From positions 704,001 to 768,000 of the forward strand of contig CBDBKE010000004.1 of assembly GCA_965206645.1 (NCBI GenBank): DNA of 64,000 nt, written 5' to 3'. This DNA comes from Terriglobia bacterium (GTDB lineage: Bacteria > Acidobacteriota > Terriglobia > JAJPHL01 > JAPKYU01). Of the stretch, positions 1-64,000 are shown piece by piece (the stretch's first letter is position 1; every line of letters begins with the position of its first letter). The notes beneath the pieces are model-generated. The model was not told where the DNA came from. It searched no databases and saw only the letters and a program-made list of their open reading frames with translations. The position numbers and the translations under genes were made by a program.

Positions 1-1200
1 GAAGTCAACCACACCTTCCTGCTCAACCCCGACTACCAGCTACACCGCATCGCCGAGGAAGAGACACCGCGCGCGCCTAACACGCCGGTCGGCGAGGTGA
101 CCATAAGCGACGGGTTTGCGCGGCAGATCGAGCAGGCAATCGACTTGCTACCGAAAAGCGATTGGAAAGCAGAACTCGCCCGCGCGCTTGCGGAAACATA
201 TCGTCCCGGAGAGACATTCGGAAGCGCCTTCGGCCGCCTGATGGCTCGGCTGCTGGGCCGCTTCGGGGTGTTGCTGCTGGACCCGATGCATCCACGCCTG
301 CACCGGCTAGCGACCGGTCTGTTCCGGCGCGCCCTGGAATCGGCCGACGAGTTGCGCCAGGCGTTGCTGGACCGCAACCGGGAGCTGGCCCAAGCCGGCT
401 ATCACGCCCAGGTGCACGTCACCAACCATTCCACCTTGTTATTTCAGCGCACTGGCGGACAACGTACTGCCTTGCGACGCCGCGACGGCGAATTCCTGGT
501 GGGCGACGAGCATCGGAGCGCCGCCGAATTACTGGAACATCTGGAGCGCTCTCCTGACGATTTCTCACCCAATGTTCTTCTACGTCCCGTCTTGCAGGAT
601 TATCTGTTGCCTACCGTCGCCTACGTCGGAGGGCCGGCCGAGGTGGCATACCTGGCGCAGGCCAGCGCGCTCTACCACCACCTGCTGGGTCGCATGCCGG
701 TGATTCATCCCCGGGCCAGTTTCACGCTGCTGGACAGGCACGCCGCAGAGCTGCTGGGACGCTACCAAGTGACACTGGCGGACGTGCTGGGCGACTCACA
801 AATCCTCCGCGAGAAGATGGCCGGGCAGCTGTTGCCTCCCGAGCTGGCGGCTGCCCTCACACAGGATGAGCGTCAGCTCCAGGAGATGCTGACCTCTCTG
901 CGCCAGCAGATGGAGGCTTTCGACCACACCCTGGCCGACGCCGTGGCCACGTCCGCTCGGAAAATGAACTACCAACTGGCCAACATCAAGCGCAAGGCTG
1001 CCCGCGCCGCCGGTCTTCGTTCCCAGCAGATGGAGCGTGACGCGGTTATTTTGGAAAATCTCCTCTATCCCCGGAAGAATCTTCAAGAGCGCGTCTACAG
1101 CGGAATTTCCTTCCTGGGGCGGTTTGGCCCTGACTTACTGGATCGTCTTTACCAACGGATTTCACCGCACAGCGCCGACCACCAGGTTCTGGTTCTCTGA
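1..1200 (+). CDS. bshC: Bacillithiol biosynthesis cysteine-adding enzyme BshC (5' partial)
   Basis: Frame 1 is open from base 1. Motifs FSPNVLLRPVLQDYLLPTVAYVGGPAEVAYLAQ and C-terminal LYPRKNLQER are typical of BshC. Confidence 0.9.
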   Translation, partial: EVNHTFLLNPDYQLHRIAEEETPRAPNTPVGEVTISDGFARQIEQAIDLLPKSDWKAELARALAETYRPGETFGSAFGRLMARLLGRFGVLLLDPMHPRLHRLATGLFRRALESADELRQALLDRNRELAQAGYHAQVHVTNHSTLLFQRTGGQRTALRRRDGEFLVGDEHRSAAELLEHLERSPDDFSPNVLLRPVLQDYLLPTVAYVGGPAEVAYLAQASALYHHLLGRMPVIHPRASFTLLDRHAAELLGRYQVTLADVLGDSQILREKMAGQLLPPELAAALTQDERQLQEMLTSLRQQMEAFDHTLADAVATSARKMNYQLANIKRKAARAAGLRSQQMERDAVILENLLYPRKNLQERVYSGISFLGRFGPDLLDRLYQRISPHSADHQVLVL

Positions 1201-1333
1201 CTCGAGCCTGCCACTCGCCCACTTCAACAGCCTGCGGAGGCCTCACGTCGCAACCTGAGCAACACCTTGCTGACGCGGGGGCCTCGGCAACTTGAGCAAC
1301 TACAGAGCTGCGCCCGTTGGCGCAAATCCGCCG

Positions 1334-2503
1334 CTACGAATTTTCGCCGAGCATGAGGTTGCGCAGGGCGGTCTCGGCCGTGGTGTGGGCCAGCGCCAGC
1401 ACAGTGTCGTGCGAGTGAAAGGCGGTGTCGCCGTGCGGCACCATGGCCTGACCGTCGCGCAGCACCGTGACAATGCTGGTCTCCTGAGGAAATACGATGT
1501 CCTTCAATTTCTTCCCCACCAGCGGCGAATTGGCGTCCAACGAGAACTCCAGGATTTCCAGGTCGCCGGTGTGGATGTTCAGCAAGGTGCGGATCTTGGT
1601 GGCTGGCACCACGCTTTCAATCACCTCGCTGATGATGGCCGTGGAGCTGACCGTCACGTCCACGCCCAGTTTCTGCATCACGGCTTCATTCTTCGGATTC
1701 TTGACGCGGGCGATCGTCTTGGGGATGCCAAAGTGGAACTTGGCCACCTGGCAGGCGATCAAGTTGTCGTGATCGTGGTTGGTGACGGCCACAAACACTT
1801 GGCATCGGTTGGCACCTGCCTTCTCCAAAATCTCGATAGTCGAACCGTCGCCCCGGAGCACGGGACAATCCAGCTGGTTGCAGACCCTGGCATAGACTTC
1901 CGGGGTGGATTCGATGACGGTGACTTCGTTGCCCTTGTTGAGCAGCATTCGAGCCAGGTAGTAGCCCACTCTGCCACCCCCCACCACGATCATGTAGCAG
2001 GGCTGCTGGAACTCACCGGAATGGAGCGGCGCCGGGGCAGGTGCGGGCTGACGTTCCTCCAGCACCCGGCGCACTTCTTCGAAGGCGGTTTCAGTGCGGG
2101 CCGAGACCCCCTGCAGGGTCAGGGCCAGGAATTCCGCGCCAGCCACCGTGAGAGCCATGGTCTCGATTCCGGCGGCGTGAAAGCTTTGCTCGCGGTGCGT
2201 GTCATAGACCACGGCCACGACCCGGGGCACTTTAAATAAGGCTCTGGCGATCTGGGCGGCCATGAGGTTGGTGTTCTCATCGCGGGTCAGAGCAAAGACC
2301 ACGTCGGCCTTCTCGGTGCCCGCTTCGCGCAACAGTTCCGGGTCGGTGGCATCGCCAAAGACCACCCGGGCGCGGATGTCGCGCGCCGCCGGCTCCAGCA
2401 CCCGGCGGTCTTTGTCAATGACGGTGATGTGGTGGTCTTCCAGGCTAAGCCGCCGGACCGTTTCCGCGCCCACCCTGCCGTATCCGATCACAATGATGCG
2501 CAT
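1334..2503 (-). CDS. trkA: TrkA/KtrA-family potassium uptake regulatory protein (RCK_N-RCK_N-RCK_C)
   Basis: Two Rossmann GxGxxG motifs (IIVIGYGRVG, IVVGGGRVG), GDAT/GDGS, D-x-x-N-L motifs, and a C-terminal TrkA-C domain (SPLVGKKLKDI). Confidence 0.85.
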   Translation of the reverse strand: MRIIVIGYGRVGAETVRRLSLEDHHITVIDKDRRVLEPAARDIRARVVFGDATDPELLREAGTEKADVVFALTRDENTNLMAAQIARALFKVPRVVAVVYDTHREQSFHAAGIETMALTVAGAEFLALTLQGVSARTETAFEEVRRVLEERQPAPAPAPLHSGEFQQPCYMIVVGGGRVGYYLARMLLNKGNEVTVIESTPEVYARVCNQLDCPVLRGDGSTIEILEKAGANRCQVFVAVTNHDHDNLIACQVAKFHFGIPKTIARVKNPKNEAVMQKLGVDVTVSSTAIISEVIESVVPATKIRTLLNIHTGDLEILEFSLDANSPLVGKKLKDIVFPQETSIVTVLRDGQAMVPHGDTAFHSHDTVLALAHTTAETALRNLMLGENS

Positions 2504-2623
2504 AAACTTATTGTAGCGCGCTGGCTTGGCCGCGCAAGCCAGGGTGGCACCAGGGCATGGTCCGAGCCGGGACAGCGGGACCTGAGGTAGTGAGATGGCG
2601 ACTGAGGGGTCCGAAGGGTTGCC

Positions 2624-5878
<3,255 letters not shown>

Positions 5879-5928
5879 CCTTATCGGCTGAGCCTCTTCC
5901 AGGCCATACCCGTCAGGCAGGCCATACG

Positions 5929-5992
5929 CGTCAGGGCACGGCTTCAGCCGTGCCATTAAATTGGTATCCTCTCAGGGGCTTTAGCCCCTGAG
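5929..5992. repeat. REP doublet (left of RAYT)
   Basis: CGTCAGGGCACGGC-TTCA-GCCGTGCC (5929-5954) followed by hairpin CTCAGGGGC-TTTA-GCCCCTGAG (5971-5992). Confidence 0.85.
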
Positions 5993-6446
5993 GTGGTTCG
6001 TCTAACTGGAACTGCCTTGATGCAGAAGACCACGGGTAGTCATCCGTGAGGGAAACCAACCTCTTCTTTACCGGGTTCTCCTCCACATAGCGCAGGTGCC
6101 CCTCGTAGTCGCCAGCATCGCGAATCCGGTGATCGCTGAACCTGCGTTGCCAGACAGGAAAACGAAGCTTAAGTTCCTCTCCCATTCTGCGAGCCGAACC
6201 GCCCTTGATGTATTGTACGGCACGCTCCAGAGTTGTATCCGCAGCTGGAGTGAGGAGGAGATGAAAGTGCTCTGGCATCACAACGAAGGCGTGGAGATAA
6301 TAGGCCGCATGATCACGATAATGGAGCAAGGCTTCGATGAGGATCTGGCAAGCGGTCGCCTTTGTAAACAAAGGCCGACTCTCCCAGGTACGTGAGGTTA
6401 CGAAGTACGTTCCTGGTATTTTCCCGTGCCGCTTGGGAACCGCCAT
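5931..6446 (-). mobile_element. REP-associated tyrosine (HUH/Y1) transposase, RAYT / IS200-like TnpA
   Basis: TYFVTSRT, AFVVMPEHFHLL (HUH), YVEENPVK (catalytic Tyr plus NP), YPWSS; flanked by inverted REPs. Start MAVPKR at 6446. Confidence 0.9.
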
Positions 6447-6449
6447 GCC

Positions 6450-6513
6450 CTCAGCGGCTGAAGCCGCCCTCCTTTTCCATCTTGTTCGGCACGGCTGAAG
6501 CCGTGCCCTGACG
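6450..6513. repeat. REP doublet (right of RAYT)
   Basis: GCGGC-TGAA-GCCGC hairpin, then GGCACGGCTGAAGCCGTGCCCTGACG (6488-6513), the exact reverse complement of 5929-5954. Confidence 0.85.
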
Positions 6514-6972
6514 AAACCACCTTTTGCTCCGTCGCGCCGACCTCCTATCCGAGGTCTCATTCAACAATTCAAAGCCTTCGGTCTGAAGGAGCGCACATAC
6601 AAGGTTCTCAAGAACGCCTCGAATAAAGAGGTCTGACAACCTATTCATGGAAAATTCCAATCCGTTGATCCTAAACTCTTCAAATTGCAATGTCTCGAGG
6701 TACACCTTCCCGCCATTTGACCGATGTTCGTTGAAGACCTTGCGAATGTTCTTATGTGCCGGTGTAGTGCTATTCAAGTAATCACTCACTCTTTGACGCA
6801 GGTTTCCGGTCTGTCCAACTCGAAACCGAGCCTTCCCTTCGTGTGCAGAAAAAGCCCGCCGGTAAACGGCTGGTCCCCTGGAAAGCCCAAGATGATTCAA
6901 CGGATACACATATTCCAACCTTTTGGCCGTTTTCGAGGGCAGCCATGTGAGTTCAATGACGATTGCGGGCAT
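6451..6972 (-). CDS. Hypothetical protein, GIY-YIG nuclease-like
   Basis: GPAVYR...FRVGQTGNLRQRVSDY and a later LE resemble the GIY..YIG.T.NL..R motif. Visibly AT-richer than its flanks; overlaps the carA stop. Confidence 0.5.
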   Translation of the reverse strand: MPAIVIELTWLPSKTAKRLEYVYPLNHLGLSRGPAVYRRAFSAHEGKARFRVGQTGNLRQRVSDYLNSTTPAHKNIRKVFNEHRSNGGKVYLETLQFEEFRINGLEFSMNRLSDLFIRGVLENLVCALLQTEGFELLNETSDRRSARRSKRWFRQGTASAVPNKMEKEGGFSR

Positions 6973-8083
6973 TCCATTCCTCCATCAACCTCACGAACTG
7001 CTGGAACAGGTAGAGCGAATCGTGGGGCCCGGGTGCCGCCTCCGGGTGGTACTGCACGCAGAACAGCGGCGCGGCGCGGTGGCGGAAGCCCTCCAGAGTT
7101 TGGTCGTTCAGGTTCATATGCGTTGGCTCCACTTGGTTGCAGTTCAGCGAATCCGGATCCACTGCGAAGCCGTGATTGTGCGAGGTAATTTCCACTTTCC
7201 CAGTCAGCAGGTTCTTCACCGGATGGTTGGCGCCATGGTGCCCGAATTTCAGCTTGTAGGTCTTGCCGCCCAGAGCCCGGCCAAGAATCTGGTGCCCGAG
7301 GCAGATGCCAAAGATGGGCTTACGGCCGATCAGGCGGCGAACCTGGTCGACTTGTGCTTCGAGCGGCTCCGGGTCGCCAGGGCCGTTGGAGAGAAATATG
7401 CCGTCGGGTTCCAGCGCCAGCACCTCCTCGGCGCTAGTCAGCGAAGGCACCACGGTTACTCGGCAGTCTTCCAGGGTCAGGCGGCGCAGAATGTTGCGCT
7501 TGATGCCGTAGTCATAGGCCACCACGTGGTAGCGTGGTTGGGGGACCTCGGACGAGGATCCTACCGGGCTCGCGGCCTCAGTCCACAGGTACCGCTGGTT
7601 GGTGGAGACGGCCGTAGCCAGGTCCCGGCCCGTCATGTGAGGGATCGAGCGGGCCTTGGCAACCAGCTTGTCCGGGTCCGACTGCGCCGTGGAGATCACG
7701 CCGCGCATCACTCCGGTGCTGCGCAGGTGGCGCACCAACAACCGCGTGTCCAGCTCGCCGATCACTGGGATGCGGTGCTTCGTCAGGAATTGATCAGCCT
7801 CTTCCTGGCTGCGCCAGTTGCTGGCCGCGGCGCTGAACTCGCGCACGACCAGCCCCTCGATGTAGGGGCGCGCCGATTCGCTGTCTTCCGGATTGGTCCC
7901 GTAATTACCAATTTGCGGATTGGTGAGAATGACAATCTGGCCGCTGTAGGAAGGATCGGTGAAGATTTCCTGGTAGCCGGTGATTGCGGTATTAAAAACT
8001 ACTTCGCCACAACATTCGCCTGTCGCGCCATGACTCTTACCGGGGAAGACGCGCCCGTCTTCCAGCGCCAAGAACGCCTGCAT
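6953..8083 (-). CDS. carA: Carbamoyl-phosphate synthase small subunit
   Basis: GEVVFNTAITGYQEIFTDPSY, LSNGPGDP, FGICLGHQ, QYHPEA. Confidence 0.98.
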   Translation of the reverse strand: MQAFLALEDGRVFPGKSHGATGECCGEVVFNTAITGYQEIFTDPSYSGQIVILTNPQIGNYGTNPEDSESARPYIEGLVVREFSAAASNWRSQEEADQFLTKHRIPVIGELDTRLLVRHLRSTGVMRGVISTAQSDPDKLVAKARSIPHMTGRDLATAVSTNQRYLWTEAASPVGSSSEVPQPRYHVVAYDYGIKRNILRRLTLEDCRVTVVPSLTSAEEVLALEPDGIFLSNGPGDPEPLEAQVDQVRRLIGRKPIFGICLGHQILGRALGGKTYKLKFGHHGANHPVKNLLTGKVEITSHNHGFAVDPDSLNCNQVEPTHMNLNDQTLEGFRHRAAPLFCVQYHPEAAPGPHDSLYLFQQFVRLMEEWNARNRH

Positions 8084-8107
8084 TCCCTCCCCCGGCCGCC
8101 GTGGCGG

Positions 8108-8668
8108 TCATTCTAAGACTCCGAACTTGTCCGCCGGCCAGTAGGCCAGCACTGCCTTGCCGTAGATATGTTCCCGCGCCACCGTCCCCCAGGACCGGCT
8201 GTCGTTGGAAGAGCTGCGGTGGTCGCCCAGGACGAAGTAGTAGCCGGGCCGCACCCGCACGAGCGGATAGCTCCGGTGGTCCAGGTACTCCGGAAGTATG
8301 TACGGTTCCCGCAGGGGTTCTTCGTTGATGTAGACTTGGCCGCCAGTGATCCTCACCACTTCGCCCGGCAGGCCGATGACCCGCTTGATGTACGACTTGC
8401 TGCGGTCCATCGGGTACCAGAAGACTACGACATCGCCCCGCTGGACCTGCTCGAACCTGTAGACGAACTTGTTAATAAAGATGCGCTGCTGGTCGGTCAG
8501 CCCGGGCATCATGCTTGTGCCTTCCACCTTCACGGGCTGGTAGAGAAAGACGATAATGAGGCCGGCAATGAAAACCGAGAGCCCGAGGTCACGAAGCCAC
8601 GCCCGCAGGCTCCAAAATGAGGACGGACTGGCTGGTTGGCTTTGAATTCTCTCGATCAGATGTTCCAT
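8108..8668 (-). CDS. lepB: Signal peptidase I
   Basis: TM helix, VEGTSMMPGL (catalytic Ser), YIKRVIGLPG (catalytic Lys), GDHRSSSNDSR. Confidence 0.95.
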   Translation of the reverse strand: MEHLIERIQSQPASPSSFWSLRAWLRDLGLSVFIAGLIIVFLYQPVKVEGTSMMPGLTDQQRIFINKFVYRFEQVQRGDVVVFWYPMDRSKSYIKRVIGLPGEVVRITGGQVYINEEPLREPYILPEYLDHRSYPLVRVRPGYYFVLGDHRSSSNDSRSWGTVAREHIYGKAVLAYWPADKFGVLE

Positions 8669-8828
8669 CGTGCCCGGTTAGCTTTCATTGATACCACAGA
8701 CGCAGGTCGGGCGCAATGCTTCGGTGGCCTAGCTTCGCCGAGAATTCTGGAGATGGCCGATACTGGCCTCGACATTCCCAGGAAATTACTCCCCGAAGCC
8801 TGGGAGATGCCACCGTCACGAGGTCCCT

Positions 8829-9095
8829 ATGAATGAGAGCGAATGGGAGAAGAAGCTGCACGGCGAGGGGTTTCGCAACATCTTTGTCTGGCGAGACGGT
8901 CCCAACGCCCATTACCCTGAACACACCCATGCTGGAACGACAGCCCATATCGTTTTTAACGGAGAGATCACCATGACCTCTGAGGGCACGACCCGCACGT
9001 TCCGGGCGGTCGAGCGGTTTGACGTTCCCGCAAACACCGTCCACTCGGCCAAAATCGGTCCTGCCGGATGCAGATACATGATCGGCGAAAAGTAG
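8829..9095 (+). CDS. Small cupin-domain protein
   Basis: YPEHTH...HIV...GEI...FDVPANTVHSA cupin motifs. Confidence 0.8.
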   Translation: MNESEWEKKLHGEGFRNIFVWRDGPNAHYPEHTHAGTTAHIVFNGEITMTSEGTTRTFRAVERFDVPANTVHSAKIGPAGCRYMIGEK

Positions 9096-9177
9096 CGGAC
9101 CGCTCGTTCATCAGATCGCCCCTCGTGAGGGTGGTCCGGCAGTGTGGTATAGTCCGGCACGCTAGAGAAAGCAAGCC

Positions 9178-10488
9178 ATGCGTGCTCACGCGTTGGGAGT
9201 GATTCTCGCCCTGTGGGGTTTACCCTGGGCTGCCAGCGGGCAGCCGCGGTACGACCTGCTGCTGAAGGGTGGGCACGTCCTGGACCCCAAAAACCAGAAG
9301 AACCAGGTGTTGGATGTGGCGATCGCCGGTGGCAGGATCGCGCGCGTCGCCCGCAACATTCCAGCATCAGAGGCACGGCGGGCAGTAGATGTTTCCGGGC
9401 TGTACGTGACACCCGGCCTGGTGGACATCCATGTCCACGTCTACGCGGGAACCGGGATGCGCGGCGCCTACTCCGGCGACTACAGTGTCTACCCCGATGG
9501 TCACACGTTCCGCAGCGGTGTGACCACGGTGGTGGATGTGGGCAGCTCGGGCTGGCGCGACTTCCCGGACTTCAAAGACCGGGTCATCGACCGCTCCCGC
9601 ACACGGGTGCTGGCCATGTTGAACATCGTCGGCCGGGGTATGAGGGGCGGCGCCATCGAGCAAGACACCGCAGACATGGACCCGAAGGCCACCGCCCGCC
9701 GCGCGGGCGAGTTCCCCCAGCTCATCGTCGGCATCAAGACCGCGCACTATGCCGGGCCGGAATGGATAGCGGTGGAGCGGGCGGTGGAGGCCGGAAAGCT
9801 GGCCAAGATCCCAGTGATGGTGGACTTTGGCACCTTCCGTCCGGAACGGCCTTTCCAGGAGTTGGTGCTCCAGAAGCTGCGGCCTGGCGATATGTACACG
9901 CACGCGTACGTGGGGCACGTTCCCTTGCTCGACGAGGACAACCAGGTTCGCCGCTACCTGTGGGAAGCACGCAAGCGTGGCGTTCTGTTCGATGTGGGCC
10001 ACGGTGCCGGCAGCTTCGTGTTCCGCCAGGCAGCACCGGCAGTTGCGCAAGGCTGGATCCCAAATTCGATCAGCACCGACCTGCATACCCGAAGCATGAA
10101 TGGCGGCATGAAGGGCATGCTCAACGTCATGTCCAAGTTCCTGAACATGGGCATGTCTGTGGAGGAAGTTGTGCGGCGCTCGACGCTGAACCCGGCCAGG
10201 CAAATCCAGCGCCCGGAGCTGGGCCACCTGAGCGAAGGCGCCGAGGCCGATGTGGCGGTGCTGCGGTTGGTAAAGGGGAAGTTCGGCTTCGTCGATGCCC
10301 ACGGGGCGCGGCTCAGGGGCACCCAGAAACTGGAGGCCGAACTGACCGTGCGGGGTGGCCGAGTGGTCTGGGACTTGAACGGCATCACGCGCGATGATTG
10401 GCGCCAGCTCGGTAAATACAATCGCCAGGGAGATCCCTCCTGGGATGCAACCCTGGCCCGGCCCTCGCCGAAGCCATCACCTCGCTGA
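9178..10488 (+). CDS. Secreted metal-dependent amidohydrolase (dihydroorotase-like/deacetylase family)
   Basis: Signal peptide; PGLVDIHVH, GVTTVVDVGS, GIK, THAY, DVGHG, ISTDLH. Confidence 0.85.
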   Translation: MRAHALGVILALWGLPWAASGQPRYDLLLKGGHVLDPKNQKNQVLDVAIAGGRIARVARNIPASEARRAVDVSGLYVTPGLVDIHVHVYAGTGMRGAYSGDYSVYPDGHTFRSGVTTVVDVGSSGWRDFPDFKDRVIDRSRTRVLAMLNIVGRGMRGGAIEQDTADMDPKATARRAGEFPQLIVGIKTAHYAGPEWIAVERAVEAGKLAKIPVMVDFGTFRPERPFQELVLQKLRPGDMYTHAYVGHVPLLDEDNQVRRYLWEARKRGVLFDVGHGAGSFVFRQAAPAVAQGWIPNSISTDLHTRSMNGGMKGMLNVMSKFLNMGMSVEEVVRRSTLNPARQIQRPELGHLSEGAEADVAVLRLVKGKFGFVDAHGARLRGTQKLEAELTVRGGRVVWDLNGITRDDWRQLGKYNRQGDPSWDATLARPSPKPSPR

Positions 10489-10501
10489 AACGGAGGAACC
10501 C

Positions 10502-11191
10502 ATGGGCCAGCAAGTTCTCCTGTTCACCCGGGCGCTTCCCACCCGCCTAGCAGTCGAAGACGCCTTTGCTGAGGCGCCGGTCGAGCTGGTGGAAGTCTCC
10601 AGCCCTGTCGACTTGCTGGAGAAATTACAGCAGAGTTCCTGGGATGCAGTGGTCCTGGACGGCGATTCCTCACCGGTGCCGCTGTCCAAGCTACTGGCGG
10701 GTCTGCGGGGCCGCGTGGATCCGGCCAAGACCGTCGTGCTCGCAATGACCCGGCAGGCGGAGCCGCTGCCGTCCATTGGCGAGGTGTTGCTCTACGACCG
10801 CCCGGTCCGCCGGCTGTCACTGCTGGGCGCATTGAATCGTTTGCTGCTGGCGCGCCGTAAGAAGCCTATTCTTCCCGCACGGGCGGTAGCTCCCGGAAAC
10901 AAGCGGCGCGCGCTACGCGTGCCGTTGCTGGTGCCAGTGGCGTATTCTTTTCCGGAGTTGAATCAGGCCTCCGGCCAAGGCGAAGCGCTCGACGTCAGCA
11001 TCAGTGGCGCCCGCATAGCAGCCACCGCCGCGCTTTCCAGCATCTCCCCCGGACAAACCGTGGACGTGAGGAACCTGTTGACCGGCCAGCAAGCAGTGTT
11101 CCGAGTCGTCTGGGTCGCCGAAGACCTGGATGAAATTGCCGTGGGAATAAAGGCCGATCAGGAGGACGTGCGTTTCTGGCTGGCCAGTTAG
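10502..11191 (+). CDS. Receiver-like domain plus C-terminal PilZ domain protein
   Basis: GGAGG RBS before ATG 10502; WDAVVLD receiver-like segment; PilZ motifs KRRALR and DVSISG. Confidence 0.65.
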   Translation: MGQQVLLFTRALPTRLAVEDAFAEAPVELVEVSSPVDLLEKLQQSSWDAVVLDGDSSPVPLSKLLAGLRGRVDPAKTVVLAMTRQAEPLPSIGEVLLYDRPVRRLSLLGALNRLLLARRKKPILPARAVAPGNKRRALRVPLLVPVAYSFPELNQASGQGEALDVSISGARIAATAALSSISPGQTVDVRNLLTGQQAVFRVVWVAEDLDEIAVGIKADQEDVRFWLAS

Positions 11192-11235
11192 GCCTGGCTA
11201 GTTGGCCGTGTCTAGTTAGCCCTGGCTAGTTAGCC
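11180..11235. repeat. 14-bp imperfect tandem repeat x4 (CTGGCTAGTTAGCC)
   Basis: Units at 11180, 11194, 11208 and 11222 between convergent genes. Confidence 0.75.
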
Positions 11236-11242
11236 AACGCCT

Positions 11243-13312
11243 TCACCGCAACCATCGGTCCCACCAGGCAATGACCTGCCGGTACCAGAAGACGCTGCTG
11301 GCCGGCTTTAGGATCCAGTGACCCTCGTCGGGGAAATAGATCATCTTGGAGGGCACCTTCATTCGCTGTAGCGCCGTGTACATCTGCAAGCCCTGGCCGA
11401 TGTCCACCCGGTAGTCGAGCTGGCCGTGGATCACCAATGTGGGAGTCTTGAAATTCTTGACATAGCTACTGGGTGACAGCCGCCGATAAAGTCTCGCGTT
11501 TTCCCACGGCGCGCCGTGGAACTCCCACTCCGGGAACCAAAGCTCCTCCGTCGTGCCGTACATGCTCGGCAGGTCGAAGACGCCGGCGTGGCTCACGATA
11601 CAGCGGAAACGGTCGGTATGGCCCGCGATCCAGTTGGCCATGTAGCCGCCGTAGGAGGCGCCGGTGGCGCCGATGCGTGCAGGGTCCACGTAGGGCAGTT
11701 TTTCAACATACGCAACGCCCTTCATGATGTCCCCGTAGGCGCGGCCGCCCCAGTCAGCATTAATCTGATCCGTGAACTTATGGCCGTAGCCTGTTGGTCC
11801 GCGGCTGTTTACCATCGCCAGTACGTAGCCGGCGGCGGCGAACGTCTGCGCGTTCCACCGAAAACTCCAGCCGTCGCTCCAGGCGCTTTGCGGCCCGCCG
11901 TGCAGCAGGAACACCACCGGATACTTCTGGCTGGGGTCAAAGCCGGGCGGCTTCAACAGCCAGCCGTGTATGGGAGTGTCGTCGGCACCGGCGAAGGTGA
12001 ACGGCTCCGGGACCGAAAGGTGAGTGTCGGCAAGCAGCGGCTCGTTCAGGTTGGTCACCGGCTGTGGCTCGGCGGTGGTGACGTTGCCCGTACCGCTGGG
12101 GACTGGGGCGAGGAATATTTCATCGGGCCGGTTCATACTGTTGCGGGTGAAAACCAGTGTGCCTCCGTCAGACGTGATGCTCAGCTCACCGTTGGTCGCT
12201 CCGGTGACTACCGGGCGCGGTTCTCCGCCAGTCACATTGATGACGAGGATGGGATGGGTGGCCTGATCCGCCGTCCCGAAGTAGATGCGCCGGCTGTCCG
12301 GGGACCAAACCAGAAAGGCAACGGAGCGGTCATAGGTCTCGGTGAGGTCAATGTGACGGCCAGACCTTCGGTCATAGAGCATGAGCCGAAAGCGGTCTGC
12401 TTCGTAGCCGGGACGAATCATCGCCCGGTAGGCAATGTAGCCTCCATCGGGCGAATACACGGTCGTGGCATCCCAGGCAGGATTGGAAGTGAGCTTCCTG
12501 GCTTTGAGCGGCGCGCCGTCTTTCGGGGGGGCCTGGCTCCCGTTTACAGGCACAAGAAAAATGTCCTTGTTGGTGCTCAGAGCCTCCACGGGATCCAAAT
12601 TGGCGGTGTAAGCCACCTCCGCGCCGTCCGGTGAGAAGCTGTATTCATCCGGGCCCCCCAGTGAAAACGGGGGCACGTCGTAATCGCCGTGGGTCAGGTC
12701 AAGCGGCATTCCGCCGCCGGACGCAATCAGAAACAGGTGGCTGCGCTTGTTGTCTTTGTAGGTATTCCAGTGGCGAAACAGCAGTCGGGTAAAACTTTTT
12801 GCCTGCACTGGACCTTTGGACAGCTGTTGCTCGCGCCGACGGTTGCACTCCATGTCAGGACAGTCGGGATAGACGCTGGAAGTGAACAACAGGTGACGGC
12901 CCTTGGGCGACCACAGGACCCCACCGGCACCGCCCGGGACATCCGTCAGCCGGCGGGCTTTGCTTCCGTCGGCGCGCATCAGCCAGATTTGCTGCGAGTC
13001 ATCGCGGTTGCCCAGAAACGCGATGCGCCGGCCGTCGAGGGACCAGCGCGGACGCACGTTCCGTGTGCCCTTGCGAGTGATCTGCCGCGGCTTGCCGCCT
13101 TCAAGCGCGACCACCCAAATCTGGGACGGCTGCGTATTCTTCTCCAGGTCCGGGGTGACCACGGTAAACAGCACCGTGCGTCCGTCGGGCGACACCTGAG
13201 GGTCGGAGATGCGGTGCAGGGCCAGCAGTTGTTCCACGCTGAAGGGCTTTTTCTCTGCGACCAGCGGTGTGGCCGCCAGCAGAACTATGGTCCACAATCG
13301 GACAAATCGCAT
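11243..13312 (-). CDS. S9 family serine peptidase (dipeptidyl aminopeptidase/acylaminoacyl peptidase)
   Basis: Signal peptide, PD40 repeats (SPDG), LHGGPQ, GASYGG nucleophile elbow, DYRV, DEGH. Confidence 0.92.
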   Translation of the reverse strand: MRFVRLWTIVLLAATPLVAEKKPFSVEQLLALHRISDPQVSPDGRTVLFTVVTPDLEKNTQPSQIWVVALEGGKPRQITRKGTRNVRPRWSLDGRRIAFLGNRDDSQQIWLMRADGSKARRLTDVPGGAGGVLWSPKGRHLLFTSSVYPDCPDMECNRRREQQLSKGPVQAKSFTRLLFRHWNTYKDNKRSHLFLIASGGGMPLDLTHGDYDVPPFSLGGPDEYSFSPDGAEVAYTANLDPVEALSTNKDIFLVPVNGSQAPPKDGAPLKARKLTSNPAWDATTVYSPDGGYIAYRAMIRPGYEADRFRLMLYDRRSGRHIDLTETYDRSVAFLVWSPDSRRIYFGTADQATHPILVINVTGGEPRPVVTGATNGELSITSDGGTLVFTRNSMNRPDEIFLAPVPSGTGNVTTAEPQPVTNLNEPLLADTHLSVPEPFTFAGADDTPIHGWLLKPPGFDPSQKYPVVFLLHGGPQSAWSDGWSFRWNAQTFAAAGYVLAMVNSRGPTGYGHKFTDQINADWGGRAYGDIMKGVAYVEKLPYVDPARIGATGASYGGYMANWIAGHTDRFRCIVSHAGVFDLPSMYGTTEELWFPEWEFHGAPWENARLYRRLSPSSYVKNFKTPTLVIHGQLDYRVDIGQGLQMYTALQRMKVPSKMIYFPDEGHWILKPASSVFWYRQVIAWWDRWLR

Positions 13313-13424
13313 GGGCCTCTTCTATCACAAACACGGCACAAACAAGGTGCCGGAGGGCAAAGCGCGCGGGAACCTGTTGGCTATGGCCGCACTGCGTGGG
13401 CTATACTAGGGCAGAGCTGTCGCC

Positions 13425-13518
13425 GGAGAGGTGGCCGAGAGGCTGAAGGCGGCGGTTTGCTAAACCGTTATAGGGGCCTAAACCTCTATCGAGGGTTCGA
13501 ATCCCTCCCTCTCCGCCA
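13425..13518 (+). tRNA. tRNA-Ser(GCT)
   Basis: GGAGAGG/CCTCTCC acceptor stem plus GCCA, anticodon arm GCGGT-TTGCTAA-ACCGT, long variable arm, GGTTCGAATCC T-loop. Confidence 0.96.
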
Positions 13519-13687
13519 GCAACAACTTAAGCGACATCTAGGGCGACCTGGAGTCTCAGGATGCGCCCTAAGTGCCAATCTTTTGCCAAATCTCAATCTC
13601 TTGCCAAATCCAGGTTGAGATCCGGCCACTGTAAGACCAGAATGGCTCTCAAGCGATGCTCTCTGTTCAGATGACTACGGCTTAGAC

Positions 13688-15376
13688 ATGCCAACTCTGC
13701 ATCTGTGGCGTTTCCTGGCTTTCCTTCTCCTTTTCGCGGGGTGCTCAAGGGCACCGGACTACGATGTGATTATCCGTAACGGCACGCTCTATGACGGCAG
13801 TGGCCAAGCTCCTATCGTGGGTGATGTGGGAATCAAGGGCGACACGATCGTGGGGATCGGATCGCTGAAAGAGGCCCGTGGACGAACGGAGATCGATGCC
13901 ACCGGCCTGGCCGTCGCGCCTGGCTTTATCAACATGCTCAGTTGGGCGGTCGATTCGCTGATTGCGGATGGTCGTTCGCAAGGGGACATTAGACAAGGGG
14001 TGACTCTAGAGGTCTTCGGCGAGGGGAGGTCCGGGGGGCCCTTGAACGCGGAGATGAAGAAGGAGGCACGCGAAAGGCAGAGCGATATCCAATACGAGAT
14101 CGAATGGACTACCCTGTCGGACTACCTCAAGTATCTTGTGCGACGGGGCATCTCGACGAATGTCGCGTCCTTTGTGGGAGCGACCACGGTGCGTGTCCAC
14201 GTCATCGGCTACGAACACCGGAAGCCGACCTCGGCCGAACTCGACCGGATGTGCCAACTGGTACGCCAGGCGATGGAAGAGGGCGCCCTTGGTGTCGGGT
14301 CTTCGCTCATCTACGCGCCTGCTTTCTACGCCGACACGGACGAACTGATCGCGCTGGCTAAGGTGGCCGCTGAATACGACGGCATGTATGTCTCGCACAT
14401 ACGAAGCGAAGGCAATCGCTTGCTGGAAGCGGTCGATGAGGCGATCGCGATTGCCCGAGAGGCCGGGATCCGGGCCGAGATTTACCATCTCAAAGCGGCC
14501 GGCCGTTCAAACTGGGACAAGATGGACAAAGTGATCGAGAAGATTGAGGCTGCCCGCGCGCAAGGGCTGCAGATGACAGCGGACATGTACACCTACACTG
14601 CCGGTCGCACCGGACTCAACGCCGCCATGCCTCTCTGGGTGCAGGAAGGAGGCCACCGGGCATGGGTCGAGCGGCTGAAGGATCCTGCCATTCGGAAGCG
14701 GGTGAAGCGAGAGATGTCCACACCCACCGACAAGTGGGAAAACCTCTACCTCGCCGCAGGCTCTCCGGACAACATCTTGCTCATCGGTTTCAAGAGCGAA
14801 GCCCTGAAGCCGCTGACCGGCAAGACGCTGGCCGAGGTGGCGAGCATGCGCGGAAAGTCACCGGAAGAAACCGCAATGGACCTCGTCATTGAGGACGACA
14901 GTCGCGTCATCACCATCTACTTTCTGATGTCCGAGGATAACGTCCGCAAGCAGATCAAGCTTCCTTGGGTAAGCTTCGGCTCAGACGATCCCTCGATGGC
15001 TCCCGAAGGAATCTTCCTGAGATCCAACCCGCATCCCCGAGCGTACGGCACTTTTGCGCGGCTCCTGGGCAAATACGTCCGTGACGAGAAGGTTATCCCA
15101 TTAGAGGAAGCGATTCGGCGACTGACCTCTTTGACGGCAACAAACTTGAAGATCCAACGGCGCGGCAGGCTGATTGCTGGACACTTTGCTGACGTGGTTG
15201 TCTTCGACTCGGCGAAGATTCAGGATCATGCAACCTTCGAAAAGCCCCACCAGTACTCTACCGGGGTGGTGCACGTTTTCGTCAACGGCACCCAGGTTTT
15301 GAAGGATGGCGAACACACTGGTGCCACACCCGGCCGGGTGGTGTTCGGCCCCGGCGCTCCCTCACCTCTGCAGTGA
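13688..15376 (+). CDS. N-acyl-D-amino-acid deacylase (D-aminoacylase), lipoprotein
   Basis: Lipobox FAGC; APGFINML, SHIRSE, YHLK, FGSD, PHPRAYGTFAR. Confidence 0.9.
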   Translation: MPTLHLWRFLAFLLLFAGCSRAPDYDVIIRNGTLYDGSGQAPIVGDVGIKGDTIVGIGSLKEARGRTEIDATGLAVAPGFINMLSWAVDSLIADGRSQGDIRQGVTLEVFGEGRSGGPLNAEMKKEARERQSDIQYEIEWTTLSDYLKYLVRRGISTNVASFVGATTVRVHVIGYEHRKPTSAELDRMCQLVRQAMEEGALGVGSSLIYAPAFYADTDELIALAKVAAEYDGMYVSHIRSEGNRLLEAVDEAIAIAREAGIRAEIYHLKAAGRSNWDKMDKVIEKIEAARAQGLQMTADMYTYTAGRTGLNAAMPLWVQEGGHRAWVERLKDPAIRKRVKREMSTPTDKWENLYLAAGSPDNILLIGFKSEALKPLTGKTLAEVASMRGKSPEETAMDLVIEDDSRVITIYFLMSEDNVRKQIKLPWVSFGSDDPSMAPEGIFLRSNPHPRAYGTFARLLGKYVRDEKVIPLEEAIRRLTSLTATNLKIQRRGRLIAGHFADVVVFDSAKIQDHATFEKPHQYSTGVVHVFVNGTQVLKDGEHTGATPGRVVFGPGAPSPLQ

Positions 15377-15509
15377 AAGGTCCGGAGGAACTCCGGGCAC
15401 TTCCTTCCAGCTAGTGCGGCGCTCGGCCCACGAAGCAGTGGAGACGTACCGGCGGCTGGGCGATTGAAGTGGTCGAAAGCATCAAGCTGGCCATCCGGGC
15501 CGAAAAATC

Positions 15510-15537
15510 AGTAAACACTAGCCCGTTAGTGGCGACC
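15510..15537 (+). other. 28-bp putative recombination site, L form (copy A)
   Basis: AGTAAACACTA-GCCCGT-TAGTGGCGACC followed by TATCTGGCA; matches five other copies in the window. Confidence 0.6.
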
Positions 15538-15666
15538 TATCTGGCATTGCGCGGGCATTGCGGCTGACAAGTATGGTATCTCACCAACACGCAAGGTGTT
15601 GAACGTCGTGGCTTGGTTGAGTAGACAACAGCCCGTGAGGCGTGTAAAAAAACGGCTCGGCTCCGC

Positions 15667-17016
15667 CTATCCGATATCCGACAGGTGCTCCAGCTTGCCG
15701 GTCGAGTCACCCAGGGTTTCGGTCGGTATACCCATGCGGTCGAGCATTAAAAGGAACAGATTATTCAGGGGTGTTTTTTCCGGGCACACCATGTGCCGTC
15801 CAGGCTTTAGCGTGTTGCCTGCCCTGCCCGCAAGCAGCACCGGAAGGTCTTCATGCGTGTGCAGGTTGCCGTCCGACAAGCCAGAGCCGTAGACGATCAT
15901 CGAGCTATCGAGCAGTGTTCCTTCGCCATCGCTGACCGATTTCATTTTCCCGAGAAAGTAAGCAAACTGCTCGATGTGGAAGCGGTTGATCTTGCTGATC
16001 TTCCGGATCTTCTCCTGATCCCTTCGGTGGTGACTCAAGCCGTGGTGCACGTCCGAGACCCCGATTTCAGGATAGCTGCGGTTGCTGCCCTCCGGCCCGA
16101 TCATGAAAGTCAGGATGCGAGTCGAGTCCGTCTGGAAAGCGACCGTCGCCAGATCGAATAGGATCTTCACGTGCTCGCTAAACTCGACCGGGACGCCGTG
16201 CGGCTTCTCCAGATCTGCCGGCAATTCCAACTCTTCCTTCTCTGCGGACGAAATCCGCCGCTCGATTTCCCGAATCCCCTCGAGGTATTCCTGAAGCTTG
16301 CGGCGATCCGTCGGTCCCAGCGATCCCTGCAGTCGCTTGGCGTCTTCCCGCACGAAATCTAGAATCGACCGCTCGTGCCGGAGGCGCTGGGCTCGAGCGT
16401 CCAGGGTTTCGTCTGTTCGGACATCTCCAAACAGCCTTTCGAATACCAGCCGTGGATTAATCTCTGGAGGATTCGGCGTAGTGGACGATCGCCAAGACAC
16501 GCTATTCGAGTAAGCACAGCTATACCCGGAGTCGCAGTTGCCGGCCAAACGCCCCGGCTCGGTTCCCAACTCGACCGAGGCAAAACGAGTTTTGCCGCCC
16601 ACCTTTTGGGCCACCACCTGATCGACCGAGATGCCCACCTGGATGTTGGCACCGCTCGTCTTTTTGGGGTGAACGCCGGTCAGGAAGGTCGACCCTGCGC
16701 GGGCATGGTCACCGGGTCCGTCCCCAAGGGAATTCCCTTGGTATTGCGCCAACCCGGTGAGGACAAGCAAGTCCTCCCGGAAAGGCTCAAGCGGCTTGAG
16801 AATTGGTCCAAGGTTGTAGCCAGCTCCGGGCTTTGCGGGCGTCCAATCCTCCATGATCGCGCCGTTGGGGATATAGACGAACGCCATTCGCCGCGGCCTG
16901 CTTTTGCGGAGAAGGGGCGATGCAAAAGCGGGCACCATCGAATCGAGAAACGGCAGAGCGATCATCGTGCCCAAGCCTCGCAGCACGGTCCGTCTCGGGA
17001 TGTGTTTCCCTCTCAT
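15667..17016 (-). CDS. DUF1552 domain protein
   Basis: Tat-like RRTVLRG; PRRMAFVYIPNG, ISVDQV, CDSGYSCAY, HHGLSHH, TLLDSSMIVYGSG. Confidence 0.88.
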   Translation of the reverse strand: MRGKHIPRRTVLRGLGTMIALPFLDSMVPAFASPLLRKSRPRRMAFVYIPNGAIMEDWTPAKPGAGYNLGPILKPLEPFREDLLVLTGLAQYQGNSLGDGPGDHARAGSTFLTGVHPKKTSGANIQVGISVDQVVAQKVGGKTRFASVELGTEPGRLAGNCDSGYSCAYSNSVSWRSSTTPNPPEINPRLVFERLFGDVRTDETLDARAQRLRHERSILDFVREDAKRLQGSLGPTDRRKLQEYLEGIREIERRISSAEKEELELPADLEKPHGVPVEFSEHVKILFDLATVAFQTDSTRILTFMIGPEGSNRSYPEIGVSDVHHGLSHHRRDQEKIRKISKINRFHIEQFAYFLGKMKSVSDGEGTLLDSSMIVYGSGLSDGNLHTHEDLPVLLAGRAGNTLKPGRHMVCPEKTPLNNLFLLMLDRMGIPTETLGDSTGKLEHLSDIG

Positions 17017-17019
17017 GGG

Positions 17020-19617
17020 TCAGTCGCTCCTTTCCTCAAGCCGCATCTGAAAAGGCATGCTCTCGACGATTCCCAGAACCAAGCTCGAGAACCGGTATCC
17101 GTTTCGGGCGATGTCCCTACGGATCTCTTCAATCACCGGCTCATCGTAGCTCTCGAGGCCGCGTCCTAAAGCGTAGGTTAGCACCTTCTCGGTCAAGTTG
17201 CGGGCGAATTGGTCCTGTTGCGCATAGAGCACAGCTCTTAGGCCCGCCGGACCATCAAAGCGTTTTCCGCCCGGTAGCTCACCCGAGGCGTCGATGGGGA
17301 AGTTCCCGTCGGCCGTTCTCCAGCCTCCGATGGCGTTGTAGTTCTCGAGGCCGAACCCGATAGGGTCCATACGGTCATGGCACACCGCACAGCTTGGGGC
17401 AGCCCGGTGCCTCTCCAGCATTTGCCGCAAGGAGGCCCCTTTAGCCACCCTCTGCTCATCCAGTTTGGGAACGTCCCCCGGAGGGTCCGGTGGCCGGTCT
17501 CCAAGAAGGGTCTCCAGCACCCAAAGGCCACGCAGAACCGGCGAGGTGCGCGTGGGATAGGAAGATACCGTCAGCACGCTCGCCTGTGTCAGCACTCCGC
17601 CACGCTGTTCGCCTGAGAGCTGTACCCGGCGGAACCCGGGACCTTCAACCCCCTCGATGCCGTAGTGTTTCGCCAGCCGTTCGTTCAGGAAGGTGTAATC
17701 AGCCTTCAAAAGTTCGAAGATGCTGCGGTCTTCGCGCATGATGTGATCGAAGAAAAGCTCACTCTCGCGCACCATCGCCTCCCGAAGCTCTTCGTCGAAC
17801 TCGGGAAAGGTTTCCGGGTCAGGCTTCGCGAGCGAGACGTTCCGCAGCTGCAGCCACTGCCCAGCGAAATTGTCGACGAACGCTTGAGACTTCTTGTCCC
17901 GGATCATCATCATGACCTGCGCCCGCCGTCCGTCCTTTGTGCGCAGGTCACCACGTGCCGCGGCCTTCAACAGCTCCTCGTCCGGCATACTGCTCCAAAG
18001 GAAATAAGAGAGCCGGGAGGCCAGTTCGAAGTCGTCGATGGGACGAGTGGGGCGCGGTCTCGCAGGGTCAGGGTCGCGCTCGATCCGGAACAGAAACTGT
18101 GGGGAAACCAGGATGGCTTTCAAGGCGAGTTGGATGCCTTGTTCAAAGCTTGCACCCTGCTTTACGGCGTCGTTGGCAAAGCGAGCGTAGCTGCGGACTT
18201 CTTTCTCTGTCACCGGCCGGCGGAAAGCAAGCCTCACCAGGCGTCCTAAGATTCTTTCCGCACAAATTCCCTCGAAGCTGTTGTCCGCCGGCTCACACAC
18301 CATGATCTCGCGGTGACTCTGGCGCAGTGGCGCCGGTTCAGAATTGAACGGGCCTTTGATCTCGATGTAGTCGGCGAACACCATCCTCGCCGCGTTTTTG
18401 TAGTTCGCGCTCCGGTACTCGGTCCAATCAAGCGAGTTCGGATTCCAACGTTCGCCTTCAGGCGTCAAGACTTCCGCATATAATTCCCGCTCACCGGCTT
18501 CGACGCGTACACGGACGGGGTCGGGCTCTTCGTAATCGAGCTTACGCTCGGCACGGTAACTCGCCAGTTTCTCGCCCTCCAATGTGAAAACGACGGCCAG
18601 TGGCGGCGGAGGTGGAAGCGGGGGCGGCGCGGGGTTTTCTTCGAGCCAATCCCGATATTCGACCAGCTTTGACAGCAGCGTCTCGCGTTCGAAGACAAAC
18701 GTCCCGGCGCGTTTGGGAGCATCGAATTTCTCCATGAACTGGATAGCGTGGTCTAGGCTCAGGCAGAATTCTTTCGCCAACATATCGAGGTCGATCGTCT
18801 CCACCTTGAGATCCAACACCTGCTCGATGAGTTCCGGCACTCGGTGCGTCCATTCCGGCCGTCGCTCGGGGACTCTGCGGCGGTCAACGAACCGCAACCG
18901 TAGGTCATACTCCCCCGTTGCAGGAAAAAGATGCCGCACGGCAAGCCTGCCCTCCGGCGAGTAAGGAACTCGCCCCGCAGCCCCAATCTGGCGTTGCTCG
19001 CCCTCCGCTCGCGGAGCGCTGTAGCGGAGCACTTTGGGTTTGACGCGGCGGTCGGCCACGATCGCGCGCCGAACGATCTTGTCGGCGGCAGCCATGTACT
19101 TCTCCATGAGCACTGGAGAAATCGACAAAACATCACCGATGTTGTCGAATCCGTATCCTGTGTCGTCGACAGGGAAATCGTCGGCGGGCCGGAAGTCGAT
19201 TCCCAGCAGGTCCCGCACGGTGTTGTTGTATTCGGCGCGGTTCAGCCGCCGGGCGGTCACACGGCCGGGATTGAGTTGGGTATCTTCGGGCGCCAGGTTG
19301 GCAAGGTTGGCGTCAATCCAGTCGAGAACTGCGGCAACTTCTTCGGGGGCTGGGCGCGGCCGGGGCGACGGTGGCATCATCTTGCGGTCGAGCATCTGCT
19401 TGACACGCCCCCAAACTTTGCCGTCCTGGAGCGCTGACCTCTCGTCCTGGTAGCCGTCGAACGACAGATCCGCCGTTTTCAGCTCGTCGTTGTGGCAGAA
19501 GGTACAGTGAGTCTTGAGGAAGGGCTGAACAGAATCTTTGAAGGTGGAGGTAGCAGCAGTACCGGCGGGCGTCAGTAGCACACAGAAAGCGCTGAACCAA
19601 AGCCAGCTGTGCAACAC
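17020..19617 (-). CDS. DUF1587/1592/1588/1595/1585 (PSD) cytochrome c-like protein
   Basis: CTFCH and CAVCH heme motifs; RRLNRAEYNNTVRDLLG, ELASRLSYFLWSSMPD, TSPVLRG; usual partner of DUF1552. Confidence 0.88.
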   Translation of the reverse strand: MLHSWLWFSAFCVLLTPAGTAATSTFKDSVQPFLKTHCTFCHNDELKTADLSFDGYQDERSALQDGKVWGRVKQMLDRKMMPPSPRPRPAPEEVAAVLDWIDANLANLAPEDTQLNPGRVTARRLNRAEYNNTVRDLLGIDFRPADDFPVDDTGYGFDNIGDVLSISPVLMEKYMAAADKIVRRAIVADRRVKPKVLRYSAPRAEGEQRQIGAAGRVPYSPEGRLAVRHLFPATGEYDLRLRFVDRRRVPERRPEWTHRVPELIEQVLDLKVETIDLDMLAKEFCLSLDHAIQFMEKFDAPKRAGTFVFERETLLSKLVEYRDWLEENPAPPPLPPPPPLAVVFTLEGEKLASYRAERKLDYEEPDPVRVRVEAGERELYAEVLTPEGERWNPNSLDWTEYRSANYKNAARMVFADYIEIKGPFNSEPAPLRQSHREIMVCEPADNSFEGICAERILGRLVRLAFRRPVTEKEVRSYARFANDAVKQGASFEQGIQLALKAILVSPQFLFRIERDPDPARPRPTRPIDDFELASRLSYFLWSSMPDEELLKAAARGDLRTKDGRRAQVMMMIRDKKSQAFVDNFAGQWLQLRNVSLAKPDPETFPEFDEELREAMVRESELFFDHIMREDRSIFELLKADYTFLNERLAKHYGIEGVEGPGFRRVQLSGEQRGGVLTQASVLTVSSYPTRTSPVLRGLWVLETLLGDRPPDPPGDVPKLDEQRVAKGASLRQMLERHRAAPSCAVCHDRMDPIGFGLENYNAIGGWRTADGNFPIDASGELPGGKRFDGPAGLRAVLYAQQDQFARNLTEKVLTYALGRGLESYDEPVIEEIRRDIARNGYRFSSLVLGIVESMPFQMRLEERSD

Positions 19618-19920
19618 AATCTCCCCGTCGACCTATCTATTGCCAGGATAACATCTACGCCAGGATTTCCATTTTGGCCCTGGCACGGCCACAGTATACA
19701 CCCCGCGCTGCCCCGAACCACGTCACCCTGCGCATCACCTCTGCCGGCAGGCGCCAGAGCTCGTGCGTCCGCTCGCAGATGTTGATTGAGCCGCGCAGCT
19801 GGGGCGGTGCTCCGCTAATTTCAGTGAAACGGGGCTGACTCTTAAGCGTTAGACTTGGACGGGGTCCAGCTTTTCCGAATACATCCGGGATTTGCATTAC
19901 GCTCGGTGTTTCCCTGAGGA

Positions 19921-20886
19921 GTGGCGATGAGAAGAACCTGTAGCTTTTTCCTCCTTTTGCTTATCCCTGTCTTCCTCGCTGCGCAGCTTCAGCCAGCGAA
20001 TCCGGCAAAGGGGCAGTCCAACAGGATACGGAACCTGTACGACGCCTTCGGCTACGAGAAGAAAGGAACGGTTCTCGACTGGGGGTTCTCGGTGCTGATT
20101 CAATACCGCGGGATGACCATTCTGTTCGACGCGGGGAGCAATGCCGAAACCCTGGAACGCAACGCCAAAGCGCAGGGTGTGGACCTCCGCAAGGTTGACC
20201 TAGCCGTTCTTTCTCACCGGCATGGCGACCACTCCTCTGGATTCGACTATCTCCTGAAAGTCAATCCTTCCGTGAAGCTCTATCTTCCTAATGACAGAGC
20301 CCTGGGGGCTCCGGTGGAATGGAATTTGCCAAGACTGCCGAAAGAGATCGCCGAGATGCCTCGGGAGCAGTTGTATTTCCGAGGAGAGGAAACCACCTTC
20401 GTCTACACTCCGAGTGGCCGATTCTGGCGCGCCAACGCGGTATTCTTGCCCGAAAGCAAGGAGGTAGCTCCGGGCGTGTTTCTAATTGCCACCACCTCGC
20501 CGCTGCTGGGAAACTTTTCCAAATATCCGCCACACGAACGCGAACCGGCACTCACCGGTTTGCCTGAACTGTCGCTGGCTTTGAGGACCGAGAAGGGGGT
20601 GGTTCTGATAGTTGGCTGCTCACACAGCAAGGTGGAGGAGATCGTCCTGAAGACAAGACGGCACGTTCACCGGAGGGTGGAATTGGTGATGGGCGGCTTT
20701 CATCTTCTGCCATATTCCGCAGAGCACATCACTGAGGTGGCAGCCAAGATGAAGGACGATCTGCGTGTGAACAGAGTCGCGCCGGCACACTGCACCGGCA
20801 ACCTGGCATTCAAGATCTTCCGGCAGGTCTATGGCGACAATTACTCTTACGGTGGTCTTGGCGCCGAGATCCCCTTCGGACCCTAG
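19921..20886 (+). CDS. Secreted MBL-fold metallo-hydrolase
   Basis: DWGFS, LFDAG, LSHRHGDH, VGCSH, GGFHL, PAHCTG. Confidence 0.85.
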   Translation: MAMRRTCSFFLLLLIPVFLAAQLQPANPAKGQSNRIRNLYDAFGYEKKGTVLDWGFSVLIQYRGMTILFDAGSNAETLERNAKAQGVDLRKVDLAVLSHRHGDHSSGFDYLLKVNPSVKLYLPNDRALGAPVEWNLPRLPKEIAEMPREQLYFRGEETTFVYTPSGRFWRANAVFLPESKEVAPGVFLIATTSPLLGNFSKYPPHEREPALTGLPELSLALRTEKGVVLIVGCSHSKVEEIVLKTRRHVHRRVELVMGGFHLLPYSAEHITEVAAKMKDDLRVNRVAPAHCTGNLAFKIFRQVYGDNYSYGGLGAEIPFGP

Positions 20887-20924
20887 CCTTCAGCCACAGG
20901 AGACCCGGCCAGAAGCTCACGGCC

Positions 20925-22322
20925 TCAACGGTCAGCGTAGCCGAGGCTCCGCAGCGCCTCCTCATCTTCCTTGCTGAGGCGGCCCTCCGGCTTCAGCTCG
21001 CGGTTCGTGTGCTGGAACCAACCGCTGACTTGTTCGCGGTACGCCTTCGATTCCGAAGCGCTGACTTGCTTCAGGAGACGCTCCACTCGCGCGGTCTCAT
21101 CCAATTGGTAGACCTGCAGCTGTTTTTTGCCGCCTTCCAGCACCACCTTACGCCTGCCAGCCGCAAACCCGAGCAGGGAGGGCACCATCTTGCTCCGGCC
21201 CCACCGCAACATCCAGCTCAGCCAGCTGGGAGCCATCAAGGCGGGTTCGGCGTAGGTCAGGAAGTAGACCGATTCTTGCTTGGACGACGGCTCGGAACTC
21301 TCGACGAAACTCCTTAGGCTCCGTCCTTCCAGTGGAAGACGGTGAGCGATCCCAAGATAGTCCAGGATGGTGGGCATCACATCCAGCAGCCCGACGTCTT
21401 TCGTCACGGTTCGTCCTGGGGGAAGCACTCCGGGGTAGGAAACGACCAACGGGATGCGCACGATTGGCTGATACAGCCTGTCGCCGTGCCCCCAATACTC
21501 GTTCTCGCCCAGGCTCTCCCCGTGGTCGGCCGTCAGCGCGATTAGGGTTCTGTCGCGGACCCCCATCTCGGTTAGCTGGCCCAGAATTTGCCCGACATAG
21601 TGGTCCGTGTAGGCAATTTCACTGTCATAGGCGAGCTGTCGCTCGCTCATCTCCGAAGCCGAAGTGACCCTGGCGGGCACCGAGCCCGCGGAGGAAGCGG
21701 TGGTCGCGGGCAGATGCGCAAATTGCGGGTGCAGGCGATAGGGACCGTGGGGATCGAAATAGTGCACCCAAAGGAAGAAGGGTCGGCCCCGGCGTTTCCT
21801 CAGCCAGCGCAGGGCGGCCGCCGTCACCTGCTGGCCGGTGCGGGCAGTGAGCATCAGCCTGTAGCGATAGTCAAACTCTTCGTTGTAGACATTGAATCCG
21901 CGACCAAGCCCGGTAAGTTTCTTCTTCAGCACCCAGGCACTCACGAAGGCGGCGGTCCGATATTTTAGGCGGCGCAAGATCTGGGCCAGTGTGAGGGGCC
22001 GCGGGCGCGCCGACATCCCCACCCCGTTGATGAAAGCCCCGTGCTGCTGCGGGTACAGCGAAGTCATCAGGGAGACGTGGGCGGGCCCCGTCAGCGGGAT
22101 GGGGCTGTAAGCGTTCTGAAACAGGACACCCTGGGCAGCCAGCTGGTCAATGTTGGGAGAGGTTCGGCGCGGGTAGCCATAGCAGGATAGACGGTCCGCC
22201 CGCAGTGTATCAATGGTGATCAGGACAAGGTTTGGCCGGGGAGTGCGATTCTTGTCCGGCCCCTCCGCCAAAACCAGCGGGGCCATCAAACCCAGCCAAG
22301 CAACGAAAGCCAACTTTCGCAT
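20925..22322 (-). CDS. Sulfatase-family (alkaline phosphatase superfamily) hydrolase
   Basis: PNLVLITIDTLRAD, PLTGPAHVSLMT, WVHYFDPH, TADHGE; signal peptide from MRKLAF. Confidence 0.85.
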   Translation of the reverse strand: MRKLAFVAWLGLMAPLVLAEGPDKNRTPRPNLVLITIDTLRADRLSCYGYPRRTSPNIDQLAAQGVLFQNAYSPIPLTGPAHVSLMTSLYPQQHGAFINGVGMSARPRPLTLAQILRRLKYRTAAFVSAWVLKKKLTGLGRGFNVYNEEFDYRYRLMLTARTGQQVTAAALRWLRKRRGRPFFLWVHYFDPHGPYRLHPQFAHLPATTASSAGSVPARVTSASEMSERQLAYDSEIAYTDHYVGQILGQLTEMGVRDRTLIALTADHGESLGENEYWGHGDRLYQPIVRIPLVVSYPGVLPPGRTVTKDVGLLDVMPTILDYLGIAHRLPLEGRSLRSFVESSEPSSKQESVYFLTYAEPALMAPSWLSWMLRWGRSKMVPSLLGFAAGRRKVVLEGGKKQLQVYQLDETARVERLLKQVSASESKAYREQVSGWFQHTNRELKPEGRLSKEDEEALRSLGYADR

Positions 22323-22606
22323 CCATACCTCCGTTGGTGCGCTGCAGCAAGGCCGCCAGATCTCCCTGCTCTGCTGCGCCCAGGCTCGAGAAACGAACAA
22401 CCTTCTTCCTTGACGCGGCCGGGGCCCTCGGCGCAACCAAAGACCACATCTGCCGGAGCCCATGTTACGGCACCACGCCGGTCTGATTCAGCAGAATTCT
22501 CGATTGTTCGCCTTCGCTGCCGTCACACCTCACGGCTGCCTCTATTGGCTAAAGAAATACCCGGTGGCAGTCGGATGTTGAGCAAGTGTGGTAGATTCAG
22601 ATAAAT

Positions 22607-23956
22607 ATGCCGCCACAAACACCAAGCTGGAGACCTGCGAGCGGGGTAAGGAGCCACGAGCTCGCCCGACGGGTTGCTCGAAGGCTCCATCTGGGACAGA
22701 GGCTCGCCGTTTGGTCTGTGCTGGTGGTCGCGCTGGGAGGCCTGCTTCTCGGCGTGGTGTTTCGCCAGCGACAGGCTGCCGAGGCTCTGCTGGAGCAAGA
22801 GACGCACCTAGCGGCGCAGCAAGCCCACCTACTGGCCTCGCGCCGGACCGTGCACATCGAGAAACGCCTGCCAGCTCGCAGCACGTTCAGCGAGTTCCTG
22901 GAAGACGCCGGCGTCGACGCGGCTACGGTGCAGAAGGTGGTCGAAGAGGCCCGCCCGGTCTACAACCTGGCGCGGGTGCGAGCCGGAAACCGGGTGAGCC
23001 TGGTGACCTCCGCACAGGGGGAGCTGCGAGCCCTCGGTTATCAAATTGACGCCGACCGCCTGCTGTGGGTCACCAAGCAAGCCGGCAGCTACCACGCAGA
23101 ACTGCGGGCCATTCCTTACACTGTCAGTGTCGCGGGCGTGGCGGGTCTCCTCCGTCACTCGCTCTTCGAGGCGGTGGCCGAGCAGGGTGAAGGCGACCTG
23201 CTGACTCTTGAGATCGCCGACATCTTCGGATGGGACATTGATTTCAGCACCGACCCGCGCCCAGGAGATACATTCCAGGTGCTGGTGGAAAAGAAGACTC
23301 TCAATGGACAGCGCTGGGGTTATGGGCGCGTGCTGGCGACCCAGTACCGCAATGCTGGTCATCTTTACCAGGCCGTGCTGTTCCGCGATCCCTCCGGCAA
23401 GCCGGTGTATTATTCCCCCAGCGGGAAATCGGTGGCGAAGGCCTTCCTCCGTTCTCCTCTGAAATTCGGCGCCGCGGTGACCTCCGGCTTCAGCCACCGC
23501 AGGTTTCACCCCATTCTGAGGCGCTACCGCCCCCATTTGGGCGTCGACTACCGGGCCCCGGTGGGCAGCGCTGTCCAGGCCGTCGCCGATGGGCGTGTAG
23601 TATCGGCCGGTTGGGATCGCGGCGGCGGAAAAACAATTCGGCTCCGCCACGCCAAGGGCTACGAGACCTACTACCTGCATCTTTCGCGCATCCTGGTGCG
23701 CCGCGGCCGGCGGGTCCAGCAGGGACAGATCATTGGCCGCAGCGGCGCCACCGGCATGGCTACCGGTCCGCACCTGGATTTCCGCGTGAAACAGGGCGGC
23801 AGGTTTCGCAATTTCTTGAGATTGAAGCTTCCCCCGGCGCGTTCGGTCTCTCACGAAGACTGGGACGAGTTCGTTGCGGTCCGGGATGAGATGCTTGCCC
23901 GACTGGCGGAGTTAGAGGCAGCGCAGGCCGGTCCCGTGCAACAGACTGCTGATTGA
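22607..23956 (+). CDS. M23 peptidoglycan DD-endopeptidase (MepM-like)
   Basis: N-terminal TM; FLRSPL, HLGVDY (HxxxD), YLHLS, TGPHLDF. Confidence 0.9.
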   Translation: MPPQTPSWRPASGVRSHELARRVARRLHLGQRLAVWSVLVVALGGLLLGVVFRQRQAAEALLEQETHLAAQQAHLLASRRTVHIEKRLPARSTFSEFLEDAGVDAATVQKVVEEARPVYNLARVRAGNRVSLVTSAQGELRALGYQIDADRLLWVTKQAGSYHAELRAIPYTVSVAGVAGLLRHSLFEAVAEQGEGDLLTLEIADIFGWDIDFSTDPRPGDTFQVLVEKKTLNGQRWGYGRVLATQYRNAGHLYQAVLFRDPSGKPVYYSPSGKSVAKAFLRSPLKFGAAVTSGFSHRRFHPILRRYRPHLGVDYRAPVGSAVQAVADGRVVSAGWDRGGGKTIRLRHAKGYETYYLHLSRILVRRGRRVQQGQIIGRSGATGMATGPHLDFRVKQGGRFRNFLRLKLPPARSVSHEDWDEFVAVRDEMLARLAELEAAQAGPVQQTAD

Positions 23957-24157
23957 GCGGCCCAGGGGTCGGAGCGGGACAAGCGAGCTTGCCTGAACCT
24001 TGGCCGGCCGAGCTGGATGCGGCCCGAGCGGCAGGCATCGAGACGGCCCTGTGCATCCGCCCCGGGAACCCGAAACCTGCCGCTTGTACTCATCCGCTGA
24101 TCCGCACATTCGACGAGGTTGCCCTTTGAGGAACACCTACAGAACATCGGCCAGTAA

Positions 24158-24509
24158 TTACCACTGCCAGCCCCCAAAGCGAGACCCTACGAGTACCAAG
24201 CCAATGGAGACCGATCCGATTGCGATGCCCCAAAGAAGCTTCCGTTCCAATGCGCGTAATTGTTCATATTGCTGATCAAACTTGGGAAGATCGACAACCT
24301 TCCTAACGGTAGAGCGTTCTTAAGCCGGGCTGGCCACCGCTCCAATTTCTTGCAAAGAAATTCAACTCCGACCAGAGCTCTGGACGCTCTCGCTGGAACC
24401 ATTTTCGGAGTTTACTGGCTTTTCGGGACAATCTGATGTCGCACAAGAACGCATAGACAATCGAGACGCCAGCCAGTGTAACCAGAATTACGATTTGAAG
24501 ACTTGCCAT
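24158..24509 (-). pseudogene. Cassette-borne small membrane protein with one +1 frameshift
   Basis: MASLQIVILV...TLYR stops at 24303; removing one base continues RKVVDLPKFDQQYEQLRALERKLLWGIAIG...GWQW to TAA at 24158. Confidence 0.6.
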
Positions 24510-24546
24510 GAGATTGTTGCAGCCAGAGACTATTGTTTAACAGTTT

Positions 24547-24603
24547 TTCTAACAGACTGGCCTTTAACTGCGTGGCGTGAGGTGGTACGGCGGCTTGTTA
24601 GCT
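24547..24603 (-). other. attC-like site of the ankyrin cassette
   Basis: Minus strand AGCTAAC (contains the ankyrin stop codon) ... GTTAGAA, 57 bp; internal palindrome is degenerate. Confidence 0.55.
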
Positions 24604-24984
24604 TGTCTCTCGAAGCCGTTGTGCCAATTCATTTTGGCCCCGGTGGGCGGCAAGGTCAGAAGCTGTCTTACCGTGAAAACCGGGAGCACCACTCCCGCTG
24701 ATTCCGAGGTCTGCTCCCGCCTCGACTAGTGTTAGAGCGATCTCCGTGTGTCCATTCACAACGGCCAACATGAGCGCGCTGAGATTGTACTTGGCCGTCG
24801 TATCCAAGCCGGCGCCATGCTTCACGAACAGGCGAACCAGGTCAAGATGCCCATTGCGTGCAGCAAGCATCAGTCCTGTTTGTCCAAATCGATCCTTATC
24901 ATTGATGTCCACTCCCGCGTTGATAAGCGACACTATCTTTTTCACATCGGCTCGATGAACCGCCTCCTCCCATTCTTTCGTCAT
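24598..24984 (-). CDS. Ankyrin-repeat protein (gene cassette)
   Basis: GQTGLMLAARNGHLDLVRLFVKHGA, SALMLAVVNGHTEIALTLVEAGAD, GKTASDLA. Confidence 0.88.
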   Translation of the reverse strand: MTKEWEEAVHRADVKKIVSLINAGVDINDKDRFGQTGLMLAARNGHLDLVRLFVKHGAGLDTTAKYNLSALMLAVVNGHTEIALTLVEAGADLGISGSGAPGFHGKTASDLAAHRGQNELAQRLRETS

Positions 24985-25015
24985 CCTTTAAAGACCAAAA
25001 CCATTATTGGCAAAT

Positions 25016-25054
25016 GGCCTAGCCCGCGGGGTCGGGTGTAGCGATTTGTTAGGT
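25016..25054 (-). other. Truncated attC-like site
   Basis: Minus strand ACCTAAC-AAATCGCTACACCCGAC...GCTAGGC; the right half appears deleted. Confidence 0.5.
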
Positions 25055-25244
25055 GACTTCTTCGTACCAAACAGAGACGAACCATGTGGCATGGTTCTAA
25101 ACTGCCTCCACTGGCAGATTGCTTAATCTCAATCACTTTTACAGACGGGTTCTTTTTGAGCCATTCATTGATCTCATTCTCAAGATCGAGGTTCTTTCGC
25201 CGGCCAAAAAAAGAATCTTTTTTTGAGAACAGTTTCACTTTCAT
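25049..25244 (-). pseudogene. Small cassette protein (~64 aa) with one frameshift
   Basis: AGGAGG RBS; MKVKLFSKK...GGSLEP, then after removing one base TWFVSVWYEEVT with the stop inside ACCTAAC. Confidence 0.6.
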
Positions 25245-25272
25245 TTGGTCCTCCTGGATTATTCCTGTAGGC

Positions 25273-25293
25273 ACCTAACTTTTGTTTAGGCTG
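25273..25293 (-). other. attI-like simple site
   Basis: Minus strand CAGCCTAAACAAAAGTTAGGT resembles the attI1 core CCCTAAAACAAAGTTRRRY. Confidence 0.5.
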
Positions 25294-25310
25294 ATCTTTA
25301 AATCTTGTCA

Positions 25311-25394
25311 GGCTAACGCCTCCGAATGGGCCGCGCGCCGCAGCGACAGGATCGAACAGGACAGCGGTGCGTCGGCTCCGTTCGGTCGTTGGAC
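25311..25394 (-). other. attC site of the DinB cassette
   Basis: Minus strand GTCCAAC-GACCGAACGGAGCCGACGC...GCGGCCCATTCGGAGGC-GTTAGCC, an 84-bp imperfect palindrome just after the stop codon. Confidence 0.75.
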
Positions 25395-25401
25395 CGTTGG
25401 C

Positions 25402-25902
25402 CTAGGCTCTCGCGAATGCTTGCCATTCCGATGTCCACTCCTTCCTTAGAAGCAACTCTTCAATGCGATATGCATGGAAGAAATCGTGGAGCGCCAAGTG
25501 GCGAAACATAATGAAAACCGAATAGTGGCTGTACTCCCCGTGCTCGGCCGTCTGGTTCCATTCGACCACCGACAGTTGCCGAAGTCGCTCCACGAGCCTA
25601 CGGCGATCGTCGACGTACTGCCGAAGTGAGTCTTCCAAGTCCATCCCGAGAAGCCGATCGTCTGGGTCGCTGTGGCCGGGATCATAAGGGGTGATGATCG
25701 GCGTAGGTGAGGTGAGGATCTGCTGCAGGCGGTCGAAAAAAAGTTCATGAACCACGGCGAGATGGCACGCATCCTCGTGGGCTGACCACTTCTTGGGCGC
25801 TGGACGTCGCTTGAGCACGACAGGCGGAACATCGCGCACGAGCGGCACAACGATGCTGGGAGCCTGCTCGAGCGCCTCAATTACGGCGGTTGTCGTATCC
25901 AT
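25402..25902 (-). CDS. DinB/YfiT-family four-helix-bundle protein (gene cassette)
   Basis: RRPAPKKWSAHE.ACHLA and RHLALHDFFH metal-binding His pattern. Confidence 0.85.
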   Translation of the reverse strand: MDTTTAVIEALEQAPSIVVPLVRDVPPVVLKRRPAPKKWSAHEDACHLAVVHELFFDRLQQILTSPTPIITPYDPGHSDPDDRLLGMDLEDSLRQYVDDRRRLVERLRQLSVVEWNQTAEHGEYSHYSVFIMFRHLALHDFFHAYRIEELLLRKEWTSEWQAFARA

Positions 25903-25927
25903 GAACTACTCCTTCGTTCAACCAGCG

Positions 25928-25950
25928 GGCTAACTCTTAATTCTGCGGGC
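25928..25950 (-). other. attI-like site at the head of the cassette array
   Basis: Minus strand GCCCGCAGAATTAAGAGTTAGCC immediately before the DinB RBS; no integrase gene upstream. Confidence 0.4.
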
Positions 25951-26157
25951 TGCCCAGGCTTCGCCCAAAAGCATACGACCACCGCCCCGTTCACTCAAGC
26001 TCACATCGCTATCTCCTCTTCCTCGTGTGTGAAAGGCGAGAGTCCCGTCTTGCAGCAGGTTGAGGCCTCCCCCCATGCTTCCCACCGAAAGTTCGCAACC
26101 CGACGCAACCTTGCGGGTTATATCCTGAAGACGGAACCTGGGCAGAGGCTAAAGGCT

Positions 26158-27777
26158 ATGCGCATGATCTTGTATCCAGACCGCAGCGCTTTTTGCCATC
26201 TCTTACTGGCCCTGATCCTTCTTTTTCCCTTGACGCCGGTGACTTGGGCGGACACGGAGCCGGGGACTCCCCTGAGCGAGGAGCAGAAGGCGGAGCACGT
26301 GCTGAACCGGCTGGGCTACGGCCCGCGGCCGGGCGACATCGAGCGCATTCGCAAGCTGGGCGTCCAGGCCTACATCGATCAGCAGTTGAACCCAGAAAAG
26401 ATAAACGACAGCGCGCTGGAAGAACGCCTTGAGCCGCTGGGGACGCTGCGCCTCTCAAGCGGGGAATTGTTCCAGAAATACCCGCGGCCGGGCCAACTGC
26501 TTCGTGTGGCACAGGCCATCCGTGAGGGCCGGCGGGTGCCACCCCACCTCCGCGAGCTCTATGATCGCTTCCTCAAGGACTCGCCCATGAACGACATGCC
26601 CATGATGGAGAAAGGCACGGACCGACGCGCCATGATGAAGCAGATGAGCCCCGAGCAGCGCCGCTTCTTCCGGACGCACTCGCCGCGGCGCATCGTGGTC
26701 GAGCTGCAACAGGCCAAGCTGCTTCGCGCCGTCTATAGCGAGCGCCAGCTTCAGGAGCAAATGGTGGACTTCTGGATGAACCACTTCAACGTCCACATGG
26801 GCAAAGGAATGGGCCGCTGGCTGGTGACCAGCTATGAGCGCGACGCCATTCGCCCGCGCGCGATGGGCAAGTTCCGCGACCTGGTTCTGGCCACCGCCCG
26901 CCACCCGGCCATGCTTTTTTATCTCGACAACTTCCAGAGCTCGGCGCCCAACAGCGGGCGCGGACGTGGGCGGAACCGCAGACGCGGGCTGAACGAGAAC
27001 TACGCGCGCGAGTTGATGGAGCTTCACACACTGGGCGTAGACGGCGGATACACCCAGAAAGACGTGGTAGAAGTGGCGCGCTGCTTCACCGGCTGGACAT
27101 TCCGGCCGCGCCGGGGCGCGGAATACCTCTTCCGCTCTCGCATGCACGACCGCGGCGAAAAGAGCGTGTTGGGGGTCAAGATTCGCGGCGGCGGAGAGCG
27201 GGAGAGTATTCAGGTGATTGACCTGCTGGTGAATCACCCCTCCACGGCTCGGTTCATCGCCACCAAACTGGTCCGCCGCTTCGTTGCCGATGAGCCTCCG
27301 GAGGCACTGGTACAGCGGACCGCTGCCACGTTCCGGCGGAGCGGGGGCGACATCCGCCAGACTGTGCGCACCATCTTCCGCTCCCGGGAGTTCTTTTCCG
27401 CCGAGGCGTATCGGGCCAAGGTCAAGAAGCCGCTGGAGCTGGTGGCCAGCGCGCTGCGCGCCTCCGGCGCCGAGGTCGGCTTCTCGCCGCCATTGCTGCA
27501 AGCCGTGGCGCGCATGGGGGAACCTCTGTATTTGTGCGAGCCACCGACCGGCTACCCCGACGTGGCCCAGGCCTGGGTCAATACCGGCCTGATGCTCAAC
27601 CGAGTTAACTTTGCCACCGCCCTGGCTGCCAACCGGCTCCCCCGTGTGCGAGTCCGGCCCCAGGCGGTGCGCCTGCCGAACCTCAGCCAGCGGACCCAGG
27701 CGGCGCTCAGCAAAGAAAGCGAGCCGGCCAGAATGGCTGGACTGCTTCTCGGGTCGCCGGAATTTCAAAGGAGATGA
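26158..27777 (+). CDS. DUF1800 domain protein
   Basis: HVLNRLGYGPRPGD, QLQEQMVDFWMNHFNV, PAMLFYLDN, NENYARELMELHTLGV, SPEFQRR. Confidence 0.9.
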   Translation: MRMILYPDRSAFCHLLLALILLFPLTPVTWADTEPGTPLSEEQKAEHVLNRLGYGPRPGDIERIRKLGVQAYIDQQLNPEKINDSALEERLEPLGTLRLSSGELFQKYPRPGQLLRVAQAIREGRRVPPHLRELYDRFLKDSPMNDMPMMEKGTDRRAMMKQMSPEQRRFFRTHSPRRIVVELQQAKLLRAVYSERQLQEQMVDFWMNHFNVHMGKGMGRWLVTSYERDAIRPRAMGKFRDLVLATARHPAMLFYLDNFQSSAPNSGRGRGRNRRRGLNENYARELMELHTLGVDGGYTQKDVVEVARCFTGWTFRPRRGAEYLFRSRMHDRGEKSVLGVKIRGGGERESIQVIDLLVNHPSTARFIATKLVRRFVADEPPEALVQRTAATFRRSGGDIRQTVRTIFRSREFFSAEAYRAKVKKPLELVASALRASGAEVGFSPPLLQAVARMGEPLYLCEPPTGYPDVAQAWVNTGLMLNRVNFATALAANRLPRVRVRPQAVRLPNLSQRTQAALSKESEPARMAGLLLGSPEFQRR

Positions 27778-27783
27778 ACGGCC

Positions 27784-29035
27784 ATGCTCACTCGACGATT
27801 CTTCCTTCAAGGATAGCGGGATCGCCGTTGCCGGCCTGGGTTTGTTGCCGTCCTTTCTGGCGCGGGCGGCGGCGACCAACCGCAGCCGGCGGAAAAATAA
27901 GATCCTGATTTCGATCTTCCAGCGCGGGGCAGCCGACGGGTTGAACATGGTGGTGCCCTTCGCCGAGCGCACCTATTACAACCTGCGTCCCTCGATCGCC
28001 ATACCCCCACCCCGGCGGGGTTCCTCTCAGTCAGGGAACGGCGAGGCCTCCATGGATTTGGACGGCTTCTTCGCCCTGCACCCGGCGCTGGCTCCCTTCT
28101 ATCGCCTGTACCAACAGGGACACCTGGCCATCGTTAATGCGGCAGGATCACCTCACAACACCCGGTCTCATTTCGACGCCCAGGATTTCATGGAGACAGC
28201 CACACCCGGAGTGAAGTCCACCACCGACGGCTGGCTGAATCGACACCTGTCGTCGCAGTCGGAGGCCGACGCGACACCGTTCCGCGCCGTGGCTCTGGGG
28301 TCGTCGCTGCCTCGCACACTGCGGGGCCGCGCTCCGGCCCTGGCCATGAGCAGCATCCGGGAATTTCGCGTGCTCGCCGGGGAGGAACGCTTCCGGACTC
28401 TGTACGGTGGGGATGGCTCTGACTTCCTCTACGGTACCGGGCAAGAGATGCTCGGCGCGATCGAGTTCCTGCGGCGTGCCAACCCTGAGCAATACCGGCC
28501 CGCTCGTGGCATCGAGTATCCTCGCAGCCGTTTTGGGCAAAGCCTTCGGCAGATTGCCCAGCTCATCAAGGCCGGCATAGGGCTGGAGGTGGCCTTCGCT
28601 GACCTGGGCGGCTGGGACACTCACGCCAGGCAGGGCTCCCTGAGCGGTCAGCTCCCGAACCGCCTGGCCGATTTCGGCCGCGGAATCGCAGCCCTGTACG
28701 CCGACCTGGGCGATCGCATGGAAGACGTGGTGATTCTGACCATGTCGGAGTTTGGGCGCACGGCGGCGGAAAACGGCAACCGCGGGACCGACCATGGCCA
28801 CGCCAACGCGATGTTTGTGATGGGCGGGATGGTGCGCGGCGGTAAGGTGTACGGCAAATGGCCGGGGCTGGGGCGCGAACAACTCTACGAGGGCCGTGAC
28901 CTGGCTCTAAGCACCGACTTCCGCGACGTGTTTGCCGAACTGATCGCCAGCCACCTCGGCAACCAGAACCTGAGCGCCGTCTTCCCGGGCTTTGACGCGC
29001 AACCCGCGAACTTTCCAGGTCTGCTAAAAGCATAG
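27784..29035 (+). CDS. DUF1501 domain protein (Tat-like leader; 1-bp frameshift near 27806)
   Basis: IFQRGAADGLN, RSHFDAQ, GGWDTH, MSEFGRT, GTDHG. True start MLTRRFF at 27784 is out of frame by one base. Confidence 0.85.
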
Positions 29036-29347
29036 CGTGCTGCTGTTGTGGGACAGGCTCCTTGCCCTGTCCGCTGACCGCTCTCGCCCCGCCTGACTCA
29101 GCAATCGCAACCCAACCCGGCGCCTGAGCTGCCTGGATGCGCGCGGCCGGCTCATTCCAGCCGTTGCGACCTCGTGGCCGGCGAGCGGGTCTCGACTGTG
29201 CGGAGGGTTCACTCCCGACGTTTCTCCCGAACCTGCGGGCGCCAAAGCATGGCAACACGTTGACAAGCCTGTTGCGCTGTGTCATTTTAGGTACTCGTTT
29301 TCGGGGTGGAACCTCTGCTCGGGAGTCATATCATTCAGACCAGACAG

Positions 29348-29788
29348 ATGCCCTCAACGAACCGCGTAGAGGTAACACTGGAGAGCAAGCTGGAGAGTGT
29401 GGAGCAGGCCGAGGAATTGGCCAAGGAGTTTGCCCGCTCCGCCGGCTTTCACGAGGACGATCAGTTTCGGATTGGTATGGCTGTGCGGGAATCCATGGTC
29501 AATGCCGTGCACCATGGAAATCAGTACGACCCGCAGAAGAAGGCCCGCCTGCGCATGGAACTCGAAGCCCGTGAGCTGGTGGTCACCGTGACCGACCAGG
29601 GGTCGGGCTTCGAACTTTCGCTGGTTCCCGACCCTCTGGCAGAGGAGAATCTGCTCAAGCAGTCCGGCCGCGGTGTTTTTCTGATACGGACACTCATGGA
29701 TGAGGTTTCCGTGCGGCGCGTGTCACCGTCGGGAACCGAGATACGAATGGTGAAGCACCCATCGCCGAGCAACGGCAAGGAGGATTAG
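29348..29788 (+). CDS. RsbW-like anti-sigma factor / Ser kinase
   Basis: AVRESMVNAVHHGN, DQGSGF, SGRGVFLIRTLMDEV. Confidence 0.88.
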   Translation: MPSTNRVEVTLESKLESVEQAEELAKEFARSAGFHEDDQFRIGMAVRESMVNAVHHGNQYDPQKKARLRMELEARELVVTVTDQGSGFELSLVPDPLAEENLLKQSGRGVFLIRTLMDEVSVRRVSPSGTEIRMVKHPSPSNGKED

Positions 29789-29790
29789 CG

Positions 29791-30135
29791 GTATCGATCA
29801 AAGCCAATACGCGCCAGGTCAACGGGGTCACAGTGGTGGACGTCAGCGGTCGGATTACGTTGGGCGAGGGTTCGGCTACTCTGCGCGAGACAGTCCGCGA
29901 TTTGCTGAACCGCGGGCAAAAGAAAATCCTGTTGAACCTGGGTGATGTCACCTACATTGACAGTTCCGGGATTGGCGAGCTAGTGAGCGGATTTACCACG
30001 GTCACCAACCAGGGCGGTCAGCTCAAACTGCTGAGTCTCACCAAGAAAGTGCACGATCTGTTGCAGATCACCAAGCTGTACACGGTGTTTGACGTTCACG
30101 ACGAAGAAACTTCGGCGATTCGCAGCTTTTCCTAG
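29791..30135 (+). CDS. STAS-domain anti-sigma factor antagonist (RsbV-like)
   Basis: LNLGDVTYIDSSGIGEL; AGGAGG at 29778 points to an in-frame start at 29791, which reads GTA. Confidence 0.88.
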   Translation, partial: VSIKANTRQVNGVTVVDVSGRITLGEGSATLRETVRDLLNRGQKKILLNLGDVTYIDSSGIGELVSGFTTVTNQGGQLKLLSLTKKVHDLLQITKLYTVFDVHDEETSAIRSFS

Positions 30136-30289
30136 CCGAGGGTCTCTGCACCCGTTAGCCAAGAGGCGGCTCTCTGGCGGTGAGCGGCGTTGGCGTCTCC
30201 GGAGGCCGTGTTGCCCTTCCTTGCAGCCCAACCTCTAGCCTGGCAGACTGCTGAAAACTCCTCTTGAGAGCCCGAACGGTAGGGCACAG

Positions 30290-30652
30290 CTAGGAAGGCC
30301 CGCAGCAGAAACAGGAGTCTGCGGGTCTCTGTGGAGCAAATGCTGCCGCAGGATGGATTTTCGCGCAGCTAAGCTGCTCGGCGCGACTCTTGCGGGTCCG
30401 CTTGGGTTTTGTCTCGTCGGGGAGTGCGCCTACCCGCTGGGCGTTAAGGGAAGCCAGCACCTGCTCGTAGGCCGACAGCTTTTGTTTCTTGGCGCCCCCT
30501 TTACCATGCCGGTATTCATGCTCGTGCTGGCAGGTGCGGCAGCGCACCCTGCTGACTGCCCCCTCCATCATGGAAACCACGGAGTGATTCGTCAGCAGCC
30601 GGCACCGAGTGCAATAGTCGTCAATAATGTCACCTAGGCGAATGTCTGACAT
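30290..30652 (-). CDS. Small zinc-ribbon hypothetical protein
   Basis: GGAGG RBS; DDYCTRC...H...RCRTCQHEH. The C-terminal tail is uncertain. Confidence 0.65.
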   Translation of the reverse strand: MSDIRLGDIIDDYCTRCRLLTNHSVVSMMEGAVSRVRCRTCQHEHEYRHGKGGAKKQKLSAYEQVLASLNAQRVGALPDETKPKRTRKSRAEQLSCAKIHPAAAFAPQRPADSCFCCGPS

Positions 30653-30822
30653 GGCGCCTCCGGGTTTCGGAGCATCAGTTGAGCCCGATCCCCGAGGACT
30701 GGAAAAGTGGGCCAATTATACTGCAACTTCACCTTGCGTCAATAGAGGAACCCCGGCGGGGTTAGTGCATGGAATCTCTTTTAGCGCATTACTCCCGGCG
30801 GCAGTGCAGCAACTCGGCCGTT

Positions 30823-31683
30823 TCAGGCCTGGGCGGGTACCCGCTGGTGGGACTCCACGTAGTTGCGGACGTAGGCCTGGAAGGCAGTTTTCAGGCGCGC
30901 TGTCACCGGGCCTTGCGGAAGGGGACTACCGTCCAGTTCGCGCACCGGCATCAGTTCGCGGGTGGTGGAAGAGAGAAACACCTCGTCGGCCGTGCGCAGA
31001 TCGTCGAGGTGCAGAACCTGCTCTCGCATCTCCAGCCCCAATTGAGGCCCGAGCTTGAGCACAATGCGACGGGTGACTCCCGGCAAGCAACCGGAGTCCA
31101 GCGACGAGGTCAGCAGCTTTCCCTGCCGTACGGCGAACAGGTTGGCTGCGGTGCACTCGCTGACCTCGCCACGCTCGTTCAGCAGCACCGTTTCGTCGAA
31201 GCCTCGCTCCCGCACCTCCTCTAGCGTGGCCACATTGGCGACCCAGGAGAGCATCTTAGCGCCCGCCAGTGCCGAAGCGGCATGGCGGGCGTGCGGCGAT
31301 ACCGTCAGGCGCGCCGAAGACGGCCAGGGGGGCAACTCGGCGGTGAACAACAGGTAATCGGTCTCGCACCCGGTTTTGACGCTCCACATCCCTGCTCGAT
31401 TCCTCACGAAGGAAAGCCGCGCGGCGGCTTCGCGCACGCCATTGGCCGAAATCAGCTGCAGTAACTGCTGCCGGATCTGTTCGGGCTCAAAGTCCAGCTG
31501 CATCCGCAGGCGCTGGGCGTCGTGGCTCACACGCTCCCAGTGGAGCTCAAAGGCAAACGGGACACCCCCATAAATGCGGAGAGTAGTGAAGACGCCCCAG
31601 CCTGTCAGCAGGCCAACTTGCCCAGGCGACAGGCACGCTTCGATCGGCCTTAAGACACCGTTGTGCACGATCCGCGAATGCAT
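30823..31683 (-). CDS. Class IV aminotransferase (IlvE/PabC-like)
   Basis: GWGVFTTLR, H.ER, GAK, ECTAANLF, CLPGVTRR, ADEVFLSST. Confidence 0.88.
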   Translation of the reverse strand: MHSRIVHNGVLRPIEACLSPGQVGLLTGWGVFTTLRIYGGVPFAFELHWERVSHDAQRLRMQLDFEPEQIRQQLLQLISANGVREAAARLSFVRNRAGMWSVKTGCETDYLLFTAELPPWPSSARLTVSPHARHAASALAGAKMLSWVANVATLEEVRERGFDETVLLNERGEVSECTAANLFAVRQGKLLTSSLDSGCLPGVTRRIVLKLGPQLGLEMREQVLHLDDLRTADEVFLSSTTRELMPVRELDGSPLPQGPVTARLKTAFQAYVRNYVESHQRVPAQA

Positions 31684-31834
31684 CGCTCTAACTCACCAGC
31701 CTGAGCCACACCCGACCAGTAAAGTTCCCAATATACTTCAACGACGTGCGGAGGCAGCGGTTGTCCGATGAGAAGTTTTCCGGTCCTTGGCGGGAAAGTG
31801 ACGAAGCCCTCCTCCCCGCATCAACCCTGCCGCA

Positions 31835-32713
31835 TCAACCCTTCGGGGGGCGGTTCAAGTAACGGGCAAACACGACTTCATTGCCTTGCTGGTTGTAAAT
31901 CAGCTCGTCGGCGATGCCTCGTGTTAGCAGGATGCCAAAGCCGCCAGGGCGCTTTCCGCTGGCCTCCCGCACCTCCAGGTGCTGGAAAGGCTCCTCGTCC
32001 GGGTTGGCGATGGCGGCGTGCAACAGCTCCTCGAGGCGGAAGCCGCGGCCCGGATCGTTGATGCGGTAAAGAATGAGCTGGCTCAGTCGCAGATAGCAGA
32101 CAGTGATCCGCCGGTGGGCTTCGCTCTCGCAACCGTGCTCAGTGATCCGCCGGTGGGCTTCGCTCTCGCAACCGTGCTCGATGGCGTTGTTGAGCAGCTC
32201 GCGGAAGGCGATGCTGATCTCGTTTCGGGTCTCGGTGTCGATCTCCGCATGCAGTTGCTCAAAAAACTTCCCTAGCCGCGCCACGACCTGAAAACTGGCC
32301 GGCACGTGCAGTTCGATCCACTGGGGCGTGGCCGAGATGACCTTGATGGCCTCCTCACAGGCGAGCAGGTTGGCCACCGCCCCCCGCAGGTCGTCCATCG
32401 CGAAGGGCTTGGCGAGAAAGTCGATGATATTCTCGCGGAGCGCTGCGAGCAGCCGGGCCTGAGTGTCCTGCCCGGTAATGATCAGCACGCGGGCCGCCGG
32501 ATCCGTTTCCCGGATGCGCCGGATCACCTCTAAGCCCTGCATGCCCGGCAGCACCAGATCGCAGATGACGGCGTCGAAGGGCCGCGCGGCGTACAGCCCC
32601 AGACCTTTTTCCGCGGAAGAGGCGGTCACTACGGAGTAGTCGCGCAGTCCGGCCTGCAACACTTTCAGGATGAGCGGGTCGTCGTCAATGATCAGCAGGC
32701 GGCTGGCCATCAT
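31835..32713 (-). CDS. Response regulator receiver fused to an RsbW-like HATPase domain
   Basis: LIIDDD, CDLVLPGMQG, FLAKPF; then ELLNNAIEHG, DPGRGF, RPGGFG. Contains a 13-aa exact duplication. Confidence 0.85.
   Translation of the reverse strand: MMASRLLIIDDDPLILKVLQAGLRDYSVVTASSAEKGLGLYAARPFDAVICDLVLPGMQGLEVIRRIRETDPAARVLIITGQDTQARLLAALRENIIDFLAKPFAMDDLRGAVANLLACEEAIKVISATPQWIELHVPASFQVVARLGKFFEQLHAEIDTETRNEISIAFRELLNNAIEHGCESEAHRRITEHGCESEAHRRITVCYLRLSQLILYRINDPGRGFRLEELLHAAIANPDEEPFQHLEVREASGKRPGGFGILLTRGIADELIYNQQGNEVVFARYLNRPPKG
32101..32178. repeat. Exact 39-bp tandem duplication (in frame)
   Basis: 32101-32139 equals 32140-32178; encodes EHGCESEAHRRIT twice. Confidence 0.9.
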
Positions 32714-32773
32714 TAAACCCGGTGGAGGATCGCGAGAGAAAGCTGCTCTCATGAGATAGAATACGCCCTGGCG

Positions 32774-35700
32774 ATGAAAGCGACAAAGCCTTTCCTTCGC
32801 TCGATTCTGTTATTGGTACTGGTTTGGGGGCTCGCTGGTCGGGCGGGCTAGAGCCAGGGGTTAATCCTGACTCTGGCTGGCGGCGGTCCCACCGGCTTCT
32901 GCGGCGACGGCGAGCGCTCGCCCGACTCCTGCCTGCGACTGCCCCGCGGGATGACGGCCGATACCAACGGCAATCTTTACATCGCCGACACGCTCAACAA
33001 GCGCGTGCGCAGGATCACCCCCGGGGGCATCATCAGTACTTTTGCCGGCAACGGGGCCACCGGCTTTTCCGGTGATGGAGGCCCGGTGCTCCAGGCGAGT
33101 TTCAGCTCGCCGACCTCGGTTGCTTTCGACCCGCTGACCGGAGACCTCTACATCATGGATTCGGGAAACAACCGAGTCCGCAAGATGGCGCCGAACGGAA
33201 TCATCACCACTATCGCCGGGGACGGTGCGACCACCTTCCGTGGCGACGGCGGGCCGGCGACGGCCGCGAGCATCAACCCCGGCGGCGGCCCGGCGGGCTT
33301 GCTGTGGACTGGGGTCGCCCTGTTTCTGACCGACATCCAAAACCAGCGCATCCGCAGAATTGATCTTAACGGCATCATCACCACGGTAGCCGGCACCGGC
33401 CAGCGTGGATTTGGCGGGGACGGCAGGCCAGCGCCCAGCGCCTCGTTGAGGGACCCAGCCGGAACGCTCGCCGCGGATGGGCTAGGCAACCTTTACTTTT
33501 CCGATACGGGCAATCACCGTGTGCGCCGCATCAACTCGTTGGGAATCATTTCCACCGTAGCGGGCAGCAGCACCGGCGGCTTTGGCGGCGATGGTGGCCC
33601 GGCGACCTCAGCCTTTCTGCGGCTCCCCGTGGGTGTGGCAGTGGACCCTGCCGGCGCTCTGTACATCGCCGACAGCGGCAACGACCGAATCCGCCGGGTC
33701 GCGCCTGATGGAATCATCAGCACCGTGGCCGGGGGAGGCATGAGCAACCTCGACGACGCCGACTTTTCCACCGACGTGATCCTGGCAGGCCCGGCCGGGA
33801 TTTTGGTCGTTCCCCGCGGCGTGTTCATTTCGGACACTGACAACAACCGTGTGCTCACAGCACCAGGAGTCTTCGCAACTCCGGGTCCGGTGACTGTGCT
33901 GCCCTCCCGCCTGGATTTCGAGGCCAAACTGGGGGGAGAGTTGCCTGCCCCCAAGGGGTTGCTTCTGTTCAGTCCGGACCTGTCGGAGTTTGCTTTCCGG
34001 GCAGAGGTATCCACGGTTTTGGGCGGAGACTGGCTGGTTGTGCGACCGCTCATTGGCTTTGCCCCCAGTGCCCTTTCCGTCTTCGTCAAATCCGGGAACC
34101 TGCCTGCCGGGTTCTACCAGGGCTCGATCACGTTTGCGGTTGCCCAGGCCACCAATTCACCCGTGACCGTCCCGGTGACCCTGACCATCACCGACGAACC
34201 GCCATCCTTGGCCGTGGCCCCCGATCGCCTGGCGTTTTCCGCCATGGAAGGCAGCAATCCCCCGCCGCAGGCGCTGCGCATCAGCAATGCGGGGGGCGGG
34301 ACCCTTGACTGGACGGCAGACGTGATTCTACCGGCGGATGTGGCGCTGGCGGGAGCATTCCCGCAGATCAACCTGTCCGCCAACACCGGCACCGGCACGA
34401 CTCCAGTTCGCGTTTCGGTAGACACTACCGGCGTCGGGCCGGGTTCTTACCGAGCCGCAATCCTTGTCAGAACTGCCAGCGGGCCCGTTGCCAGCAGCCG
34501 AATCATTCCCGTCCTGGTCCAGGTGACTCCGGCTATTGCCGTGCTCCAAACCAGCCAGTCGGGGCTGATCTTTGTGGGCGTCGAGGGATCGGGCGAGTTG
34601 CCGTCGCGCAATTTCAATGTGGTCAACGCCGGTTCAGGAGACATGATGTGGATGGTGGAGATTCGCTCCATCTCCGGCGGCAATTGGCTGACCGTGTCAC
34701 CCACCGACGGCACCAGCACCGCCGGCCAGGCGTCGCCCCAGGTGGTCTTCAGCGCCGACGCTACGGGACTGTTAGCAGGCAGCTACCACGCAGTCGTGCG
34801 CATCCGGGCGCCCGGCGCAGCCAACTCGCCGCAATTCGTACACGCGGTGCTGAACGTATTGCCGCCGGGCTCCACACCGCCGCCCCTACCCTTTCCTTCC
34901 GGGCTCCTGTTCCTAGCCAATGCAGGGGGCGCGCCCCCTGCGGCCCAGCAAGTGCGAGTGTTCACCGGCCGGGGCCCTGCCGTCAACTTCAGCGCCTCCG
35001 CCACCGCGGTAGACGATGAGGGCTGGTTGAGGGTGAATCCCAGCAACGGCACTGCCTCGGCCACGGTCCCGGGCGAACTCAACGTCCGCGTGGACCCCAG
35101 CGCGCTGGCCGCCGGATCCTATGGGGGGCAGGTGAACGTCGCGTTGTCGGATGGCAGCACACGTTCGGTCAACGTGCTGCTGGTAGTGGCGCCGCCCGGT
35201 ACCTTCACGACATCGGGCACGACATCGGGCACAACGCTTGGTAGCGCTCTTGCCCCAAAGCGTGAGCCACCCCGGACGGCCCAAGAAGCCTGTACTCCCA
35301 GCACACTGGCCCTGGTGCATACCGGGCTGGTGAGCAATTTCGCGTCCCCGGTGGGCTGGCCAGTCCCGCTGGTGGTGCAGGTCACCGATGACTGCGGAAC
35401 CGAGCAGGCAAACGCCGCTGTGATCACTACCTTTTCCAGTGGCGACCCGGCGATCGTCATGGCCAATTTGAAGAACGGCCTGTACAGCGGCACTTGGACA
35501 CCAGCCTCTGCGGCTTCCGTCGTGACTATCACCAGCACGGCCTTGGCCATCGGCCTTGAACAAGCCACAGCCCAGATCAGCGGCGAGATCGGCGCCAATG
35601 CCGTGCCCCAGGTGTTCCGTGGGGGCGCTGTGCATGCTGCCAGCTTCGACAACGGGGCGCCGCTGGCGCCGGGCTCGATTTTTCCATTTTCGGTACCAAC

Positions 35701-36309
35701 CTCGCCGCCGACCAGTTTTTCGCACAGGACGTGCCCCTGCCAAAGGAATTGGGCGGGCTTTCCGCGACACTGGGCAACTTCGACGTCCCGCTCTTCTTCA
35801 CCAGCGGCGGTCAGGTGAATGCGCAGGTGCCGTTCGACCTGCCCCCCGACAGTAGTTCGCAACTCGTGGTGAAAGTGGGCGAAGCCTTCACCGTTCCCGA
35901 GACCATCAACCTGAGCACCGTACAGCCGGGAATCTTCACCGTGAACCAGAGCGGCTCCGGGCCAAGCGCCATCCTGGACGCCAACTTCGCTCTGGTCAGT
36001 TCCAGCAACCCAGTCCGAGCGGGAGACGTGATCCAGATCTTCTGCACCGGGTTGGGCGCAACCAGCCCGCCGGTCCCGAGCGGCGAATTCTCGCCCAGCT
36101 CGCCACCTGCCACCACGGTCACCCCGGTCACCGCCACGGTGGACGGCCTCGACGCCCCGGTGTTGTTCGGCGGGCTGGCATCGGGGTTCGTCGGCCTCTA
36201 CCAGGTGAACGTGCAGATTCCCGCGGGAGTGAGCAGCGGCGAGATTGAGCTGGTACTAACCCAGCAGGGGGTGGCTAGCAACACTGTCACCATTTTCGTG
36301 ACGCAATAG
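32774..36309 (+). pseudogene. Secreted NHL-repeat / BACON-like / TIGR03437 C-terminal domain protein, interrupted
   Basis: Signal peptide from ATG 32774, in-frame TAG at 32849, NHL repeats (GDGGPA, LYIADSGNDRIR), Ig-like repeats, T-run frameshift near 35680, and a GFVGLYQVNVQIP C-terminus. Confidence 0.75.
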
Positions 36310-36422
36310 TGAAAGGGCTGGACATGACCAGTTGATGGGCCATGGAGTCACTGGAGCGCGCCGCTCGCTCCTCAGCCGTGATATCTTGTTATGAGCCACT
36401 GCCGACGAAGAATCGGCGGTTG

Positions 36423-36994
36423 GTGGGGCGCGCAGTGCCAGTGGGGCGCGCAGTGCCAGTGGGGCGCGCAGTGCCAGTGGGGCGTGCAGTGCCAGTGGGG
36501 CGTGCAGTGCCAGTGGGGCGTGCAGTGCCAGTGGGGCGTGCAGTGCCAGTGGGGCGTGCAGTGCCAGTGGGGCGTGCAGTGCCAGTGGGGCGTGCAGTGC
36601 CAGTGGGGCGTGCAGTGCCAGTGGGGCGTGCAGTGCCATGGGGCGTGCAGTGCCAGTGGGGCGTGCAGTGCCAGTGGGGCGTGCAGTGCCAGTGGGGCGT
36701 GCAGTGCCAGTGGGGCGTGCAGTGCCAGTGGGGCGTGCAGTGCCAGTGGGGCGTTGCAGTGCCAGTGGGGCGTGAAGTGGGGCGTGCAGTGCCAGTGGGG
36801 CGTTGCCAGTGGGGCGTGCAGTGCCAGTGTGGCCAGTGGGGCGTGCAGTGCCAGTGGGGCGTGCAGTGCCAGTGGGGCGTGCAGTGCCAGTGGGGCGTGC
36901 AGTGCCAGTGGGGCGTGCAGTGCCAGTGGGGCGTGCAGTGCCAGTGGGGCGTGCAGTGCCAGTGGGGCGTGCAGTGCCAGTGGGGCGTGCAGTG
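36423..36994. repeat. 18-bp tandem array (GTGGGGCGTGCAGTGCCA) x ~32
   Basis: Directly visible. The first three units carry CGC instead of CGT; a few indels between 36640 and 36835; no spacers. Confidence 0.95.
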
Positions 36995-37072
36995 AATGGT
37001 GAACCGTCATTACTGATCTGGAGCCAGAGTACATCCTGGCTAATTAACTGGACGAGGGTGGCAGAGGTTGCT

Positions 37073-37870
37073 ATGAAACGCATACTTTCACTTGTTGTCA
37101 TGGGGGCACTCAGCGGCGGCACGCTCTGGGCGGCCGATCCTTGGAAATCAAATAAGAAGTACACCGACTGGTCCGAGAAAGAGGTCCGCAAGGTCTTGCA
37201 AAAGTCGCCGTGGGCCAAGACCGTCACCATCACGCTCTTTTCCGGCTCGGGATCCGGCACGGGCCAAGCGGGCGGAGGGGACTATGGGTCGCCCCCAAGT
37301 GGCGAGCCCGCGCCCGGTGGTGCCGCGACAAGTGGCGGCTCGCTCACAGGTGCGGGCGGGGGCAGCAACCCTGGCCAGGGAGGGTTCGGCAATCAGGGAG
37401 GATTCGGCGGCGGGGGCAACCGCTATCTGCAAGTGCTGGTGCGCTGGCAGAACGCCCTGCCCGTCCGCCAAGCGTTTGCGCGCCGGCAAATCCAGGCCGA
37501 AAGGATAACGCCCGAACAGGCCGAACAGCTTGTCCAGCAAACCCCCGACGAGTATGTGGTGATGGTCGGTGGCATGACGAGGGCCGCGATGGGCGGCACG
37601 ACTGAAGAGAAAGTCAAGGCTAGCACCTACCTCAAGACAGGGGATAAACAGCGGATCATGGTGCAAGAAATGCGCATGTCTCAGGGCCAGGCGCCCAACA
37701 CGAGCAAGTCCGAGGCCCAGCTTCCCGACATGTTTTTTGTCTTCCCGCGGGCGATGCCCATCGAACTCCGCCACAAGTCCGTGGAATTCGTCACCGAACT
37801 CGGCCAATTTAAGATCAAGAAAAAATTTAAGCTCAAGGACATGCTGTTCGGAGGCAAACTGGAGCTTTAG
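37073..37870 (+). CDS. Secreted hypothetical protein (paralog 1)
   Basis: Signal peptide MKRILSL...LWA; DWSEKEVRKVLQKSPWAK, Gly-rich linker, KKKFKLKDMLFGGKLEL. Confidence 0.8.
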   Translation: MKRILSLVVMGALSGGTLWAADPWKSNKKYTDWSEKEVRKVLQKSPWAKTVTITLFSGSGSGTGQAGGGDYGSPPSGEPAPGGAATSGGSLTGAGGGSNPGQGGFGNQGGFGGGGNRYLQVLVRWQNALPVRQAFARRQIQAERITPEQAEQLVQQTPDEYVVMVGGMTRAAMGGTTEEKVKASTYLKTGDKQRIMVQEMRMSQGQAPNTSKSEAQLPDMFFVFPRAMPIELRHKSVEFVTELGQFKIKKKFKLKDMLFGGKLEL

Positions 37871-37951
37871 ACACGGCATAGGGTGCAGCGCCGCCCCTTA
37901 CTGGCGGCACTACGGCAGCCAGTGGGGTCAGAGAAAGGTCAGGTGGTTGGC

Positions 37952-38686
37952 ATGAGACATATACTCTCGCTCGTTCTTCTGGGTGCGCTCAGCGGCGGCT
38001 CGATCTGGGCGGCCGATCCCTGGAAATCAAACAAAAAGTACACCGAGTGGTCCGAGAAAGAGATCCGAAAGGTCTTGGAAAAGTCGCCGTGGGCTAAGAC
38101 TGTCACGCTGACGTTCCTTGCCGAATCGGGGTCCGGTCAGGGCGCGGGGGGCAGGCAACCCCTGGATGACCAGCCCAACCAGGTCACGAGCGCTGGTAGA
38201 GGCGGCCCTCCAATCTCGGGCAGCAGCGGCGGCCCGCGTACAGCCAGCCGGCTGGTGCTGGTGCGCTGGGACAGCGCCCTACCCGTCCGCCGGGCGGTTG
38301 AGCGCCGGCAAGTCCAGGCCGAAATGATGACCCCCGAACAGGCCCAGCAGTATTTTGAGCAGGCGCCCAGCGAGTATGTGGTGGTGCTCGGCGGTATGCC
38401 GATGGTCGAGATGACCGGCGGGACTTTAGAAGAAGTCAAGGCCAGCACCTACCTGAAGACGGGTGATAAGCAGCGAATCATGGCGCAAGACGTGCGCATA
38501 TCCCAGTTGCCCGAGGAGAGCTTGGCCGCGGGACAAGTTCCCGACTTCTATTTCTCCTTTCCGCGGGCGACTCCCATCGAGCTCCGACAGAAGTCCGTGG
38601 AGTTCTTCACAGAGGTTGGCCAGTTTAAGATCAAGAAAAAGTTTAAACTCAAGGACATGCTGTTCAACGGCAATTTGGAGCTTTGA
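37952..38686 (+). CDS. Secreted hypothetical protein (paralog 2)
   Basis: Close paralog of 37073-37870 (ADPWKSNKKYT.WSEKE, KASTYLKTGDKQRIM, KKKFKLKDMLF). Confidence 0.8.
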   Translation: MRHILSLVLLGALSGGSIWAADPWKSNKKYTEWSEKEIRKVLEKSPWAKTVTLTFLAESGSGQGAGGRQPLDDQPNQVTSAGRGGPPISGSSGGPRTASRLVLVRWDSALPVRRAVERRQVQAEMMTPEQAQQYFEQAPSEYVVVLGGMPMVEMTGGTLEEVKASTYLKTGDKQRIMAQDVRISQLPEESLAAGQVPDFYFSFPRATPIELRQKSVEFFTEVGQFKIKKKFKLKDMLFNGNLEL

Positions 38687-38741
38687 GCTCTCCTTCAAGC
38701 CGTAGAGCTGGCCCTTGAGTGTGGCAGGACGTCGAGCAGAG

Positions 38742-39803
38742 CTAGCGGAAATCGCAAGCGTCAACAAAAGGCATGCGCCGGTCGGAAAAATCGGGTTGGT
38801 AATATTCGGCCGCTTCTTCCTCCAGGGGCTGGACCCAGCCGTTCTCAAAGCCAAGTTCTTCCAGCCACTCCAGAACCCGCTCCCACTCGCGGGGCCGAAT
38901 CTTGCGGTTCAGCAAGGGAAACAACTCCTCGCCGCTAGACGACTCTGCACGGCCCACCTTGTTGGTGGGGTAGTATTGCGACATCACGCTCACGGTGACC
39001 CGCGGGGAAAGCTCCTCGCCGATCCACTCCAGCGTTTCCCGCAGCCCGCCCAAGTCGTTGGGGAGCACGAGCAGGCGAATCACCAAGCCGCGTCGCAATA
39101 ACCCCCGCTCGTCCATGACCAGCTCGTCTCCCATCTGCCGGTGCATCTCCTTGACCGCGGCCCGCGCGCTGGCCACGTAGTGTGGGACTCGGGAGTAGGT
39201 TCGCGCCGTTTCCTCGTCGCTGTACTTCAAGTCGGGCAGGTAAACGTCAACGATTCCTTCCAGCAGGCGCAGCACTTCCACGCTGTCGTAGGCGTTGGTG
39301 TTGTAGACGAGAGGGAGGCGGAGCCCGCGCCGCGCAGCGATCTCCACGGCCCGAGCGAGCTGCGGCGCAAAATGCGTGGGCGAGACCAGGCCGATGTTAT
39401 GGCAACCCTGCTGCTGGAGTTCCAGCATGATCTCGGCCAGCCGCTCCAGACTTGTTTCCCGAGTGGGTCGCTGCGTCCGCAGGTCTTGGCTGATTTGCCA
39501 GTTCTGGCAATAGACGCAGCGCATATTGCAGTGCCCCAGGAAGATGTTGCCGGCGCCGCGAGCCTCCCCGCTCGGCAGGTGCGTCCCGCTCAGGGCCGGT
39601 TCTTCCCCGAAGTGCGGCCCGTAGGAGGAAACAATCGGGAGGTAACCGGCGGCGCAGACTTTGGCCTGGTTCTCCAGACGGTTCACCCGGCAATCCCATG
39701 GGCAGACCGTACAGGAGGCCAGCAAGGCTTCCAGGTGCGCCCCGCGCTCAGCAAGCTCGCCGGTCGCTGAAAGGCGCAGATAACCCGGTGTCCACTCCGT
39801 CAT
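38742..39803 (-). CDS. Radical SAM protein, PflX-like
   Basis: CTVCPWDC, HFGEEP, CNMRCVYCQN, HNIGLVSPTH, DVYLPDLKY, MSQYYP. Confidence 0.88.
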   Translation of the reverse strand: MTEWTPGYLRLSATGELAERGAHLEALLASCTVCPWDCRVNRLENQAKVCAAGYLPIVSSYGPHFGEEPALSGTHLPSGEARGAGNIFLGHCNMRCVYCQNWQISQDLRTQRPTRETSLERLAEIMLELQQQGCHNIGLVSPTHFAPQLARAVEIAARRGLRLPLVYNTNAYDSVEVLRLLEGIVDVYLPDLKYSDEETARTYSRVPHYVASARAAVKEMHRQMGDELVMDERGLLRRGLVIRLLVLPNDLGGLRETLEWIGEELSPRVTVSVMSQYYPTNKVGRAESSSGEELFPLLNRKIRPREWERVLEWLEELGFENGWVQPLEEEAAEYYQPDFSDRRMPFVDACDFR

Positions 39804-39831
39804 GCACTTCATTGTTACACAGCGCTGCCCT

Positions 39832-40737
39832 TCACTCATACAGCGGCGACTCGCCGGGGGGTCGGGTTTTCCAGCGCCGGTGAATCCACAGCCACTGGTC
39901 GGGATGGCGGCGGATGTGCTGCTCCAGAACGCTGGTAAGAAGCTGAGTGTTGGCCACCACGTCCTGGTCCGGGTCTGTTGTGCGCACCAGCTCCAGCGGC
40001 GGGTCAAACCGCAACCGATAGCGACCCTGGGCGGCATCCCAGAAGGCGAAGGCAGGCACCACGGCGGCCTCTGCGTGCGCTGCGATCTTTGCCAGTCCGC
40101 TCGCGGTGCAGGCCGGCACGCCAAAAAACTCGACAAAGACGCCGTCCTGCGGGGAGGCATTCTGGTCTGCCAGGATGCCCACGGCCTCGTTCTTCCTCAG
40201 CGCTTCCAGGATGCCGCGGAGGAAGTCGCGTTTCTCGAGAATGCGGTTACCAGCCAGGGTGCGGTGGCGATTCACCAGCTCGTTCAGGTAGGGATTGTCC
40301 AGCGGTCGGATCAGCACGTGAAGCGGGTGGCCGTAGACCGAGTGAGCAAACGCGCCCAGCTCCCACGCTCCCAGGTGTCCGGTCAAATAGATCACGCCGC
40401 GCCCGCGGCGCACCGCCTCCTCATAATTCTCGAAGCCATCGTAGGGGATCACCTGGGCGACATTCTGCCGGGTGTATCGCGGGAAGTGCGCGAACTCAGC
40501 CAGCATTCGTCCGAGGTTTCTATAAACACCGCGAACGATACGGCGCCGCTCGCCGGCGCTGAGCTCCGGAAGCGCCAGCCGCAGGTTGCGGTGCGCTACC
40601 CACCGGAACCGGCCCGCCAGCAAGTACACCAGGAAGGCGAGAAGCTGCGCTGCCAGGCAAGCCAGCGCCCGCGGCAGCGGTCTTAGAATCCCCAGAATGG
40701 TCCAGGCCAGCGCGTATTCAACTTTGTGTCGAAGCAA
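39832..40737 (-). CDS. Lipid A lauroyl/lysophospholipid acyltransferase (LpxL/HtrB family)
   Basis: TGHLGAWE, ILADQ, VEFFG, PDQWLWIHRRWK. Confidence 0.9.
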   Translation of the reverse strand: MLRHKVEYALAWTILGILRPLPRALACLAAQLLAFLVYLLAGRFRWVAHRNLRLALPELSAGERRRIVRGVYRNLGRMLAEFAHFPRYTRQNVAQVIPYDGFENYEEAVRRGRGVIYLTGHLGAWELGAFAHSVYGHPLHVLIRPLDNPYLNELVNRHRTLAGNRILEKRDFLRGILEALRKNEAVGILADQNASPQDGVFVEFFGVPACTASGLAKIAAHAEAAVVPAFAFWDAAQGRYRLRFDPPLELVRTTDPDQDVVANTQLLTSVLEQHIRRHPDQWLWIHRRWKTRPPGESPLYE

Positions 40738-40878
40738 CTACGCATTGTACACCCCGATTCTTTAGCTCCCGGTCCTCCTCTACTGCCGACCTAGCTCCCC
40801 TCGTACCATGAGCATACCCATGGCCCTTATCGGGACGCAAGTTCACCAGGCCGGGGTTCGCGATACACTCATCAGCGA

Positions 40879-42399
40879 ATGGGTTTTGCGATTTTCCTGG
40901 CGTGCGCGGTTTGGCTGCTGTTCTTCTACGGCCTGGGGGACGTGGGGCTACTGGGCCCCGATGAGCCCCGTTACGCGCAGGTGGCCCGCGAGATGCTCCG
41001 CAGCGGCGACTACATCACGCCGCACCTGAACGGAGAACCCTGGCTGGAAAAACCGCCGCTGTACTACTGGCTGGCAGCCGGCTCCTTCCGCCTCTTCGGG
41101 GTCACGGAGTGGTCCGCACGACTCCCTTCGGCATTGGCCGCTGCCGCCTTCCTGCCGCTGTTTGGGTGGGTGGTGCGTCGGCTGTTCCGCGGGGAAACGT
41201 GGCGCTATGCGCTGCTGGTGTTGGCCTCATCGCTCGGCTGGATGGGGTTTGCCCGCGGGGTCAGCCCGGACATTTGCTTCAGTGCAGCACTGGCGGGCGC
41301 GTTGGGCCTGCTGGCGGTCTGGGTTTGGCAGGGGCATGACTCGCTGCTATACGGGTTCTACGCGTTGCTGGCGATTGCCGTGCTGGCCAAGGGCCCGGTC
41401 GCCATCGTCTTGAGCGCGCTGGTGCTGCTCAGCTACTGCCTCGCCACCGGCGAATACCGATGGCTACTGCGCGTGCTGGCGCCTTGGCCGCTGCTACTAT
41501 TCCTGCTGCTCACGCTGCCCTGGTACCTCGCCGTCTACTCTTCTAATGGCGACCGGTTTGTCGAGGAGTTTATCCTCAAGCACCACTTCAGCCGCTACCT
41601 GACTTCGGAACTGAAGCACCCGGGGCCCTGGTGGTACTACCTGCCGGTGCTGCTGGCGGGGATGTTTCCCTGGAGCGCACACCTGGCCCTGATCGTGGCC
41701 AACATGGCAAGATTGGGCTGGCGAGGGCTGCGCAATGATCAGCGCCGGCTTTTCTTGCTGGCCTGGATCGTTCCCGCTGTGGTGTTCTTTTCCGCCTCGC
41801 AAGCTAAGCTGCCCGGATATGTGCTGGTGACCGTGCCAGCGATGGCTATTTGGATCGGCGAGGAACTGGCGCGCGCCCCGGCCAGCCGGCTGCGCTGGGT
41901 ATTCCTGGGGCAGGCGCTGTTGCTGCCAGCCACGGCGGTACTCGTTGGAGTGCTGCCGCTGGCGCTTGCTGAGGGAGCACGTTCCGCCCTCGCTGAGGTG
42001 GGGGCACAGCCGCTGGACCCGTTGCTGGTTGCGCTGACGCTGGTTGGAGCAATTGTGCTGGTCACCATCACCTGGCGCGGGCGGCGCCTGGGTGCAACCG
42101 TGCTGGCCACCGCGCTGACTGCGGCCACCTTCGTCCGTCTGCTTGGCCTGGTAGCGGCGCCTGTGGACCAACTGGCCTCCGCTCGACCACTGGCACGCCA
42201 GATCCAGGCCCGGGGCATTCCTGCCTCCCAGCTTACCCTCAGCCCCGGCGTGCGCCGCCACATCGAGTACGGCCTGGAGTTCTACCTGGACCACCAGCTG
42301 TCGCGGGGCACCTCGGCTCCCTACGAGCTGACCCTGGACGGACGTCTCCAGCCGCAGGCGCCGGACCACATAAGGAGTAACAACCATGGCGACAGGTGA
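40879..42399 (+). CDS. ArnT/PMT-family (GT39/GT83) membrane glycosyltransferase
   Basis: PDEPRYAQVAREM, WLEKPPLYYW, ARLPSA, LAKGPV, KLPGYVL; many TM segments. Confidence 0.9.
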   Translation: MGFAIFLACAVWLLFFYGLGDVGLLGPDEPRYAQVAREMLRSGDYITPHLNGEPWLEKPPLYYWLAAGSFRLFGVTEWSARLPSALAAAAFLPLFGWVVRRLFRGETWRYALLVLASSLGWMGFARGVSPDICFSAALAGALGLLAVWVWQGHDSLLYGFYALLAIAVLAKGPVAIVLSALVLLSYCLATGEYRWLLRVLAPWPLLLFLLLTLPWYLAVYSSNGDRFVEEFILKHHFSRYLTSELKHPGPWWYYLPVLLAGMFPWSAHLALIVANMARLGWRGLRNDQRRLFLLAWIVPAVVFFSASQAKLPGYVLVTVPAMAIWIGEELARAPASRLRWVFLGQALLLPATAVLVGVLPLALAEGARSALAEVGAQPLDPLLVALTLVGAIVLVTITWRGRRLGATVLATALTAATFVRLLGLVAAPVDQLASARPLARQIQARGIPASQLTLSPGVRRHIEYGLEFYLDHQLSRGTSAPYELTLDGRLQPQAPDHIRSNNHGDR

Positions 42400-43164
42400 G
42401 TTGCCGCCCTCCTCTCCGAAATCTCCCAAAGGGGCGAGCGACAGGCTGGAAGTGCGGGAAAAAGTCCGGAAGGCCTCCCGGAGAAGGTTGCGGTGGGCGG
42501 CTCTTGGAGTCGTGCTCGCTCTTCTGGGGATGACTGCCAGATGGTGGCTCAACCGGGCTCCACTCCAACCAGGAGGTCCGGAATTGGCGCCGGCCAACTT
42601 GCTCTTCGTCATGGGCGCACTAGAGGCGCGGGGCGCCTTGGAGAGATCGCTGCGATTAGCGCCGCATGGAGGCCGCATCGCATACAGCAAACGCGGCAGC
42701 CCCAGCATCTGGATCTCTGATTTCTCCGGGTTAGATGCTCGGAAGATTGAGCTGGGGCGAGGCGCGCATTTGTGGCCGGCGTGGTCGCCCGACGAGGCGC
42801 AACTGGTCTACGCTTCCTTCCGCGGAGGCGACCGGACGGGATTGTGGGTGACTTCTCTAAGCGACGGCGCCGAATACCAGCTTTCCCAGGGCGAAGCGGA
42901 AGCCCCGGCTTGGTCGCCCGACGGGAAATCCATCGCCTTTGTAGGACCTGACCTGCGCCTGGTCCCCTCCGCAGGAGGTACCCCGCGCTCCCTCACCGAG
43001 GCCCGGTGGACATTTTTACCCTGGACGTGCGCACAGGCGGCTTTGGGCGGCTTACTGAGGACGACGACGTTGAGTCGGAACTCCAATGGTCCCCAGACGG
43101 CAAGTCGCTCGCCTTCACCCTCAAGCGGGAAGAGCGCCAGCTCTGGCTGCTCGACAACCCGTAG
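42386..43164 (+). pseudogene. Membrane-anchored PD40 (TolB-like) repeat protein, frameshift near 43005
   Basis: TM helix, PAWSPDE, PAWSPDG; the shifted frame gives LQWSPDGKSLAF...LWLLDNP with stop at 43164. Confidence 0.6.
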
Positions 43165-43206
43165 AGTGGCGCACCGGCCCGGCTATCATGTCATCCCTAG
43201 CGCCAG

Positions 43207-44448
43207 CTATTCTGCGGCCGGCACTTCGCCCGTGGCGTCGTAATGGGTGGCCACGTAGTTCTCCAGGAGGCGGATGAAGTCCGCGACGATGGTGGAGCCT
43301 TTCAGGGTCAGCAGCAGCCGGCCGTCGGCGTAGACGGGCGCCTTGGGTTCCTCGAAGGTGCCGGGCAGGGAGATGCCGATGTGCGCGTGCTTGGACTCGC
43401 CCGGCCCGTTGACTACGCAGCCCATCACCGCCACGCGCAGCTCTTCCACGCCGGAGTGCCGCTCGCGCCACACCGGCATCTGGTCGCGCAGGTAGGTCTG
43501 AATCTGGTCGGCCATCTCCTGGAAAAAGGTACTGGTGGTGCGGCCGCAGCCTGGGCAGGCGCTGACCTGCGGAGTGAAGCTGCGAAGCCCGAGCGACTGC
43601 AGGATTTGCTGGGCCACTAGCACCTCCTCGGTACGGTCGCCGCCGGGCGCCGGAGTTAGCGAGACTCGGATGGTGTCGCCGATGCCCTCCTGCAGCAGAA
43701 TGGCCAAGGCCGCGGTGCTGGCCACGATGCCTTTGACGCCCAGGCCAGCTTCGGTCAAGCCCAGGTGCAGCGGGTACTCGCAACGGGCGGCCAGCGTGCG
43801 GTAGGTGTCAATTAGGCTCTGCGCGCTGGAGACCTTGGCGCTGAGGATGATGTCGCTGTTGGGTAGCCCGTATTCCTCGGCCCGGCGGGCCGAGCGTAGC
43901 GCGCTCTCGACCATCGCCTCCTCGGTCACTTCCTCGGCGCCGCGCGGACGCGCCTGGCGCGCGTTTTCATCCATCAGCCGGGTCAGAAGCGCCTGGTCCA
44001 GCGAGCCCCAATTCACACCGATCCGCACCGGCTTGCCGTGATCGAGCGCCACTCGGATCATGGTGCGGAAATTCTCATCCTGTTTCTTGCCGATATCTAC
44101 ATTGCCGGGGTTGATGCGGTACTTGGCCAGCCGCCGGGCGCACTCCGGATAGCGGCTCAGCAGCAAGTGTCCGTTGTAATGGAAGTCGCCGATCAGGGGA
44201 ACGCTCACCCCTCTGGCTTCCAGGCCGTCGGCGATAGCGGGCACTGCCTTCGCCGCAGCCTCGGTGTTGACGGTGATCCGCACTAGCTCCGAGCCGGCCC
44301 TGGCCAGCGTCGCCGCCTGCTCGACCGTAGCGTTCACGTCGACGGTGTCGGTGTTGGTCATGGATTGCACGACGATCGGGTGCGGACCGCCGACCTTCAC
44401 GTCGCCGACCTCCGCCACTACCGATTTTCTGCGCCGGATCTCGGCCAT
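43207..44448 (-). CDS. ispG: (E)-4-hydroxy-3-methylbut-2-enyl-diphosphate synthase
   Basis: [52 protein letters not shown]. Confidence 0.97.
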
Positions 44449-44531
44449 CGCGCTATTCTAGCATGTGTCCCACGAGCCACCGGCCCGGCTGGTCCAGGCT
44501 ATGCAGATGGAACTCGATTCGGAGACAATAG

Positions 44532-44550
44532 TGGGACTAGACTAGTCCCA
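44532..44550. promoter_or_regulatory. Perfect palindrome TGGGACTAG-A-CTAGTCCCA in a divergent intergenic region
   Basis: 9+1+9 inverted repeat abutting the ATG at 44550; function not shown. Confidence 0.4.
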
Positions 44551-46383
44551 TGACAGGCGTTCTCGTGCGTTTGCTGAAGCGCATTCCCACTCCTACCCTG
44601 AAACGCATTCCCATTCTCTCGGTGATTTTCGCCGTGCTGCTGCTGGTCAGCGTGGCGCCCTTGCTCATCTACGGCTGAATGGTCATCGGTATAAACCGGA
44701 ACGCGCTGGAGACTAACGAGCAAGAACTACAGAACACGATCACCTATTCGGTGGCCGAGGAGATCAAGCTGTATGACTCCAGCCAGCGGCAGCAGCTCCA
44801 AACCCTGCTGAAGACGCTGGAACCGACTGATCCAAAGGCGCCGTTCTGGGATTTGCCCTACATTCGCAGCACCCTGAAGCAGTTTTACGATTCCAATCCG
44901 AATCTGCTCTACGTCACCCTGCTGAACGAGCAGGCGACCGGCATCCAGTATCCCCCAGCTACGATGCGGAACGCGATCCCTTCCTGGGCAAGGCTCTGCG
45001 GGGGGCCTTTACCGCCGCCCAGCAGAACCAGCCCATGCAGAGCGACCCAGTGCTGGTACAACGCGGGCCCATGCACCTGCCAGTAATGGTGGATTCCTTG
45101 CCGGTGATGCGACGCGACCGCTTCCGCGGGATGCTGGCGGGAGTGGTGGACCTAGAGCCGCTGGTCCAGCGCTTGGGGGCTTCCAGCAGGCACGGCCTGG
45201 ACGTGTTCGTGGTGAATTCCGCCGGGCGACTGATGCTACACCACGACCTTTCCGAGCACACCATCGGACAGGACATGTCGGGGCTGCGGATCGTGGGAGA
45301 GTTTTTGCAGAAAGATGCCCCGGAACGCGGCCCGACCATTGAGTACGAGATCAGCGAGGAGGGGAGAAAAGTGCCCATGCTGGGAACCTACTCTGCGGCG
45401 CGGAGCTTGAGTTGGGCAGTCATCGCGCAGAAGCCTCAGAAAGCCGCTTATTACTCCGCCTCGCAAATGGCGCTGGTCACCACGCTGTGGGGCGTGGTGG
45501 CGCTGGTGATTAGTCTGGTAGTGGCTTACTTCTCTGCACTGAGGATCACCACCCCCATCAACGTGCTGACCCGTTCCAGCCGGGCCATCGCCCGCGGCGA
45601 CTTCAGCCAGCGCATCCACCTCAAGAGTCGCACCGAAATCGGTGAGCTGGCCGCCACCTTCAACCAGATGACTGGCGAACTGGAGCAGTACGTGGCGCAG
45701 TTGAAGCGGGCAGCCGAGGAAAACCATGAGCTATTCCTCTCCTCGATCCGCACGATTGCCGCCGCGGTGGACGAAAAGGACCCCTATACCCATGGCCACT
45801 CCGAGCGCGTCACCCGCTACTCGGTGCTGATTGGCACCCAAATGGGCCTTACCGAGGAGGAGCTTTACAAGGTCAAGATCGCCGGGCTACTTCATGACGT
45901 GGGCAAGATCGGCATCGAGGACCGCATCCTGAAGAAACCCGGTGCCCTGACGCCGGAAGAGTTCGAGATCATGAAGCAGCACACCAGCAAGGGAGCCACC
46001 ATCTTGCGGCCGATCGAGAAGCTGCAGGAGATGATCCCCGGAGTGGAGCTGCACCATGAATCGCTGGACGGCCGCGGCTATCCGCACGGAGTGAAGGGCG
46101 ACGAGATTCCGGTGATTGCGCGCATCATCAGCGTGGCCGACACCTTCCGCACGGAGTGAAGGGCGACGAGATTCCGGTGATTGCGCGCATCATCAGCGTG
46201 GCCGACACCTTTGACGCCATGACCACCCACCGACCCTACCAGGCTGCCAAGCAGCCCGAGGTGGCACTGCAGTACATCCTCTCGCAGGTCAACAAAAGAT
46301 TTGACCCCCGCTGTGCCGAGGCGCTGCAGCAATTGATCGAAAGCGGCCAGTTGCGGGCCACCCGCGCAGCTCTGGTCGTCTAA
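44550..46383 (+). pseudogene. Cache/HAMP/HD-GYP c-di-GMP phosphodiesterase, interrupted
   Basis: TM-Cache-TM-HAMP, KDPYTHGHSERV, LLHDVGKIG, HHE..DGRGYP, ADTFDAMT. Lesions: in-frame TGA at 44676, C-run frameshift near 44955, 65-bp duplication. Confidence 0.8.
46081..46210. repeat. Exact 65-bp tandem duplication (frameshifting)
   Basis: 46081-46145 equals 46146-46210. Confidence 0.92.
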
Positions 46384-46470
46384 ATCTAACATCCAAAGTT
46401 AAACATCGGAAGTCGAGGTGGGCCGGCTCGACTGCAAGGCGCGTGCTATCATTTAGCCGGGCGGTTTTGT

Positions 46471-47442
46471 ATGCCAATCCAGACGCTGTTCGGGCCACAG
46501 CCACCTTCCGGTGTCTTCGAGCGCCTGCAGCAGGCCGTCAGCTCCACCAAGGAGAACCTGACCGGCCGGCTCGACGAGGTATTTCGTGGCCACAAGGAAA
46601 TTGATCCCGAGCTGCTGGAGCAGCTCGAAATCGCCTTGATCGGAGCCGACCTGGGTGTGACGACCACTGCCGAAGTCCTAGAAGCAGTGCGGGAGCAGGT
46701 GGACCGCAACCAGGTTGCCGACGCCGCACAGGTGAGGGAACTGGTTAAGCAGCAACTGCTGGCGATCCTGAAACGCACGGCCGTCGACGGCGTCCGCCAT
46801 CCGGCCCCGCCGACCGTGGTTCTGATCGTGGGAGTGAACGGGACCGGCAAGACAACCACGATCGGCAAGCTGGCCCACCAGCTTCGGTCCGACCAGAAAC
46901 GGGTGCTTCTGTGCGCGTCCGACACGTTCCGCGCGGCCGCCATCGAGCAACTGGAAATCTGGGCTGAGCGCACCGGCTGTGACCTGGTGAAGCAAAAGCC
47001 AGGCGCCGATCCCAGTGCCGTGCTCTTCGACGCGCTTCAGGCGGCCCGGGCTCGCGGCTTGGACTGCGTGTTGGTGGATACCGCCGGCAGGCTGCACACC
47101 AAAAGTAACCTGATGGCAGAGCTGGAAAAGATGCGCCGTACCGCCGCCCGCGTCATCCCTGGGGCGCCGCACGAAGTGTTGCTGGTTCTGGACGCCACCA
47201 CCGGCCAGAATGGCCTCCAGCAGGCGCGCCAGTTCACACGCTCGGCCGGGGTCACCGGCTTGGTGCTGGCCAAGCTGGACGGTACGGCCAAAGGCGGCGT
47301 GGCCGTGGCCATCGCCCGCGAATTGAAGCTGCCCATTCACTACGTGGGCATCGGCGAAAAAAAAGACGATCTGATACCCTTCGATCCTGAGCAGTTCATT
47401 GAGTCCTTGTTCCAGGACAAGCTTTCGGAAAAGGCGTCTTGA
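46471..47442 (+). CDS. ftsY: SRP receptor FtsY
   Basis: GVNGTGKTTTIGKLA, DTFRAAA, DTAGR, DATTGQNG, KLDGTAKGG. Confidence 0.97.
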   Translation: MPIQTLFGPQPPSGVFERLQQAVSSTKENLTGRLDEVFRGHKEIDPELLEQLEIALIGADLGVTTTAEVLEAVREQVDRNQVADAAQVRELVKQQLLAILKRTAVDGVRHPAPPTVVLIVGVNGTGKTTTIGKLAHQLRSDQKRVLLCASDTFRAAAIEQLEIWAERTGCDLVKQKPGADPSAVLFDALQAARARGLDCVLVDTAGRLHTKSNLMAELEKMRRTAARVIPGAPHEVLLVLDATTGQNGLQQARQFTRSAGVTGLVLAKLDGTAKGGVAVAIARELKLPIHYVGIGEKKDDLIPFDPEQFIESLFQDKLSEKAS

Positions 47443-48620
47443 TGGGTTTCCCATCGCAGCCTGCGTTCCCAGCCACCGTCCCTCCCGCTCCCGCTTCTCC
47501 GACCGACCTAGCGTTTCTCCGACGGGCCCTGGAGCTGGCCGGGGCCGGCGAGGGGTTGACAAGTCCAAATCCGCTGGTGGGCGCAGTTGTGGTGCGCGAT
47601 GGGCGCGTCTGCGGCGAAGGCAGCTACACTTACGACGGCCTGCGCCACGCCGAAGTACAGGCGCTGGAGCAGGCAGGCGACGCGGCACGCGGCTCCACGC
47701 TCTACGTGAATCTGGAGCCCTGCTGCCACCAGGGACGCACCGGACCCTGCACGGAAGCGCTGATCCAGGCGGGTGTGGCGCACGTGGTGGGGGGCATGCG
47801 CGACCCCAACCCGCAGGTGTGCGGAAAAGGATTCGCCCGGCTGCGGGCGGCCGGCATCGCGGTCGAGGAGGCCGTGCTCGCCGAGCAGTGCCAGGGCCTG
47901 AATGAACACTTCGCTCGATACATCCGAGGCGGCGTATTCGTCACCCTGAAAGGGGCGATGACGCTGGACGGTCGGATCGCCGCTCCCGAAGCCGGCGACA
48001 AGCGGCCCGGCTGGATCACCGGCGGGGAAGCGCGCGCCTGCGTACAGCAGCTGCGCCACCGCCACGATGCGCTGGTGACCGGCGTGGGCACGGTACTGGC
48101 CGACGACCCGCTCCTGACCGACCGCAGCGGCCGGCACCGGCGCCGCACACTGCTGCGGGTGGTGCTGGACTCGGCGCTGCGCCTGCCGCCCGAAAGCCAG
48201 CTGGCTCAATCGGCGCGGGACGATGTGCTGGTCGTCTGCGCAACCGATCCGCCCCAGGCTCGCGCTCAGGCGCTCGAGCAGCGCGGGGTGGAAATCCTTC
48301 GGCTCGGCAGCAGCGGAAGCAGCGCACGGCCGGCCTGGGCAGCCGTGCTGGCTGCGTTGCGTCAACGCGAGGTCACCAGCGTGTTGCTTGAAGCCGGCGC
48401 AACCCTGAACGCCACCGCCTTGGAAAGCGGCGTTGTGGACAAGGTGATGCTCTTCTACGCGCCAAAGCTGCTGGGCGGCCAGGATGCCGTGTCACTCTTT
48501 GGCGGCCGTGGCCTCCGCTCGCTGCGGGACGCCCTGCCCGTTCGTGTCACCGATCTGCGGCCTGTCGGCGAGGATTTCCTGGTAGAAGGCTACCTGCGCC
48601 CGATCTTCGACGAGGATTGA
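47442..48620 (+). CDS. ribD: Riboflavin biosynthesis deaminase/reductase
   Basis: PNPLVGAV, HAE, LEPCCH.GRTGPC, TLDGRIA, DDPLLT, LEAG. Confidence 0.95.
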   Translation: MGFPSQPAFPATVPPAPASPTDLAFLRRALELAGAGEGLTSPNPLVGAVVVRDGRVCGEGSYTYDGLRHAEVQALEQAGDAARGSTLYVNLEPCCHQGRTGPCTEALIQAGVAHVVGGMRDPNPQVCGKGFARLRAAGIAVEEAVLAEQCQGLNEHFARYIRGGVFVTLKGAMTLDGRIAAPEAGDKRPGWITGGEARACVQQLRHRHDALVTGVGTVLADDPLLTDRSGRHRRRTLLRVVLDSALRLPPESQLAQSARDDVLVVCATDPPQARAQALEQRGVEILRLGSSGSSARPAWAAVLAALRQREVTSVLLEAGATLNATALESGVVDKVMLFYAPKLLGGQDAVSLFGGRGLRSLRDALPVRVTDLRPVGEDFLVEGYLRPIFDED

Positions 48621-48622
48621 CG

Positions 48623-49285
48623 ATGTTTACAGGCATCATTGAAGCAGCCGGACAGGTGGCGGAGTTGACCGCCCCGGCTGGCCCTGTTTTGGAAGCGGCC
48701 GGGCGCCGGCTCGTGGTGCGCGCGCCGCTGGCGTCAGAATTGCATACCTCCGACAGCATTGCTGTCAATGGAGTCTGCCTCACCGTGCTTGCCGCTGACA
48801 GCAAGTCGTTCCGCTGCGACCTGTCGCCGGAAACCGTAGACCGCACCAACCTGGGCGCGCTGGTGCCCGGTTCATTGGTGAATTTAGAGCGCCCGCTGAC
48901 GCTAAACTCGCCTCTGGGCGGGCATCTGGTCCAGGGACACGTGGACGGCGTGGCCGAAGTGCTCTCCTACCGATCTCTGGACGCTGAAGACAACTACTGG
49001 TTAGAAGCGCGTGTGCCAGCGGAGCTGCTCCGCTACGTGGCCTGGAAGGGCTCTGCGGCCCTGAATGGCATCAGCCTCACGGTAGCCTCGCTCGAAGAGG
49101 ATGTGCTGGGGTTGGCTGTTGTCCCCTACACGCACAAGCACACCAACCTGCACGCCTGCCAGCCGGGCGACCAGCTTAACCTGGAGTGTGATCTGCTGGC
49201 CCGCCACCTGGAACGCCTGCTGGCAAACGTTGAGCGCCCCGCCGAAACCCTCACCCTGGATCGCCTGGTCCAGGAAGGCTTCTAA
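48623..49285 (+). CDS. ribE: Riboflavin synthase (alpha chain)
   Basis: MFTGII, SIAVNGVCLT, VNLER, GGHLVQGHVDG, GISLT. Confidence 0.95.
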   Translation: MFTGIIEAAGQVAELTAPAGPVLEAAGRRLVVRAPLASELHTSDSIAVNGVCLTVLAADSKSFRCDLSPETVDRTNLGALVPGSLVNLERPLTLNSPLGGHLVQGHVDGVAEVLSYRSLDAEDNYWLEARVPAELLRYVAWKGSAALNGISLTVASLEEDVLGLAVVPYTHKHTNLHACQPGDQLNLECDLLARHLERLLANVERPAETLTLDRLVQEGF

Positions 49286-49391
49286 TTAAAGTTGCAAATT
49301 CTCAGATCGCTCACTATACAAAGCAGGAGATTGCAGGTCGTAATCTAAGGGATATACCTCATGTAAGATGTGGCCCAGTTAGGAGGCTCAT

Positions 49392-50785
49392 TTGAAAATT
49401 TTAGCCAAACGGTCGGTCTCTCACACCGAGCATGATCAGGTGATACATCCTAAGCTTCGCATGATGCGCAACAGCAGCGGGCGCGTAAATTTGGCTCGGT
49501 CGCAACAGTGCGCTTGCGTGGCTACCGATCAGGTCAAATTGCTGGATGAAACGCCACTCGTGCAGGCGGCCCCAGAAATCCTGCTCACGCAGAAAAGGCG
49601 GAAGAAGCGACCAAAATCCCTGGATGAGGTGGAGAGCCAGACAAGGGTAAACGTCTTTGTCGAGTTTGATGGCCGCATCAAATCCCCGGCGAAACTTGGT
49701 CTTGAAACAGGACGATTAGGCAACATTGTTACAGCGCAGGTGCCCCTGGCAGAAATCGGAGAGATCGCAGGACGTAGTGATGTCAGTTTTGTTAGTCGGG
49801 GCGATCCTCTACGCCGACCCAGATTCGCGACCTCCTTTGTTAGCGGAGTTGCCGGGAATTCCCACTCGGAAATCACTGTCCAGGCTCTTGCGGAGACCCG
49901 CAATCTGCACCGAGACGGGCTCCTAGACAACGGGAAGCCTGTTCTAATTGGTGTGATCGATGTAGATGGTTTCGACTTCAGCCGTCCGGATTTTCTCGAC
50001 CAACAAGGGCATACGCGGTTCTTTCGCATATGGGATCAAGGAGGAACCCACCGCTCGACGCCAAAAGCCAATGAAAACGCCCCCTACGACTATGGCTCCG
50101 AGCTGACTGCGGACCATTTGAACGCCGCTTTGACGGCTAACGTCGGCGTTTCTCCCGTTGATCTCGAACCTCAGTCGCAGAGTTTTGCCGGGTCGCACGG
50201 GACTCACGTAGCAAGCATTGCCGGTGGGAACAGCGGGGTCTGTCCCAGAGCGATTCTTGCGGCGGTCTTGATCGATCTACCACCTGAGGACAATGATCGT
50301 AGAAGGTCGTTCTACGATTCTACGAGGCTTGCACACGCCATTGACTATCTGTTCCGCATCGCAGACGAGTTGGGCGTTCCGGCCTCGATCAACATCAGCC
50401 TCGGGACGAATTCGCATGCGCACGACGCCAGCAGCGCGATGAGTCGCTGGGCCGACTCCGCGCTCGCGGTTCCTGGACGCAGTATTTGCGTAGCCGCTGG
50501 CAACTCAGGTCAAGAGGGTCCAATGGAAGAGGGGGATTTGGGCTTCATCATGGGCCGCATTCATACCAGCGGGCGGATTCAGGCAGCGGGCCTGGATCAC
50601 GATATCCGATGGCTCGTGGTGGGTGACGGCCTGGAAGACATTTCTGAGAACGAACTCGAGATTTGGTACGAAGCGCAAGACCGTATCTCCATATCGATCA
50701 GGACGCCCGGCGGGGACTGGATTGGACCGATCAAGCCACAAGAGTTTCTAGAGAATCATATTCTCGACGACGGGAGTCTGGTTAG
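49392..50785 (+). pseudogene. S8 (subtilase) serine protease truncated by IS3
   Basis: IGVIDVDG (Asp), HGTHVASIAGG (His), AAGNSG (oxyanion Asn); the GTSxA Ser motif is missing; no signal peptide; lower GC than flanks. Confidence 0.8.
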
Positions 50786-52119
50786 TGACCAGACCGATTT
50801 TTTGTACCAACCGTAGTGAGAGTTTACATCGCAGCCTGGGGCTGTGAAACTGGTTTCAGTGGCAGGGGAGGGCTATAGGCCCCCGGCGCCGGGGGCCTAT
50901 AGCCGAGCGCCGAGTGCGGCCGCACCGTGTTGTATTGCACCCTCCACTGTTCAATCACCACCTGTGCCTCCTTCAACGAGTAGAAGATCTCTCCATTCAG
51001 GCATTCGTCCCGCAGCTTCCCATTGAAACTCTCGCAGTACCCGTTCTCCCAGGGACTGCCCGGTTCGATGTACAGTGTCCCGGTCCCTAGATTTGCCAAC
51101 CACTGGCGCAGTTGTTTGGCGATGAACTCGGGACCATTGTCGGATCGAATCTGTTCCGGTATCCCTCGCCACAACATCACGTCCGACAACGCCTCAATGA
51201 TTTGTTGGCTGCCCATCCTCCGCTCCACCCGGATCTGTTCCGGTATCCCTCGCCACAACATCACGTCCGACAACGCCTCAATGATTTGTTGGCTGCCCAT
51301 CCTCCGCTCCACCCGGATCGCCAGGCATTCCCGCGTGTACTCATCCAGCAAGGTCAGCAGCCGCAGCGTTCTCCCCTCGTGCGTTCTGGCACTCATGAAG
51401 TCGTAGCTCCACACGTGGTTCGGTCGCTCCGGCCTCAGTCGTACACAGGAACCGTCGTTCAGCCACAGCCGTCCTCGCGGCCTTTGTTTTTGCGGCACTT
51501 TCAGCCCTTCCCGCCGCCAAATCCGCTGCACCCGGTCCTTGCCCACTTCCCAGCCCGCACTCCGCAGCAACGCTGTGATCCTCCGGTAGCCATATCGCCC
51601 GTACTTCGCTCCCAGGGCAATGATCGCTCGGGTCAGAGCATCCTCGTCCACCCGATGAATCGGCTCGTATCGTTGTGTCCCTCGCCATTGCCCCAGCAGC
51701 CGGCAGGCATGCCGTTCCGACAACCCGTGTTGCTCCCACGCACGCTCCACCGCACAACGCCGCCGCTCAGGGCTCAGAAGTTTCCCTGTGCCACATCCCG
51801 CAGTACCTGCTTCTCCAGAGAAAGCTCCGCTACCAACCGCTTCAGCCGCGTGTTTTCCTTCTCCAACTCCTTTAGCCGTTTTGCCTGCACCACCTTCAGC
51901 CCGCCGTATTCCTTCCGCCACCGGTAGTAGGTTTGGGTGTGGATTCCAGCTTCTTTGCAGGCTTGGGGCGCAGTCTTCCCGTTCCCCATCTGCACTTCTA
52001 TCTGCCGTAGCACCGCTACAATCTGCTCCGGCTTGTAACTCCTTGTCGGCATGACCTCACTTCCTCCTCAAGTGGATTCTCTCTCTTTCCACTTGGTACA
52101 AAAAGTGCCGGTCAGGTCA
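50786..52119 (-). mobile_element. IS3-family insertion sequence
   Basis: IRs TGACCAGACCG..TTTTTGTACCAA and TTGGTACAAAAA..CGGTCAGGTCA. orfA 52052-51774; orfB to 50824 (YGYRR, WSYDF, RSDNGPEF, SPWENGYCESFN); GGGAAAC frameshift motif. Confidence 0.93.
51149..51316. repeat. Exact 84-bp tandem duplication inside IS3 orfB
   Basis: Encodes RVERRMGSQQIIEALSDVMLWRGIPEQI twice. Confidence 0.9.
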
Positions 52120-52144
52120 CTGTTCATCTGCAAATCCCTGCAGC

Positions 52145-54067
52145 TCAGTACCGGTCGCCGGCGCCGTTGCCCAACGGAAGCGCCAGCGTAAATTTCGAGC
52201 CGCGGCCCGGCCCGCTCTCCACCAGCACCGTGCCGCCGTGGTGGCTGGCAATTTCTTTCACGATGGAAAGCCCCAGCCCCAACCCCGGCTGCCCGGAGCC
52301 CTGGGCGTTTTCGCTGCGATAAAAACGATCGAAGATGCGAGCCTGATCAGCAGCCGCGATTCCGGGGCCCTGATCGCTCACCTCCAGGAAGGCCATACCC
52401 AGGTCCGCGTTCGCGCGAACCGTCACCTCGACCGCGCTGCTTTCCGGTGAATACTTGATGGCGTTGCTCAGCAGATTATACAGTGCGAATTCCAGCAACT
52501 CGGAATCGCCCACGGTCTCTAGTTCCCCGCTGGTCACCGCCCGGACTTGGATGTTCTTGCGTTCGGCCAACGGCTGGACCCTTTCCATGGTTCGTTCCAC
52601 CAAGGACCGCAGCGGCACCGATTGACGGCGCAACTCCATTTCGCCCGCCGAGAGACGCTCGACGTCCAGAAACCGTTCCACCAGCGTGGCCAGGCGTCGC
52701 GACTCGCGGTGGATGAGCTCGGTCAACTGCTGCCGCCGGGCCTCATTCAACGGGTATCGACTCATGACTTCGCTGGAGCCCTGGATGGCAGTCAGCGGCG
52801 AGCGCATCTCGTGGGCGACCAGATCCAGGTGGTCCCGGAAGCGCCGGCTGGTCGCGTCGGCGGCCACAAGACGACGCCAGACGGTCAGGTACTGGAAGAT
52901 GCCACCGACCAGCAATGGTCCCCACAAGGCCAGCGAGAAGGAGAAGGCGGGCGCGAGCAGTTGCCGGCTGGTGAACAAAACGTAAGGCACGGTGTGCGCG
53001 GCAACGGCAACGACCGTCAGGGCCACAGCCAGCCAGACGCCCGTGAGCGTCCGCAGCGCCGCCGCCACCACGGCGGCGATGCCCGCCATGATGGCAAGCG
53101 ACGTTGTCGCGCGCAGCGGCTCGAGGAAGCTGTCGGTCATCAACATGTGGAGAATATGGGCGTGGATTTCCACGCCCGGCATGCCACGGCCCGGACTGGA
53201 AAACGGCGTGAACAGGCGGTCGCCTGCCCCCTGCGCCGTCACCCCGAGTAGTACTGCCCGGCCGGCAAAAGTGTCCGGCGTCAGTTCTCCCGTCACTACC
53301 TGACCGAGGCTGTAGCGGGGAAAAACTCCCTCGCCACCGGCGTAGTTGATCAGCAGCGCGCGCCGGCGCTCACGCGAAGCGGGAATCATATGGCTGCTCA
53401 CCGCCAGCGTGCGCTCGTCTTCGACGACCGGCCCGCTCTGGCCGGTTTGGATGCGTAGCGCTTCCAAGGCAAGCGCCCAGCGCCTCTCGCCCGCGACGGA
53501 CTTGGCCAGCAGGATCCGCCGGCTGACCCCATCCAGGTCAGGATCCGCATGCACATGCCCGATCGCTGCGGCCGCCTCCGCAAAGGATGGGAGCGGGTGG
53601 AGCCAGCGCGCCGGGCGCGGATCGGCAGGATCTTTCTTAACCAGTGGCTTGACCGGTGGCTTGACCAGTGGCTTAACCAAGCCGCCGGCCAGGACCGTCT
53701 GCGGGCAAGCCTGCAGGGCGGCAAGCAGCGCCTGGTCTCCTTCCGGGTTGGAGGGCTCGGGAAACAACAGGTCCAGTGCGATCACATTGGGACGGCCGCT
53801 ACAAATGCGCGTCAAAGCAGCCGCCACCAGACTGCGGTCCAGCGGGAGATTCCCGAAGCGCGCCAGGGTTTCGTCATCAATGGCCACAATGGCAATGCGC
53901 TCGACACCCGCCTTCTGTTCGCCCCGCAGGCGAAACAACAGGTCGGCGGCGTACTGGTTCATTTGCGCTCCGTAGGCGCTCCAGCCTAGCGCGGTTACCG
54001 CGAGCAGGCTGAGCGTAACCAGCACCGTGAAACCCAGCAGTTGAGATAAAGAATGCTTCGAACGCAT
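52145..54067 (-). CDS. CHASE2-domain sensor histidine kinase
   Basis: IVAIDDETL, DLDGVSRR, GMPGVEIHA (CHASE2); three TMs; AHEMRSPLT, NLLSNAIKYS, DQGPGI, GLGLGL. Confidence 0.92.
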   Translation of the reverse strand: MRSKHSLSQLLGFTVLVTLSLLAVTALGWSAYGAQMNQYAADLLFRLRGEQKAGVERIAIVAIDDETLARFGNLPLDRSLVAAALTRICSGRPNVIALDLLFPEPSNPEGDQALLAALQACPQTVLAGGLVKPLVKPPVKPLVKKDPADPRPARWLHPLPSFAEAAAAIGHVHADPDLDGVSRRILLAKSVAGERRWALALEALRIQTGQSGPVVEDERTLAVSSHMIPASRERRRALLINYAGGEGVFPRYSLGQVVTGELTPDTFAGRAVLLGVTAQGAGDRLFTPFSSPGRGMPGVEIHAHILHMLMTDSFLEPLRATTSLAIMAGIAAVVAAALRTLTGVWLAVALTVVAVAAHTVPYVLFTSRQLLAPAFSFSLALWGPLLVGGIFQYLTVWRRLVAADATSRRFRDHLDLVAHEMRSPLTAIQGSSEVMSRYPLNEARRQQLTELIHRESRRLATLVERFLDVERLSAGEMELRRQSVPLRSLVERTMERVQPLAERKNIQVRAVTSGELETVGDSELLEFALYNLLSNAIKYSPESSAVEVTVRANADLGMAFLEVSDQGPGIAAADQARIFDRFYRSENAQGSGQPGLGLGLSIVKEIASHHGGTVLVESGPGRGSKFTLALPLGNGAGDRY

Positions 54068-54314
54068 GCAGGCTGATCTGGAATCGCCCTAATTCGTCTT
54101 CATTGTACCAGAGGCGCCAGGTTGGTAGCAGACGCTGGTCTATCGGGCGCAAAGACTACAAGACCGCCCAGTTCGGCGAAAGCAGGCACCGTGGAGACCA
54201 AACCTTCCAAGCCTGAACAGGCAGGGATGCCTGTCCCCAAGATTAGGCAGTGCGCCAGTTTCCGGTATGCCGACTATTCGCCCAACTGAAGCCGGGCCAA
54301 CTGAAGCCGGGATT

Positions 54315-54342
54315 GATAAACGCTAGCCCGTTAGTAGGGACT
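54315..54342 (+). other. 28-bp putative recombination site, L form (copy B)
   Basis: GATAAACGCTA-GCCCGT-TAGTAGGGACT followed by TATCCGGCA. Confidence 0.65.
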
Positions 54343-54412
54343 TATCCGGCATTCCTGGACATGCGACCCGGCAGGCTGTAGCCTTGGTCAATCGCTTTCC
54401 AGGAGGGCAGCC

Positions 54413-57351
54413 ATGCGCAGGTCCTTGATTCGTAGCGTGGGGCCGGGAATGGCGCTGCTAGCGCTCGGGCTGCTAGCCATCGCGGTGCTGGAGCTGGGTT
54501 CCGACCCTAGCCTTGCCGACAAGCCATACTTCCCAGCAAGAACTCCCGCGGCCAACAAGCCGCAGGTTGTGGAGAACTACGGCAAGCTGCCGCTGAGCTT
54601 TGAAGCCAATCAGGGCCAGACCGACAGCTGGGTGGACTTCCTGTCGCGGGGAAGTGGCTACACGTTGTTCTTGACCCCTACTGAGGCCGTGCTTGCTTTG
54701 CGCAAACCCACTGCGTCTGAGGTTGGCGCTGCGTCTGAGGTTAGCAAGGTTGAGGTGGCAAGGTTGAGAGCAACTCGGACACGGAGGAAGCGGTGCTGCG
54801 CATGAAGTTGGTTGGCGCCAATCCATCGTCTCGGGTATCAGGGCTTGAGGAGCTTCCCGGCAAGAGCAACTACTTCCTGGGAAACGACCCAAAGAAATGG
54901 CGCACCAACGTCCCACATTACGCCAAGATTCAGTACAAGGACGTCTACCCGGGCGTGGACTTGGTTTATTACGGCAACCAGCGGCAGCTGGAGTACGACC
55001 TGATTGTCACCCCCGGAGCCAATCCTGAGGCTATCCAGCTCGCCTTTGAGGGTGAAGATGACCTGGAAATAGATGCCCAAGGCGACCTGGTGCTCGACAG
55101 CGACGGTGGTCAAGTCCGCCTGCACAAGCCGTTTGTCTATCAGCAGGTAGACGGTGTTCGGCAGGAAATCTCCGGGGCCTACGTGCTCAACGGCGGCCGC
55201 CAGGTCAGCTTCGAGGTGGCCGCGCATGATGTCGGCAAGCCTCTCATTATTGATCCTGTGCTGAGCTACTCCACCTACCTCGGCGGCAGTGCCAGCGGCA
55301 CCAACGAGACTGGCTTCGGCATCGCCGTGGACGTCTCCGGTAACGCTTACGTGACAGGGCAGACAGCTTCGACTGACTTCCCGACGGCGAGTCCCCTCCA
55401 GGCCGCTCACGGCGGCGGCTCTGACGACCTCTTCGTAACCAAGCTCAACGCCGCAGGTTCCGCCCTCCTCTACTCCACCTACCTCGGCGGCAGTGGCCGT
55501 GACGAAGGCCTCAGCATCGCGGTGGACGCCGCCGGCAACGCCTATGTGACAGGCTTTACCAGGTCGACCAACTTCCCCACTGCCAGCCCCTTCCAGGCCG
55601 CTCATAGCGGTGGCGTCAATGATGTCTTCGTGACAAAGCTAAATCCCGACGGCTCTGCTCTCGTCTATTCCACCTACCTCGGCGGCACTTCAAGTGAGGA
55701 AGGCACCGGCATAGCGGTAGACGTGACCGGCAACGCCTACGTGATAGGCTCGACGAGATCGGCGAACTTCCCCACGGCGAATCCCTTTCAGGCCACAATT
55801 GGCAGCACCTTCGATAACTTCGTAACGAAGCTGAACGCTGCCGGCTCCGCCCTGGTCTACTCCACCTACCTGGGCGGCACCGACTTTGAAACGGACGCCG
55901 CCATCACCGTAGACTCCTCCGGTAACGCCTACGTGACGGGCACCACCATGTCGACCGACTTCCCCACGAGCTTCGGAGCTTTTGACACAACCTTAGGCAC
56001 AGATGGCAGTGGTAATGGTGGCATCGCCGACGCTTTCGTAGCGAAGTTCAATGCCGCCGGCTCCGCTCTCGTTTACTCCACATACCTTGGGGGCAGCAGC
56101 CTAGACGAAGGCCTCGACATTGCCGTGGACGCCGCCGGCAACGCCTATGTGACAGGCTCTACCAGGTCGACCAACTTCCCCACTGCCAGCCCCTTCCAAG
56201 TAGTTTTTAACGGCCCCATCGACGCATTCGTGACGAAGTTGAATGTTGCCGGCTCCGCCCTGGTCTACTCCACCTACTTGGAAGGTGCTGGGTCTCGCAC
56301 CCGCATCGCAGTAGACGCCTCCGGCAACGCCTACGTGACGGGCATTACCCCCGGGGGCCTCCCCACGGCGAATCCCTTTCAGGCCACTCACGCCGGCTTC
56401 GGCGACGCCTTCGTAATGAAGTTCAATGCTGCCGGCTCCGATCTGATCTACTTGAGCTACCTCGGCGGCAGCAACCAAGATTCAGGCCGTGGCATCGCTG
56501 TGGACTCCCTGGGCAACGCGTACGTGACAGGTACCACCGATTCGACCGACTTCCCGACGGCGAGTCCCCTCCAGGCAGCTCACGGCGGCGGCCAGTTCGA
56601 CGCATTCGTGGCCAAGATCACCATCCCCCCAACCCTGCCAACCAACTCCGTGGTCAACGGCGCCAGCTTCCGGCCGGCCGCGGAGGCGAATTCGGTCATC
56701 GCTCCGGGCGCGATAGTGGCCATTTTCGGGACGGACCTGGCGGGCGGTATCGAGGTAGCAACGGACGTACCACTTCCCACCACGCTGGGAGATACCAGCG
56801 TGACCTTCGATGATATTGCGGCCCCGCTGTTTTTCGTGTCGCCTACGCAGATCAATGCGCAGGTCCCGTTTGAGCTGATGACCGGGACGGGGATGGTCAT
56901 GGTGCAGGTGAGGCGGGGCAGTGAAACGAGCGAGGCGCAGCCGATCGGGATCGCGGCCGTATCGCCGGGCATTTTTACGCTGAACGAGCAGGGCACCGGC
57001 GCCGGGGCAATCCTTCACGCGGAAGACTTCCAGCCGGTGAACGACAGCGCCCCGGCACAGCCGGGCGAGTTCATCCTCATCTTTTGCACTGGGCTCGGTT
57101 CGGTACAGCCCGAAGTCCCATCCGGCGATGTTGCCCCCAGTACGGAGCCTCTGGCGCGAACCGTTACCCTACCAATGGTGAACATCGCTGGCATAGCCGC
57201 CGACGTGGCCTTCTCCGGCCTGGCCCCAGGGTTTGTGGGGCTCTACCAGGTGAACGCGCAGGTGCCGGCGGGTGTCCCGGCGGGTACGCAGGAGGTGGAA
57301 ATCCTCGTTAACAACGTGCCGGGTAACACCGTCACCATCGCCGTGCAGTAG
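54413..57351 (+). CDS. Secreted SBBP beta-propeller repeat protein with TIGR03437 C-terminus (frameshift near 54780)
   Basis: YGKLPLSFEANQGQTD N-domain (54413-54805) joins the 54793 frame; repeats YSTYLGG...IAVD..GNAYVTG.T.S..FPT; GFVGLYQVNAQVP. Confidence 0.85.
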
Positions 57352-57411
57352 CCTGCTCCGCCTCGGTCCAAGTCTCTAAGTACAAGACGCTTGCCTCAGA
57401 TTCAGCGGATA

Positions 57412-57439
57412 GGTCCCCACTAGTCGGTTAGCGTCTTCC
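57412..57439 (-). other. 28-bp putative recombination site, R form (copy D)
   Basis: Plus strand GGTCCCCACTA-GTCGGT-TAGCGTCTTCC, preceded by TTGCCTCAGATTCAGCGGATA, which is shared with copy F. Confidence 0.65.
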
Positions 57440-57465
57440 CGCTCTCTGTTCGTTCTCAAGAAACG

Positions 57466-57495
57466 AAAAGCCGCACCCCTTTGGGGATGCGGCTT
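57466..57495 (-). terminator. Rho-independent terminator of the aldo/keto reductase
   Basis: Hairpin AAGCCGCA-CCCC-TTT-GGGG-A-TGCGGCTT with an A-run that gives a U-tail on the minus strand. Confidence 0.65.
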
Positions 57496-57558
57496 CATGA
57501 TCTGACTCAACTTGAAAGCGATCCAGGCAAACAAGCCCGCGCAGGTCCGCAGCTGCCG

Positions 57559-58524
57559 CTAGTCGCCCTGATAGGCGGGGCGCGGCGGCCGGTAGTCCGC
57601 GGTCTTGATATTACGCTTCCAGGTTTCCAGGTGCGGGCCGGCGATCGGCTCGGCGCGCTTGCGCAGCGCGCTCATCTGGGTATCGCCGATGGGCTTGAAC
57701 CGCTGAGCAAAGCGCACGTCGTCTTCGATCTGGCCAACCGTTGTCGCGCCCAAAGTCACGCAGTGGATCGGCAGGCTCAGCACGTAGGCCAGACAGTCGT
57801 TCAGGCTCATGGTCTGCAACAGCTGGGCATTCGCCGTGCTCTTCATGGCCTGGATGCCCAAGCCTTGCTTGATCGCCTCGGGCAGGACTTTGGTCTCGAA
57901 GCTGAGGTAGGAGGGGTCGGCCGGGTGGAGCGGCATCAAGATCGTGTCGAAGTTCTTGTAACTCCGCAGCATCTCCAGGTGCGCAGCGGGGTCGTTGTGG
58001 CCGGTGAATCCGATAAAGCGGCACTTGCCGGCCTTCTTCGCCGCCTCGAACGCCTCGATGGCGCCGCCCGGAGCGAAGATCTTCTGCAAGTCTTCGTCGC
58101 TTTCGACCGAGTGAATCTGCCAGAGATCCACGTAGTCGGTCTTGAGCCGCTTGAGCGAGAGGTGCAGCTCTTCCTCGGCTTCTTTGCGCGTGCGCTTGTT
58201 TGACTTCGTGGTGATGAAGATTTCTTTGCGGAACGGCGGCATGACCGCCCCATAAACTTCTTCCGAGCGGCCATCCCAATAGCCGTGCGCGTTATCGAAG
58301 TAGTTGATGCCCAACTCGTAGGCTCGCAGAGTGACTTGCTTGGCCTCCTCGAACGAGATCAGCGGGAAACGTCCCCCGGCCTGGCCGACGATGGTGAGCT
58401 TTTCGCCGGTTTTGCCAAAGACCCTGGTCGGAATGTCGCCCGCTTCGAGCTTGCTCGCCCGAGCCGAAGTCCCGAGGACGGCGACGCCAGCCAGCGCGCT
58501 ACCCACAAAAGTTCTGCGATTCAT
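57559..58524 (-). CDS. Aldo/keto reductase with Tat signal
   Basis: MNRRTFVG; GINYFDNAHGY, FITTK, SLKRLKTDYVDLWQIH, RFIGFTGH. Confidence 0.9.
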   Translation of the reverse strand: MNRRTFVGSALAGVAVLGTSARASKLEAGDIPTRVFGKTGEKLTIVGQAGGRFPLISFEEAKQVTLRAYELGINYFDNAHGYWDGRSEEVYGAVMPPFRKEIFITTKSNKRTRKEAEEELHLSLKRLKTDYVDLWQIHSVESDEDLQKIFAPGGAIEAFEAAKKAGKCRFIGFTGHNDPAAHLEMLRSYKNFDTILMPLHPADPSYLSFETKVLPEAIKQGLGIQAMKSTANAQLLQTMSLNDCLAYVLSLPIHCVTLGATTVGQIEDDVRFAQRFKPIGDTQMSALRKRAEPIAGPHLETWKRNIKTADYRPPRPAYQGD

Positions 58525-58658
58525 AAATCCTCCCGTGAACAAGACTGCATGGGGACCATGCTGCCGCATCTGGCAACGAATTGATTCGTCTGTTTGTCAG
58601 GCGCCATAGCGGCTTCAAGTGTATCAGCCGGAGACAGTTGGCCAAGTGTCGCTGAACA

Positions 58659-58686
58659 AGTCCCCACTAATCGGTTAGCGTTTACT
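58659..58686 (-). other. 28-bp putative recombination site, R form (copy E)
   Basis: Plus strand AGTCCCCACTA-ATCGGT-TAGCGTTTACT. Confidence 0.65.
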
Positions 58687-58721
58687 TATCCACGTCGCAC
58701 CGCCCAGGCAGGCAGAACATT

Positions 58722-58749
58722 GGTAAACGCTAGCCCGTTAGTGTGGACC
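58722..58749 (+). other. 28-bp putative recombination site, L form (copy C)
   Basis: GGTAAACGCTA-GCCCGT-TAGTGTGGACC followed by TATCCGGCA. Confidence 0.65.
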
Positions 58750-58780
58750 TATCCGGCAACGCTGGTGACAAGGCGGCAGG

Positions 58781-59266
58781 TCACTTCGGCGGGTTCTCTT
58801 CAACGATGTCCGGCTTGAGCTTGCCGATGATCGTGAGCAGCTCCTCCTTCTCCTTGGCGGGCACCTTGAATTTGTCCAGCGTATCCACCAGGTGGTCCAC
58901 AACGACGTTGAACTCTTTCTCTGTGATGCCCAGCCCTGCGTGAACGGTCTTGGCATCTCGGCTGATGACCTTGCACGGCCCACCCGTGACGTTGCACACA
59001 AGATTGATGTTCTTCTGGATGAACGACTTCCGGGTGTCCGTACCCATCCCCTTGAAAAAAGGTCCGACCTTGGGATCGGTAAAGAGCTTCTCGGCGAAGT
59101 CGTTCACCACCGCTGAGATCGCTCCGTAGCCGCCGAGTCTCTCGTAGAGCGACTTCGTGTGGCTCTCAGCTTTTGTCAAAACCGGTACCGCGAGCAGCAA
59201 GAAAAGCGCCGCCACCGTCACGCCGAAAAAAGCAGAGTTCCTTGATTGTTCTCGAATGGTGTGCAT
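58781..59266 (-). CDS. Group I truncated hemoglobin with signal peptide
   Basis: SLYERLGG..AI.AVV.DF, VTGGPC, VHAGLGITEKEF; hydrophobic leader; AAGGAG RBS. Confidence 0.88.
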   Translation of the reverse strand: MHTIREQSRNSAFFGVTVAALFLLLAVPVLTKAESHTKSLYERLGGYGAISAVVNDFAEKLFTDPKVGPFFKGMGTDTRKSFIQKNINLVCNVTGGPCKVISRDAKTVHAGLGITEKEFNVVVDHLVDTLDKFKVPAKEKEELLTIIGKLKPDIVEENPPK

Positions 59267-59357
59267 GTCTTTCTCCTTGTCCAAGATTTCCTTTTTGGCC
59301 GTTTCTGATTTTCCGTTTCCTGCTGGCACGATTGTACGCTATCTACTTCGGTTCTTG

Positions 59358-60239
59358 CTACTGAAGCGGGTAGGCGCTCAGCACAAAATCCTTGCCTGGA
59401 AAATGGCAGCCAAAGCAGAGCGGGACGCCGTTACCAGCCGCCACCGGATTGGCACCAGAGGTAGTGCTGACGACCTCGTACCAAAACCAACCCTTGCCCC
59501 TGTCACTCTCGGCTTGCGTTTTTACCATGACCGCCCAGCCCTGAAGCTTGCCATTCCCGTCGTACATTTCCTTCACAGAGGCGGAGCCAACGGGGTGGGA
59601 GGTGCTACCCGCCCTCAGCGACGCATCGAGCTTGGGGTCCAAGAACACCCGGACCGGCCAGCCAAACTTCGTGTGCGGGCCACGCGTGGGGTGCGCGGCT
59701 GATTCCTTAGCGAATTGCTTGTATGAGCCGTCCCGCAAGTACTTGAACAGACGGTCTTTGTCGGTCGGAATCAGGCTATCCACACTGGCGCCCTCCGCGG
59801 TGGGCTCCAGGGCGGTAGCCATTGCACCGGACATGGCGCCTGCCATCTTCTTGAATTCCTCCGAGCGGCTGTCCATGGCCCGACCGCTCTTTGCCCCCTT
59901 GGCTGCTCGGAGCACCGGGTAGTATTGTGTGAAGACAAAATCCTCCGCAGCGCTGGCTGCGTGACAGGCGTTGCAAGCCCCCGCGGGAAACTTTTCTGCG
60001 GTGTCGGCCAGCGGATAGGAGTGACCAAAGCTGAAGTAGGCCCAGTTGCCGGGCTCATCCGGGAAGCGTTTGGAGTCCTTGATGGTGGCCTCCAATCCGA
60101 TGAACTCGCCCATGAAATAGCCCTTGCGCTGGTGGCCGCCTTCGAGCCCACACTGACCAACTCCTTGACCAGAATGGTGCCCTGGGGGAATTTCCCTGTC
60201 TTTTTGTAAGCTGCAAAATCGTCGGGATGGATGTATACA
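59358..60239 (-). pseudogene. Cytochrome P460-family di-heme protein, 3' part
   Basis: YIHPDDF...GTILVKELVSVG (1-bp shift near 60127) GYFMGEFIGLEATIKDSKRF..EPGNWAYF...CNACH; second domain SVKEMY...WAVMVK...GWFWYE...CFGCH. Confidence 0.85.
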
Positions 60240-60522
60240 CCAGGATGCGGTATCGCCCGAGCGGCCGGCCGACCATGGGCGAGAAGCCTCCCTCTTGGGA
60301 GCCATGCTACGCCCCACCCCCAGGCAAGTCAATGCGGCGACGGGGTAGGCTATACGAAGGGGCAAAGTGCTACACCCCCGCCACCCCGAGGAGCGCCACC
60401 CGTCACGGGCGCGTGCGCTCTCGGGACCGGAGACAGGAGCTTCCAAAAGTGCCCCCCCTGGCGCGCCTCCAGGTGTACCCCTGGACTCTAAGGCAAAGGA
60501 TCAAATATACTTTAAGTCCCCC

Positions 60523-60620
60523 ATGGGACGATTGAAGGCGATTTCCCTGTTCAGCGGCTGCGGAGGAAGTGACCTTGCACTCGAACGCGCGGGTTTCAAG
60601 ATCGTTTGGTCAAATGATAT
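60523..60620 (+). pseudogene. 5' fragment of a C5 DNA cytosine methyltransferase
   Basis: MGRLKAISLFSGCGGSDLALERAGFKIVWSNDI (motif I FxGxGG) ends exactly at the IS1380 IR. Confidence 0.8.
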
Positions 60621-60833
60621 CCGGAATTTCCTTTTGGGCCTTCCGGCGATTAAAAATATACACGCATCTGCGTCCCAGCGAGTACAATGTTTTCTCCGAG
60701 AGGACCATCGGCTCCGAGCGTCCCTTTCGGGGTCCCCTAAAACCGTCCAATCAGCATCCAAACCCAGCTTTTTCAGACAACTCTCCATACCTGGGGGATA
60801 GCGGCATCGTTTTCTTGTGTGCCGTAGCCCAGG

Positions 60834-62162
60834 CTATCCCGACGGGAGTGCCCATCCATCGATCCGCCCCAGCATGCTGGCAAACAGCCGTCGGGTCAAA
60901 TGGCCCTCGGCCAGCAGGAGCCAGTAGTACCGTGAGTGTTTTAGGAGCCGTCCTCCGGTTTTCACCAGCCGCTGCTGGAGGCTCGTCAAGGACCACTTCT
61001 CGATTCTCTGTGGCAGCACTAGCCGTCGCCATAGGTTGCCCAGGTTGTAGGCGATGATCGTCAGCCAAAGCCGTACCTCGTTAGATCGGAACTTGTGGCA
61101 ACTGAGCCGCGTCATCTTCACCGCCTGCTTGCCTTCCTTGATCCACTGTTCTGCGGTGCCGCGCTTGTTATAGAATCGCACCACCGCCCGATTCGGCAGC
61201 GTCAGATTCGTTACAATGAACCCCACTCGCGGGAACAACTCCCCGGAATGATGCTCTACTTTCGCCACCACCCTTCGAGCCGTCTTCCAACTGGCTGCCT
61301 GGTACAAGAACCCCTTGTACTCGACCAGCGGTTTCTTGGTGGGCCTTCCCACGGGGCGTTTCAGTAGCTCTTCGATGTCTCGCTGCAGAATATCGTTGGC
61401 CGGGATGCGAATTGCGTACTTCACACCCCGTTCCTCCAATGCCTCGTACACCTCCGGCTTGGCAAAGGCCGCGTCCGCCCGAAACGCAATCTCTTTTCCC
61501 ATTCTTTCCTGGCGCTCAATCTCGGGTAACAGGAGTTTCTCCCAACCCTCGGCACTGTGCACGTTGCCCGGACGCAGCTGGGCCGCCAGACAGTTGCCGT
61601 CTCGATTGAACAAAAGCAGCGGGTGATAGCAAGTGGACTCGAAGTGCCCGTTGTAGGCGCTCTGTTCCTGCTCCCCGTAGACCGGAATCTCGGTTGAGTC
61701 CATATCCAGCACCGCTCGGTAGTGCCACTGGAAGGCTTCGACCTTTCCGATCAGTTCCCGGTTGATCCGGGCTAACCCGACGAAGTTCTCCACCTTCGCC
61801 AGCATCTCCGTCTCGAAAGTTTGCAACCTGGAGGTCAGCGCCGCGCCTCGTTCCCAAGTCTTCTCTGAACCAATCAGCTGAAAGGTCGGGTCTTGCGACA
61901 GCCGCTCGGCATCATTTACATCCTCGTATCCAGCTAGGCGACTGTAGACCGACTGCCGCAGCAAGTCCGCGAAAGAAAACCGAGCATTGTTTGCCCGCGA
62001 ATCGGTCAAGTGCTCGTCAATGAGTTCGCTGAATCCCAGACGCTCATCCAACTCCCGGACCAGAATCAGTCCACCATTGGAAGTCACCCGTGATCCCTGA
62101 AACCCGACTCGCAGAAATCGGTTGAACGACAGCTGAAATCCCTGTTTTCCGCTCTCACCCAT
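60834..62162 (-). CDS. IS1380-family DDE transposase
   Basis: VTSNGGL, GYEDVNDA..L..DP, LDMDST, YHPLL, LRPGNVHSA, RADAAF, FYNKRGTAEQWIKEGK. Confidence 0.95.
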   Translation of the reverse strand: MGESGKQGFQLSFNRFLRVGFQGSRVTSNGGLILVRELDERLGFSELIDEHLTDSRANNARFSFADLLRQSVYSRLAGYEDVNDAERLSQDPTFQLIGSEKTWERGAALTSRLQTFETEMLAKVENFVGLARINRELIGKVEAFQWHYRAVLDMDSTEIPVYGEQEQSAYNGHFESTCYHPLLLFNRDGNCLAAQLRPGNVHSAEGWEKLLLPEIERQERMGKEIAFRADAAFAKPEVYEALEERGVKYAIRIPANDILQRDIEELLKRPVGRPTKKPLVEYKGFLYQAASWKTARRVVAKVEHHSGELFPRVGFIVTNLTLPNRAVVRFYNKRGTAEQWIKEGKQAVKMTRLSCHKFRSNEVRLWLTIIAYNLGNLWRRLVLPQRIEKWSLTSLQQRLVKTGGRLLKHSRYYWLLLAEGHLTRRLFASMLGRIDGWALPSG

Positions 62163-62268
62163 TGAGTTTACGCCTCCGAACGCTCCGATTGATGCTGCAA
62201 CCAGTATCAATATTGACGTTGGAGGTTAGCTGAAGGTTGCCGCTGCGTTTTCAAAAAGGAAATCCGGG

Positions 62269-62530
62269 ATACATTGTGGAAATCGGGGAAAGCAGCTTCA
62301 GGTGGATTCATGTCGTTCGGGGTAATCGGCGTACCGATATAGACCCACTCCCGGTAGCCTGTGGGTCGCATGAGTTTACCGTCCGCAGTGAAGCTGGGTT
62401 TCGACTTCCCACCATGCGAACTGGGCGGGGTCGCCGCAAATGTCGTCACAAACAGGGACACGACCATAACCAACGCTACGATGCTGGCGAAGGTGCGAGT
62501 GATACGACGGGACCTAATCGAACGACTCAT
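62269..62530 (-). pseudogene. Cytochrome P460-family protein, 5' part
   Basis: Signal peptide, then GKLMRPTGYREWVYIGTPITPNDMN...AAFPDFHNV, which joins YIHP across the insertion. Confidence 0.85.
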
Positions 62531-62772
62531 TCCGTGCCTCCTCTAACCAGGACTTCCGACCTGAGCTTCCTCTTCGCCCGAAGCCTACGGTAGCTGCCCT
62601 GCCGCATCAAGCTCGAATGCGCCAGCCTCTTTTGGAGGCGCCAGGGCCGTTTGGGGCCATTCAGCGGATTTGTCCGGTCCGTTTTCCCGCCTCCAACCTG
62701 CCTCGCTGCCAATGCTTTCTCAGGCGGCAGTAATTCTCTGAAACGGCAAAAGTTGCCTCAGATTCGGCAGAT

Positions 62773-62800
62773 AGGTCCCACTAGTCGGTTAGCGTTTACC
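62773..62800 (-). other. 28-bp putative recombination site, R form (copy F)
   Basis: Plus strand AGGTCCCACTA-GTCGGT-TAGCGTTTACC, preceded by TTGCCTCAGATTCGGCAGAT. Confidence 0.65.
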
Positions 62801-62889
62801 TATGCTGCCACGCAGCCCACATGGCCGTAAAACGCCCTTGCCGGAAACTGACCCACTACTCAAAATTAGGAAAGCGGTACCATGAGAGC

Positions 62890-63483
62890 ATGGCGCTCCC
62901 AGAGCGGGTGCGTGTGAAGCTGATGTCGGACGCAGCCGAGGACATCAGCATGACACGCGTGATGCAGCGCGACTTTCCCATGGCGGAGCTGCTGGAGGCG
63001 GTGGTGGCTGTGGGCGGCAAGAATCCCGAGCGCCTGCACCAAATCCTGCGGGCAGGCAGCATGGTGCTGGGCCAGTATCGCTACCGCTGGGAGCCACTAG
63101 AGGCTGACGCCACAGACCTGGCGCCGTTGCTGGCCCGCTTCCCCGACCCTGAGCCGGACCGGCCCTTTCAGGTTGAACGATGCGTCTATGCTACCGTCCA
63201 CGCAGGCGTAGAAACGATCGAACTGCGGCGCGAGCAGGTGGCCCGCCGCCGCTGGCTCCAGAAGAGAAGCTTTTGGGAAACACTCATGGAAGTGGCGGCA
63301 GCGCGCGCGCCGCGCTACCAGTCCTACTCCTACCGCAACCGCGCCGACGTCTACGCGTTCGAGCCCACGCAGGAGGATGTCGAGCGCCTGCGCGGAGCAG
63401 CGACCTTGCTGCACGCGCCCCGCACTGAAGAGCGCATCCGCATCTTGCCTCTAGAGAAGGTGACGCTGCTGGTCAACCGATAA
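62890..63483 (+). CDS. Hypothetical protein
   Basis: Long ORF with host-like codon usage (MALPERVRVKLMSDAAE...); no motif recognised. Confidence 0.7.
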   Translation: MALPERVRVKLMSDAAEDISMTRVMQRDFPMAELLEAVVAVGGKNPERLHQILRAGSMVLGQYRYRWEPLEADATDLAPLLARFPDPEPDRPFQVERCVYATVHAGVETIELRREQVARRRWLQKRSFWETLMEVAAARAPRYQSYSYRNRADVYAFEPTQEDVERLRGAATLLHAPRTEERIRILPLEKVTLLVNR

Positions 63484-63547
63484 GGCATGAGGCTTACGAC
63501 CTATAAGACTGAAGACTGGAGATTGAAAACCTGACCCCTGTCTTGTC

Positions 63548-64000
63548 ATGCCGGCCAATCTGACCCCTGAATACCTGGCAGCCGAACAGCGGTTCAAAGC
63601 GGCCAGGAGCATCCCGGAGAAAATTGAGGCGTTGGAGGAGATGCTGTCCGCCATCCCCAAGCACAAGGGGACGGAAAAGATGCAGGCCGACCTGAAACGG
63701 CGCCTCTCCAAGCTCCGGGGCGAGGCGCAGAAAAAGGGCGGCACAGCGCGAACGCTGCCGATTTACCACGTCGAGCGAGAGGGCGCCGGCCAGGTCGCCC
63801 TGGTCGGTGCGCCTAACGTAGGCAAGTCACAGCTGGTGCGCCGGCTGACCCACGCCCGGCCCGAGGTGGCTGATTACCCGTTCACCACGCGTCTGCCCAC
63901 CCCCGGCATGATGCCGTTTGAAAACGTGCAGTTCCAACTGGTGGACCTGCCTCCGGTGTCGGACCAGTTCATGGAGAGCTGGGTGCCTACGCTGGTGCGG
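63548..64000 (+). CDS. DRG/OBG-family GTPase (3' partial)
   Basis: MPANLTPEY...PKHKGTEK, GAPNVGKS (G1), YPFTT (G2), DLP (G3); runs off the window. Confidence 0.88.
   Translation, partial: MPANLTPEYLAAEQRFKAARSIPEKIEALEEMLSAIPKHKGTEKMQADLKRRLSKLRGEAQKKGGTARTLPIYHVEREGAGQVALVGAPNVGKSQLVRRLTHARPEVADYPFTTRLPTPGMMPFENVQFQLVDLPPVSDQFMESWVPTLVR

Follow-up and report, generated by a model that had tools for sequence, protein, structure and literature searches.

The REPs/BIMEs of enterobacteria are strictly extragenic mosaics in which palindromic units of two types alternate and are joined by fixed linker motifs. Outer and inner transposase-binding repeats are found in the IR/DR ends of Tc1-like elements and in the multi-site ends of Mu and Tn7, and these families produce 2-bp or 5-bp duplications. 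The pdif modules of Acinetobacter plasmids consist of accessory genes located between inverted 11+6+11 sites in varied contexts (PMC6449649). Mobile insertion cassettes (MICs) are defined as terminal inverted repeats (TIRs) and a target duplication around passenger genes that include no transposase and are presumably moved in trans (PMC3129680), and examples include MIC231 of the Bacillus cereus group and the Tn3-derived MICs of Xanthomonas (see also PMC4337579).

The window analysed here is a 64-kb stretch (64,000 nucleotides) of a Terriglobia genome, G000, that contains six 28-bp palindromic units (PUs) at 15510+, 54315+, 57412-, 58659-, 58722+, and 62773-. The pattern GGTAAACGCTA-N6-TAGTGGGGACC, with matches counted at 1-3 mismatches, recovered exactly the six sites named in a preliminary description of this DNA, and none of 100 dinucleotide shuffles had even one match. 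Genome-wide, 46 PUs were counted at ≤3 mismatches, a number that rises to 62 under a less strict cutoff, and 46 copies fit a layout of two 11-bp arms around a 6-bp centre (11+6+11). The PUs can be divided into two classes depending on the core, read from arm A to arm B: GCCCGT (t1) and ACCGAC (t2). The three plus-strand copies in the window have the core GCCCGT and the three minus-strand copies read GTCGGT or ATCGGT on the plus strand (ACCGAC or ACCGAT from arm A to arm B), as had been described. The two discrete cores are kept across three species, and every species compared has two mismatches between the six bases of its L and R cores. Conserved sequence reaches ~55 bp outward beyond arm A and ~60 bp inward past arm B. 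Among neighbouring PUs ≤6 kb apart, a t1 unit is paired with a t2 unit in 8/8 convergent pairs, one of which is a duplicated locus, and in 5/5 divergent pairs. PUs are abundant in this genus alone (9-46 copies per genome in 4/4 genomes); outside of the genus, 1-5 copies are found in 9 of the remaining 297 genomes. An integron cassette array, which would have co-oriented attC sites beside an intI/attI platform, is not supported, as the PUs alternate in orientation and have no integrase association.

The sites had been described as intergenic, and this is the case for 6/6 PUs in the window, which lie between the listed ORFs, while 0/62 PUs genome-wide lie inside a long high-GC3 reading frame. 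No covariation indicative of a hairpin was found in the PU arms (825 paired cells compared to a shuffle mean of 826.8 ± 3.5); without selection for a hairpin, the PU fits a double-stranded site that is bound by a protein. A double-stranded palindrome of this kind in an intergenic position could be an operator or terminator, i.e., a cis-regulatory site of a host DNA-binding protein governing the cassette genes. This is hardly probable, however, as PUs adjoin 5' gene ends as well as 3' ones, in either orientation to transcription, modules run from t1 to t2 in 2/7 and from t2 to t1 in 5/7 (ORF orientations counted), none of the PUs overlaps a promoter-like or terminator-like site, and synteny is broken at the PUs. 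They do not mark orthologous promoters irrespective of cassette content; the opposite was observed.

The whole array from 54247 to 62859 is a single 8.6-kb element that is bounded, outside its outermost PUs, by ~42-bp TIRs, (G)GTAGTGGGTCAGTTTCCGG..., which were named the O-box. The features of this element and the remaining PU of the window are listed below by position and strand.

15510-15537, plus: solitary t1 PU between convergent genes, with no O-box
54238-54246, no strand: left target-site duplication, CAAGATTAG (in an 8-bp model, 54238-54245 plus a terminal G)
54247-54289, plus: left O-box, Oa subtype, degenerate copy GCAGTGCGCCAGTTTCCGG... (nhmmer, C4:758248-758289, E 2.8e-6)
54315-54342, plus: t1 PU (core GCCCGT), followed by an inner extension to ~54400
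54413-57351, plus: cargo 1, a DUF7948 + SBBP beta-propeller gene split by a frameshift near 54800
57412-57439, minus: internal t2 PU (core ACCGAC) with the hybrid A arm GGAAGACGCTA and no adjoining O-box
57559-58569, minus: cargo 2, an aldo/keto reductase, at a different locus in G001
58659-58749, no strand: back-to-back doublet of t2 (58659-58686, minus) and t1 (58722-58749, plus) with a 35-bp spacer, A arms facing each other
58781-60239, minus: cargo 3, a globin (58781-59329) and the 3' part of a cytochrome P460 gene
60240-62268, minus: secondary insertion with an IS1380-type DDE transposase (60834-62210) that splits the P460 gene
62269-62530, minus: 5' part of the cytochrome P460 gene (a 107-aa ORF, 62207-62530, overlaps the insertion end)
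62773-62800, minus: t2 PU with a one-base deletion in arm B
62818-62859, minus: right O-box, Ob subtype, GTAGTGGGTCAGTTTCCGG... (C4:766859-766818, E 1.6e-9)
62861-62869, no strand: right target-site duplication, CAAAATTAG

The gene order is as previously claimed (DUF7948/SBBP, aldo/keto reductase, globin and cytochrome P460), with the correction that the P460 gene is split by an insertion. This 2.03-kb IS1380-type insertion (60240-62268) is absent in G001, an insertion-free joint (60234 to 62269) is found in contigs of 3/4 public runs, and the insertion is not part of the cassette system. DUF7948/SBBP paralogues are present in other such cassettes, the doublet at 58659-58749 is orthologous in G001 and G003, and an intrinsic-terminator-like hairpin is located by the aldo/keto reductase gene at 57467-57496.

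In the sister species G003, the histidine-kinase flank directly joins the right flank and the array is absent, with a single uninterrupted ...TGTCCCCAAAATTAGGAAAGC... at the empty site (L038, ~5800-5830). The target duplication of the window element is 8-9 bp. The ~42-bp TIRs, the target duplication, and the intact empty site in G003 demonstrate that the whole array was relocated by transposition.

In the preliminary description, the sites were proposed to be possibly pdif-like substrates of a tyrosine recombinase acting in trans; in such a system, a Xer-type enzyme would exchange L and R sites to excise or insert modules and would leave A-core-A' and B'-core-B products. The portion of this proposal that places PUs at the edges of accessory modules is borne out: the array is absent at the G003 locus, the reductase module is located elsewhere in G001 in a PU context unlike that in G000 and G003, and the cargo between PU pairs is varied and encodes no recombinase. 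Site-specific mobility of the whole array is not supported, as its boundaries are terminal repeats with a target duplication and the empty target is intact in G003. The 11+6+11 layout, the inverted L and R sites flanking accessory modules, and a single A-core-A' site (C4:2196791) are consistent with a pdif-like system; however, this sole A-core-A' locus is orthologous in G001 (L080:894) and no clear B'-core-B site was found, so that the predicted exchange products are nearly missing compared to standard sites, of which G000 has 51 and the loci of relatives have 57. The inequality of the L and R cores also argues against it, as does the lack of an integrase association: tyrosine recombinases lie within 5 kb of 6/62 PUs compared to 4.4 expected (P = 0.28, no enrichment), and three neighbouring integrases that were compared share 25-29% identity with one another. 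Taken together, we regard a pdif-like exchange as very unlikely.

The window had been said to encode no recombinase, but it contains the DDE transposase, an IS3-like element at 50786-52120 (a family assignment inferred from its ends), as well as, at 5931-6560, a Y1 (RAYT-like) gene; none of the three is associated with the PUs. Another reading is that the PUs are REP/BIME-like extragenic palindromes, which would be spread by a Y1 transposase (RAYT) and merely gather in variable regions. The PUs are imperfect palindromes, are intergenic in 62/62 cases, and form a mosaic of two types with alternating orientation and fixed linkers, and the genome has two Y1_Tnp genes. Both of these genes, however, are flanked by their own, different palindromes, the arms show no covariation, and the PUs are located at fixed distances within terminal repeats flanked by target-site duplications (TSDs), which makes this origin most improbable.

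There are 49 O-box copies in G000 at ≤3 mismatches, and at ≤2 mismatches the O-box is found in 113/301 genomes of the class, representing 61/131 genera; a reversed pattern used as a control gave 0-2 matches per genome. Adjacent convergent O-box pairs were tested for an 8-bp duplication (27 pairs, 14 of them in G000 and the other 13 in 10 further genomes): at least 7 of the 8 bases agreed in 17/27, compared to at most 6/8 in shifted-register controls. The cargo consists of ordinary genes (kinase, TPR, cupin, hydrolase, SpoIIE, ankyrin, FtsX, and HK/GGDEF), and the transposases inside O-box pairs are solely those of multi-copy ISs that were inserted secondarily. Additionally, G068 and G046 contain dozens of ~107-bp MITEs with O-box ends and 8-9-bp duplications. 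O-box ends delimit both single-gene cassettes and ~107-bp MITEs class-wide. In other genera, O-box cassettes that have no PU transpose, which indicates that the PU is dispensable for the basic transposition reaction.

No transposase with O-box ends was found when the 27 pairs and, for 25 additional O-boxes, the 4 kb on the inward side were examined, and no autonomous IS sharing these ends was found among the IS256-, IS1595-, and IS6-like elements. IS66 is missing from two carrier genomes, G001 and G048. IS1595-family elements have an 8-bp duplication length that fits, but the ends in this class (GGGAATTAyATA...) are unlike the O-box; by hand tally, PF12762 is present in 31/43 O-box-rich genomes and 138/258 others, a weak co-occurrence. 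The ends of IS256-like elements also differ from the O-box, and so do the terminal repeats of the IS6-family elements present in these genomes. A derivative of the IS6/IS26 family would have an 8-bp duplication, a length seen in the O-box elements, and short terminal repeats that begin with GG; an alignment by eye of the O-box (its first ~17 bases) with one IS6-type end in G003 (L138) gives 12 matches, and only when a 2-base gap is allowed. PF13610 has 23 matches in G000 and 0 in G001.

The TSDs and the empty site bear on the O-box and not on the PU itself. The outer PUs are located ~57 bp inward of the O-box, and an O-box ends ≤60 bp outside arm A at 22/62 PUs. The flank of t1 units is of the Oa type and that of t2 units of the Ob type. 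A good adjoining O-box is missing at the other 40/62, so many PUs fall outside of this end architecture. The B half of the PU is the terminal motif again, in direct orientation: the motif TAGTGGGNNNNTNTCCGG has 7 matches, at the two termini and in the B halves of five PUs (1.39 expected, with 0/100 shuffles reaching 7), and from the coordinates all of the matches are oriented inward.

On balance, we favour the explanation that the PUs are probably the inner, sub-terminal layer of the ends of non-autonomous, transposase-less cargo transposons of the mobile-insertion-cassette/MITE type. A putative DDE-type transposase acting in trans with an 8-bp staggered cut would recognise TAGTGGG-N4-TNTCCGG, a motif with one copy at either terminus and a second, directly oriented copy ~75 bp inward, where the repeat would be formed by arm B and its extension; such an arrangement suggests an outer-site/inner-site end architecture. 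A t1 unit would mark an Oa end and a t2 unit an Ob end, and the internal PUs (57412 and 58659/58722) may be either remnant inner ends of once separate cassettes that were joined or alternative ends. As no sequence other than the PU is shared by conserved end and variable cargo, the PU may be the place where ends and cargo have been re-joined in evolution. A simple inner binding site does not account for arm A, for the 6 bp between the arms, or for the conservation of two cores that are so clearly distinct.

Another explanation is that the PUs are crossover sites of a putative site-specific recombinase acting in trans, with t1 recombining with t1 and t2 with t2, and that O-box transposition is a separate outer layer. 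Recombination of like with like would allow t1/t2-bounded cargo to be swapped between shells while being neither deleted nor inverted, as in a natural heterospecific cassette exchange. The 11+6+11 geometry with its two cores conserved in three species, and the pairing of t1 with t2 in 13/13 convergent or divergent neighbouring pairs, are in line with this. Among 66 distinct t1 copies, arm-A variants track the outer flank (A2=A in 22/23 with the Oa linker) and arm-B variants track the inner extension (B11=T in 10/11 type-c extensions), and each of the four possible pairings of outer with inner flank was observed, as was each of the four A2/B11 gametes, which points to reassortment across the t1 site. 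Approximately six truncated PUs (L053, L082, C2:709247, L043, the G001 reductase junction, and C3:194358) have kept the core and one arm and lost the other arm exactly at the core edge, and the reductase module is found in differing PU contexts in G001 compared to G000 and G003. The core-edge truncations and the flank reassortment fit a recombination site at least equally well. The half-site numbers are small, however, and short-homology recombination or recurrent mutation could yield the reassortment; most cross-genome breakpoints are at the unit ends (~-60 and ~+62) and not at the core, no circle or junction reads were seen (contigs only), and there is no consistent recombinase neighbour (6/62 PUs, P = 0.28, with unrelated neighbouring integrases). 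We consider crossover at the PUs possible but somewhat unlikely. An extension of this, in which gene capture would have two layers, with class-wide O-box shells as the vehicles and the two incompatible cores of the PUs as putative recombinase crossover sites for loading, chaining, and swapping cargo, is rather improbable; if true, it would be a natural recombinase-mediated cassette exchange with an integron-like function and no integron parts.

If the favoured explanation is true, one family of transposase-less elements mobilises ordinary chromosomal genes individually in over a third of the genomes sampled from a major class of soil bacteria; genes for kinases, hydrolases, secreted beta-propeller proteins, and haem proteins are among them. 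This would be a concrete means by which paralogues expand and accessory genes turn over in the manner typical of acidobacteria, and it poses the question of which enzyme mobilises O-box elements. The genus-specific PUs form a second layer exactly at the boundary between conserved end and variable cargo, and a direct test could distinguish a role as inner sites for the transposase from one as genuine crossover sites.

Among known systems, pdif modules share accessory genes between inverted 11+6+11 sites in differing contexts with this array. The pdif sites, however, resemble chromosomal dif, use XerC/XerD, and are without terminal repeats or target duplications, whereas the window array has a TIR and a TSD and the symmetric exchange products are lacking; by a remark in the preliminary description, the PU arms are unlike the XerD box TTATGTTAAAT. 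The two PU types resemble those of BIMEs/REPs in being mosaic, alternating, strictly extragenic, and joined by fixed linkers, but the PUs have no RAYT association or hairpin covariation and are embedded in TSD-flanked transposon ends. As in Tc1-like elements, Mu, and Tn7, a recognition motif at the terminus is followed by a direct repeat tens of bases inward at both ends, but here the inner site is one half of a palindromic unit, whose 6-bp core exists in two classes. The ~107-bp O-box elements with 8-9-bp duplications are MITE-like, while the window element is 8.6 kb, carries genes, and has PUs that are not terminal. The elements are a new family or a variant of mobile insertion cassettes in soil acidobacteria, and the PUs are probably part of their ends and not Xer/pdif-type sites. 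Compared to MICs, the elements have the TIRs, the target duplication, the empty site (G003), and passenger genes with no transposase; they differ in that an autonomous IS sharing the O-box ends was not found, the O-box family is spread over at least 61 genera, and in this genus the ends bear an extra PU and several cargo segments are chained in one shell.

The preliminary description had named six copies of a 28-bp palindromic unit (PU: 11-bp arm A, 6-bp core, 11-bp arm B). All six were recovered with the pattern GGTAAACGCTA-N6-TAGTGGGGACC at up to three mismatches, no others were found in the window, and the pattern gave 0 matches in 100 dinucleotide-preserving shuffles of the window. The window corresponds to C4:704001-768000 of the genome under study (G000; 4.4 Mb, 4 contigs), and across this whole genome the same cutoff yields 46 copies versus 0 for a reversed control. 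A looser cutoff gives 62 units in two classes, read here from arm A to arm B:

t1, core GCCCGT, 34 copies in G000, the L sites of the preliminary description
t2, core ACCGAC, 28 copies in G000, the R sites of that description, read on the other strand

All 62 units lie outside long reading frames with high GC3, in agreement with the intergenic position first reported. The observation holds up and is far beyond chance. Neighboring units within 6 kb are of unlike type in 8/8 convergent pairs (one being a duplicated locus) and in 5/5 divergent pairs, which is the pairing that left-end-specific and right-end-specific units would give.

In the alignments, anchored column conservation extends outward from arm A by ~55 bp and inward from arm B by ~60 bp; the 28-bp site is only the center of a larger unit. 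The outer and inner flanks each have class-specific versions. The outermost piece, a terminal inverted repeat of ~42 bp that starts GTAGTGGGTCAGTTTCCGG and is called the O-box here, is common to both classes and has two subtypes:

Oa, leading into the t1 unit
Ob, leading into the t2 unit

G000 contains 49 O-boxes at up to three mismatches (82 nhmmer hits). For 22 of the 62 PUs a good O-box ends within 60 bp outside arm A, and some O-boxes are without any 28-bp site. An 18-base motif, TAGTGGG-N4-TNTCCGG, is present at both termini of the element and in arm B plus extension of five PUs in the window (7 matches vs 1.39 expected; 7 was reached by 0/100 shuffles), and by reading of the coordinates all 7 matches point inward. 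At each complete end the motif thus appears twice, once at the outside and once further in, both in direct orientation; arm A resembles it more weakly and is inverted. Compensatory changes are absent from the arms (825 paired cells vs 826.8 +/- 3.5 in shuffles), and this missing covariation argues for a putative double-stranded protein-binding site over a hairpin; the hairpin or RNA reading was dropped for that reason. Rfam has no family for the sites or their flanks, whether the whole window was searched at the gathering threshold or 54100-63000 at E values up to 1.

Variant units were also seen. In a third arrangement, arm B and its extension stand behind a different left arm and core (CTGTGTCAGTC GGAGGC), with four copies:

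G000 C2:795531, - strand
G000 C4:128831, - strand
L046 (fetched locus G003:C1:229400-235500), position 3769
L060 (another fetched locus), position 873

At ~3040-3113 of L107, a locus from a genome of another family (G017:C3), two tandem PU-like sites lie 18 bp apart with the cores ACGGCG and GGCGAC, each framed by CCGGATA and TATCCGG so that the palindrome extends to ~42 bp. At ~2843-2939 of L064 (G003:C2:2524500-2530600) a ~90-bp insertion appears to split a t2 unit just past the TAG of arm B.

The array is bounded by O-boxes at 54247 (+) and 62859 (-), just beyond the outermost PUs, with the flanks CAAGATTAG and CAAAATTAG. In the sister species without the array (G003), 2.4 kb separate the histidine-kinase gene from the right-hand genes; the DNA between them differs and contains an IS, and beside the right-hand genes an uninterrupted ...TGTCCCCAAAATTAGGAAAGC... 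is kept. This sequence corresponds to the two flanks joined through a single copy of the duplication. It is the empty site that was searched for in relatives, and it bears on the O-box shell, not on the PU itself. An 8-bp duplication with 7 or 8 of 8 identical bases accompanies 17 of 27 adjacent convergent O-box pairs (14 in G000 and 13 from 10 other genomes, two of the 27 resting on weak O-box matches), and shifted-register controls never exceeded 6 of 8. One extra base separates the duplication from GTAG, usually a G at one end of the element and a C at the other. The O-box is thus a transposon end. Back-to-back O-boxes in G000 are spaced by 10 bp in every case, in these outward-facing pairs:

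C2: 436240/436251, 478017/478028, 496606/496617, 522197/522208, 527718/527729
C3: 302479/302491
C4: 68633/68644, 2128457/2128469

Several of them have the same spacer, CCTGGCGGGC, and those on C2 chain consecutive elements across ~90 kb. It is as if insertion had occurred right beside an existing end, or the doublet itself had been copied. Elsewhere, synteny between L046 (~2850-2925) and G000 C4:127019 stops just past a tRNA/tmRNA-like 3' end (...GGGTTCGACTCCCGCCGCCTCCACCA), which looks like a classical integration hotspot; an O-box-like sequence lies just downstream of the break in G003.

The preliminary description had proposed a possible pdif-like cassette system in which the PU is a substrate of a tyrosine recombinase acting in trans, and some of the evidence is still consistent with a role in recombination. 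In 66 distinct t1 copies from three species, the arm-A variant tracks the outer flank (A2=A goes with the Oa linker in 22/23, and G is found in all 28 class-b flanks) and the arm-B variant tracks the inner extension (B11=T in 10/11 type-c extensions). Every one of the four outer x inner pairings is nevertheless present, as is each of the four A2/B11 pairings, and this reassortment of flanks across the t1 unit would fit crossover. The reductase module also occurs in different contexts, that of G001 (same genus) differing from those of G000 and G003. Additionally, a handful of PUs are cut exactly at the core edge:

G003, locus L053: B'-ACGGG kept, then unrelated DNA
G001, reductase junction: gene joined directly to GTCGGT-A'
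C3:194358: A-ACCGA kept, then unrelated DNA
three further copies: core and B present, A missing

However, such half-sites are few compared with ~120 full sites, and the breakpoints between genomes fall mostly at whole-unit ends, near -60 and +62. Of the symmetric products that L x R exchange should leave, the only clear one is an A-core-A' locus common to G000 and G001. Tyrosine recombinases lie within 5 kb of 6/62 PUs vs 4.4 expected (P=0.28), and those compared were mutually unrelated, so that integrase linkage was dropped. With terminal inverted repeats and target duplications at the boundaries, near-absent exchange products and no integrase linkage, a pdif/Xer mechanism is not supported. 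The PU may be an inner, putative transposase site, a crossover site, or both.

At up to two mismatches, the O-box is found in 113/301 sampled genomes of the class Terriglobia and in 61/131 genera, with 0-2 matches per genome for the reversed pattern; the tally includes three positive genomes flagged as unpublished (G077, G105, G293), without which it is 110/298. The PU is found at 9-46 copies per genome in 4/4 genomes of the genus and, outside it, in 9/297 genomes at 1-5 copies each. This narrow range, set against the class-wide O-box, indicates that the PU was added and amplified by the genus on a class-wide vehicle. The fetched O-box pairs contain no transposase and enclose ordinary genes, which in G000 encode a Ser/Thr kinase, TPR proteins, a cupin, a hydrolase, an S4-domain protein and SBBP paralogues, and in other genomes SpoIIE phosphatases, hydrolases, an ankyrin protein, an FtsX/MacB permease, a histidine kinase with a GGDEF regulator, and cupins. 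In two genomes (G068 and G046) O-box ends bound ~107-bp MITEs in dozens of copies.

The genes of the array match the preliminary description, which had missed two features. The cytochrome P460 gene is split by a 2.03-kb insertion with an IS1380-type transposase (60240-62268). The insertion is absent from G001, where the gene is uninterrupted, and contigs bridge the insertion-free joint in 3/4 public runs. More than 40 related IS1380-like copies are present in G000, and those near O-boxes belong to this family. The second feature is a split cargo gene:

54413-54805 and 54793-57351, + strand, DUF7948/SBBP gene in two overlapping frames

Either a frameshift or an error in sequencing accounts for the split, and L076, a paralogue in G001, is broken near the equivalent position. 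In G001 the left part of the shell is rearranged, and the left neighbor of the G003 reductase module offers no clean target. In the public runs (contigs only, short around the repeats) no excision or circle junctions were seen. In one X4 contig, 57404 is followed by 14 other letters and then by 62777; at 90% likeness this contig may come from a paralogous cassette, and no inference was drawn from it. Depth peaks at repeat units in these runs reflect copy number only.

A transposase for the O-box was not found among the IS families examined in these genomes. One O-box pair encloses an IS256-like element, but this is a multi-copy IS of 1.44 kb whose ends differ; the IS1380-like, IS21-like and IS3-like elements that lie within cassettes or close to them either inserted secondarily or likewise end differently; and IS66 was rejected as the mover, being missing from the carrier genomes G001 and G048. 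IS1595-family transposase genes occur in 169/301 class genomes vs 1/14 control genomes (165/297 without the unpublished-flagged G105, G293, G096 and G253, all positive). By hand tally they are mildly enriched with the O-box, at 31/43 O-box-rich genomes (unpublished-flagged G077 and G293 among the 43) vs 138/258 others. All fetched loci come from genomes outside this flagged set. As a source of the O-box they were rejected on their GGGAATTAyATA-type ends or lack of detectable repeats, and inverted-repeat scans of five copies (G001, G003, G048, G068) gave no clear flanking repeats. The seven copies in G000 (e.g. C2:895344, C3:700133) are each unique at the DNA level; IS1595 copies could be old or domesticated. 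IS6-family elements have the 8-bp duplication length in common with O-box elements, their ends resemble the O-box only loosely over the first ~17 bases, and none are present in G001. RAYT was rejected as the source of the PU, as two Y1 genes bear palindromes of their own, different from it. One is in the window:

5931-6560, - strand, Y1_Tnp (RAYT-like) gene, 209 aa, repeats at 5929-5954 and 6488-6513

The palindrome GGCACGGCT..AGCCGTGCC underlies these two flanking repeats, which are inverted, 26 nt long and perfectly matched. The layout is of the REP/RAYT type and has no relation to the 28-bp sites; the second gene, at C4:115872, has another palindrome.

On the best reading, the array belongs to a class-wide family of cargo transposons that lack a transposase, and is itself composite; the PUs would form a genus-specific inner layer of its ends and internal joints. 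A literature search found the 12-13-base strings of the O-box in no relevant context (7 matches, all unrelated primers) and nothing specific on acidobacterial non-autonomous elements with terminal inverted repeats. In PMC11602168, Acidobacteriae are named for phage MITEs only; its supplementary catalogue might list the ~107-bp MITE. The pdif modules, as described in PMC6449649, likewise have an 11+6+11 layout and inverted sites flanking accessory genes, whereas terminal repeats, a target duplication and missing exchange products are features of the window system only. Mobile insertion cassettes (MICs) and MITEs are IS-related objects without a transposase of their own that can be activated by a cognate transposase (PMC3129680); the O-box layer fits this definition, except that no cognate IS was found here.
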